Shown in pieces: positions 1 to 64,000 of a DNA stretch of 64,000 nucleotides (positions are counted from its first letter, which is position 1; the number at the start of each line of letters is the position of its first letter). The translations under genes were made by a program, and so were the position numbers. Below the pieces are notes generated by a model. That model did no database searches. It saw only the letters and a program-made list of their open reading frames with translations, and had not been told where the DNA came from. The DNA is from Octopus vulgaris (lineage: Eukaryota), in contig OX597815.1 in assembly GCA_951406725.2 (NCBI GenBank), forward strand, positions 170,066,001-170,130,000, written 5' to 3'.

Positions 1-47
1 TTTCTGGTGTGTGCCTATACCATCTTTTTTCTGTTGTTATTCCATAA

Positions 48-97
48 TGTTATTATTACTATTATTATTATTATTATTATTATTACATTATTATTAC

Positions 98-145
<48 letters not shown>

Positions 146-148
146 TAC

Positions 149-179
<31 letters not shown>
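48..179. repeat. (ATT)n/(AAT)n microsatellite, probably the 3' tail of the adjacent minus-strand retroelement
   Basis: Directly visible trinucleotide run; it produces the poly-L/poly-N ORFs at 7-284. Confidence 0.95.
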
Positions 180-615
180 GAGTGAGAGAGCAGTGCATGC
201 CATCAAAGTGACACTGGGGTAAAATATACGAAGCCCAATATACCCATCATGACTACCCGTCTGATAAAGGTACACCAGGCACATGCATCACAACCATATG
301 TGCGCGACATGGTGATCTCATATCAAGATAAACAGCACATGACCTTGCAGGTGGGGCCCAGTTAGAATTTTCTTCAGGTTGAGTAGCCCATCCCGCTCAA
401 AAGGTCCCCGAATAAGGGTTGTTTAAGGATGTTGAAAGAACCACCCATGTTTCCAGAGGTGAATTATTCAAACCCCAAAGAATCCCTCTCAACACATGGC
501 TATGATGCTCCCCCACTACTTCTGCTCGTGATCAGAGATGCACATATCGTCAGCCACTAAGGGACATGCTCAACTGGTTAAGGTCAAACAACTGACAAGC
601 AAATCTGTGGTATTG

Positions 616-616
<1 letters not shown>
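180..616 (-). mobile_element. Interspersed repeat, likely the 3' UTR fragment of a non-LTR retrotransposon
   Basis: Complex, more GC-balanced 437-bp block between two (ATT)n tracts. On the minus strand it ends ...GCACTGCTCTCTCACTC(AAT)n, like a LINE 3' end with a trinucleotide tail. No ORF. Confidence 0.55.
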
Positions 617-670
<54 letters not shown>

Positions 671-671
<1 letters not shown>

Positions 672-1119
672 GACTGTGAGCTGGTGGAATCGCTAGCACG
701 TTGGAAGAAACGCTTAGTGGTATTTCGCCCGTCGCTACATTCTGAGTTCAAATTCTGGCGGAGTTGACTTTGCCTTTCATCCTTCGGGGTCGATAAATTA
801 AGTACCAGTTGAGTACTGGGGTCGATGTAATTGACTTAGTCCCTCCCCGAAAATTTCAGGTCTTGTGTCTATAATAGAAAGGATTATTATTATTTTCACT
901 ATTAAGGCGGTGAGCTGGCAGAATCTTTAGCACGATGGGTGAAATGTTTAGCAGTATTTCACCCGTCGCTACGTTCTGGGCTAAAATTTCTCAGAGGTCG
1001 ACTTTGTCTTTCATCCTTTCGAAGGTCAGTAAATTAAGTACAAGTGTAACACTGCGGTCAATGTAACCGACTAGTCTCCTCCACCCAAATTTCAGACTTG
1101 TTCCTTTCGCAGAAAGGAT
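671..1119 (+). mobile_element. Two tandem tRNA-derived SINEs, family A (about 671-883 and 906-1119)
   Basis: Head GGCGGTGAGCTGGCAGAATC, B-box-like GAGTTCAAATTC and body GACTTTGCCTTTCATCCTT(T)CGGGGTCGATAAATTAAGTACCAG (resembles the MetaSINE Meta domain). The same sequence recurs more than 20 times in the window. Confidence 0.85.
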
Positions 1120-1137
1120 TATTATTATTATTATAAG

Positions 1138-2358
1138 TATTCAGTCATCCAAGAAATAAACGTTTTTTTTCCATTGTATGGACTAAAAGTTGGAGGGAGT
1201 CGGGATAAACTGCCTGCATCAAATTTAGTTGCAAGTTTTGAGGAGTGCAGTCCGATTTTAACAGTTATTTTTCAAAGCTATAATGTAAGTGATAAATATG
1301 TATATTGGGTATATTTTGCTTTATGTGTTCAATAAGGGCAACAACGCAACGGAACGTGCGAGGAGTATTAATGCAGTATATGGGGAGCAGGCAATTAGCG
1401 TAAGCCAGTGTCAACGGTGGTTCTAGAAATTCCGAGCCGGAAACTACAGCCTAGAAGACGAGCCTCGTCCTGGAAGATCTGTAGAGCTCGACGAGGACGT
1501 CTTACAAAACCTGGTAGAACAAAATCGTATCGTAATTTTTTGTGGAACTAGCAGAGAAGCTTGAATTTACTCATCCAACCATTCATCGACACTTGCGTGA
1601 CATCAGGAAAGTCAGCAAATTGGGTCAATGTGTTCCTCACATGCTTTCCTCACAAACTAATCGCGCGCAGAGATTGAATGTGTGCTTTTCTTTGTTATCA
1701 CGTCTCACGAATGAACCTTTTTTGGACTGAATAGCCACTGAGGACGAGAAATGAGTTCTCTATAAAAATGTCAAGCGCCGAAGACAGTGGATAGAAAAAG
1801 GGGAAAACCGGTGCTCCAGGCTAAAGAAGGTCTTCACCCGCGTAAGGTGTTGTTATCTGTTTGGTGGGATGTGGAAGGTTTAGTCCACTCTGAAATTTTA
1901 AACCCAAACCAAACGATAAAAAGATCTGCTGCGAACAGCTTGAGCGGCTTAAATCATCTCTGAAGTCGAAAGGTGTTCTTCCATCAGGATAATGCCCGGC
2001 TAAATACAGCGAGGATGACATTCCAAAGGCTGGAGCAATTTGAATGGGAAACGATACCCCACCCACCATATTCATCGGATATTGCCCCATTTAATTATCA
2101 TTTATTGCGCAGTCTTCAAAATCATTTGGATGGAAAAAAATATGAATTCTGTAGACGAGATCAGAACAATACTGGAGGAGTATTTTTCGTCACGCAGAAG
2201 TGAATTTTGGAAGAGGCGCCTTGGAAGTCTACCAAATAGATAGAGGAACATTGTAGAAAATGAAAGAGCGTATATTTTAGATAAAAAAAATTTGTCCATC
2301 TTAATTTTGAAAAATAAGGAAGTATAAAAAACCGCATTGTTTATGGGAAGGACCAATA
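1138..2358 (+). mobile_element. Degenerate full-length mariner (Tc1/mariner, DD34D) transposon
   Basis: Imperfect TIRs: TATTCAGTCATCCAAGAAATAAACGTTTTT vs the reverse complement of the right end, TATTGGTCCTTCCCATAAACAATGCGGTTTTT. TA termini, about 1.2 kb, encloses a transposase pseudogene. Confidence 0.9.
1283..2285 (+). pseudogene. mariner transposase pseudogene (stops and frameshifts)
   Basis: Fragments read ILLYVFNKGNNATE...QCQRWF*KFRAGNYSLEDEPRPGR, LGQCVPHML (WVPHEL motif), ATEDEK, FHQDNARLN, HPPYSSDIAPFNYHL (YSPDLAP motif) and EFWKRRLGSLPNR. Confidence 0.92.
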
Positions 2359-3311
2359 GTTGCAGTAGTTAAAGTAGTAGTAGTAGTAACAGCAACAGTA
2401 GTGGAAATACTTGTAGTAGTTATAGCAAAGTGATAATATATTGGACATAAATTTGACGAGAGAAGGATGTGCCATCGTCTCAGTCATATTACTGGGTCTT
2501 ATTTTTTCCAACACTTAAGAGGTTAAAGACAAAATGTTCAGTGGTATTAAAACTAGAACAGAAGAACGAGCAAATTACATACTGCGTGTCATTCAAATAT
2601 CTGCCTATGGTGGACATGAAAAGAATTGAATATAAATGTTTATACGAGTGAAATTGAGACACATGAGAGGAAGAGAGAAGGAGAGTGAGAGTAAGAAAGA
2701 GGGCAAGTGAGAGAGTGAAACAGAAAGATAAGAGGAGAGATTTATGAAACAATGATATACAAAATATACAAAATATTTTAATAACATGCAGAGCAAGCCA
2801 GTTTTGTTGACAAATAATATAGCAGCCTAAACTAACATGACAAGTGTCAACACCTACGAAGCAAAGTATGATAAGAAAATTTGCATCTGCATTTAAATTC
2901 TACCAAAATAAAACTACAAAGAAAATATCTCAATGGCGCACTGTTATGGAGTCGGTCGGTCGATTCCTGCTGTTAAGCAGCAAAAATATTGGTTTCTAAC
3001 CTAAGAACAAAAGTCGGTTGATTAACAAAACTGGTTAGCTCGACGGACAAAATGCTTACTGTGTTTGCTCTGGTCCTTTATGTTCTGAGTTCAAGTCCAG
3101 TAAAGGTCAGGAATAACTTTTATTCTTTCGGAACTGATAAAATTTAGTACACTTTAAAATCATTGGCTTTGGGCCGAAATCAGAAACCAAAGACAGCGAA
3201 CTGTCAGAAACTGTTTTGCGGTAATATGAGTTCAAATCATACCAGGGTTATCGCCTCACCCCCAAAATGCTGCCCTTGTAAGAAAATTTGAAACAATTAT
3301 CATTATTATTA

Positions 3312-3525
3312 AGGCGGCGAGCTGACAGAATCGTTAGAACGCTGGTTGAAATGCTTAGCGGTATATCGCTTGCTGCTACGCGCTGAATTCAAATTCTACC
3401 GAGCTTGTTTTTGCCTTTCATCCTTTTGGGGTCGATAAATTAAGTACCAGTGAAACAGTGGAGTCAATGTAATCAGCAAGTCCTCTACCACCTAATTTTA
3501 GACTTGTGTCTCCAGTAGAGAGTAT
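3312..3525 (+). mobile_element. SINE family A copy (more degenerate relics at about 3030-3290)
   Basis: GGCGGCGAGCTGACAGAATCGTTAG...GCCTTTCATCCTTTTGGGGTCGATAAATTAAGTACCAG. Confidence 0.8.
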
Positions 3526-3571
3526 TATTATTATCGCCATCATTATCCTCATCATTATTATTATTATTATT

Positions 3572-3604
<33 letters not shown>

Positions 3605-3871
3605 ATTAGGTAGTTCTAGACAGTCACAACAGAAAGATTTTGATATTGATTTAAACTTGAAATACGACCAGGGTTCTCGAGAAACCAGACTGGTTAGATA
3701 GATATTCTGTAATAATTAGTTACGAAGAACTTCACGAAAATATTCTCAAATATATAGTATAAAGTATTTCAAGCAAAGAAATTCTATTTTCGTATGAAAG
3801 AGCTTCCACGAAAGTTTCTGTATAAGTATATACGCATGCAAAAATACATTCATAATACATACATACATACA

Positions 3872-3955
<84 letters not shown>

Positions 3956-4554
3956 AAAGTAAAAATATACAAACTGGGACAAGAACGTGAAACATTTAGA
4001 AGACGACACAAAAAACGGACGGGACTAAGCTCTCAGTCATCCGTCAAGAACGGATATCTTCGCAATTTCGGCTGATTATATATATATATATATATAAATA
4101 CATACATACATACATACATACATACATACATACATACATACATACATACATACATGCATATATACATATGTGTATGTGAATATATATATGTGTATATGTG
4201 TTTATTTATGTATACATAAGTAACATTTAAAATTACGAACTGGAGAAAAATGTTTTCATAAGTTATATAACTGAAACTTAAAATAATCGATTTAATCGCA
4301 TATTATATACTTGAATCTCGAAATGAAGAGTAGAGAGACAGCCGAAAACTGATGAAGAGTCTTTCCTCTGTGTTTACTTGTCCTGTTTTCTATTTTCTTC
4401 TCGTTGTTCATGTATTTTACTCGTTATTCTCTCCTTTGTTTACGCATTCCATGTTCTTTGCACTGCTGGTGACGTCCTGTACCCATATATGCATTTATAT
4501 ATACATACATACATGCATACACAGAAACATGCACACACACATATACATACATAC

Positions 4555-4561
<7 letters not shown>

Positions 4562-4638
<77 letters not shown>
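4562..4638. repeat. (TA)n microsatellite, representative of more than 30 such tracts in the window
   Basis: Directly visible; source of the IYIYIY ORFs. Confidence 0.95.
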
Positions 4639-4641
<3 letters not shown>

Positions 4642-4687
4642 CTTATTCAATAAAATGCGATGCATCCATTTCCAAGTAAGGTATATG

Positions 4688-4739
<52 letters not shown>

Positions 4740-5049
4740 TATATATATGTATATATACTTGTATATATACTTGTATATATATGTATGTATATATAATATA
4801 TATATATATATATGTACATGAACTGTTTCGTAGTACGAAAATATTTTTTGATATAGTGTGTTTCTTATTTACATGTTATTGCTTGATACTGATGATGTAA
4901 TCTCATTGCACATATATATGCAGCTGATTATGCATACGTACATATACACATGTACGCATTCATAAGTAAAAATATATATTATACATATATGCACACCTAG
5001 ACACATTAATATGTTTATATAGTTCTACATATAGCCGCACATACACAAA

Positions 5050-5107
<58 letters not shown>

Positions 5108-5949
5108 TTATTGCACATAAATGTGTGTTTGTGTATTGATGCATACATACTGTGGAGCTTTATTAAAATAGTGCACCGAAGTTAAAGACTGATACTCGCA
5201 CGTGTGCACAAGCATGCATGAAGCGTAGTGAGAAGGAGAGATATCTAGGCTGATACTTTTAAATAACAGCAAGCTCTCTATGTCAAACCGATCTGTTCGC
5301 TAGTTGTCTTTATATCGCTCTCTAACTACAGACATCTATATCTCTCATAAATCTGCTTCTATCTGTCTATCTTGTGGTTAATTATATGTCGCCCTTCGGT
5401 CTATCACCGCCTTTCTCTCTCTATTTCTTCTTCATTTTTACTCTTATACATTCGTCTTTATAATTCTTAAATTGATTTCCTTATTTTCTTCACCAAGGGT
5501 GTTCGAGCTGGGACTGATTAATAATAGAGCAAATAGCAAACGAAGCAGCTTTGAAGCAGTTGGTCATACTGGTAAAAATAATTAACAAACCTTATAATGA
5601 CACAACTCTACAGTTTTAAAATGAGAATACACTAGGCCATCCATTTTCCGTTACATAAAATGACATGGCAATCATTCCGCTGGGATAACTTTAGCAAGAA
5701 ATCAGCTCAAGCAGAGCTAGCCTAGAGCTTAACAATAAGCGAAACAGTCACGAAACAATGTGAAAACCCTTCATGTACACAATGAGTTTGCCATAAATAT
5801 TAACAAAATTTCTCCTATATCAGATTCTGTTCTTAAAAAAGGAAAGGCTCATTGAGGTGGCTCTGATGAAAATTCAATACGATCTAAAAATCAAATAAGG
5901 TTGTACATCATTTTCAGTCTACGAAGATATAGCTATATCAGCTCTGTTT

Positions 5950-6265
5950 ATACACAGGTTACACGTTTTATATCATACTTTGATACTGTGTGGACTGAGA
6001 CCCCCTTTGACAGGCCATTGATATTAAGTAAAGTGTTAACTCGTATGGTATGAAAGTTAGTCTGTCCAGTTTCCTGTAGCTACTGAAATTATCTAGTGTA
6101 CAAACTGATAGGAAAATCGCTTCTCTGGATTCATCAAATTGATGTAGATGCCTCTCATTAGAATCCAATAAAATTTTTAAGTGGAATGAAGTTGGTAATT
6201 ATTTTCTTCAGCCTACGGAGAAATAGTAAAAATAGCCCTGTTTATAAATTTGCTATATGTATTAC

Positions 6266-6270
<5 letters not shown>
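5950..6270 (+). mobile_element. Dispersed ~300-bp repeat, copy 1 (copy 2 at about 29720-30035)
   Basis: Shares TTGATACTGTGT(G/T)GACTGAGA, TTGACAGGCC, CTGTAGCTACTG and TCAAATTGATGTAGA with 29740-29905. Confidence 0.7.
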
Positions 6271-6296
<26 letters not shown>

Positions 6297-6381
6297 GGAT
6301 ATATATGAATATATATATACAGTTTGAAGGCGGTGCTCCGGTATGGTTGCAGTCAGTCAAATGACTGAGATAAGTGAAAGA

Positions 6382-6615
<234 letters not shown>

Positions 6616-8091
6616 ATATATTTATTATATATATATATATATATGATATATAATAGAGAGAGAGAGGGGTGGGGGAGAGGATGGTGAGAGCCTAAATGCG
6701 GTTTACGAATAAGTTGTTCAAACAGAGCTAGAGTGAGTTGTAAAAAGTATCCCTAACAATCAAAAGAGTATCGGCTGATATTCTTAGCGGAACTGGTTGA
6801 AATAACTCATCTAGGCTTCAAATATCACAATCTTCTCCCTATAAAATCTGTAAGGAAACTTAATATATACAAACATACATGCTGAGTATATACAAACATA
6901 CATAGTTGGTTACGAAACCGGGTAAGTACTGCGCTGATCTTGTTACTTATGAAATTTGCAATCATGTTTCACAAGTTTTCTTTACGTCGTTAGTAATTAT
7001 AATTAGTATATTGCTTAATTGACTCTTTTCTGTTTTATTTGATTCCATTCTCCTCATCATTAATATATAGAGTGGAGAAACAATAGTTTATATCTCATTA
7101 TTCCTACCTATTAAAGTAATAATTTAATGTTAGCTTTAATTTTATTTAGTCAGTTTTAATTTCATTTACCGTTACGAGATCCAGGTATTAATCGTTTTTG
7201 CTTCTTTTAATGTGCTAGTTTCGTTGTTACACGCAACATGTGAGTTAGTTTGATGTTGTAATTATGGTTTTTGATATTTCTTTAGGGTTGATTATAATTT
7301 TAATTGCTTTATGTTTTAATTAACACCAGTGTACTCTCATTTTCTGTTTTATTAATTCTGTATTAGTAGTACATTAGTACCTAAGTTTAACATGCAATAG
7401 TATATATCTATTTATTCATTTTCATATTAATTTTATTTATGAAGCACTAGTTTATGTCTCTTTATACTTTTAATTGTTGGTTGCTTGAGATAGGTTTACG
7501 TTTTACATATTCGAAGGTTTGGAAAGGTTCATGTGTCATAGGTTGAGGACTTTGATCCGTTATATGTACATCTCTATGGTAGTGGTGTTTCCTTTTATGT
7601 CGTGTAATTCCCAGGCAGCGTTGGAATATTTTAGGCGCTGTGGGTACCGTTGCGTTGGATAGTAGTGTCGAAACTGTAGTGATATCCTGTAACACAGCAG
7701 ACGATGGGATGTCTATGATTATTAACATGAAACTGTTTTGTAAGGTTTTTGTATTTGTTCATAGGATTATCTTTTTGGTTCGTTGTTTAGTGGTTTTTTA
7801 CTCTCCTGTACATAGATGTTATCCCTATTAGTAGCTCTTGTATAGAATCAAATATTTAGTCGGATCATTGTGGAGATTTAATTGCTTACCACACAGATGG
7901 ATCATCAAAAATTTAGTGGTATACAGAATTTTTTGGATCAGACATGAACTAGAAATTAAATTATGATGGATTTGTAACATACAAACATACATCGGCATGT
8001 ATAAATGTGTGCATACAAACACGCTCACTCACACACACATATTCATATACGCACAGATAAATGTATACATATATATACATATATGAATACA

Positions 8092-8169
<78 letters not shown>

Positions 8170-8170
8170 C

Positions 8171-8375
8171 ATACTCTTTTACTCTATTAACTGTTTCAGT
8201 CATATGACTGCGGCCATGCTGGAACACAGTCTTTACTCAAAGAAATCGACCCCAGGACTCTCTCTTTGTAAGCCTAGTACTTATTCTATCGGTCGCTTTT
8301 GACGAACCGCTATGCTACGGGGACGTAAACACACCAGCATCAGTTGTCAAGTGATGGTGAGGGGACAAACACACA

Positions 8376-8416
<41 letters not shown>

Positions 8417-8468
8417 GACAGATTCTTTCTGTTTCCGTCTACCAAATCCACTCACAAGGCTTTGGTTG
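8171..8468 (-). mobile_element. SINE family B, 5'-truncated
   Basis: Reverse complement of CCTTGTGAGTGGATTTGGTAGACGGAAAC...(TA)n...CCAGCATGGCCGCAGTCATATGACTGAAACAGTTAATAGAGTAAAAGAG. Confidence 0.85.
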
Positions 8469-8651
8469 ATAAATCGAAGTTTGATCGAAGTTTGAGACTG
8501 ATCGCGCCATTTTTTCTTTCTGGCTTGACAGTGTAAACATGGCAGCCCAACTAGCAATGTGCACCAAAGAAAAACAAAGAGCAGTGATCTGGCCAATAAA
8601 CTGAAGCCAGCAATTTGCACCAAACGTGTGTGTATATATTGCACACCAGAC

Positions 8652-8684
<33 letters not shown>

Positions 8685-8687
<3 letters not shown>

Positions 8688-8754
8688 TGCTATTAAGTTA
8701 GACATGGCCTGGGCCAATAATGGGCGAAACCTATCAAAGTATCAAAGTATCAAA

Positions 8755-8756
<2 letters not shown>
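8685..8756 (+). mobile_element. Extreme 3'-end fragment of the CR1/L2-group LINE at 39951-40822, inserted in (TA)n
   Basis: TGGTGCTATTAAGTTAGACATGGCCTGG is identical to the LINE 3' UTR at about 40753-40780. Ends in a (TATCAAAG)3 tail with (TA)n on both sides. Confidence 0.8.
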
Positions 8757-8841
<85 letters not shown>

Positions 8842-10392
8842 CATTTTCATATACATATACGTATGTATCTCTCTCTATCTCTCTCGTTCTATCTATCTAT
8901 CTATCTCTATATGCATATATAGTGAGGTGGGGTGTCTCAGTCTTTTAATTCAAGTTGTGAATTTCTTATCATGTTCCGAACTTCAGAATAAATAGAACTG
9001 TCCCTTATTCTTAAGCGCTTCTCTGTAATTACTGTAATCGCCCCCGTTTTACCTCTGCAGTGGCCGTTGCTCCCATCATAATAATAATCATTATTATTAG
9101 CAATTTTATTTTAGTTAAGTATTTAATGACTTTCAAATCTTCTCGGTATCTTTAATTAAGTGACAGGTTTATCTTAAAGTTGTTTAGATACTGATCTTAT
9201 ATACATAAGGGCTAACCGAATCATAATTACCCTGTATTTGTATTGCTGTGCATTTATATCAAATTTTTGCATGTCATTCTAACCACGATACAATTACAGA
9301 ATAAAGCTGAAACATAAGGAGACTGAATGCTGAGAATTCCAATGGAAAATTCATTATTTAGACCTGAATAACTCGTATTCAACAACAGGCATAAAAGGAG
9401 CCATGTATTAATGTATTATTACTATTTCTGCGAATCTGACGTCAGACCAGTTTAAACAGTTACAGGGAGTTTCAATAAACCAAAGAATTATGCCTACGCG
9501 CCGAAATAGCTGAGTCGTCAGCCTGTCGCTCGAAATACCTTGCGATTGTTCTGCGTTCAACTCCAATCGAAATAGACTTAGTCTTTCCTTTCACCGCTCC
9601 GGGTTGGATAAGTATTGTACCATTTAAAGGAAAATGAGTTACGGAAACATTAGAGCGACGGAAAAGAGGCCTTATAGTATATCTTTGGATTTTGTATTCC
9701 GAGTTCAAATCTCCTTGTGGCCCACTTTGGTTTGTAGACATAATCTTGTCCCCTGGTCTAGTACCGACACCTGCTTTGTTACATGTACTCGATTTAAAGA
9801 TAATTTCGTCCTTCCACCAACCTCGGAGGCCCTGACCATGGTCCTTGGTACTCCCTTTCCCCCATGACTATGAACACAATTGCTTAAAGAAAGATTGTTG
9901 GTTGGTTTTATATTTGAACACCAGAACAGGCAGATCGGGCAAACCTATGACCCAAGTCCTGCTATCTATGACCATTCTGTTTTCTTTTTTTCATCTTAGG
10001 TTACATTATCCAATATGTGTTTCTGTATTAAAGAGGACATAGTAGAATAGATTGAGTTAATGTTTCTACTACGACGATGGCCAACGTACTGACCAGTTTT
10101 TTCCCTTCAAAATATATTTTCAGAAGCACCTCCCAAATTCACGTATGTTAAGTAGCTATTTTATATGTTTCTAAACGAGATCAGATATACTAAGATCAAT
10201 AAACAAATTTATTGTTATCCTTTATACATTTTAATTAGACAAAACAAAAATAGTTTCTATAAGAAATGATTATAGTTAAGAAAATCGACTGCATTTCATA
10301 GATTACTTACAAAGGAACACAGCGTAGTTTTTCGTTTTACTTTTTGTCATTTTAAATCGATATGAGAACTCATCTAAAATATATTTTGTCGA

Positions 10393-10976
10393 AGGTAGCG
10401 AGCTGGCAGAAACGTTAGCACGCCGGGGGAAATGCGTAGTCGTATTACGTCTGCTGTTACGTTCTGAGTTCAAATTCCGCCGAGGTCGACTTTGCCTTTC
10501 ATCCTTTCGGGGTCGATTAAACAGCACCCATTACGCACTGGGGTAGATATAATCGACTTAATCCGTTTGCCTGTCCTTGTTTGTCCTATCTGTGTTTAGC
10601 CCCTTGTGGGTAGTAAAGAAATAGCTATTTCGTCTGCCGCTACGTTCTGAGTTCAAATTCCGCCAAGGTCGATTTTGCCTTTCATCCTTTCGGGGTCGAC
10701 AAATTAAGTACCAGTTACGCACTGGTATCGATATAATCGACTTAATCCGTTTGTCCGTTCTTGTTCGTCCCTTCTGTGCTTAGCCTCTTGTGGGTAGTAA
10801 AGAAATAGGTATTTCGTCTTTCTTTATGATTCTGAGTTCAAATTCCGCCGAGGTTGACTTTGCCTTTCGTCATTCGGAGTCGATAAATTAAGTACCAGTT
10901 GCAAACTGGGTCAATCTAATCGACTGCCCCATCTATTCGCCAAATTTCGGTCTTTGTGTCTAGAGTAGAAAAGAAT
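10393..10976 (+). mobile_element. Trimeric SINE family A with 14-bp TSD
   Basis: One head followed by three bodies about 183 bp apart; ATATATTTTGTCGA duplicated at 10379-10392 and 10977-10990. Confidence 0.88.
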
Positions 10977-12744
10977 ATATATTTTGTCGATCAAAAATTG
11001 ATGAAATCCAGCATCAAACATAACAGAATGTAAATCCAGGTCGTAAAGTATCTTATGTAAAAACTGCTTGGTATTTTGTGAGACATGCTATCAATTTTGT
11101 CGCAACACCACTCTACTTTCTTTATTTTCGCAGTAATTCTTTGAGCAAGTATGAAAAAAAGAGAGTCGTTCTCACCAGGCTTGGAGACGTATGCTAAGGA
11201 CGGCTATTAAGCCACAGAAGAAGTTTGCGAATGTCATCTTATCTCCACTCAATAAGCCTGTACTTTACCAAAATGGCATGTCAACTTGAGATTATCTCCC
11301 CTTCTCAAGTAGAGCTAGTCTTAATTGCCATTTGCTAATTACGATGCATCATCTAGGGGCGGAAGTAACTGTTACGATCAGGAATTTAAATTGTATTGTA
11401 TATATGTCTGTATTTTTAAACGTTTTTCAAATACATCCCATTGGCTACACCGAGATATTTATCATAGTTAAATTCTGCTTAAATTATGCAAGTTATAGCG
11501 ACCAAAATGTGTTCTACTCGTTTTTCTATAAATCTAAGTCCTTTAGCTATCGGAGATAAGGTTGAACTATTGTCGTGCTGATGATAGCTATTGAGTCAGA
11601 AACACGTATCCACGACTATCCGCTTATCTTCAAACAATAAGTCTGTCTTTTGTTTTAATGGTGTGTCAGCTTTGGAGATTTCCTGATTCTTAAAAATATC
11701 TTCTCTGCTCATGTAGAGATGGTCTTAACAGTTATTCGGTAATTATATATCATCTAGAGGCGGAGATAGTTTTAAAACTCAACTTACGTTGCATAGCATT
11801 TGATATGCCTCTATCTATGTTGTTCAAATACGTGCTACTGACCACTCCGAGTTATTTCTCTTAGCTCATTTTTGTTTAAATTATTTGAATTTGAATCTAA
11901 TATATATCAAACATTTTCCATAAAAATCTCAGTCTTCTATGCTACGGTTTCTCCGTTCCTGTCAACTGAAGGCCAAACCTTACTCGTTTGTTACCAGGTT
12001 ATTGACTCATGTTTATATCTCCGTAAAGTGTTGTTAATTAGACTATGTCAAATTTCACGCAAATTAAGCATATGCTACCATCATATTCTGTTATTGAAAA
12101 AAGATTTGCTAGTTTTCTTTTCAGATTTTCCTTGCGATATTGCAACAATACAAGCCATTATTGGACATGAAACACATAAGCTAACAACATAGCTTATTAC
12201 TATGGGAAATAATATTGTGGTATCTATTAGCCAAGCGTTCTCAACAAATATCTTCACATCAAAGAATTTTACAAGTAAGAGAAGGTGAATTAGCAAGGAT
12301 ATTGATTTTTGCTTTTCACAAATTCAAAGCTACGCTCTAATTTAGCGAAACACAAAGGCATAGTCAACCTGAAGCTGGATATTGTTATGGAGACAGAGAT
12401 AGTGAAATATCGCACATAACGATAAGTGAGCATTATAAGGAGAGCTGATAAGATTATACATATATACGTACATAAATGTATACATACAAACATGCATACA
12501 AATATACATCCATACATACATGCATCTCTCTCTTTCTCTATCTATCTATCTATCTATCTATCTATACATTTATATATATGCACACAGATAGAATCATTTG
12601 TATATGCATACAAACACTCATATTCATAAACACATACATTCACGCACATATGCATAAATACACAATAGGTGAACACACACACACATGTATATGTTATACG
12701 CATCTATATGCTAGTGTGTATGTGTAGATGTATGAGTCCTTATG

Positions 12745-13004
<260 letters not shown>

Positions 13005-13690
13005 CACACACAACGCATGCACACACATACACACACACACACACACACATGTTACTTGCTTCTATGTATGTTTCTGTCATTAATACTAATGACACGACCA
13101 GGCCTTAATTAAATCCCAATATTTAAAGAAACACACCCACAATTCATATACAATCAAATTGGATTAATCGCATTTATTGTTGAACAATGCAATATTAACA
13201 AATAACAATGACATACATACATACATAAGTTGTATTATGAAATCCTGCTGATAAGTTGTCTGTGTATATATATATATATATATGTTTAAACTAATCCATT
13301 TTAACGTCACATACGACAACAAAGTATATATGACAACACGGATTCGGGTGAATAAATATATACACACTTCAATATCACTACATGTACAATTTCTCCATTT
13401 AACTGCACACTAATTGCCGCCCAATCACAACGGGTGTGTTTTTCACACCACCAATCAATCAAATGAACGTTGCTTAATAATAACTACGGACTAACGTTTA
13501 TTATGAAATCCTGCTGATAAGTTGTCTGCATCTTTTTGCTCACACTTCACAGCTAACTATTGACACGGCGTGACACTTTGAATCAATTTGTATATTTGCA
13601 TACTGCCTCTCGACAACATGCTGTTATGTCGTTAAGTTAACACCATCCAGGGTGGAGACATTTGTTTTGACGTTATATATTCAGCGTTAA

Positions 13691-13921
13691 GGTGGCGAGC
13701 TGGCAGAAACGTTAGCACGCCGGGCGAAATGCGTAGCCGTATTTTGTCTGCCATTACGTTCTGAGTTCAAATTCCGCCGAGGTCGACTTTGCCTTTCATC
13801 CTTTCGGGGTCGATAAATTAAGTACTAGCTACGCACTGGAGTCGATGTAATCGACTTAATCAGTTTGTCTGTCCTTGTTTGTCTCCTCTGTGTTTAGCCC
13901 TTTGTGGGTAGTAAAGAAATA
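13691..13921 (+). mobile_element. Young SINE family A copy with 17-bp TSD, nested in an older family A relic
   Basis: GTTATATATTCAGCGTT at 13672-13688 and 13922-13938. The flank continues as a degenerate SINE body (TTCAAATTCTGCGG...CCTTTCGGTGTAGATAA). Confidence 0.9.
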
Positions 13922-15042
13922 GTTATATATTCAGCGTTCAAATTCTGCGGTGGTTACTATTGTTTTTTGTTCCTTTCGGTGTAGATAAGATAAAGTACTA
14001 AACAAGTATGGAGTTGACGTAAAGGTGGTGTAATTGGCTAAGTTGTTAGGAATCTCAGACAAAATACTTTGCAGTATTCATTCTGGTTTCCTGGGTTTTA
14101 TTTCCAATCCTGTAGCGGCGAACATTGCTTTTCATCTTTCTGGGGTTCAATAAAATAAATGACTTTCTTTCTGGTGGACTGGCGGAATCACTAGAAGGGC
14201 GTAAACGATGTGTTACTGCCTTTCCACCGACTCTATATATTCTCAGTGGCCTATTTGGTTTGTAGAATTTCTCTTTTGCGTAATTTAACAGCCCAATAAC
14301 CTGGCTCTTGTATGATTCTAGAATAATTTACTTTGTTGCATTCATTTAAGCAAGTCATAAGGATACAACTATTTTCCCCTTGCCCTTGTAGTAATTCCTG
14401 AAACGGTTCATGTGCTCTGTCCATTTCATGACTAATCGATAAATTAACATTAGAAATTGCTACATCTGTGATTTATGTAGGTCAATCACCATGTCTTTCG
14501 ATAATGTAAAAACAGAGAAAATGTATTAGCACCAAGTTAGAAAAGCGTTGCTGTATTTGATAAAAGAGTTATGTTTGAATTAAATTTCTTCTTGTTCTTA
14601 TAAACTTACACACACACACACGCGCACACACACTCACACACACAGACGTGCACATAAGCAACTAACACATGTTTCTCAAAGTTCAGATAGGAAGTAGTTT
14701 CAATTAGAAAATATCTAAAATTGCATAAACAAGGCGTCAGTTCGTTACATTTATTTATAGTTTAACTAAGATACAAAAAGAAAAAAGAAAAACACGAATG
14801 GGTAATTACTACTTCTGAAATGTTGCTAGCTATGAAACATATGTGGCCTGGATTTTATATCGCCCATTCCCTAATTTTGAATATAAGGTGTGGGTGTGTG
14901 GTAAGAAGCTTGCTTCCCAACCATATGGTTCCGGGTTCAATCCTGCTACATGGTATCTTGCATTAAGTTTCTTCTACAATGGCCTCGGGTCGATCAAAGA
15001 CATGACTGGATTTGGTTGTCGGAAACAAAAAGACGTCTGTCG

Positions 15043-15076
<34 letters not shown>

Positions 15077-15093
15077 GGTGTGTGTGTGTGTGT

Positions 15094-15137
<44 letters not shown>

Positions 15138-15176
15138 ATATATATATATATATATATATGTACATGTAAGTATGTA

Positions 15177-16431
15177 TATTGTGTTGGCAACTACGTTCCC
15201 GCCGTTGTTTTTAAATTTTGGAATTTATTGTGTTTTTCAATTTTGGAATCTGTTTTTTTCGAAAAATCTATTTTTGAATCGTTTTGGAATCTATTTTCTT
15301 CTTTCTTTTTCTAGTTAATTTTAGTTAATTTTTGTTTAATTTCAGATCATTAAGATGGAACGTCAAGTTAAGAAAAACGAGCATTTTCGACACCTTCTTT
15401 TTGGTTTTAATCAAGGTTCTAAGGCTGCAAAAGCTGCTCGCGACATTTGTGTTGGGTATAGAGAGGGTACCATAGCTGAAAGAACGCTCGTGATTGGTGT
15501 GCCAAGTTCAAAAATGGAAATTTTGGCCTCAAAGACGCACCTCGTTCTGGCTGTACAGTTGAAATCGTTGAAGGGCGAGTAAACCAACTTTTGCACAAAA
15601 TTCTTGTCAATCGACAAGAGAACTGGCAGTGTGGACTACTCCCACACTGCTATAGAGAAGCATCTTCACTCGATGGGAAAGCTTCAGAAGTATGGAGCCT
15701 GGGTTCCGCATGCTTTATGTGACAACAACAAAAATCAACGAGCCACAATCTCCGCTGGTTTGCTTGCTCGTCACCGCTCAAATCATGGACACAAGCAACG
15801 ATTTGTTCACCGAATCGTTACTGGCGACGAAAAATAGTGCCTGTACATCAATCAGCGTAAGGAATGGCTTAGCCCCGGTAAACAAACGACACCGCGCGTG
15901 AAACAAGATCTTCATCCGCATAAAACGATGTTGTGCGTATGAACGGAACCAAACGGTCAACGGCGATCTCTCTGTTCAATAGATGGAACGATTCAACGCG
16001 GCTATTCAAGAGAAAAGACCTAATCGGCAGCATAGAGTTCTTCAGCTACACGACAACGCTCACCTTCATATCAGCAATATGACCAAGGAAGTCATTCAAA
16101 CGCATGGCTGGAAAGTGCTGCCACACACGCCGTACTCTTCTAATTTGGCACCAACGGATTTCCACCTCTTTCGATGTCTTTGAAATGCTATGCGCGGACT
16201 TTCGTTCAATACTGATGCAGAATTGAGAGCTTCGTTGGATCAAGTTTTCGAGTCGAAATCGGATGATTTCTACCAACGAGGTATTGAAAATCTTGTTGAA
16301 CGTTGGGAAGAAGTTGTAAACAACAATGGTGAATACATTATTGATTAATTAGTTGTTATTTTTTTTATTAAACCTTTATAAAAATTTTAATTAAAAAAAA
16401 AAGCGGCGTGAACTTAGTTGCCAACCAAATA
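15177..16431 (+). mobile_element. mariner transposon with mellifera-subfamily-like TIRs
   Basis: TIRs TATTGTGTTGGCAACTACGTTCCCGCCG vs reverse complement of the right end TATTTGGTTGGCAACTAAGTTCACGCCG. TA termini, 1.25 kb. Confidence 0.92.
15355..16348 (+). pseudogene. mariner transposase pseudogene (frameshifts, internal deletion near 15940)
   Basis: MERQVKKNEHFRHLLFGFNQGSKAAKAARDIC, YGAWVPHAL, RIVTGDEK, LHDNAH, HTPYSSNLAPTDFHLF and C-terminal RWEEVVNNNGEYIID*. Confidence 0.93.
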
Positions 16432-16782
16432 CATACATTTAAACATCCATGTGTATACATACATATATATATGTTAGATGGGAAAAAAATTTATATTAAA
16501 AAATAATAATTGATGTTAGTTAATGTTGTTGATCAAGATTTCTCCATGTTCTGATTAATTTATATTAGTATCTATATATTTATGTGTATGTGTGTGTCGC
16601 CATCGCTTCACAACCAATGCTGGTGTGTTTAATTCCCCGTAACCTAGCAGCTCAGCAAAAGACATCGTTAGAATAAGTACAAGTCTTACAAAGAATATAT
16701 TTTGGGGTGAAGACTAAAACCCTTTAAGGTGGTGCTCCAGCATGATTACAGTCAAATGACTGAAACAAGTAAAAGAATAAAA

Positions 16783-16941
16783 GGTGTGACTGTGTGGTAA
16801 GAAGATTGCTTCTCAACCACATGATTCCGATTTCAATCCCACTGCGTGGAACCTAGGGCAAGTGCTTTCTTTTATAGCCTCAGACCGACCAAAGCCAGGT
16901 GAATGGATTTGGTAAATGGAAACTGTAAGAAGCACACCGTA

Positions 16942-16995
<54 letters not shown>

Positions 16996-17225
16996 GTGTA
17001 TATATATACACATACATGCACACACACACATATATATTTGTGTCTGTGTTTGTCCCGCTATCTTCACCTGACAACCGATGTTGGTGTGTTAACGTCCCCG
17101 GAACTTAATGGTGCGGCAAAAGTAAACGATAGAATAAGCACTATGCTTACAAAGAATAAGTACTGGGGTCGAAAATTTCGACTAAAGACGGTGCCCCATC
17201 AAATGTCTGAAACAAGTGAAAAAAA
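16783..17225 (+). mobile_element. SINE family B, near full length
   Basis: tRNA-like head, GGATTTGGTAAATGGAAACTG, internal (TA)n/(CA)n, 3' part ending CTGAAACAAGTG. Confidence 0.85.
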
Positions 17226-17503
17226 AAACAAACCAAAAGAATATATATATATATATATGTATATGTGTGTGTGTTTGCGTGTGTGTGTGTGTGTGTGTGT
17301 GTATGCTTGTGTATGAAACAACACGTGATTTTGCACTATTTTTCTCTGTCTGTCTGAACTCTTTCCTTTATTTGCCGAAAAGCGATACTCAGCTGACCGC
17401 CCCAGCTCTGGTTTCCATCTTAAACTTTCTCTACGCATTCACTGATTAAGGCATTTTGACTTACTATTGTTCCTGCTTTTATGTTTTTATTTCTGATTTG
17501 GCT

Positions 17504-17546
<43 letters not shown>

Positions 17547-17550
<4 letters not shown>

Positions 17551-17775
17551 GCTGCACTCACGACCGTGCGAGATCGTGGCCTTAGTTCTTGGACTTGCTG
17601 GTTTGTTGTGTTCTTGAGCAAAACACTTCATTTCACGTTGTTCTGTGATCACTTGACATGTGAAACATGTGGTACACCCTGCACCTGTTCAGGGAATATC
17701 GAATTGGTGGAGGGAGTGAGGTAAAGTACAACACAAACATTTAATCACTATAAATAAATCACCTGTGCAGGTTGT
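17547..17775 (+). mobile_element. SINE family C (tRNA head plus CORE-like segment), degenerate
   Basis: TTGTGTTCTTGAGCAAAACACTTCATTTCACGTTG resembles the reverse complement of 20285-20325. Confidence 0.6.
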
Positions 17776-18323
17776 ACGTCGTCTTCGACGGAAGATTCTA
17801 TTATGTTTCCACACACACATGCACACACGCACACATAAAAACACACATAAACATTGACATACATTTATACATACATACATGCATACATACATACATACAT
17901 ACATACATACATACATACATACAGTGGCTTTGTGCAGAGAAAAGAAATCTTAAATCTGAGACGTTCAACTACTTCCTATAGAATATACGCTATGATAAAA
18001 ATCATGTGGGTGTATAAATACTAGGTAAAATGAAATTGATTTCATTTGGATTTCTCTTGATAAAGTACCTCCCGGTGATTAGTAAATTACACTCTCCCCA
18101 CGCCCAGACGCCAAAACGCGTGCTGATACACGCATGCAATCATACCCTCGCATACTCACATATATATGTATGTGTATGTATGCATACACATATACATCCA
18201 TATGCATATATATGTATGTATATATATATGTATATAATTATGTGTGTGCATTTGTAGTATTTGTACACACACACATACACACTCACATATAGATATTTAT
18301 CTATTGTATGTTGGTATTCGTAG

Positions 18324-18416
<93 letters not shown>

Positions 18417-18419
18417 ATA

Positions 18420-18612
18420 GATCGTTAGCCACTAAACCTTTTTCTATTTTCTCTTCCTGTTTATTTTTGTGTTCCTTTCTATCGAAGAGCTTAGGCTGGA
18501 AATGTGAAAGACTTTCTCACTTCCCGAACGTTAAAGTAATGCATCTGTTTGTTGCTTGCACATCCGTCTTCGTCTTTTGTTCTTTTTCTTTGTGCAAATT
18601 CTCATTTTATTT
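18420..18612 (+). mobile_element. Short non-coding element with a degenerate hammerhead-like motif (family D), copy 1
   Basis: Homologous to 21846-22092 (-) and 42757-42955 (+): GATCGTTAGC...GAAGAGC(G/T)TAGGCT..AAA..T.AAAGACTT; flanked by (TA)n. Confidence 0.7.
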
Positions 18613-18779
18613 ATAAGCATATATATATGTCTGTATATATATATATATATCCATCTATCTATCAATATATATGTATATATATATATATATCCATCTATCT
18701 ATCAATATATATATACATACTGGAAAAAGGATATATGTAATTTCATTGGGATCCCTTCGCATCGAAGACCGGTGATTGT

Positions 18780-18824
18780 CGTGCGCTGACGACGGCTAAA
18801 TACCTAGAAACCCGGGTCCGTGCG
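18780..18824 (+). ncRNA. Minimal type I hammerhead ribozyme motif
   Basis: CGTGCG-CTGACGA-CGGCTAAATACCTA-GAAA-CCCGGG-TC-CGTGCG. Intact core, palindromic stem III, GUC triplet, stem I pairs with two G-U wobbles, weak stem II. Confidence 0.6.
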
Positions 18825-19040
18825 TATCACGTCAGATCGATGATGGGAATGATGGCTTCGCTTTGCAAATACCGCTGGGGCACAGAAAGTGTGTCAATAG
18901 CCAGCTGGAGAAGATGTTCTCCTGGGGCTACAAGCTACAGTAGCATCCACCCTTAGTGGTTAGTCACATTTATGTGGCAAATATACTTCACACTGTCATG
19001 CAGCTACTGTTTATACTTCGTTCAGAGATTTATTATTGCT

Positions 19041-19102
<62 letters not shown>

Positions 19103-19796
19103 TGTATTTACCTATATACATCTGTATTTGTATAATTCAGTTTTATCACTACAAGCAGGAAAATATAAAGATAAAAGATTAGACAACTGTTAGTCAATAA
19201 CAAAAATGCAAGCAAATCATAGAAGACCCAAAAGGAAGCTACGTATTAAAATATATTCTATAAATCAAATGCACTCAGACTTTAAGTTAGTTGAACGTAT
19301 CATAAAAATATCTCGCTAAATAGAAAATATAATGGTCAGTACACGAAATTATAATGAAACTTTAATAATGTAATAGAGAAACAAAGCTAAAAGCTATTCT
19401 CATCAATAATAAATGACAAATCCGCTGAATATTCTTCAGATGACTAATGTCATTTATAAATTAAAAGGTATACTCTATGACTTCAAACAATCACATTAGA
19501 CTTTTTCCTTACTAAATTGTCATATAGTATCTATTAGAAAACAGGAAAATCATATTAATGATGCCTTAATTTCTTGGCGGTTGACCATTCCTTCACTGCA
19601 GTAAGGTGAGATAAAGTGTTATAACGTTTAAGGCAACACTAAAATTAGGCAGCAATTCAATTGATAACATAAGGCAGTGATTTGATAGAATTCTTAGGGC
19701 TTAGAATAAAGTGCTTTCCAAAATTTGTTTCGATTTTCAGTACTTTAACTTTGCGGTCTATTCATTCGGGATCGATAACAATATATTTATCTAGGG

Positions 19797-20120
19797 CAGT
19801 GGTTTTCAACCAGGGTTCCACTAGTACATTTATGTAACTTCCGCAAGAAGTTACATAAATGCTAAACTCGACAGTAATTTTTAATTTTCCTGTGCAGATA
19901 TGTGTGTACATGTTAGGCCTACGTGTACATCTACGACTTGCACGCCAGCGTAGATGACCCTGATTCTAGGGAGATGAATTGGCAGGACTTTAAGAACATC
20001 GGTCCAGATGCAAGACCGTTTTAGCAGCATCATTGGTCGCGAGCAAATCAATGCGCGCTGAGTTCTATAGTACCATGGCACTCCATTAGTTACAACGACG
20101 AGGGTTCCAGTGAATCGGAT
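19797..20120 (+). mobile_element. Probable hAT-type MITE left portion
   Basis: Begins CAGTGGTTTTCAACC (hAT/Charlie-like terminus), with repeated AGGGTTCC motifs and a perfect 15-bp hairpin. No right TIR found. Confidence 0.45.
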
Positions 20121-20400
20121 CAATGTAAGAACTCGTTCGTTAAATTAACGTGCAAATTGGCTGAGCACAGCACAGGCACTTGTCAGCTTCATGTAGTTCT
20201 CTGGGAGATTCGGCCTGACACAAAATGTGACAAGGCTGGCCCTCTGCAATACAGGTACTACTCATTTTTGCCACCTGAGTGGACTGGAGCAACAAGAAAT
20301 AAAGTGTCTTGATCGGGGACACAATACGCGGCCGGGAATCGAACTCACGTCCTTACGATCGTGAGCTGAATGCCCTAAGCCATAAGCAACACGCCTTCAC
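20121..20400 (-). mobile_element. SINE family C, full length
   Basis: Reverse complement starts GTGAAGGCGTGTTGCTTATGGCTTAGGGCATTCAGCTCACGATCG...GAGTTCGATTCCCGG (A/B boxes), then CAAGACACTTTATTTCTTGTTGCTCCAGTCCACTCAG. Confidence 0.8.
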
Positions 20401-21630
20401 GCCTATAGCATATACCCATAGCATATACAGATTAGATCTATGGGACCTCAGAGTAAGCGCCCAGTCTGTCCATGTCTTAACACAGCAACGACCGGATGCT
20501 TTGTATTATTGCTTTAATTCATTGTCCTGATTTCAAACATTTCCACAGCATACATGGCTGGTAAGCTTAATCCGCTTGATCTGTCGATGGGATTAATATC
20601 ATCACTTGAATGTCTTTAGCAGAGTCCACTCTTTTGCAAGCATTCCAACCAGGTTTCCAGTTTGAGGATTCCTTCCCATTAGCTTCATCCCTCTCTCTCA
20701 GCAAATCCAGAGACTCTGTAAAGAGTCATGGACAATACATTACCCACCAACTGACGGATAAGAAATACAAGAATTCTATATACCATATTCTCCGGCATAG
20801 ATATCAACGTAGTATATAGTGTAAACATTCAAACACTGCTACTATCTTTCCAAATCCTGCTACATTTCCTGTAGAAATTTTGTTTCTCTAAAATTATCAT
20901 CATATATATTAAAATTATATGACCTACTCTTGTTGGCTGTAAATATTGGTGAGAAAAATTTGATTTTATGGCGGAAAATATGATAGTATGTCAAAAAAAT
21001 TGTTTAATCATAGAAACTATATTAATCATAAAATATGGCGTAAAACTCTACACACTTAGCGCATCGTAGCTATGAACTGATTTCAAGATCTAAATTGATA
21101 TCTCATTGTGGATAAAAAAAAAACAAAACATGTTAATGTTCGGTTATAATGAATGAGGAATAGGTATAACAAGATTTTTATGATGCTCGCTTAAACTGAA
21201 AATGGAAAGCATCAAGTTTATGGTCGTATTTTGAAAACAGCAGTTTACGACTGAATAAGCAACACGTAACCGAGTTAATATTTTGATGGGTAACCGCCTG
21301 AAAAAAAAAAAGAAAAATCTTTATGCTGTAAAGCATATTTTTGACGAATCTGTGTGGTTGGTTCCACATGATAAATCAACTTGCCAGAAATAACAGAGAA
21401 TGTGTAGCTCATTTCACAGGTTACCATCTTAAAACGTGATACACATATAATAAAGTGAATTTAAATGTACGACGCCATATGGATGCCTTTGCCTTTGAAT
21501 GCTTTTGTTCAGAGATTTGCTCGATCGGGGCTGATTTGGAGCAAACTAACGACAGAAGCAACAACAACAACAATAGCAGCAGCAGCATCGAAGGAAGTAC
21601 AACTGCTATTAAATTATTTCTTTGTATATA

Positions 21631-21775
21631 GGCGTAGGAGTGGCTGTGTGGTAAGTAGATTGCTAACCAACCACATGCTTCTGTGTTCAGTCTCAATGCG
21701 TGGCACCTTGGACATGTGTCTTCTACTAAAGCCTTGTGAGTGGATTTGGTAGACGGAAACTGAAAGAAGCCCGCC

Positions 21776-21849
<74 letters not shown>

Positions 21850-22299
21850 AAGCTAAGGGAAAGTTTCGCAGGCAAACTGCACTGTTATGAGGTTCAGGCG
21901 AACTGCACGTTAGAACTGCACTGTAGAAAATAAACAAAAGACGAAGGCAGGTGGTGTACAAACAAACAGATGTATTAGTATAGCGCTCAGGAATAGAAAA
22001 AGTCTTTTACGTTTTGAGCCTACGCTCTTCTACAGAAAGATACACAGAAAAAAACAAGGAGAGAAAAAAATGTGTGTAGTAGCTAACGATCTATCGTGTC
22101 TGTGTTTGTCTCCCCAACATTGCTTGCCAACCGATACTGATGTGTCTACGTCCCCGTAACTTAGCGGTTCGGCAAAAGAGACCGATATAATAAGTACTAG
22201 GCTTATAAAGGAATAAGTCCTGGGGTCGATTTACTCGACAAAAAGTGGTGCTCCAGCATGGCCGCAGTCAAATGACTGAAACAACTAAAAGAGTAAAAG
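21631..22299 (+). mobile_element. SINE family B interrupted at its (TA)n by a family D element
   Basis: Head GGCGTAGGAGTGGCTGTGTGGTAAGTAG to about 21777; the 3' half resumes at about 22095 (GTGTCTGTGTTTGTC...GACTGAAACAACTAAAAGAGTAAAAG). Confidence 0.88.
21846..22092 (-). mobile_element. Family D hammerhead-like element, copy 2
   Basis: Reverse complement of 22003-22040 is TCTTT-CTGTAGA-AGAGCGTAGGCTC-AAAA-CG-TA-AAAGA. Confidence 0.72.
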
Positions 22300-22394
22300 C
22301 ATAGATAATTCTAGGAAGATTTTGAATCGCTTCTAGATCTATCTACTAAATATAACAAAAGCGATGACGATGATGATGATGATTATAATAATGT

Positions 22395-23290
22395 AGTACT
22401 CATTTTATCGACTCTGAAAAGGAGGAAGGGAAAAGTCAACCTCGGCGGAATTTGAACTCAGAACGTAAAGCCGAAAGAATTGCCGCAATTAATTTCGTCT
22501 GAACGCACTAACGATACTGCCAGTTTGCTTGCCTTAACAACAATAAACTTTTGAATTTTGGCTCAAGGCCAGCAATTTTGATAGGAGTGGGGAAATAGAT
22601 TACATCGACCACCACCCCTGTACTCAACTGGTATTTTATTTTATCGTCTTCAAAATGGATGAAAGTCGACACCAGAAGAATTTGAACTTAGAACATAATG
22701 AGTCGAAAGAAATACCGCCAGCATTTTTTTAGGGGAATGTGTTAGTCGACCACGTTGATCCCAGGGCTCAATTAATACTTATTTCATCGATCCCGAAAAG
22801 CCGAAAAGCAAAGTCGACCGCGGTGGTAATTGAGTTCATAGTAATATATGTATATGTGTATAAGGCTACGAGCTGGCAGAAACGTTAGTGCGCCGGGCGA
22901 AATGCTTAAGGGGTATTTCGTCCGACGCTGCGTTCTGAGTTAAAATTCTGCCGAGGTCGACTTTGCCTTTCATCCTTTCGGGGTCGATAAATTAAGTACC
23001 AGTTACGCACTGGGGTCGATGGAATCGACGTAATCCGTTTGTCTGTCTTTGTTTGTCCCCTCTGTGTGTAGCCCCCCTGTGGGCAATAAAGAAATAAGAA
23101 TCGTTATCACGTGGGTCAAAATGCTTTCCGGCATTTCGTGCATCTTCACGTTCTGAGTTCAAATTCCAACGAGGTTTAATTTGCCTTTCATCCCCTTGGG
23201 GTCGATATTATAATAAGTACCAGTTGAGAACTGGGGTCGATGTAACCAACCTAACTCCTCGTCCCGAAATTGCTGGCCTTCCACCAAAAG
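22395..23290. mobile_element. Cluster of family A SINEs (three minus-strand copies at 22395-22840, a plus-strand dimer at 22863-23290)
   Basis: Repeated AAAGTCGACC..GGAATTTGAACTCAGAAC (minus) and GAGTTCAAATTC..GTCGACTTTGCCTTTCATCC (plus) motifs. Confidence 0.82.
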
Positions 23291-23735
23291 CTAACATGTA
23301 TGTATATGCATCTATATATTATATTGCAACGCCTCACATGCAGTAAATTCACTACCTTACGAATGAATCAATAAACAATTAGAAGTTAATCACGTGACTA
23401 TATCTCTGAAATGCGTGCATACGAGCGCACGTGAGCAAGCGCGTGTATGTTTGTATGCACTGAAAAATCAGGGGCAAAGTTAGTTATATATTATATGTAA
23501 AGACGGAAAATTGAAAGGTAAAATGAAATGGAAAATGCAACAGTCAAACGAAATATCGTAGCATTGATTGGTAATTAGAGGATTAAAAATAATTTCCGTG
23601 CTTCTGGAACGCTGAACATTTTAAATAGTGATCACCAGAGCGAACTATTTTGGTGGTTGTCATTTCCTACATTATTGCTATGCTAACGATACATAGACAA
23701 GCACTAATGATGCTTCACCTAGCACCACTAGCAAT

Positions 23736-24150
23736 GCCACCACCACCACCACCACCACCACCACCACCACCACAACCATTTTCAGTGCCATCATCAATCA
23801 CCATCACCATCAGGGGTAACACCACCACCAACAACAACACCAACAGCACCACAAACAACACCACCAACAACACCAACACCACTACTTATGCCAGCACCAT
23901 ACCCACCACTACCAGTGCCACCACCACAATCACAACCACTACCGGCACTAACCATCACCATCACCATCACCATCACAACAACCATTACCATCACTGCCGC
24001 CGCCGCCACAGCCATTACTGCAACCATTGCAGCCGCTGCTTTCGCCACTGCCACCACCACCGCTACTGCTACCGCTACCATTGATGCCACCACTGCCACC
24101 ACCGCTGCCGCCGTACGTCACAACCGCCACCATCAACCCCCCCCACCACA
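23736..24150. repeat. Degenerate (CAC/ACC/GCC)n trinucleotide low-complexity tract
   Basis: Directly visible; explains the poly-P/T/H ORFs. Confidence 0.9.
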
Positions 24151-25060
24151 AACGATAAATGTTTCTCTTCCTTTCACCAAATCACCTCCACCGTTACACT
24201 CTCCGCCCTTTTACTGCTGTAGTTCCAGTCATTTACGATCACTTTACTAATATTCCATTTATTATACACCCTGGTTTCTCCTAAAACCACCGTTACTCCT
24301 ATATAATCCTACACACACACACAAACACGGACACACGCACACACATTTGGAAACACCATATTACTGACGAAGTAGTAATGTTTTGCATCAACAAATTGTA
24401 ATAAAAATAATGCAAATAGAAGAAAAAAAATATAATGTTGTAAACCAGCAACTCTTGCGTTTCGAGGGGAGCCTCTCATGGGACAGAGATGAAATACTGA
24501 AATGTTAGACTTATCTTCTTCCGCGCGGCAAAACACATATTCTACAATTGACTCCCTTGGTATTATCACCAACAAGCTAACCTATGCGCAAGTAAATTCA
24601 GAATTACTTTTCCATGTATCATTGTTTCTATAATTACGAACGATTATTCGTATTGATAGCAACAATAGTTTCTTCCCTAAACCTTTTTTTAGTTATTTCC
24701 CTTCTTCTCAGATATTCTTGATCCACTTGTCTCTCTATTCCACATCCTTGCTGCATGCAACCTTGCTGAGCTTCACACTAATCATTACACTCGTTTCTTT
24801 GCAGAACATCAGCCCCCTGGAAGTTCCCCGCCTTGTCACCAGCTTAGAATGGTTGAAGAGGACACTTTAGGCCTCAGTGTCAGTGGCCTCGGAGAGCCTG
24901 CGAAAGCGATTGGCTCAGTCTGTTTCTCCTGAGTCAAGAAGTAAAAGCTAACGTATTTTTAATCATAAACTTCCTTATTACGATAGCTAAAGTATATCTA
25001 TTGCTATTACTAACAATGACACTACTTGTGCTAAATAGAATATTGATTTGAAATTTCAAA

Positions 25061-25660
25061 GGTGGTGAGTTGGCAGAAACGTTAGCACGCCAGGCGAAAT
25101 GCCTAACGGTATTTCGTCTACCGTTACGTTCTGAGTTCAAATTCTGCCAAGGTCGACTTTGCTTTTCATCCTTTCGGGGTCGATAAATTAAGTACCAGTT
25201 ACGCACTGGAGTCGATGTAATAGACTTAATCCGTTTGTCTGTCCCTCTGTTTTTAGCCCTTTGTGGGTAATAAAGAAATAAGAATATTGATTTCAAATTT
25301 TGACACAAGGTCAGCAACGTAGGGGAGGAAGAAATTCGATTACATCGAACCCAGTGCTCAATTGGTTCTTATCGATCCCAAAATGATAAAGGCAAAGTGG
25401 ACTTCGGTAGAATTTGAACTCAAAATATAATATTAGCAATGCTAAGGCAACGAGCTGGCTGAAGCGTTAGCATGCTGGGGAAAATGCTTAGCAGCATTTC
25501 GTCCGTCTTTACATTCTGACTTCAAATTTCACAGAGGTCGTCTTTGCTTTTCACCCTTTCGAAGTTGATAAATTAAGTACCAGTTAAAAATTGGGGACGA
25601 TGAAATCGACTTACCCTACCTCCGAACTTGCTAGCTTTGTAGCAAAATGTAAAACCGATA
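25061..25660. mobile_element. Family A SINE cluster (+ 25061-25281 with TSD AGAATATTGATTT; - about 25290-25430; + about 25445-25660)
   Basis: Same head and body motifs as the other copies. Confidence 0.82.
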
Positions 25661-28481
25661 TTAGCAATACTAACACAAGTGCTAGCTATAGAACTGGAGA
25701 CATCACGTCCAAAAGTTCTCAAACTGACAAACAACAGTCTGTCCCCATAAAAATGTTATGGCAAAATTTTCGCACCTGTTTATTTTCTTTATTAGCGACA
25801 AGTCAAAATACAGTTAGCATTCATATAAATTCATTATTTTTCGCTATAGGGTTGCACAAATTTTAAATGTTTTAAGTCATCTCAGTTTCATTAAGCGTGA
25901 CAGTTTGCCAGCCCACTTTACAATTGTCACAACACCCTCCCCAAGGATATCTGCTACTCGTTCTATAATAAAACTTGCCAAATCGACATTTCAGTATATA
26001 GGTACATATGCTTAAATCTGTTTTTGATGCGTAAAGTGTTTGGCAGTAGGCAGTGACGCATATATATATAGCTTATAATGCGACCTATATTCAATACTTG
26101 AATGTATTGACCAGTCACGTGCAATAGCATAGTTTTCTTTCTATTTGTTCTAATTAAGGTCTTGGCAGTGGAGTTTTCAATTTCATGGTGGAGTCAGTAC
26201 GTTCTCTTGCGTCTCTAATTTATTTTCGAAAAAACTGAAAAGAGAATGGACATCACAATACTGCTGTCTGTTACTACTCAGAGTCACATTGACTCTCGCA
26301 TTTTAATTTTGTCATAAATTATGAAATTTTTGTGTCACTAGTTTACATTGCTCTCCACATTAATACATTTACAAGTTTGAGTGGAGAAGACTGTTTGCTA
26401 GCATGCCTGATTAATCCATTCATATATGAAACGGACATAAACTTCAACATCATCAAGATGAACTCCTGTTAAAATACGTACAAGAAGTGAAGTAGAAGAT
26501 ACGAACTATGTTATGTATTCAACATTATAATGTCACTATAATGAAATTATGAACTTATAACTGTCAAAATTTCCCATCTCAGACAAGATACTGAAATTTC
26601 TTGGAAGGACCACTCTCGAAAATTTAGAATATCTGTAAGATCACGTTCCATGTGTCATTGGCTTCCTCTTGATAGAAGTCATATTCACACACTACATTTT
26701 CAACACTAAAATGCATCTTCCGTATGAAATTCATCAAGGAAGTCAATGATGTCAGTATCAATTACAACATCATTTTTCTTTCGGTGAAGAAAGGATTTAT
26801 TTCTCAGGCGCAGCATCAGAAAGAAAGTGTCAAGGGAAGTCTGCTTGATTAGGGTTAAGTTTGAAGAGTGAATAATGGCAAATTTGAAGTGGAATTATTT
26901 TAATTTCAATTTCAGAAACGGCGATCCATTCATAGTATCTGTCCTAGCTGTTTGTAGATTCAAGTAGAATGGAGACAAATTTGCCTTGGGTAGATCTCAA
27001 GCAATATTTCTGAAGTGGAGAATAAACTGTTCTCACCATAAATAAAACAACACGTTTGCACAAATCTAAGCTTATAATTTATGAGCAGCATCATGTTTTC
27101 TCAATTACACTATTTCGTTTTCAATCTAAATATTGACGACAGAATCACTTCTAGTCGTTCTCCAGGACATAAGACATGTTGACGTGTGAAACCAGTTTGA
27201 ATGTGAGTATAATACGTTTTGAAACGACAATTGTGGCCGTGCCTAATTGGTGTCGCTGATTCGAAACTGATTTATTTCACTTCAGATGTATTGACCTCTC
27301 TCTCTCTCTCTCTCTCTCCCCTCATTTTTTGTTTATGATTAAGTGCATATTTCTCTTTCGTATGAAGAGATTGGGAAGTGTTTATGTCAATCTGTTCCTC
27401 ATGCTATCTCTTTCTCTCTGTATGTGTATATTCCTACACTAGGGTACGCGCTGTACACATGTGTGTATGCGTGTGTGTGTGTGTGTGGTGTGTGTGTGTA
27501 TGTGTGCATTTGCTTCCATTGCCAAAAGTGCTGTTGCTGAAACAAGTTAAATGTCCAGACAGCTGTGCAAAATCGCCAGCGTCGAAACAGCCATCCCGAT
27601 CGTCTCATTCTATCTAAATATAAATATAAATATCACCATTAATAAGAACTACTCATTACAATAAAAAAACGAGTGTTGTTAAATCAACGAGTATTATATT
27701 TGCTAAATGCGTCGAGTTCAAGTGCTAATGCAGAAAGTCTTTCATAAAACAGCTGATATCGTATCACTGCTTCGTATAAAATATATTCTTTGACCATCAT
27801 GCCGTTTCTGAATGAAATATTTTGTTGCAAATTCATGAATGAGAAATCATTTTCCATATGACAAAAGGTAGGTAGAAAATAGCATATGAAATTTATATAT
27901 TCAAATATCCTCAGAAGACTTCTTCAATATTATCTACAAATAAATGTACCTTCCTTTGCAAGTGAACTATATTATTCATTTGAGTAACAAAATATCTTCT
28001 TTTATGTAATAAAAATACTTTATAAAGTATATCAATGTAGCGTTTGATATGCTTTTGCGTTTTCTCTTATAAAATATTCCTGCATCTATTTTGCCGCATC
28101 AGGAAATATTCAGCTGAATATTTTATTGATAAATTACGATGAAATTATTTAAAATCGATCGTTTGGAAACAACATAGCTGTGTTCCCAAAAGTGAGATAT
28201 CAACAGAACCGAAGTCAATCAAAGCCTCCAGCCCCCTACTCCCCACTATTACTACACAAACCGGTAAAGAAATTAATATCACCAGTTCTACCCAACTAGC
28301 TGCACCATTAACATTGCAGTATCTACAATAAACAGAAACAACAATAAAAACAACTTTATCATAACAAACGTCATCATCGCCCTTCTCAGCGTTGTCGTCG
28401 TCGGCGTCATCGCCATCTCGTTATTGTAACCGTAAACATTGTCAATAACAATGTAATGTAGACTACTAGCAACAATACCCA

Positions 28482-29154
28482 GCCTTCATTATATACATTT
28501 GAGGAAGGATACACCCTCCAGGAAAATTTCGAACTTGGGTTCTCATTCCTAAGGTATTATTTTTATTATTCAGGTCACTACCTGGAAGCGAACTCAGAAT
28601 CTTGGGGTTAGTAGCCCGCGCTCTTAACAACTACGTTATATGCATGTGGGGCAATTATGGAGTGAATTTTTAGGGCTTAAAAATCTAATATTTTTTTCAT
28701 CCTTCCTTAATACCGGTTCCCATATGCTATTCATATCTGCACTCGGTCTGCTTAGGAGGTTGTTGTGTCCTAGCATATGTGCTGCTTCTTTTAGATTTCG
28801 TATTTTCCATTGGTGTTCTCTGTCTATTAGTTTAACTTCATCCCACAGGGGGAGGTGGTTTCCATTTTTCCATACATGACCACTTATACCCTCCACCCTG
28901 TGGGATGAAGTTAAAATAATAGACCGAGAACACCACTGGAAAATACGAAAACTAAAAGAAACAGCACATATTCTAGGACACAACAACCTCCTAAGCAGAC
29001 CGAGTGCAGATATGAATAGAATATGTGGACCGGTATTAAGGAAGGATCGGAAAATATTAGATTTATAAGCCCTAAAATTTCACTCCATAATTGCCCACGG
29101 GTTAAGAGCGCGGGCCACTAACCCCAAGATTCCGAGTTCGATTCCAGGCAGTGA

Positions 29155-29220
<66 letters not shown>

Positions 29221-29385
29221 TCGAAAAATACGTTAGGAATGAGCACTCAGGTTCGAAATTTCCCTAAGGCATTGATTGTGGATATACCAGCCGAAACGTT
29301 GTGTTAACAACAAACAAGATGAGGACAAATATCCTTCAAATGTAAATAATGTACATAATTCCACATCTCTTACATATCGAACTGT
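28482..29385. mobile_element. Penelope-like retroelement 3' fragment in inverted (fold-back) arrangement, 8-bp TSD
   Basis: Arms at about 28522-28855 and 28890-29265 are reverse complements. Each arm carries the GIY-YIG C-terminus, a tRNA-like module and pLTR sequence. AATACCCA is duplicated at 28474-28481 and 29386-29393. Confidence 0.85.
28700..28889 (-). pseudogene. C-terminal GIY-YIG endonuclease fragment of a Penelope-like element (second copy on + at about 28890-29050)
   Basis: GISGHVWKNGNHLPLWDEVKLIDREHQWKIRNLKEAAHMLGHNNLLSRPSADMNSIWEPVL fits the PLE pattern H..H..WD..KI.D.E...R..KEA..I...N.L.R....W. Confidence 0.8.
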
Positions 29386-29719
29386 AATACCCAACTTTGT
29401 CCGGGTTTATTAATGTTTCAACTAAATACGTTCAAAGGCACAATATCATTATGAAAGAATGCGCTTATGCATGGCTGTGTGGTAAATATGTTCGCTTCGC
29501 AATAACATACTCACCTGTTCGATCCCGTTGTGTGGCACTTTGGACAAGTGTCTTTTTGTAGTATAGCATCGACCTAATCAATGCCTTCTAGATAAAACTA
29601 TGAGACTGAAACGGTTATGGAACCCCGCACATTCGTTTTTGTGTCAGTGTGTTTATATTTATGTCTCTTAAAGTAGTTATCCAACGAATAAATTCGATAA
29701 AATAAATACCATGCCTACT

Positions 29720-30035
29720 ATACAGGGTACATATATTATATCATATCTTGATACTGTGTTGACTGAGATCCCTGTTGACAGGCCGCTGGTATTAGATAAT
29801 GTGTTAAACATTTACAGAATGCAAATTAGTAACGCCAGTTCTCTGTAGCTACTGGATTTGTTGAGAGATTGGCTGCTTGGTTCTCTGGTCAAATTGATGT
29901 AGACACCTCTGATGAATATCCAATGAGATTCGAAAATCGATTAATGATGTCCATCATTTTGCTTTTCTCTTTCAATATACGAAGAAGTAATTAAATCTGC
30001 TATGTTTATATATCTATCAGATACGTTACATAGAT
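29720..30035 (+). mobile_element. Dispersed ~300-bp repeat, copy 2, with an HHR relic, inside a degenerate family B SINE
   Basis: Homologous to 5950-6270; contains CTGATGA-ATATCCAATGAGATTC-GAAA-ATCGAT-TA (29909-29943). Confidence 0.65.
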
Positions 30036-30949
30036 ATAAAATAAGAACTCTAATTGATATGATTGACTAAATTCTTAAAGGTCTCTCGGAGAATGTCCGC
30101 AGTTCAATGATCAAAAAACCATTGAAAGAATTGATGTATTTCGGAGAGAATGTTTTCCAAACCGACTACCATTCTTCAGTCGGTCTGCGAATGCTGATAT
30201 ATGATTCTAATTTTTGGCAGAAGGCTATCAATGTTGAGGGGTGGGGTAAGTCGATTACATCGATCTCAATGCTCAAATTTGTACTTATTTTGTCGACTCC
30301 AGAAGGATAGGAAATATAATACGGCCTCTCTGCAGTTTGAACGCAGAACGTAAACACGGACGAAATGCTCGGCATGCTAACGATTGTGCCAGTGACTCGC
30401 TTTAATGATGTTAATACAAAATTATTGCAACTAAGTCACACAGAATATTGTTCTGCTTGAGATTCCTATGACGTAATTACACACACACGCGCACGCGCGC
30501 GCACAAATCAAAAATATAGGAAGTAAATTAAAATTTTGTGCTAACATTTTTTCATTTTTTCATGGCGTGCATATAATCTTGCAAAATATTATGCTGTGTT
30601 AATTTGCGTAATTAAGCCAAATGAATTATTTTTCTCATCAGTAACTTTTCCCAGTGATTATTTCATGACTTGGGGACACACAAGACACTTACTTTTCTGA
30701 GATGCAGTTTTTCTGAGATATAGAAAATATCAGTTGAGACATAACCCGTAATCTTCTGACAGATAAGATGTACTTCGACGCAATAATGTCTGCTACCTAA
30801 GAGCAAAATTGTGGCCCACATAACTCATACGTACACTTTATTGCATTAAAATTCCACCTTAATATATTTCTTTATTTGTCATAGTTTTATTGAAATATAC
30901 TGTCTTCTTTCAGATAATTAGAAAATAATAAAATATTTGGTGAAATGAT

Positions 30950-32480
30950 TGCCGGGCGAAATGTGTAGCCGTATTTCGTCTGCCATTACGTTCTGAGTTC
31001 AAATTCCGCCAGGGTCGACTTTGCCTTTCATCCTTTCGGGGTCGATAAATTAAGTACCAGTTACGCATTGAGGTCGATGTAATCGACTTAATCCGTGTGT
31101 CTGTCCTTGTTTGTCCCCTCTGTGTTTAGCCACTTGTGGGTAGTAAAGAAATAGGTATTTCGTCTGTCTTTACGTTCTGGGCTAAAATTTCCGCCGGGGC
31201 CAACTTTGCCTTTCATCCTCTTGAGGTTCATAAAATAAGTACCAGTTGATAATGTAGTTGACCGATACTCCTCCCCCGTGCTTGCTGGCCTTGAACCAAA
31301 ATTTGAAATCATTATTGAGTTGGTGTAATGCGCCGAGCTTGGGAAAAACATTAGCAGGCAGGGCGAAAACGTAGCAGCGTTTCGTCCGTTTTATGATCTG
31401 AGTTCAAATTCCGCCACGGTCGATTTTCAGAGTCGATAAATTAAATACCAGTTGAACACTAGGCTCGATCTAATCAACCTAGCCCCTTCACCGAAATTGC
31501 TAGCTATGTGCAAACAATTTGAAACCATTAAGTTAACAAGATGGCAGAATCGTTAGCACGCCGGGAAAAATGCTTTTCGGCATTTCGTCCGCTTTACGTT
31601 CTGAGTTCAAATGCTGACGAGGTCGACTTTGCGTTTCACCTTTTCGGGATCAACAAATTAAGTACCAGTTGAACACTAGGATCGATGTAATTAACTAGTA
31701 CCCTCCCCCAAATTTCAATCTTTATGGCCACAGTAGAAACTATTATTAAGTCGGTGTAAGGTGGCGAGCTGGCAGAAACATTTGCACGCCGGATAAAATG
31801 TAATCGACTAGCTCCTTCCTCTATAAAAAAAAATCAAGACCTTGCACCTTTAATAGGAAGTTGGTGTAATGGTGGCGAACTGGTAGCATCCAACCTAAAG
31901 TCCAACCCCTCATCAAAGCGGTAGGGTCGTGTAAACGGGCAGTGTCAGAGCTATGTCGTCGGGAACATCGGTTCCTGGTAGGGCCACCCAAGGCGGATTG
32001 GTCTGTCACCGAGCGGTATTAGGGCCGCAGCCTGGCCAACGGGGTTCTGGTGAAAATTCCAAGAGGCGTCTGATCGGCAACCGGCGGCTTCGAGGTCATT
32101 CTGTCCCTGTGTCTGTGGAGATTCCGCGGCAAACAGTGCGTCCCGTCACTCGCGATATGCATGCAGGATGTCGGAGACCGCTTGTGAATTCAATATTCCC
32201 ACTAAACGTCTATGAATCCTTCTCAGGACCAGAGAAGAAGTCGGCTCAACCCGTCCTTGGTGAACGCCATCACAAGCACAAGAACTGGTAGCACAGTTAC
32301 AGCGACGGACAAAATGCTTGGCAGTAGTTCTTCCTACCACTTTACGTTCTGAGTTCAAATTTCACTGGAAACAACTGCGCCTTTATCATTTCAGGGTTGA
32401 TAAAATAAAGTACCGTTGAAGAATTATGATCGAGAGTATTCATTAATTATCTATCTTTAAAACTGAAAATCCTGTGCCTT
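30950..32480 (+). mobile_element. Head-to-tail array of about 6 family A SINE bodies or heads
   Basis: Repeated heads and bodies at about 30950, 31155, 31330, 31540, 31760 and 31870/32294. The last copy is interrupted by the insertion at 31889-32281. Confidence 0.8.
31889..32281 (+). mobile_element. GC-rich non-autonomous retroposon with an RTE-clade 5' UTR motif, 12-bp TSD
   Basis: GAACTGGTAGCA duplicated at 31877-31888 and 32282-32293. GAGCTATGTCG...TAGGGCCACCCAAGGCGGATTGGTC resembles the conserved RTE/BovB 5' UTR motif. Ends in (CACAAG)2. Confidence 0.7.
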
Positions 32481-32865
32481 AATCTAAAGTAATTATCAAG
32501 CTTCCGCCTGGGACAAAATTTAACGTGAAATTTCGACAGAAGGTTTTCATTTTGATAACTTTTAAAACAGGATATTTGTAGAAACAGGAAATGTGTTTGG
32601 CGAGTTAGTATGAAATGGGTTCAAATTTAATAATAATAGTAATAACAATAAAGATGACTTTATTGCTAGAAAGGGAATAACAAATGGAGAAATTTAAGAG
32701 AGCATAGTACGAATATATTTCTTTTACATGAGAGGAATACGAAAGACAACTGAATTAGTTCTACATGCAACAACAGCTATCAACTATAACTCTAAACATG
32801 AACCTCTCATACATCAAACAAGTGCATTTCCCATAAAATTTACAAGTTAAATATATATTTATCTT

Positions 32866-32919
<54 letters not shown>

Positions 32920-33682
32920 CACGTACCTCATAATACATGTATTTGAAATGTTGAAAAATGCGAAAAGCATTAACACGCAAACCTCTTTTCACGTTTTGAG
33001 TTAAAATGTTTGTTCTCAAAGATTGTTTTTTCTTAATGGTTGATAATTGTTTATGTAAGTTTATCTTTTCTAATATACATTGTAACTCTATCAAGAAATT
33101 TTCCTTGAAATTCATTAAACACACAAACATAAATATGTATATATGTATATTTTCAGGGAACGCAATTAAGGCAGCATGTTTCTTATATATCGAGATACGT
33201 TCAAAAGGAGACAAATTGGTACAAGTTATTGACAAGCTCCAAGAAAGGTGAAATGCAGCTATGGTTCCTATGATTCACTGCTGCGTCGATGTTTTAACAC
33301 AATATGCTTATAAAGAAATCATCTCTCAAGCAACAACCACAGTAGCATATCTTTTAACAGAATATATAACTTTAATATTAATGCACAACTGGTTATTTCA
33401 ATTTAATAGCGTTTTGATTGTGTTCACCGAGATGTTTTACGGCCCGGCTAGCACTCTGCAATGCCATTGTTTCTGGTACATCAAGATACGAATTTCGTTC
33501 ATGCATGTGACAAATGAATGCACTTCATTGACAGTCCTCCGTCTAACCTTTAATTTCGCGGTGATTGCATTTCGTTTCAATTTATATAATGTTTTTAACA
33601 CATGTCTGAAGAGAAAACTAGACAACCATGACTCTACCATATACATACATATATATATATACATATGTGTGTGCGTGTGTGC

Positions 33683-33737
<55 letters not shown>

Positions 33738-35298
33738 TTTACACATATATATATATATACATACATATCTATATATATATACACACACATACATATATAC
33801 ATACACATACATGCACTCGCACACACACGCATACACTCACACATACACTCGCACACACACATTCATGTATGTATATGTGTATATGTGTGCTTCGAATATA
33901 AAATTGTAGTTATACGGATATATTATCAAAACTTTACAGTTTAAACTTTTGAAGTCTCATAACTGCAATTTCTGCATAAGTCCAGCAATTTTAAGGGAGG
34001 GAGTCAGTCGATTATTTCAACTCCAAATGCTCAACTGGTGCTTATTTTATCGATCCCGAAGGAATGACAAGTGAAGTCGACCATCGGATGAAAGGTAAAG
34101 ACGACTCCCAACTAAAAAAACCGAAAGAAATATAGCTAAGCATTTTGTCAACACACTAAAAATTCTGCCACCTGTTGTACTCGTAGATAATGGCAAAAAC
34201 AGAAACTACTCTAGTTCTAAAGTAGACAAAATTCGAATTTGTTATGTTTGTTTGTCAAATACTCTGCGAGGTAGTACTTAGTTCTATGTGATATATACTT
34301 TTCACCTATCACAACTAACGGTAGCTGTAAAAGGGAAATTCATTGTGTTATGAATGCATTTCTATTAAATTTTTATTTTCATATCAAATAGCTGTACTAC
34401 TATATATCACACTGAATATCATACGTACTCCGTAGTTAGTATCAAAAGGATACCAGGGATAAAAAAAAGCGTTAAAAGGATAAAAAAAAACATACTATTT
34501 CTTTGTATCAATTATTGATAAAAGAATTGGATTGCCAAGCAATCAATCACGAAAATAATTTGCTGGTAGTCAGACATGTTGGGTTGAAATAATGGTGGCA
34601 ATGGTAGGCAATAACAAATATCAATAGAAATGTAAATGATTATGATGGTAAAGTTCATGAATGTGAGGATAGTAAAATATGAATGTTATACTATTGCTAG
34701 CAGCTGTAGCAGTAGAAGTATCAATAACAACGATAGCAAACACAAAGAATATTCCGAAGAATGCAAGTGGAAAATGTGAAGGCATGAGAAACAAAAGCTG
34801 TTTGAGAAGTACGGTATTAGTGAGACGTCCGAGAAGGGAAAATTTATGGCGCTTTTTTTTTCCATTTCCACAAGAACTACTGCAATGTCATTTCGTATTA
34901 AAGAAAAACGGATTAAGAAGAGAGCGTGTGCGTAAACAAACCTGCATTTGGAAGCATATATGTATGTATGTATGTATGTATGTACATTCAGACTTACACA
35001 TATGCATACTTACAACCAAACATACACACATACATATATACAGATATATATACGTAAGTACTTACACATTCCCGCACGAACCACGCATAGATATATACTG
35101 ATGCATACGCACATATATATATATCTTTCCCTGTATGCTGTGCATGTAAACGTGTTGTTTACTGCATGCTTGTAGCGAACGTTTACATAGTGCCTATCCT
35201 TTAAGCGAATTGCATCTATTTCAATGATGTATGCATGCGCATACATACATCCATCCATATATATATACACACCCACCCACAGACACACACACACACAT

Positions 35299-35334
<36 letters not shown>

Positions 35335-36371
35335 GTATTTGTACATACAAAAGCGCATACAAATGCACACACTTTATATTGCAAAGACAGACTTTATTTT
35401 TGTGGACGTGTATATTTTGTGATTTTGTATATTTGCATTTAGTGTGTGTTGGATCTGCTTTTGTGTGTGAATGTGTATGAGAGCACTGTGTGTGTGTGTG
35501 TGTATGTGCTCGCGTGCATGTGTGTGCGTCACGTGTGTTATGTACTGTGAAGTAAGTAGAATGCCTGCAGTTTATTGTATAAGAATGTGAAGTGTGTATT
35601 ACATAGGGATGCGCGCACACACACACACAGACACACACACACGCACGCACGCATCCCATTGTATCTCTTTGTTGATGCGTGTTTTGTGTACATATATGCA
35701 TATCAGTGCTTGCGGTTGTGTGTATTTGTATATGTATGCATGAATTTATGTGTGTGTGTGTGTGTGTGTGTGTTTGAGATGTGTCCGTTTGTTTTGTGGG
35801 ATTAAATCTGAAGTATATTAGACAGCTGCTTGCAGGTTGCTTGTAGCGGAAGACAATGTTGGAGAGGCTGAGAGAAATGAGGAGAATGTCAGACGTGACT
35901 TTACAGCTTATTGAACAGATCCAATCATGCAGCGGATAACTAGGGCAACGAAACAATTACAAACGCTGCTACGTATCAAATATGTTTATTTGATTTAAAC
36001 TGATACCACTTGCATTTTCGCTAATTTTACATTAAGTATCAGAAAAACTAACCAAGGGGTAAAATGTCGGCGTTCAATGTTGATATAACAAAAGACAGTT
36101 TTTCCATTTGAAATGATTTCTAGATTTATTGTTTACAAACAAAGAAGAAAAAGAAATAAATGAAAAGGAAAGAAGAATGTAATCGAATTGAAATCTCATA
36201 TAAATAATTCTCCTAGTTAAGAGTACGGAATATTAGACACCTGCAAAAGTTAATACCGAGTTAATCGATGATGAAACGAGGTCAAAATCAACCGTAGCAA
36301 AACTTTTGACGCTCAGTTTTAGAGACATTATTATTGGAAAATGAATCCCTTATTAACATAACAAAGTAAAA

Positions 36372-36830
36372 CTTTAGCCCAAATTGAACTGACAATATTC
36401 ATTTCCTCATATTAGCCACCCGTTACGACATTGAAAAATCCATGAACATTGTTCATAGTGCATCAGATTAATGAAATTACTTTCAGTGGACAAATAAGAG
36501 GAAATATTAGCTTTTATTCTGTAATTGATTTTAGTCATTAAACAGCGGTCATTATGGAATGCCAAATTCCAGGGTTTTAGGAGAATACATTGCACCATGT
36601 ACTTCGCTATTCATTTCATCAATATCGGAAGTAAGAAAGGTAAAGTTGACGAGAACAGGATTTCAACCTTTTACTTCAGTGAGGTATTAAATAGTGTAAA
36701 ATATTCTGTCAGACAGCTCTAATGAGTTCATTAATCTGACGCACTATGAACGATATCCATAGATTTTTCAATGTCCTAACAGGTGGGTGATATAGGAAAA
36801 GGAATATTGTCGGTTAGATTTGGGTTAAAG
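36372..36830. repeat. ~104-bp diverged inverted repeat (36372-36475 / 36727-36830)
   Basis: GACATTGAAAAATCCATGAACATTGTTCATAGTGCATCAGATTAATGAA vs reverse complement of the right arm GACATTGAAAAATCTATGGATATCGTTCATAGTGCGTCAGATTAATGAA. Confidence 0.85.
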
Positions 36831-37256
36831 CATTAGTTTAGTATGATAATAACAGTAGAGAAAAGAAAGGAGAAACAAGTTCAAAAGATATGTGCTGAGC
36901 AGAAGATATAAAATTGATATAGAGAAGGTTAAAGAAGGAAAGATTGACAGCTATAGTAGTTGGAAAACACACTTAGTAATTTGACAGGAGAAGAGCATAA
37001 TACAGTATAAAAGCAATTGGAGAGTAAGCAAACATCGATCAAGAGTGAGAGTTCTTTATACTCTGAGTTCAAATCCTTCTGAGTTCATCCCTCCGTGGGT
37101 CATAAACTAATGCAATAATCAATTGCTGGTGTTTCGATAATCTAATAATGCATCTTAGATATAAATGGAAATATAACGGAAAACGACAAGCCAGTTGATG
37201 GAAAAGTTTTAGAGGAAATATTTTATATGTAAATTCTTGTTTATGATGCACATGGA

Positions 37257-37299
<43 letters not shown>

Positions 37300-37614
37300 G
37301 ACCATGGTTTCTGACTTATTCTAGTAAATAAAATAATTTACCATGGCGAGGTCTTAATCAATATTGAATATATAAACACGAGGCCAATTCAGCAAGAGCC
37401 TCTTGCTTATATATTTTAATTTTTTTCAAATCCACCGCGCAAGCGCAGTCTATTTTGTCGACAGCAAACAAAAAAGATGCCGGCAATTTCTTCGAACGAA
37501 TCTACCAGGAATCATTATACATAATTAATAATATCAGGGTAATAAAGATTTTAGATATTTATTTACTACTAGTGGCCTAGCGTATATTTTATATGAATAA
37601 TATATAGTCTATTG

Positions 37615-37798
37615 AAGGGCCTTTTAATCGAAGAAATCGATCCAGGACTTATTCTTTGGAAGCCTAGAACTTATTCTATCGTTCCTTTTTGCCGAACCGC
37701 TGTATCACGAGGACATAAACACACCAATATCGGTTGACAAGCGATTGTCGTGGAGGTGGGGTCAAACATAGACACGAAGACATACATACATGTAATTA

Positions 37799-37879
<81 letters not shown>

Positions 37880-38050
37880 ATATATATATATATATATATA
37901 TTGACACGATGGGCTTCTTTCAGTTTCCGTCTACCAAATCTACTCACAAGGCTTTGGTCGGCCCGCGGCTATACTAGAAGACACTTGCGCAAGAAGCCAC
38001 ACAGTGGGACTGAATACAAAGCCATGTGGTTTGGAAGCAAGCTTCTTACT
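37615..38050 (-). mobile_element. SINE family B
   Basis: CTTCTTTCAGTTTCCGTCTACCAAATC..CACAAGGCTTTGGTCGGCCCG, with internal (CT)/(CTAT)/(TA) repeats. Confidence 0.85.
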
Positions 38051-38105
38051 TGTGCCAATGCATACATACATGCATACATTCATGCATACATACATTACAT
38101 ACACA

Positions 38106-38152
<47 letters not shown>

Positions 38153-38265
38153 ATACATATTTATATATATTTATTTCAGATTCAGTTAAATTAGTTACTT
38201 AAATTGAGGCACCTTACTAGTTCAGTTCTGTATAGTCGGCACAGCTCGAAATTAGGTGAATAGAT

Positions 38266-39473
38266 TGTAAATAAGTAACAAGGATGTTCGGGTGTCAATA
38301 CGTTACGGCTCGTTTCAAGCGGCTCCATTTAATTGAGCATTTGCATTAATTTGAAAGAAACCGCGCTCTTCCGAGGCAGATGACCATATAGATTTGAGAC
38401 ATAAAGGGTAAAATATTTTATACAAATTTACACGAAAAATAGAAATCAAAATAATTACATTGTTTCCTTATTTTATATCTGTGGCAGAATGAGTTTGGAA
38501 AATAATGCATATCTTATTAATCCTACTATCATTCAGAAAGTAGCAAAGGAAAAACAGTGGGGCTGAAGTTTGTCAAGATAATGAGTGGTGACATAGTTAT
38601 TTATATTTAGAAAATTTTATGCCGCATGTAGTCGTCAACCATTTAGAATTAAATCTACTGAGAGTTGCCAACTGTATTCTAGTTGATTGTGATAAATAAA
38701 TCAATGTCAATCTATCTCCCAGCCTTCATTGTAATGAAACCATATATCTGGCTTTATCTACATAAAAGAATATGTCACAGAGCTGCTAGCAAGAGAATGA
38801 CAGATGTGGAACAGGTGGCAACTAGAAGAAGGAAGGATAGGAGTAGCCAATATTTATTTAAATTATCAAACAAAGCAGAATATAATGTAAAACAAAAGAT
38901 ACAAACAATATAAGATTTAAGGGTGGAAATTAGAATTGAGGGATACGGGAGGTAGTAATTCGTAACTTTGCAATTTTTTTATATTAAATTGACAAAATTT
39001 AAATCAATATATAGAAAAGGGATAGAAATTAAACTTAAAAGCATAATAATGGGATGCTTTAATATATATGAAAAACAGTAAAGCCTTTCCTAATTACATT
39101 GTTAAACTGGTCATGATAAACCCATTCTATAATGAATGCATAACTGAAATAAATTATGATCTGAGTAGGAGTACATAGTATATATTAAAACAATAAGAAA
39201 GTCTATTTTCTTCATTACGGGTGGATAAGTATAATATATGGAAACTATGAAATCGAATACAAGGAGTAATTGAGTTAGAGGTATACTAAAAGTATAAGGG
39301 AGTACATGCGGAAACAATAGCTAAACCGATTTGAGCATGTAAACATTTAATGAGTATTGCATGATTAAAAAATATACTTAGATGTAATGAAATGTTTTCA
39401 TTGATCAATTAAATGGAGCCACTTGAAACGGTCGTAATGTATTGACACCTGCACATTCTTGTTACTTATTTAC
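38266..39473. mobile_element. ~1.2-kb segment bounded by ~73-bp inverted repeats
   Basis: 38266-38339 (TGTAAATAAGTAACAAGGATGTTCGGGTGTCAATACG...GGCTCCATTTAATTGA) matches the reverse complement of 39402-39473. Confidence 0.7.
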
Positions 39474-39500
39474 ACTCACACTCGTACATATGTATATATA

Positions 39501-39692
39501 TAATTTAGAGAAAAACCACCATCATGTAATTCAAACAATGATAGACGTAACTCATATCATATAGAAAAAATAAAATATATGATAAAACATTTACCTAGAT
39601 CACTATAAAGTACATAATAATAAACAGTATATAATTAATAAATAGACTACGTACATAATTGAATTACATAATTGTGGTTTTTCTCTAATTTA
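39501..39692. mobile_element. 192-bp MITE-like or fold-back element in (TA)n
   Basis: 34-bp terminal inverted repeats TAATTTAGAGAAAAACCACCATCATGTAATTCAA vs reverse complement TAAATTAGAGAAAAACCACAATTATGTAATTCAA. Confidence 0.75.
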
Positions 39693-39770
39693 TATATATA
39701 TATATTGTGAAATTTGATTTAATACTTAATTGAATCTTCACCTGTAAGTTTGGAGTTATACTCCCTAATA

Positions 39771-39865
<95 letters not shown>

Positions 39866-39884
39866 CATATATATATACATATAT

Positions 39885-39950
<66 letters not shown>

Positions 39951-39953
<3 letters not shown>

Positions 39954-40818
39954 AGTCAATGGGCAGACAGAAACAAAATGCAACTGAATAGGGAAAATTT
40001 GAGCTGATGCATTTTGGAAGAAATTCCTCACTAAAACAACCATACTCTCTTCCTTCAGGGGAACCGCTCACAGCCTCTAACAATATCAGAGACCTGGGTG
40101 TAATTGTTGATGACGATCTCAGTTGGAGTGCACACATCAACAAGAAGGTCGATACAGCTATGAGTTCCTGGATCTTAAGAACTTTCCGGTCCAGAGAACA
40201 AGGTGTCATCATACCACTTTTTCATCCTTTGTACGGCCACACCTTGAATACTGCTGCCCACTGTGGTCTCCTCACACAAGACAAAACATCTCCAGAATTG
40301 AGTCACCCCAGAGGGCTCTCACTAAACAAATTGAAATCATGGCTGCTCTCGACTATTGGGATCGCCTTAAAGCCTTGAAACTTTACTCCCTCCAGCGTCG
40401 CCGTGAGCGGTACATCATTTGTACGATGTGGAAAATATACCGCCAACTTTGCCCAAACGACCTAAACATTAGCTTCAAGGTTCATCCGAGACTTGGACCA
40501 CGGGCTATACGTCCCCTGCCAAATTCAAGATCACAACATACATGTACACTGCAACATAATTTCTTTTCCTCATATTTAACATTGTCCCGAGGGAGATCAA
40601 AGAGGAAAAGGATCCCATCAACTAAACAGAGTCTGGATAGATTCCTTCAAAGAATACCAGACAAGCCACCCATAATTGGATACAACTCACCCAACAAGAA
40701 CTCACACTTGAACAAAACTTGACTTAAACAGGATTCGAATAATCCTATCAGGTGGTGCTATTAAGTTAGACATGGCCTGGACCAATCTCTGGTCGAAACA
40801 TATCTAAGTTTTATCTAA

Positions 40819-40822
<4 letters not shown>
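39951..40822 (+). mobile_element. 5'-truncated CR1/L2-group LINE (ORF2 C-terminus plus 3' UTR) inserted in (TA)n
   Basis: RT-distal motifs, 3' stem-loop GACCA-ATCTC-TGGTC, (TATCTAAGTTT)2 tail; (TA)-rich tracts on both sides. Confidence 0.88.
39960..40722 (+). pseudogene. LINE ORF2 reverse transcriptase C-terminal region, frameshifted
   Basis: [34 protein letters not shown] and YWDRLKALKLYSLQRRRERY are typical CR1-group ORF2 C-terminal motifs; frameshift near 40220. Confidence 0.9.
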
Positions 40823-40862
<40 letters not shown>

Positions 40863-40899
40863 CATACATACATATATATACATATATATATACATATAT

Positions 40900-40956
<57 letters not shown>

Positions 40957-42283
40957 AATTGCATATTTAGCAAGTAAGCAAGTGTTAATTTAGGGAGCAT
41001 GTATACGTGTGTTATATAAAGAATAATTCGTATAAAGAAAATGGGTTGAATGTTGAATGTGGCACTGAGGAAGGAGCAAGAACTCCTGAAAGATGCATCT
41101 ACACCCATTACTAATCTTTTCCATCTTCGATTGCATTGTTTACCTTAAACGTATTCAGATACGAAACGTCGTAAGAAGTCAGTGCTGGCCATAATTTCTA
41201 GAGAAAGTTGCAGAATTAACCTTATAAAACGATACAGAACTTTATCGTTTTAAATATAAGTAGTTTAAATTCAACAGAAATATGTATTATATATTTGCTC
41301 GTTTTTTTAAAAAAAAACTCCAGTAGCATCTCAGTAAATAGTTGTATCGCAGTAGTATATACTTTCTGAAAATCAAGTTAGATAGAACAAAACTGTGTGT
41401 TTCATGTCTAACTAGTATCCAGCGACTTATGCTTATCTCTGGGTTGTGTAATCAACTGTAAGAATACGACCATATAGTTAAGATGATCTTCTAAGCATCT
41501 GTTCATGCTGACATCACTGCGGTGCAATTAATATTGTTTCTAGACAAATATAAACATATGTACTTTATATATCCATGCAACACACACGCACATACACACA
41601 GACGCACACACACATGCGCACGCGCGCAAGCACGCACACGCACACACAAATACACAGACACATACTCACAGAGACACACATAAACGCAGAGACCATACAC
41701 ACGCAGATACACACACACACACACACACAAATACACACACATACAGACACTACATCAGCAACACTGAAATTTGCAAATACACCATCGAATATATATATTT
41801 TTGATCTATGACTTATGAAATGTATAGTGTCTTGTTAAGGAAAAAGCAAAAAAATGAGAAAAAGAAAACAAAAAGGTTTAGAAATTAGTTGCCAAAGAAG
41901 TATGACTGCCAACCTAGAAAAAGACGAAAAGACATCACATAATGACGTCATGTCATATGTAGTGAACCATATCTAATGGCGTTCCATTGCAGCTAACTCG
42001 CTTGTGAATTGCTTCTAATTAGCCGATGAAAGTAACAAGAAGTTCAATAAAATATTTACCTTAGAAGGTTAGTGAAACGCTCAAATTTCACATATGCAAA
42101 TATAGACACACACACACACTCTTATAGTTCTATCCACGTACATACAAGCATACATTTAATATATAAGAATATTCGAGAGAAAACAATGCTATATATGTAA
42201 GCATGGATGTACACATATATTCGTGTTTATAATTATATATATACGTATTCTAACATAGTATACTTACACACACACATAAATGC

Positions 42284-42336
<53 letters not shown>

Positions 42337-42756
42337 TATATATATATATATATGTATATAGATATATATGTATGTGCACATACATACACACATGTATGCA
42401 TACACATGTACAAAGTATATGTAACAAGGTAAAACTGTTCATGGTAGGAGCATACTTGCGCATGCGCGTCTGTATATGTGTGTGCGCGAGTGTGTGCGTG
42501 AGTCTATGTGCAGGCATTCATATATGCTTAAGTATGTCACGTTTACTCTGTGGGATATAAACAAAGCAGGAAACGAAAAGAAATACAAATTTTCTCCAAT
42601 TGCACATGGAACTCTGTCCAATTTGAAAAGTAAAAAAAAAGATATAGGAAAAGAAAATAGTTTTACTTTTTATAAACTTTATAAACTAAGCTTTAGGTAT
42701 TTTTTTTGTAAGAATGGTTGTTAGCCGTTTGATTTTTATACATTGCTAGTTAAGTC

Positions 42757-42955
42757 TGCCATTAATCCAGACATTTTTTTCCTCTCCGTTTCTTTTTCTT
42801 CTCCCCATTTCTTGTCTTTCTTTATTTCTTTCTGTAGAAGAGCGTAGGCTTGAAACGTGAAAGACTTCTCCCATTTTTCCTGTGCGTCAAACTAATACAC
42901 CTTGTCAGTTGTCCCCTCACCTGTCTCTGTCTTTAGTTTTTATACAACTTTGAAC
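42757..42955 (+). mobile_element. Family D hammerhead-like element, copy 3
   Basis: TCTTT-CTGTAGA-AGAGCGTAGGCTT-GAAA-CG-TG-AAAGA at 42827-42864. Confidence 0.7.
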
Positions 42956-43593
42956 CGCACACACACAGACACACACATATGCATACATATACATATATAA
43001 ATACATACGAAAACACACACATATACACATACATATATACATAGAGAACAAGACAGAAGGCAAGAGAAAGAAGATCGATATAACAGTCTAAAACAAAATG
43101 TTTACTAAAGAACCTCCATTGTCCTCCTGACACATTTAAATACTCCGTAAATCACTCTTTCTCGTATCCGGCATCATCCATACTAATATATATATATTTC
43201 AAAATAAACATATTTCTACCATCACTAGCATCACAACCGCGACCACCGCTACCTCCACACTTCCAGCCAGCAGCGACGACGACAAGAACACCAATTTAAC
43301 ACAGATTAGTTCCAGGAAATATCTGGGACAGCACAAAATAAATAGACACTTAATTCTTGAAGTTGCGCCTCAGTATGGTCAAAACACCGATGTTTATAAA
43401 AGAAATGTCACTATGCAGAGTTAGAACAAAATAATGAAAACCACTAGCCATTTTCATTTTTTTTTCGTGTTTTTTTTCGTATAGCTTGATTAATCGAAAA
43501 TGGATATCCAATAATTAATAAAACGGAATTATTTGTTTATGATACAATATATTAAACAAGATTAATCATTTGTAACACACTTTTCAGATAAAA

Positions 43594-43980
43594 TGGCTGT
43601 GTGGTCAATAGCTTGCTTACGAACCACATGGTTCCGGGTTCAGTCCCATTGCGTGGCACTTTGGGCACGTGTCTTCTACTATAGCCTAGGGCCGACCAAA
43701 TCCTTGTGAGTGGATTTGGCAGACGGAAACTGAAAGAAGCCCGTCGTCTATATGTATATATATATGTGTATGTGTGTTTATATGTTTGTGTGTCTATGTT
43801 TGTCCCCCCAACATCGCTTGACAACCGATGTTGGCGTGTTTACGTCCTCGTAACTTTGCGTTTCGGCAAAAGAGACCAATAAGTACCATGCTTACAAAGA
43901 ATAAATCTTGGGGTCGATTTGCTCCAGCATGGCCACACTCAACTGACTGAAACAAGTAAAAGAATAAAAGAGTAAAGAGT
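43594..43980 (+). mobile_element. SINE family B, well preserved
   Basis: TGGCTGTGTGGTCAATAGCTTGC...CCGGGTTCAGTCCC...GGATTTGGCAGACGGAAACTGAAAGAAGCCCGTCG...GACTGAAACAAGTAAAAGAATAAAAGAG. Confidence 0.9.
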
Positions 43981-45012
43981 ATAAGTACGAAGGAGCAATC
44001 AAATTTGCGGAGATTTCAGATTAAACAAGTATGATTTATTTTCTGTGAGGAAAGAATTATTTCCGCTTTCGCTGCTGAATCATCTGGATTTGATTATTTC
44101 ACCCGAACGTTAAAGAGAATACACATACTATTTTATGAATAGTCCAGTTCTATACATAAGACACGCTCTAATAAATTGTTTACACAATTAATCTTATATA
44201 CGTAGTGTATCTGTTTGAATAATCGGTACAATTATATTTACACCCATATGTAAATAAGTTGAGCTTGACGCAAACCCGCTGAGGTTATTCGATCCTTGAC
44301 CAAGGAAAACCGAAAATAATTGGTCAATCGAATCGAGCTTTCTTCCATTTCTGTTGAGAACCATCAGTTTTGACTACAGGCAATATTTTTACCGTTTACA
44401 TAGTATATCTAGAACAGAATTTGAAGGAACTCTACCCCCTCAAAACAGAAAGTTTAAAATCGTTATATATTAATAAAATTACTTTTAGAACTATGAGCAC
44501 TTAGGGAGAAACATATAGACAAACAACATTTACTCAAATACTTTTTTGAACATCAAATCACAAGAGAGAAAACTGTCTATACTAACAGAGCCATGACATA
44601 TCTGACTAATAAACACAAAATTACAAATGAAAACATAAAAATGACCAGCCTAAACTTATGACCTACCAACATTCTTTGGTGAAATAAAGTTGATACACCT
44701 AATTACTAAGGGTTTAAATACTGGACTTTGTAACTTTGACCATTATATTGTCAAAGTAAAAGGATTAAATCCAATGATACTAAAAGCAACAAAATTACTG
44801 TCAGACCTTGTGCATACATAGCAAAAGAGAACATTTTCATGTTTGTTTACACAGTTCTATATGCATGAGTAAATTCTAGACAATAACAACCCTAAATTTA
44901 ATCAATAAAAAATTTCGAAAACACCTTTCCATAACAACTCACTAGCAAAAACCTAATCATCTTTCCACTCAAAGCCATACATCTAAAGATGAGTTTAACG
45001 CAACAGAGTGTA

Positions 45013-45408
45013 CATTATGTACATTATTTACATTTGGCGGATATTTGTTCTCATCTTGTTTGTTGTTAACACAACGTTTCGGCTGATATACCCTCCAGCC
45101 TTCATGAGGTGCCTTGGGGAAATTTCGAACCTGGGTTCTCATTCCTAAGGTATTTTTCGTTGTTGTTGTTGTTGTTATTATTATTATAATTATTCACGTC
45201 ACTTATAATAACACCAAGAACAACATCGAAAAATACCATACGAATGAGAAACCGGGTCGAAATTTCCCCAAGGCACCTGATAAAGCCTGGAGTGTATATA
45301 AGCTGAAACGTTGTGTTAACAACAAACTAGATAAGGACAAATATCCGCCAAATGTAAATAATGTAAATAACGTACATTACTCCTCATCCCTTAAATATAG
45401 AACTGTGT
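45013..45408. mobile_element. Inverted pair of Penelope-like pLTR ends (same family as 28482-29385), 12-bp TSD
   Basis: CAACAGAGTGTA at 45001-45012 and 45409-45420; the arms are reverse complements, with HHR motifs at 45068-45113 (-) and 45272-45317 (+). Confidence 0.88.
45068..45113 (-). ncRNA. Minimal hammerhead motif with core mutation (CTCATGA)
   Basis: Reverse complement: GGCAC-CTCATGA-AGGCTG-GAGGGTATAT-CAGCC-GAAA-CG-TT-GTGTT. The mirror copy at 45272-45317 has CTGATAA; the two-copy consensus is the canonical CTGATGA. Confidence 0.7.
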
Positions 45409-45535
45409 CAACAGAGTGTATATAAAGGCAAGACTAACTCTTATGCACTGCAGGCGGACTATGGCTTACCTGGCCGAAACTTCGAAGTCATCGTCATCGA
45501 CATTCATGTATAAAAATTACTATCTGTCTGTCTTC

Positions 45536-45615
<80 letters not shown>

Positions 45616-46014
45616 AAGCATATATATATATATATGTATATATGCCTGTATGCTTGCCTGTGCCTTTATGAGCAGATGTACTGATGTATGTATCTACGTA
45701 GGATTTTCCTCATGTCTGTAATTAAACGGTAAATCATCATTACCTGTCGTGGAAAAATATATGGTCGAAGTAATATATTGAAGCAAATCGAACATACATA
45801 TTATTAGTATTTATCTTATCGATTTCAGAGAGATGAGTAATAAATTTAACCGCCGTACGGTTAGTATATTTAATGTCATAAGCAATAAAAATCTATGTAG
45901 TGCGCATTAAAGAGTGCATAAAATGCTATGTTTGTGGTGAGCATTAAAAAGGGTATAGGACTACTATATACGACGCGGAAAAGAAAGCATGTTACTCAAT
46001 GTCTAATACTGATT

Positions 46015-46588
46015 TAAAATTTTGGTTTAAAAGTTAGCAAGTTTCATGGAGTGGGCAAGACGATTACATCGACTGCAATGCTAAACTGGTAATTATCGAT
46101 CCCAAAATGATGAAAGGTAAAGTCGACCTCGGCAGAATTTAAATTCAGAACGCATGGACAGATAAAATACCTTTTTTTTTTTGCTACCCACAAGGGGCTA
46201 AACATAGAGTGGACAAACAAGGACAGATAAACGGATTAAGTCGATTACATCGACTGCAATGCGTAACTGGTACTTATTTTATCGACCCCGAAAGGATGAA
46301 AGGCGAAGTCGACCTCGACGGAATTTGAACTCAGAACGAAGCGGCAGACGAAATACCTATTTCTTTACTACCCACAGGGGGCTAAACACAGAGTGGACAA
46401 ACAAGGACAGATAAACGGATTAAGTCGATTACATCGACTGCAATACGTAACTGGTACTTATTTTATCGACCCCGAAAGGATGAAAGGCAAAGTCGACCTC
46501 GACGGAATTTGAACTCAGAACGAAGCGGCAGACGAAATACCGCTTAGTATTTCGCCCGGCGTGCTAACGATTCTGCCAGCTCGTCGCC
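46015..46588 (-). mobile_element. Trimeric SINE family A
   Basis: Head at 46588 (reverse complement GGCGACGAGCTGGCAGAATCG); bodies repeat about every 184 bp. Confidence 0.88.
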
Positions 46589-46868
46589 TTTAGGAGACCT
46601 TATACTGATTAGTGTTGTTGACATTGTAATAACTTAGGTGTTAATCCATGATTTATTATACATATAGAAAGGGCATGAGGATACAGAAAAAATATCGATA
46701 TAAGAACCTCAAAATAAATATAAGAGAGTGGTCACTATATTGATCACTCTAGCACCAGTTAATCCAAAAGGTTTCAACCACGAAAAATACATGTTTCCCA
46801 TGAAAGCCAGTACGACTGTTAGCTCACACGGACAGGGCAAATAAAAAATAACAAAAATACAGATTATT

Positions 46869-46944
46869 TTGGGACAATTGTTTCGCTATTAATGAATTAA
46901 ATGTAATATTACTTACAATAATCCATTTGTAGCTCTTCAGCCAA
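46869..46944 (-). ncRNA. Type I hammerhead ribozyme (534-nt unit, inverted copy)
   Basis: Exact reverse complement of 47401-47476. Confidence 0.85.
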
Positions 46945-47400
46945 GACTATCTGGATGAAATCCACTCAATCACACGCCAGATTTTACCATAACGATAAAT
47001 ACGCGTGCGGTTCAATTGATTACATCGGACGTTATAATTCAAATGCCCCAACCAACAGCGCGCCAAACTCTCACGGAAAACAAATACAGCATTTAGAAAT
47101 AAATGCAGCATAATTATAATTAATTAATAAGGGTGAGAGAATTAGATACTAATTTAATAGTATATTTATTCCACACCAAGTGGCCTAGTGCTACGAGAAA
47201 CCTGGATTATTATAATATTTTATAACATATTATAATATTTTCACAAAATAAATATAAGAGAGTGGTCACTATATTGATCAGGCGCGCTGTTGGTTGGGGC
47301 ATTTGAATTATAACGTCCGATGTAATCAATTGAACCGCACGCGTATTTATCGTTATGGTAAAATCTGGCGTGTGATTGAGTGGATTTCATCCAGATAGTC

Positions 47401-47476
47401 TTGGCTGAAGAGCTACAAATGGATTATTGTAAGTAATATTACATTTAATTCATTAATAGCGAAACAATTGTCCCAA
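47401..47476 (+). ncRNA. Type I hammerhead ribozyme, intact core
   Basis: TTGG-CTGAAGA-GCTA[extended hairpin]TAGC-GAAA-CAATTG-TC-CCAA. Predicted cleavage after C47472; palindromic stem III. Confidence 0.88.
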
Positions 47477-47934
47477 AATAATCTGTATTTTTGTTATTTT
47501 TTATTTGCCCTGTCCGTGTGAGCTAACAGTCGTACTGGCTTTCATGGGAAACATGTATTTTTCGTGGTTGAAACCTTTTGGATTAACTGGTGCTAGAGTG
47601 ATCAATATAGTGACCACTCTCTTATATTTATTTTGTGAAAATATTATAATATGTTATAAAATATTATAATAATCCAGGTTTCTCGTAGCACTAGGCCACT
47701 TGGTGTGGAATAAATATACTATTAAATTAGTATCTAATTCTCTCACCCTTATTAATTAATTATAATTATGCTGCATTTATTTCTAAATGCTGTATTTGTT
47801 TTCCGTGAGAGTTTGGCGCGCTGTTGGTTGGGGCATTTGAATTATAACGTCCGATGTAATCAATTGAACCGCACGCGTATTTATCGTTATGGTAAAATCT
47901 GGCGTGTGATTGAGTGGATTTCATCCAGATAGTC

Positions 47935-48010
47935 TTGGCTGAAGAGCTACAAATGGATTATTGTAAGTAATATTACATTTAATTCATTAATAGCGAAACA
48001 ATTGTCCCAA
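47935..48010 (+). ncRNA. Type I hammerhead ribozyme, intact core (tandem copy)
   Basis: Identical to 47401-47476, 534 nt downstream; predicted cleavage after C48006. Confidence 0.88.
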
Positions 48011-48796
48011 AATAATCTGTATTTTTGTTATTTTTTATTTGCCCTGTCCGTGTGAGCTAACAGTCGTACTGGCTTTCATGGGAAACATGTATTTTTCGTG
48101 GTTGAAACCTTTTGGATTAACTGGTGCTAGAGTGATCAATATAGTGACCACTCTCTTATATTTATTTTGTGAAAATATTATAATATGTTATAAAATATTA
48201 TAATAATCCAGGTTTCTCGTAGCACTAGGCCACTTGGTGTGGAATAAATATACTATTAAATTAGTATCTAATTCTCTCACCCTTATTAATTAATTAGATA
48301 TAAGAACCTCCATATTTGTGAGTGGAAAAATAATCTCTGTCCTACAATTTGAAGAATTAACCAAAATTAAATTAAAGTTAGGATGATTATTTTCGAATTT
48401 ACTTACAGTTCAACTTTTTAATCGTTTCTAAAAGCTTCTTCTTGTAATTTAACTTGCAAAAGTAATTTTAAAATTTATAGAAGAATTATACAACATACAT
48501 ATATACAGGTATATGTGTGTGTGAGATTTTGTGTCTAAGGGTGTATGTGTGAGTGTCTGTGTATGTGTTTGTATGTGCTTATTATGTATGTGTTTGATTA
48601 TGATTGTCTGTAAAAGTTTATACGCATGTATTTTCGCGCGTGCCAGTATGCATATATACACAGTCTCATGCGTACTCGCACATATATGCATGCATACATG
48701 TAAACATAGACACACATATATATACATGCGTATATATGCACATATTTGCATTTATATATGAACATATATTTGAATATATATTTGAATATATATATG

Positions 48797-48859
<63 letters not shown>

Positions 48860-49198
48860 GGGTATATATATTATCATGTATTTGCATATATGTACATATA
48901 TATAGACATACAAACAATATATACACACACATACAAATACACATATCAATGTATATACATATATTCACACACACACATGCGCACTTGTATGTGCAAACAT
49001 AGATAGCAGACATCCACACTGAACAGCCAAACATATTTTTATAATTTCGTTAAAAGCATTTTGGAAAGAATTTTAAGCAAATGAAATAACAGTGACAATT
49101 CATAAAATAACGGAACCTGTTCTGTAACACAATTGGAAAAATGCAAGTCATGTTTTTATATAAAATCAGTATTAAAAACACCGTCACTACAGTGCCAA

Positions 49199-49250
<52 letters not shown>

Positions 49251-49279
49251 GTTGTTGTTGTTGCTCTTCTTCTTCTTAC

Positions 49280-49342
<63 letters not shown>

Positions 49343-49390
49343 TATTATTATTATTATTGTTATTATCATTATTATTATTACTATTATATA
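49199..49390. repeat. Compound trinucleotide microsatellite (ACT)n(TTG)n(CTT)n(AAT)n(ATT)n
   Basis: Directly visible. Confidence 0.95.
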
Positions 49391-49499
49391 AAGTATCAGC
49401 AGTTAATGTAATTTTGATTGCACTGACATTAAAAATTTTTCAGTGCCAAGCAGAGCGATAACAACAAATGACTTAAGCAATGCTGCTAAGGCGGTTACG

Positions 49500-49560
<61 letters not shown>

Positions 49561-49563
<3 letters not shown>

Positions 49564-49976
49564 CAATTTGATTTGTTTACATATTTCTCGATAAATTTTG
49601 TGCGTTAGACAATATACCAGAAATCCCTAGTTTTGTCGGGACGTTCTGAGTCTGCGCAGTGATCTGATTAGTTAGAGAGAGCAAATCATTAGAAGCACAT
49701 GCTTCTAGTGAATTAGGATCTCAGAACAACAGGGCTCTTACCGATGAATTCTCCCTGAGCAAATAAATTATCTTTATTGCTGAAAAGAACGAAACTGCAG
49801 TCTAAGAGGAACCGAGTTAGTAAATGTTTTTATCTTCATTTCACTAAATTTATCTAGCTTCTGTGTTTCTAGCACATATTTCGCCTTAATGTACTGATAT
49901 ATGAAAAATATATGGCTTGTGCTAGAAATACCAGCGATAATAATTAATGTTATTTTATCGCAATTTGACTTGTTTA
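49561..49976 (+). mobile_element. Retrozyme-like 397-bp unit (1.05 copies) inside (TA)n
   Basis: TCGCAATTTGA at 49561 and 49958; homologous to 60175-60705; HHR at 49735-49808. Confidence 0.85.
49735..49808 (+). ncRNA. Type I hammerhead motif (core CCGATGA, one substitution)
   Basis: CTCTTA-CCGATGA-ATTCT[hairpin]AGAAC-GAAA-CTGCAG-TC-TAAGAG. Confidence 0.75.
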
Positions 49977-50076
<100 letters not shown>

Positions 50077-50252
50077 ATATATATATATGTATGTATATAT
50101 ATATATAGAAAATAGTAAAAAGTGAAAAACTACAGAAGGCTTGTTTTAAAAGGTTAAAAAATATATATTTGAGTCATTATGTCAGAAGAATGTTTCACTT
50201 TTTACTATTTTCTATATATTCAACCACGTGCTTTCACACATCAACTTTCTCA

Positions 50253-50348
<96 letters not shown>

Positions 50349-50768
50349 AGAGCTTAATTTATTTTGTCCTTAGTCGAAAGACACCTGTTGTTTGCATTTG
50401 TATTTGTGTACCATTGCTCCGTATTTTTTTCCTCGTCCTTGTTTTCGTATACATTCGCAGCTTTCTTCCAAGGAATGTAGTGCTCTTAGGTTAGATGTTT
50501 CTTGGGACTGGCCAGATTGGAGCAGTCTCGCGTATAACCAGCTGAAACTGCTGAGAAAACCTGGACCTCGACATAAGATAGAAAACTCCGAATGACACGT
50601 CCTTTTTTTTTCTTATCCGTTTTGTATCGTCTTACTGTCTGGATGTTTTGTTGTCGCCTGTTGTGTCATTATTCCATTTCTTGTATTCTTATATATATAT
50701 ATAATCTCTCTCTATATATATAATCTATATATATGTATATATATATATATATATATAATCTATCTATC

Positions 50769-50819
<51 letters not shown>

Positions 50820-50938
50820 GAATTCACTCGTCTATATAAATGTGGATATGCTGATTAGCTTTTATATGTTCTGATGACGCTAGGTCAGAAATATAAGGGA
50901 TAAGTTTTCCTAGCATCTTCAGGTTTATTTATCGAAAT

Positions 50939-50995
50939 ATTACGTTGATAACGGAAATGAATCTTATGATTCTAATCCAGAAACGCGTCCATAAT
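50939..50995 (+). ncRNA. Decayed hammerhead motif
   Basis: ATTACG-TTGATAA-CGGA[GAATC-TTAT-GATTC]TCCA-GAAA-CGCG-TC-CATAAT. Palindromic stem III and stem I are retained; the core is mutated. Confidence 0.5.
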
Positions 50996-51149
50996 TAATC
51001 GAAGACTGTCTGGTTTCATTATTTTTATTCTTTTTTTGCCATGTGTGAGTTACAAATATTGTTGTCTGTGTAGAAAAAGGAAATAGTAGTCTTTTGGCTG
51101 CTATTTCTAAAAATTTCGGTACGTGGTCAAGCAACTTGTCACTAAACCC

Positions 51150-51224
<75 letters not shown>

Positions 51225-51945
51225 ATTGACGTATAGTTTAAATTACTGTCGGTTTACGACTAAAGGGAAAAAAACATGAACAAGAAAAAAATTTCAGAGA
51301 ATTACAGTTCTGGATATGAAGGATTGAAGAAATTATTCACTGCTGAGATTTAAGGCTTTACCTATATAAAAAAAGAAAACATTGTTTTCGCCAACGTTCT
51401 TAAGAATGAGAGACCACTGGGATTTGACTTAAAAGATTAAGGCTGTAGTAGATCTAACTCGATAGAAATCTTATTGCTGGTCACTAAGATTACCTTTCAC
51501 CTAAAGTTGAATTAGGAAATGTTGGTGGGTAAGGCTTCATGAATGCTATTAGTATATCTTGAGAATAAATCTTGCTCACAACTCACTCATAACAAAAAGA
51601 ATTCTCACACAAGATATATTACAGAAATGTAAGGGAAACACTTTTAGTTAAAAGCAATGCTATTGATGTCGATCACATAGAAGCCTTTAAGTTGAAGACT
51701 CAGCGACTCGTATTTCACAGCAGACAATTAATCTAGTTTGTTACATATACTTAAACTTTCAATGGTTCAATGAACCTCAGTGTATATTTGTTAATGATTT
51801 AAGAAACATAGTTAATGTTTATGCGTAATATATAAGTGTTTTATTTGAGTTCTGCGTTGAACTCAAATTTGTCATTGGTTCGCAAGATGTTAAAAGGAAG
51901 CCTGTCTAGCCTATATTTTTTGATTATTCAATATGTAAATCATAA

Positions 51946-52104
51946 GCGCAGTTGTGGCTGTGTGGTAAGTTTACTTCTCAACCACAAAGTTTAGGGTTCT
52001 GTCCTACTGTCTGCCATCTTGGGCAAATGTCTTCTGCTATAACCCCGAGCTGACCAAAGTTTTGTGAGTGGATTTGATAGACGGAAACTGAAAAAATCGC
52101 GTTG

Positions 52105-52167
<63 letters not shown>

Positions 52168-52395
52168 GTACACACACATATTATATATGTATGTATGTAT
52201 ATGTGTGTATATGTGTTTCTGATGTCCACCAACACCGCTTCACAAACGGTGTTGGTGAGTTTACGTCCCCGTAACCGACAAAATAAACATTAGGTTTTAA
52301 ATTATAGGTAATAAGGTCGATTAATTCGACTAAAACTTCTTTAAGGCGGTGCCCCAGCAAGACTACAGGAAAAGTAAAACAAGGAAAAGATACAA
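51946..52395 (+). mobile_element. SINE family B
   Basis: GCGCAGTTGTGGCTGTGTGGTAAG...GTGAGTGGATTTGATAGACGGAAACTG, internal (CA)n, 3' part TTAAGGCGGTGCCCCAGCA. Confidence 0.85.
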
Positions 52396-53668
52396 GATAA
52401 TAGATATATTCCATACCTTTCCCCTAAATGATAGAAATAGGTTATGGAACATTATAGTACTATCCTATCCCGCTGTCTCTGTTGCGAGCTGGCCTTGATG
52501 TTATAGTATAGCCAAATACAATGTTGAAAATGAAACACCAGTTGTATTCCTTTGAATATAATATATAACAGTATACTAAACTAAAACTAATTAAATTGAC
52601 TGCCAAGATTAGACAAGCATAATTCAAATAAAATTTTACTTTACTCCTACTCTCCAACCTTAATAATGTAAGAGATAAGGTCAAGGTGAGCTGACTCTCC
52701 AACATGATTTCGATTCTTAGCTGAAGTAATTGCTCTAAAACAGAGAGTTCCTACTTCAAATGACTGTGATTGTGTGAACAATGCTTTCAAAGTAAAAAGG
52801 TTTTGTTCATGAATCATTTAGTAGTGGCTCTTATTGAAATAATTTCTCCAGAATTATCGAAAATTATTTTTTTATAACTGTAATAAACATTGTTTTTTTT
52901 ATACACCAGTTCTAAGATTAAAATTACGGCTGCATATAATACATTTGTATTATTACAGTCATATATAAAGGCTGCGAGCTGGCAGAATCGCTACCGCGCC
53001 GGGCAAAATACTTAGCGGTATAAAACAAAAATATTGTGTTATATAAGTTTTTCTGCCCGTGTAAATTTTGAAGTCATGCTGGGCGCGAATGGAGATCCAT
53101 TTTATTCATGGTGACTTATTGTACATGAATATGTAGAGTATTCTGATTGCTAATCCAGCTACGAACAACTTCGTGGTCTATCCCCCAGATGCAATTAATG
53201 GAAGTAATTAATATATGCTGCATTACACATAATGGGTTATATACGTCTAACAGCTAGGATACTTTATTTGGAAAATAATTTATTACTTATACAAATATGT
53301 TGGCAATATGGTGCAACAAGAATTTCTTAAGGAGATGCAACTTTTATTACAACACATTCTACTATTAATGGCGTAATGAACATAATAACTTTTCATTAAC
53401 GAAATAATTGGCAGTGAATTTAACACTGAACAATGTACTATTGAAGCTATTAAAGCGACTGTAAATGGAACAAACAATTGTACGATGAACTGGAAAGTAT
53501 GACATTCCGTGTTTCTCGAATAATATCTACGATGGGGTATTGAAAACATACTGGCTTTAGGAGTGTCGTGAAAGGTTTGGTTGGAAGCCCAATTTTCCGA
53601 GTTCTTTTACAGGTGTTAGAAAACATGAACGACCGTTGCAATAAGTGTGTGAATTTGAGATGGGAATA

Positions 53669-54654
53669 TCTATTATATAAAATCCGTTCTGTCTGTCTGT
53701 GTGTCTGTCTTCTAGGATCTTGGGCATCCTCCATCCGATTGCGCTCAAATTTGATATATATAGATACCGACGGTATCAGGGCGTGTATAAGTCTTGAAAA
53801 AATTACAAACATCGATTCCAGGAGAGAATGCGATCGATAAAATCGTGGAAACGTGCATTTGTACGCACAAGTACATCAGTCGAAATCCGTCTTTTGCTGG
53901 TGTCTCAAATTTAGGTTAAATCAATGTTACTCAAAGGGGAGGCATATGGAACGGTCGGACAAGCTGTTTTGAGAAAATTTGGTTTAAATGTATGACAACT
54001 CAGCACCGTCCATTGGACGGGGGGAGTTTTGCACGTATGAAATATAATCATAATTAACCGATCCTACCGTATTTTCTTTTATCCAAAGTCAGAAACTTTT
54101 CAGCACCCCTTGTAGTATTTCTAGTTTTAATTTTGTATTCCTCTAATAATGTTTGTTTCCGTACTTTACATCTCTAATTTCTCTGATGAATATAATAAAA
54201 TTCATACTACTATCATACTGGTTCAACAAATGTTCTCCTTTTGGAATAAAAACTACGTCCGCTATAACGACAAGTGCATTAGTATAACGATAAGCTCCTG
54301 TCGACCCATTTTTATAACGTAACAATAGTACCGTTTGATTACTTGGTTGTAAATATTTCAGTTCACCTACATCCCTAATATGTTTCATCGTCAAGATTTC
54401 TCTTTTAGCATCCCATAAAATCTCCAGCTTCGTGGTTACATTAAGTAGTTATTTATTCTACGTGAAATATCGATTAGAGTAACAGTTATTTGATTTCAGT
54501 TATAACACTAATGACAATCGAACAGTCATAAACGTTACAATTTCCTGTTTCTTCTGAGTGAACACCATCTCAGGGTTTAGAGCCAGCAATGAAATCACTC
54601 TATGTGATATTCATATCAATTTTGCTGAGCAGCGCCAGATTAGATTTCGTCTAG
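53669..54654 (+). mobile_element. Probable non-autonomous Helitron
   Basis: 5' A|TCTATTATATAAAA followed by CTGT repeats and GCTCAAATTTG. Candidate 3' hairpin CTGAGCAGCGCCAG and CTAG at 54651-54654; the 3' end is uncertain. Confidence 0.5.
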
Positions 54655-56155
54655 ATTCAAAAGGAAACCACACATTTGATTCTAAAATATTCATATGATT
54701 AGAATAATAGGCGCTACAGTCTCTCGGTCAATTAATTACATTTACTGTAAATTCCTTTCCGAGGAGATTCTTGTCTTATAAAACTTCGTTTAAATTCTTA
54801 GGCTATATAGTTTCATATTTCTAATCTTTCCAACACATCTGCCATTCTCGTCTTTCTCCTTATATACACTACCGATTTGTTATCTCTCACAATATTTTCT
54901 TTTAATTTTTCTGTCAATTATCTCTCATTTATTTTTATCACATTATCTATTTTCCCTGCTTCCTCCTTGTTTTTATCGCTTTCACCTTTCACTTCGTCAT
55001 AAAGTCGCGTTGTCTTTTGCAGCTTAATTTCTAACTTTTTATTTGTCTTTCTCAAACTGTCCTTTTTTTCTCTTTCCTTTCTTTTCATTACAGATGGCCT
55101 CTATTAACACTACTTGATTTTTCTTTTTCTTCCACTGTCTCTTTCTTGTTCACCATTTCTAACATTTTTCAAACTCTTCTTTTCTACCTTCTATATCACA
55201 ACTCACCAGTCATTCTCTTCCTCTGAAAATACCCATTTAAATAGATATTACAAATTGTAATGTGATATTGATTTTAATATGAGAATGACTCATGGAATCC
55301 CTCCAGATAGGCACTAGTTTTTCCTATTCATTTCTAACAGGTAGGTGTCACCCAAAAAATGTAGGGGAGAGTAAAGCGGATAAGAATGACTCCAGTATAT
55401 GCCTGAGGCTTTATTTTACTGATGCTGGAAGGCTAAAAGGCCAAGTTCATACTGTTGAGATTTGAGCTAAGTAAAGAACCATAACTAAAAGTTATAAGGT
55501 ATTTTGTCCGTCGCAGTACTGTCAGGAGGAACTTAAGCCCATGCTTATAAACGCAAAGCAGACTTAAAGAGAAACAGCGACATTTGCAAAATGATGAGAG
55601 AAGAGAAAGATAAACAGACTGGAGAAGAAAATAACAGGCCTTGAACAATTTAAAATTAACGCATATCTTACAGTTAAGTTCAGTGTGATTAATTTACGGT
55701 CAAGTTTCTATTCTAGTCTACGCTAATGCAACAAAAGAAGTTAGAATGTCACAGTCATTCGTTAAGCAATCCTTATAGAATACCAGGAATTTTTATCATA
55801 TTGACTTTTAACATAAACACAAGCTCATATATTTTCGGGTAGAGTCGTTTATATCGATCCCAGTATTTAGCGGGCACCTTATTTAATCGACTCCAAAAGA
55901 TTAAAGACAAAGTTAACTCTGATGACGGGATTTGAACTCAAAATTTAAAGAGACGAAGCTCGATATTGCTATAGATATTGTCTGACTACTGAAGTTTTTA
56001 ATTCACTGCTCAATGTTGCTTTTTAGTCTAATATTAGAAACGAACGTGTAGAGTGGCACTTGGGAGACATGTTTTAAATTAAATGTATGCTAGCTGAGGT
56101 CTGAATTGTTTGAAAGAAATAAGAAGCACAGACAAATAGGTGAATGGCATCAAAA

Positions 56156-56388
56156 GGCGGCGAGCTGGTAGAAACGTTAGCACGACGGGCGAAATGCTTA
56201 GTGGTATTTCGTCTACGGTCACGTTCTGAGTTCAAATTCCGCTGAGGTCGACTTTGCCTTTCTTGCTTTCGGGGTCGATTAAATAAGTACTAGTTATGCA
56301 CTGGGGTCGATATAATCGACTTATTCTGTTTGTCTGTCCTTGTTTGTTTTCTCTGTGTTTAGCCCCTTGTGGGTAGTAAAGAAATAGG
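56156..56388 (+). mobile_element. SINE family A with TSD AAATAGGTGAATGG
   Basis: TSD at 56134-56147 and 56382-56395; full head, body and tail. Confidence 0.9.
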
Positions 56389-57917
56389 TGAATGGTATGA
56401 AAACATATTTTGTTTAAGGCCGGAAATTTGCTTTAATCAAGTAGAAGAAACTTTTTTAAGTTATAACAACGCTATTTTCCGTGTTTCAAATTATATTGAT
56501 TATATGCATTATTGGAAAAATTATAAATTAATTCCGAATATGATCTTACAGAGACTGTATAAGTAGTATTTCCATCAATTTTCATTGGAAATGTTCGAAA
56601 CTCGGCTAATGTCGGAGGAGTGAATTAACGAAATGTTAACAACTCTGCATAAAATATATCCATTATGCAATCTAAGTCGGCTTTTCTTTCCATGTGACGA
56701 TATGCATACAAATCTTCTCACATTTAAATTTCGAAGCAGCTGATCTAAAGAACATTATACTCTAAATATTGATTAATGATCTGCTCTGTCAACAAAACTG
56801 GTTCGCCACGTGGATAGAAAATTTTTAGTTTGTTCAAAAAGGATCCGTTGAAGAACAGTTTGCCCATTATCACAAAATAATGAATGCTTTCCCAATACTG
56901 ATACGTTGCATAAACATTTTCTACGATCTTTTTGAAGACATGACCAAACACCGAGTTGCTGAATTTTAAATTTCAGAATAGATTGAATTCAGTTAGTTGA
57001 TTTATTTTTCTTATGTTACTTTCAGCAAAAATTTAATCTCAGTGATTCCGTTAATCCAAAGGTGTGTCTTTCTCCAAACTATATGAGTAATTTCAACGTA
57101 GAAAGTTGAGAGTAGAGTCGTTAATAGCAGTATTCAACCGAGTTTGTTGGAAAACGAAAAAGATGCAACAGAAAAGTTTAAACACCTGACTAAATGCGCT
57201 GCAGCATCCTGTTTCTTTCATCTCAGCTCATCTGTCACCGATCTAGATTAAAATTTTAAACACGCGAAGTTAGTAAGAAAATTAATTAATAGTAGCATAG
57301 CAATATTTTACTAGAAACCAGCCCTTTACTCATTACAAATTCAGCGTTTTGCTCGAAACAAGAGCTAACGAACCAGTAATAGGAATGGCTTTCTGATTTC
57401 AAATCCAAGTAAAGCCTGTCAGAATTTTTAACCTTTCTCTGTCGTCAGTAAAGTATGTACCAGTAACATTGATTCGATGATCTAATAACAGCTCCCGAAA
57501 ATGTCTAAGCTTCTTTCCAATAACAGAAAATGTGTATATTGCTTTGTGTGATGTTAATAGTGGTAACCATGAACAGAACGCGATACAAAATATTTCACTG
57601 CAAATTAACTCAGTATATGTTCAAATAAAAGTATAGTTGAAAGTGTTTCTCATATTCCTAGGACTGATTAAAGAAGTGTTATAACATGTTGAAATCGAGA
57701 ACCTTTCAGTTAATAAGCGAAATATTTTGTGTAAAATACTAAATACTAGTAGTTGTTAGAAATACTGGTTAAAAAAGACGTTCCAAAAGGGGTTTAACGT
57801 TAGTTATGCATAATCATTTTATTGAATTTCTTGACCAATGCCATCGAAACAGTATAAGGCGAGTCTGCTTTCCGCTTGGAAGCCATTTATATTACCTTAA
57901 AATCGCTGGATTTGAAG

Positions 57918-57969
<52 letters not shown>

Positions 57970-59000
57970 CCGGAGTAAGCACATAAATGTGAAACAAGGT
58001 AGAAAAATAGTATTCGAATACCAGAGGTAGAGTAATATGCTTTATTATAAGCAGCAAGAATATCACAAAAACTCAGAGCTTCACGTTCCCGTTCGTCGGA
58101 CAGATTTGTATAGAATATATACAGACTTACATACATTCAGAAATATGTACATATATACGTATCACACACACACACACAAGCACGCACACACACACAAGCA
58201 CGCACGCACACACAGGCACGCACACACACACACAGACACGCATACACACATAGATATGTATATGTATGCATATACACAGAGAATGGGAGAATAGTTAAGA
58301 AGTAGTTCACTTCTTAATAAAAAGGTTAAGAGTTCGGTACTACAGTATGGCAATTTGGAAATGTGTGTTTCGTTGTAACCTGAGCCATGAATTATTTGAG
58401 AAATTGTGAAGAAGGAAACTGTGAGAACGCCCGTCCAGTGGATTTTACCCGTAACTCAAACGACTACTCTTATATCCAAGTGACATTTGTTGCTAATGTA
58501 ATAAACAGGACAATCAAAGACCTTCATGATAACATCATAAATTGCAATGTTTACGCGTCTTTCACAAGCAAAGTCTAGTATGTGATGCAGTAATTTTTAC
58601 GTAGATGATTATATAATAACATTAAAATACCAGATCTTCAGAAGAAAATAGTAATTCAGGTTATTATTATTTACGAACTTCAGATGGTTGATATAGCAAT
58701 TTCTACATACTTACGTACATAGCTTCATCTGTTCATCCATGCATTCATTCATCCAACACCCGTATATTTTTAAATATATGCCATGACTTGTCATTCCATA
58801 GCATGCTATGTCATGCCTATGTTCCTGAAGTCTCTGATGGAGTCGTCGGGGCGCTGGTTTGGGCGATTTAGACCTGGTGAGACACAGCCCTCTCCACGTC
58901 TTGCACGTATGTGCATACATATGTGTGCACACATATATGCAAGCATAACTGTATATATGTATATATATTTGATATATATGTATATATGTATGTATATATG

Positions 59001-59075
<75 letters not shown>

Positions 59076-59336
59076 TTAATCAATATTGGGTAGCAAAAAG
59101 ATTCAAGAAAAATTCAAGAAAAATTTTTCTGCAACCAGCGGTCAAGTGGGAAAATAGAAATAGTCACAGACTATATAATATATTCAACAATAGTATTAAG
59201 GAATGACCCTGACAGGTCGATTCAACTCACTTGAAAAGAGCAGCTAAACTCAAAACCGCAAAAATAGTAGTAATTCTGAAAGCTAAAGGAGAAATAAAAA
59301 CATTTATCCCTTTCAACTTTGTACCCTGCAAGGTTT

Positions 59337-59410
<74 letters not shown>

Positions 59411-59460
59411 GTGTGTGAGAAATTACGAAAGTACAAGTTTATATTATTAGTTCCTATGAA

Positions 59461-59674
59461 GGCGGCGAGCTGGCAGAATCGCTAGCACGCCGAGCAAAAT
59501 GCATAGCGGCATTTCGTTCGTCATTGCGTTCTGTGTTCGAATTCCGCCGAAATTAACTTTGCCTTACATCCTTTCGGGCGCGATGAAATAAGTACCAGTA
59601 GAGCACTGGGGTCGATACAATCAACTGTCCCCCTCTCCCAAATTTCCGGCGTCGTGTCTAAATGGGAAAGGATC
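59461..59674 (+). mobile_element. SINE family A (alternative tail) with TSD ATTAGTTCCTA
   Basis: Head GGCGGCGAGCTGGCAGAATCG; flanking direct repeat visible. Confidence 0.85.
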
Positions 59675-60003
59675 ATTAGTTCCTACGTGCGTTTCCATAC
59701 TTACATTGCTTGGAGCCCTGCACTGGGTGTTCCTTTTTCATTTGGATCCTTAACGATAAGGGTTGATCTGGGAACACTTTAATCCATTAAGTTACAAACA
59801 GCTAATGACATTAATCCATTGTAACAGATATAATTGGAACAGCCAATGTAGGGTTCCAAACAGCCAAAATGGTAATACATAAATAGGAACGAATATACAC
59901 TTGTGTTTCTACTTTCATTATCTTATTTCCCTCTATCTTCCCTATCTTCTCCTTGACCATAATAATTCCTTATTTGGAACTCAAATATTTTTTAACATCT
60001 CAC

Positions 60004-60057
60004 ATAGTCTCTGATAAAGGGATATCCATAATATCCCAGAAACAGCCGTAAGACTAT
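60004..60057 (+). ncRNA. Type I hammerhead motif of a further family (core CTGATAA)
   Basis: ATAGTCT-CTGATAA-A-GGGATAT-CCATA-ATATCCC-A-GAAA-CAGCCG-TA-AGACTAT, with perfect 7-bp stems I and II. Confidence 0.7.
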
Positions 60058-60129
60058 ATCTATATCTCTTTCCTTAGAAATGTCCTGAAAACTCCTCACA
60101 ATCTTGGCTTTGTTATCTCATTTTGTCTA

Positions 60130-60174
<45 letters not shown>

Positions 60175-60178
<4 letters not shown>

Positions 60179-60705
60179 TAAATTTATCCAGCTTCTGTGT
60201 TCCTAGCACATATTTCGCCTTAATGTACTGATATATGGAAAATATATGGCTTGTGTTAGAAATACCAGCGATTTAATTATTTTTATTTTATCGCAATTTG
60301 ATTTGTTTACATATTTCTCGATAAATTTGGAGCGCTAGACGATATACCAGAAATCCCTAGTTTTGTCGGGACGTTCGGAGTCTGCGCAGTGATCTGATTA
60401 GTTAGAGAGAGTGAATCATTAGAAGCACATGCTTCTAATGAGTTAGGATCTCAGAAAAACAGGGCTCTCACTGACGAATTCTCCCTGAGCAAATAAATTA
60501 TCTTTATTGCTGAAAAGAAAGAAACTGCAGTCTGAGAATAACCGAGTTAGTAAACGTTTTTATCTTCATTTCACTAAATTTATCCAGCTTCTGTGTTCCT
60601 AGCACATATTTCGCCTTAATGTACTGATATATGGAAAATATATGGCTTGTGTTAGAAATACCAGCGATTTAATTATTTTTATTTTATCGCAATTTGATTT
60701 GTTTA
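60175..60705 (+). mobile_element. Retrozyme-like 396-bp unit (1.34 copies) inside (TA)n
   Basis: TCACTAAATTTATCCAGC at 60175 and 60571; same 3' end as the 49561 copy. Confidence 0.87.
60466..60537 (+). ncRNA. Type I hammerhead ribozyme motif, canonical core
   Basis: TCTCA-CTGACGA-ATTCT[hairpin]AGAAA-GAAA-CTGCAG-TC-TGAGA; the first pair of stem II is mismatched. Confidence 0.8.
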
Positions 60706-61428
60706 TATATATATATATATATATGCATACTAATACAAGACTTATACGCATACTTATACAAGGATTATTAGACGCCTCACTCGTATCACTATCGAACCAA
60801 GAGTTCAACTACGGTCTATCTATAGCACTTACTTAGCGTTACCTGCCACTCTTTTGGGTCTTCTAGATATCAATAGCTCTCATATATGTATGTATTACGT
60901 GTGTTTATATTATCAAATCTATGTGAATTGAAAGTTGAAGTATTCAGGATGAGAACATCTTTCACTCCTTGGCGATATATGCAATATTTTTTAAATGTTT
61001 TGAATTTCTAATATTTTATCAAAAGTATATAGAATCTTTTTGATTTGTTTTAGAATAAAATCAGGAGGGGATGTTTATGAAAATATAGAATAGCTTGGTT
61101 TATACATATGCTGTTTACACAGACTTATGATAAAATTATTACTAGCAAAATCAATAAACCGCATATGTTCTTAATCAATCTCGTCTAGCGCATTCTTCCC
61201 TTGACATTTACTGAATATTTGTTTAAACACTAAAACTTAAAGTTCTGCTAATGGAATTGTGTGTTAATAAAGCATGACAGTAATGCGTTATTGATGTGTT
61301 GATCTTTTCTAGGATTGATACTGGGCGTATTTGACACAAACTCTGTATCTCCAGCATGTGAAAGCTTATTGGAAAACTCCCAGAATTTTTATACTCCAAC
61401 ATTCTTGACGGTATACTTTTATATATAA

Positions 61429-61855
61429 CTAGCAGTATCCCCCGGCGTTGCTCGGGTTTGTAAGGGAAATAACTATATAAGCATTTTTAGAGAGTTACTT
61501 CCCTTATAGATGCCAATTCGGGCTTTCTTAGCCATTTCTGTTTTGGTGTCTTCAAGCCATGAGGGAAGAAGGGGGAGAAGCAAACACAGGTGCAGGTGTT
61601 TGAGCGTGGACGCCAACTCCGCCGCCATCGACACACGAAAAATTATGCATTAAAATGGAATAAAAAATGACGTTAAATTATTTTTAAAATCGTAGACTCA
61701 TCGTAGACGCGCGCTAATAGCCAGACGGGCTCGATATTAAGCACGACTATAAGATACCCGAATTTGGTTAAACTGCACCGCAAAATGTGGGAGTAGTTAG
61801 GAATCTAAATCGAAGGGGACAGACACTCACACAACTACAGTTTTATATATATAGA
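61429..61855 (-). mobile_element. Non-autonomous Helitron
   Basis: On the minus strand: A|TCTATATATATAAAA...CCCGAGCAACGCCGGG hairpin...CTAG|T. Canonical TC/CTAG termini, A-T insertion site, no TSD. Confidence 0.8.
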
Positions 61856-62626
61856 TTACTTTGCCACGAAACATTTTACACTGCGATGGGATTTATTCTG
61901 AATTTACTTTATCTGCGCATATATTGGACGTTAGCTATATTCCAGTTTAGTTATTTGCGTGACTTTATCACTAGAACTGCAGACGGCCGAATCGATACAA
62001 TGAAGAATTAACTGAACAAAGCGTCGATTGTGTCCACCACCATTACAATTGCTGCGCAGCCCGTTTAGATTGTACAGAATCACTGTCAACAAAAGGAGCA
62101 GTAGGATCAGAAGTACGTCATATATAATGAATGCTTCCTTATCTTGCAAAGCAATATGTACATCCCTAAATGAATCCGTTCATGGATTCTTCACGTAAAA
62201 AGTACCCAAAAATCTGCTGAGTTTAGCCACTTCTATTGACTACATTTGAATCTTCTTTATGAGTTAAGTTTTAATACAACAATCCTTTCTACTTTAGGCA
62301 CAGGGCCTGAAATTTTGTGGGAGGGGACTAGTCGATTACATCAATCCCAGTACGTGTTAGGTATTTATTTCATCGACCCCAAAAGGATGAAAGGCAATGT
62401 CGATCTCGGTGGGATTTGAACTTATAACATAAAGCCGGACGGAATGACACTAAGCATTTTGAGCTGGCTGTCTTACAGCTGTAGAATAAAAATGATAGTA
62501 ATAATTAAGGAACGAGATATATAATGTATGGTAATTAGTGTGACAGAAATTATTGCCATGGTAGTGGAATGCCAGAAAAAATACGTAACCTGCAAATAAA
62601 ATAACGTGAATATTCCCACAAAACGA

Positions 62627-62838
62627 AGGCGGCGAGCTGGCAGAAACGTTAGCACGCTGGGCGAAATGCTTAGCAGTATTTCGTCTGGCTTTACGTTCTG
62701 AGTTCAACTTCCGCCGAGGTCGACTTTGCCTTTCATCCTTACTGGGTCGATAAATTAAGTACCAGTTGCGTACTGGGGTCCATCTAATCGACTGGAATCC
62801 TCCTCTAAAATTTCGGGCCCGGTGCCTAGAGTAGAAAA
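62627..62838 (+). mobile_element. Young SINE family A with 19-bp TSD (an older minus-strand copy lies at about 62285-62470)
   Basis: GAATATTCCCACAAAACGA at 62608-62626 and 62839-62857. Confidence 0.92.
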
Positions 62839-63665
62839 GAATATTCCCACAAAACGAGATCCATGCTGCCCTTTAAAAGCGTATATGCAATGTGTAATAT
62901 GGAACATCAAAAATTCATGGTAGTTGCACGAAGTTGCTAGAGGTACAAAGTTGTGATATAGCATAATACTATACCATTCCTTTAACGCCGAAGGCCATCT
63001 ATGATGCTATTTGGCTTCATGTTCAATGAGAATTCGTAAGATATTCCATTAGATTGATTCTTTTCAAGAGGAAACGAGCTTAGAATAAGATATTTTAGGA
63101 ACAGTTTGCACATGTTCTGAAAAAGTTGAATAATCGTCAAATTTCTATAACTCTGATACTATCATCCTGTATCTATAATGTTGCACAAATATTCTCTGTT
63201 TATCAAAAAAGAAAAAAAAACCCAAAGCAAGTACAAGAACAATAACCACAATAAAACAGACGACGCGATTCGATAGATCTGAACAGTTGTTAGAAATCAG
63301 TTGCTGGAAATTCTTTCTTTGCAGATATATAATTAATTGATGTGTGTGTATGGGTACGAGCATATATGCCCATATATGTATATAAAATGAAGTAATGGGT
63401 AAGATTATTTCACTCTATAAAAAAGCGTGAATTAAGAGAAAAAACATGTATCTATGTATATTACATATGTATAAATGTATGTGTGCATGTATTTATGAAT
63501 CCCTATATATATATATATACGGAGATGTACTATATAAGTAATATCTGAGATAAACGAAAACAATATATATATATATTCATATTTATAATATGTAAATAGA
63601 TATTTGTCATGATATTTTAGCGACGAAAATATATATACTTATGTTGATGAATCACAAATGGCATA

Positions 63666-63746
<81 letters not shown>

Positions 63747-63767
63747 AATATATATATATGTATATAT

Positions 63768-63798
<31 letters not shown>

Positions 63799-64000
63799 CA
63801 TATATGCATATATATATACATACATACATATATAAATATATATATATATATATGTATGCATTTGAATATAGTACATATATGTGTATGTACGTATTTGTAT
63901 ATATATATATATATACACGTATGTGTGTGTGTGTGTGTGAACATACATGTATAAAAAAGAAAAAAAGTGAGAGAGCAAGAGAAAAGGTGGGAGGTATAGG

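Follow-up and report, generated by a model that had tools for sequence, protein, structure and literature searches.

The window, the whole 64,000-nt stretch of Octopus vulgaris DNA analysed here, was repeat-rich and contained 22 reading frames of at least 130 aa, none of which resembled a host gene by eye, a LINE-like fragment apart. A 202-aa frame at 40114-40722 resembled the C-terminal portion of a reverse transcriptase (RT) of LINE type. A 184-bp repeat, possibly a tandemly inserting short element, was present in 2.6 tandem copies at both 46057-46541 and 10442-10925, the former lying 155 bp to the left of the target site duplication (TSD) described below, and a MITE-like inverted repeat with 123-nt arms, 90% complementary and 122 nt apart, occupied 45009-45376.

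The 14-bp sequence GATATAAGAACCTC occurred exactly twice in the 64-kb window, at 46697-46710 and 48297-48310, with the match extending in neither direction, and these two TSD copies enclosed an inverted insertion of a 534-nt unit, numbered here from window position 47281. The plus-strand arm (47281-48296, 1,016 bp) had a perfect periodicity of 534 and covered 1.9 units (unit 1-534 followed by 1-482), and the minus-strand arm (46711-47280, 570 bp, or 571 bp from 46710 when the C common to the TSD is counted) was an exact reverse complement of unit 319-534 followed by 1-354/355. The two arms abutted head to head at 47280/47281 in a blunt junction with no gap, overlap or added bases. The outer end of the inverted arm was of the type termed short end B (unit ~353) and that of the direct arm long end A (unit 482-484); the ~131 nt between B and A, termed the tail and bounded by ends that are fixed across insertions, were present at this insertion end only (48168-48296, plus strand). 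The GC content of the element was 33% and its longest stop-to-stop frame was 69 aa, hence it is noncoding. The first-pass annotation, made from the letters of the window, had given the TSD and the mismatch-free arms of 570 and 1,016 bp exactly to the base; its statement that the element has no ORF was confirmed, as was a 180-nt gap between the arms in unit coordinates (179-180 nt, unit 356-534, when both arms are set on one linear RNA).

Three type I hammerheads, found intact as had been claimed, were identified by motif and fold at 46862-46954 (minus strand; core C3 at 46940, predicted cut after 46873), 47391-47483 (plus strand; core at 47405, predicted cut after GUC at 47472) and 47925-48017 (plus strand; core at 47939, predicted cut after 48006). 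At each, the CTGAAGA core was followed by helix II, GAAA, C-AATT-G and TC, and the second copy displayed an extended helix I with an internal loop, CUGAAGA, a 4-bp helix II base with a long extension, and GAAA. The two plus-strand cuts would release a 534-nt monomer (47473-48006, plus strand), the candidate circle. Helix III, of 2 bp with an AAUU cap, lay within the 8-nt palindrome ACAAUUGU; structure prediction for the domain recovered helices I and II but not III, and self-duplexing of the palindrome, with a predicted energy of -7.8 kcal/mol, would provide a dimer-type helix III. Animal type I hammerheads that work as dimers have such a helix III arrangement (PMC4209133). The 534-nt monomer was predicted to fold far better than shuffled sequences (z -7.4 as a linear molecule, 0/100 shuffles; -6.9 as a circle). 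Across the whole window no Rfam family matched at the gathering score, and within 46600-48400 a search with E values up to 10 recovered no hammerhead family and three chance-level matches to non-hammerhead families; since there was no library match, the ribozyme was called from motif, fold and covariation.

Given these features, the window element is a very young insertion of a known element class, the non-LTR retrozyme, and insertions across the family support its first reading as a young, dispersed, noncoding type I hammerhead retrozyme with Penelope-type insertion marks. In one assembly, from which all genomic counts were taken, 855 exact long-end/(TA) junctions (control, 0) indicated at least 855 insertions, and exact hammerhead-core 16-mers numbered 764 (control, 2); at least 245 unit matches in the 2.8-Gb genome came from 40 of 826 candidates. 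Head-to-tail arrays were found on many contigs, with arms of up to ~13 units. The unit is thus not confined to a single locus and copies are dispersed genome-wide as anticipated, while the variable permutation expected of them was not seen, the outer ends being fixed at two unit positions. TA runs flanked nearly all insertions, making (TA)n the normal target; the window copy and one other (L068) were off-target, with clean TSDs of 14 and 15 bp, respectively. What is distinctive in the window copy is this off-target site, which is why its TSD is unique and readable. For detailed comparison, 90 insertions were assembled from the 39 best-matching loci, the window copy and 50 junctions on contig C1. 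The C1 set, the less biased sample, comprised 72 long-end junctions, 50 analysed as sequence, of which 11 ran beyond the stretch examined, one already among the sequences analysed, and 21 as coordinates only; its insertions were shorter and older than the top-identity set, with identity of ~84-100% and many arms below one unit. The unit was also found in contigs of run X16 (676 contigs), coded as a different organism, and the family is therefore not confined to one species label. One direct insertion (L042:4571-5638) was exactly two units long (1,068 bp, unit 485 to 484), either by chance or as a full two-round product.

Across the family, outer ends fell at unit 482-484 (A) or 351-356 (B). 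Among the 40 top-identity insertions, 30 were inverted head to head, nine were direct (six ending at A and three at B) and one was cut by a contig end (L048, left out of the end count); the inversion noted in the window, read initially as a mark of Penelope-like element (PLE) insertion, was upheld as such, and it is a property of the family rather than of this copy. In 28 of the 30 inverted insertions A was paired with B, A/A and B/B pairs were absent, and the remaining two had one off-site end each, a shortened A end in L038 and an end at unit 107 in L065. In the C1 set, which was chosen by the A end, the B motif lay at the far end of 24 of 25 complete inverted insertions, L129 being the exception. 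C1 coordinates alone, a count overlapping those 25 insertions, yielded 29 mixed and no same-type pairs from 70 A and 64 B ends (p 2e-9). Inversion junctions overlapped by at least 2 nt in 16 of 22 gap-free cases, compared with 18% expected, and added bases occurred at 8 of the 30. Two insertions on different contigs and with different arm lengths (L040 and L162) had the same junction coordinates (unit 269 and 164), and further inner ends recurred at unit 412, 428-429, 437 and 529-530, which suggests preferred stop or joining points.

We compared these marks with those of PLEs, in which a 30-40-bp tail is often found on just one end of the insertion (PMC8557442, PMC3846280). The genome encoded an intact 781-aa ORF with RT and GIY-YIG domains, in many copies 95-100% identical. 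The young ~5.2-kb PLE carrying this ORF (L100-L116, e.g., L103:1244-6460) had a 504-bp pLTR preceded by repeated CCAAT- and CRE-like boxes, a (TA)n target and a 40-nt tail, a 479-aa frame that overlaps the ORF from upstream and has no convincing counterpart in Pfam, and a hammerhead-like motif in which U3 and A8 replace C3 and G8. Judged by motif only, it has, ahead of the nuclease, the cysteine motif characteristic of Neptune- and Nematis-type elements (PMC8557442). Its exact ends comprised 531 short and 107 tailed; in the pairing set, where 85% of ends were short, 100 short and 18 tailed ends gave six mixed and no same-type pairs (p 3e-4). The retrozyme and the young PLE are therefore alike in (TA)n target and mixed-end rule, and the retrozyme displays the PLE marks of two internal start sites, a tail at one end and an inverted 5' arm, although its 131-nt tail is three times that of the candidate partner. 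No pLTR homologous to the unit was detected by BLAST and profile searches of 58 of the 148 listed GIY-YIG loci (6,136 candidates at first look), hence the partner PLE is assigned by shared insertion marks only. The strict A/B pairing points to a polar two-site priming step that may be common to the retrozyme and this intact PLE; the fixed ends are genomic evidence that the two target strands would be primed at different sites.

Attachment of the unit to a coding PLE was also considered. A tblastn survey of 89 loci and the window found RT-like matches near only three loci (L053, the closest, L068 and L069), so the unit is not always accompanied by a coding element, and an autonomous PLE with the unit as its pLTR was rejected since no attached RT-GIY-YIG ORF was found in the same survey. 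The PLE fragment that lies next to a related hammerhead in L053 was likewise dismissed as an autonomous parent: it is a separate insertion, and genome-wide matches resolved into two unjoined families. More hammerhead motifs with palindromic helix III, often with a long helix II, lay near PLE loci (L073, L077, L078, L103, L108 and L112) and apparently belong to several more families.

To determine how arrays arise, we scrutinized variants within and between the 55 of 90 insertions in which at least 100 columns were covered three times. Substitution sites were array-wide (72, of which 27 were private to one insertion) or singletons (62, excluding the noisy units of L043 and L069), with only four partly shared within an array. 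Median divergence across 60 multi-unit insertions, representing 38 haplotypes, was 0.08% within and 1.1% between insertions, and in the C1 subset 0.16% and 3.5%, respectively. The two arms of inverted insertions agreed at 179 of 192 polymorphic sites, and fully so in 28 of 38 informative insertions, where ~1 was expected by chance; in most of the 10 that differed, the discrepancy was a single base or an alignment gap confined to one short arm. In L058, two diagnostic variants were present in all six copies of one arm and in neither case in the other, so that its arms come from two haplotypes and two templates are sometimes used. Clonal arrays therefore imply a bottleneck of one monomer at insertion, and they constitute genomic evidence that arrays are probably born whole from that monomer. 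Such clonality is proof of a monomer bottleneck, not of a covalent RNA circle. Rolling reverse transcription on a circle is, as a hypothesis, the best explanation of the bottleneck, and this agrees with the initial preference for rolling copying as the better account of the multimer, clonal arrays being best explained by repeated copying of one monomer.

Array-wide A>G changes exceeded singleton A>G changes (16/72 versus 3/62, p 0.005). A-to-I editing of the template was nevertheless rejected as unsupported: the direction of change is unpolarised and array-wide G>A was equally common (15). Private changes showed no preference for either strand (A>G 5, T>C 6), and the A>G variant at 271, dominant in runs X1 and X3, was a genomic allele in five arrays.

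If uncleaved linear multimers were instead internally primed, as in autonomous PLEs, and unequal crossover or gene conversion later lengthened and homogenised the insertions, one would expect many partial variants, and only four were observed against 72 array-wide sites. A toy simulation, crude and with gene conversion not in the model, agreed: the ratio of partial to array-wide variants was 0 under a monomer bottleneck and at least 6.6 under linear copying with local duplication, compared with 0.06 observed, and linear multimer copying produced many partial variants with or without local duplication. Moreover, variants were common to inverted arms, also in arrays of two to four units, only three singleton sites recurred between insertions, and long-end arms did not stop at the second priming site (see below). 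Amplification after insertion, towards which a 2026 preprint leans (bioRxiv 10.64898/2026.07.22.740005), is thus already disfavoured for this family, and we regard the combined account of linear multimers and later amplification as decidedly unlikely. Inverted repeats trouble assemblers, and the noisy units at L043 and L069 could hint that clonality or inversions were products of assembly or polishing. Clean TSDs at the two off-target sites, locus-private array-wide variants with singletons preserved, strict pairing of long with short ends in two unrelated families, and junction microhomology all speak against an artefact, which we consider to have almost no likelihood.

The form of the template was examined at the inner ends and at the cut site. 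Inner ends lay within 5 nt of the cut site in only 2 of 142 cases (p 0.79), and truncation of a cleaved linear monomer at the cut was not supported, since inner ends do not gather there. Most arms ran through the cut site (38/60 A arms and 38/54 B arms), and 282 unit copies crossed it with no deleted base. In LINE-1 twin priming, two target nicks prime cDNAs and an inversion joined by microhomology results within one TSD; here, by comparison, priming appears to start at two set positions within the unit, each arm can be longer than a single template, and the site of second priming does not halt the first arm. A linear version of twin priming was not supported on this last point, since long-end arms stopping near B (4/60, p=0.26) were at chance level. 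The same count removes the basis for the 3.3-unit template proposed for the window copy, which needs linear twin priming and is unnecessary because one unit suffices on a circle. Inner ends at unit 193-206, just downstream of the cut site, were in weak excess (8/142, p 0.03, for an interval chosen after the data were seen) and may reflect some cleaved linear templates. The head-to-tail joint was crossed by a contig of run X1, RNA by guess, and also by contigs of the DNA-like run X15, hence the former has no bearing on circles.

A bottleneck at the RNA level could also occur with no rolling reverse transcription, through a clonal multimer that a host polymerase makes from a circle and the PLE then copies linearly, or through exact end-to-end jumps on a linear monomer. 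This account predicts equal clonality and the same hammerhead selection, fits the weak excess at 193-206 if a cleaved monomer is copied, and has a precedent in that RNA-RNA replication was raised as a possibility for mussel retrozymes (PMC7229834). End-to-end jumps, however, predict errors or stops at the cut site, where none was seen in 282 crossings and two in 142 inner ends, and rolling RNA replication needs an antisense intermediate, while no hammerhead-like motif occurred on the opposite strand of the 534-nt unit. On balance we judge copying of this kind unlikely, though it retains some weight. Two published observations weigh against a cleaved, polar template as favoured here: with the Anolis PLE in vitro, cleavage by the hammerhead proved dispensable, the principal substrate was unprocessed RNA and no difference in start site between strands was seen (PMC11167929), and among Xenopus retrozyme dimers only one of nine was cleaved in vitro (bioRxiv 10.64898/2026.07.22.740005).

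To infer whether the ribozyme matters for mobility, we inspected its variants. The catalytic core was unchanged in 69 of 70 insertions and altered in one, and the free core position N7 varied in 23 of 70. Array-wide variants broke predicted pairs less often than singletons did (19/73 versus 29/65, p 0.03). In a sister family with a 537-nt unit, the core was kept and both strands of helix I were changed. Judged from these substitution patterns, the hammerhead is under selection in lineages that move. Tandem arrays can shed unit-length DNA circles, and if a one-unit extrachromosomal circle were recombined out and transcribed round, with the PLE inserting the clonal RNA and the hammerhead a mere passenger, clonal arrays and intact cut-site junctions would be predicted too. 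Such a circle leaves unexplained both a catalytic core that is invariant while N7 varies and the compensatory changes to helix I of the sister family, and we rate it very improbable.

Taken together, the data make it likely that the family is a non-autonomous retrozyme mobilised by a PLE RT-GIY-YIG protein via a monomeric, most likely circular, RNA. Repeated rounds of copying on a ligated monomer would account for the clonality, the inner ends, the intact cut-site crossings and the selection on the hammerhead alike. In the proposed route, a genomic array would be transcribed into a multimer in which neighbouring hammerheads pair via the palindrome and cleave after GUC, giving 534-nt monomers that a host ligase would circularise; the cleavage and circularisation step draws on the sequence and on published animal retrozymes. 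The 2-bp helix III would be weak in a lone monomer and the circle therefore stable. The PLE protein, as the putative enzyme, would nick an AT-rich target, usually (TA)n, on both strands at positions ~14-15 bp apart, in keeping with the observed TSDs and targets. One nick would prime at unit ~484 and the other at ~353, the positions at which ends are fixed and paired. Reverse transcription would then round the template, arms ranging in observed length from <0.1 to ~13 units and being clonal. When both cDNAs extend, their ends would join by short microhomology to leave a head-to-head inversion with one long and one short end, and when only one extends a direct insertion would result. The protein of the Anolis PLE nicks and extends both strands and is modelled as a dimer, with two internal RNA start sites bounding the tail (PMC11167929). 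We are evenly divided on the fuller proposal that a ribozyme-made RNA circle is rolled by a PLE dimer with non-equivalent subunits, each strand having its fixed site, that this polarity is obligatory for PLEs in general, and that arrays are born in one event.

On all features that could be assessed, the 534-nt family would be classed as a non-LTR retrozyme. It shares with metazoan members of that class (Cervera and de la Pena 2020, PMC7229834; Li, Clavereau and Pollet, bioRxiv 10.64898/2026.07.22.740005) noncoding tandem units, a type I hammerhead, a short palindromic helix III, GC below 50%, a TSD of >4 bp, a strongly self-paired monomer and co-occurrence with PLEs. Although the unit had been thought longer than known animal retrozymes, and does exceed the 170-400 nt of PMC7229834, the family consensus lengths of 51-972 bp in the preprint span 534 nt. 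The fixed two-site ends, inverted arms, (TA)n targeting and per-insertion clonality found here are not features given in the available text of either source. In Xenopus, 24 of 57 retrozyme families match annotated elements, nearly all PLEs (PMC7229834 / bioRxiv 10.64898/2026.07.22.740005), whereas here no homologous pLTR was found. A plant-type LTR retrozyme, with a type III hammerhead in two LTRs and a 4-bp TSD, was rejected given the type I hammerhead, tandem units and 14-bp TSD.

Compared with endonuclease PLEs, for which tails of 30-40 nt are described (PMC11167929, PMC8557442, PMC3846280), the retrozyme has a tail of ~131, no ORF and arms of up to 13 units. The one-end rule of PLEs is worded as "often" or "optionally" in the available descriptions, whereas same-type pairs here numbered 0 in 29 for the retrozyme and 0 in 6 for the PLE. 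Chlamys elements such as MRC1 are also noncoding PLE parasites and often head-to-tail multicopies (PMC8557442). However, MRC1-type elements share 3' sequence with autonomous partners and most Chlamys elements lack hammerheads (PMC8557442), whereas the hammerhead of the unit here is conserved and no homology to a partner was detected. Synthesis of tandem cDNA from a retrozyme circle by a PLE enzyme has been proposed rather than shown (PMC7229834, 2020; PMC7761336), and the origin of PLE tandem and inverted structures was described as still undefined (PMC8557442). In the literature consulted, mainly open-access main texts, we found no cephalopod retrozyme, per-insertion clonality or strict end pairing, and supplements may bear on the first of these.

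The retrozyme class is not new; what the family gives is genomic evidence on two open mechanistic points. With hundreds of young, near-identical insertions, questions of template and priming can be read from sequence, and the 534-nt RNA and the 781-aa RT-endonuclease form a ready in vitro pair, offering a direct test of how RNA circles and PLEs jump. If the proposal is true, there is a natural route from a small circle to a multimeric, site-directed DNA insertion, the one-end tail marks an obligatory polarity of PLE integration generally, and arrays were not grown afterwards.

The sister retrozyme family (L053:5960-6610 and L178-L185) was clearly homologous to the 534-nt unit. It had compensatory changes in helix I, a U-U pair at the helix II base and U4C in several copies; its ends were homologous, ~105 nt apart, and mixed in three of the four inverted copies read. 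A different hammerhead family, with a unit of ~397 nt and a palindromic CTGCAG helix III, was represented in the window by two copies 93% alike (49559-49985 and 60175-60710; cores at 49741 and 60471). Both copies, of 1.07 and 1.35 units, lay between TA runs and had the same end position in the unit.
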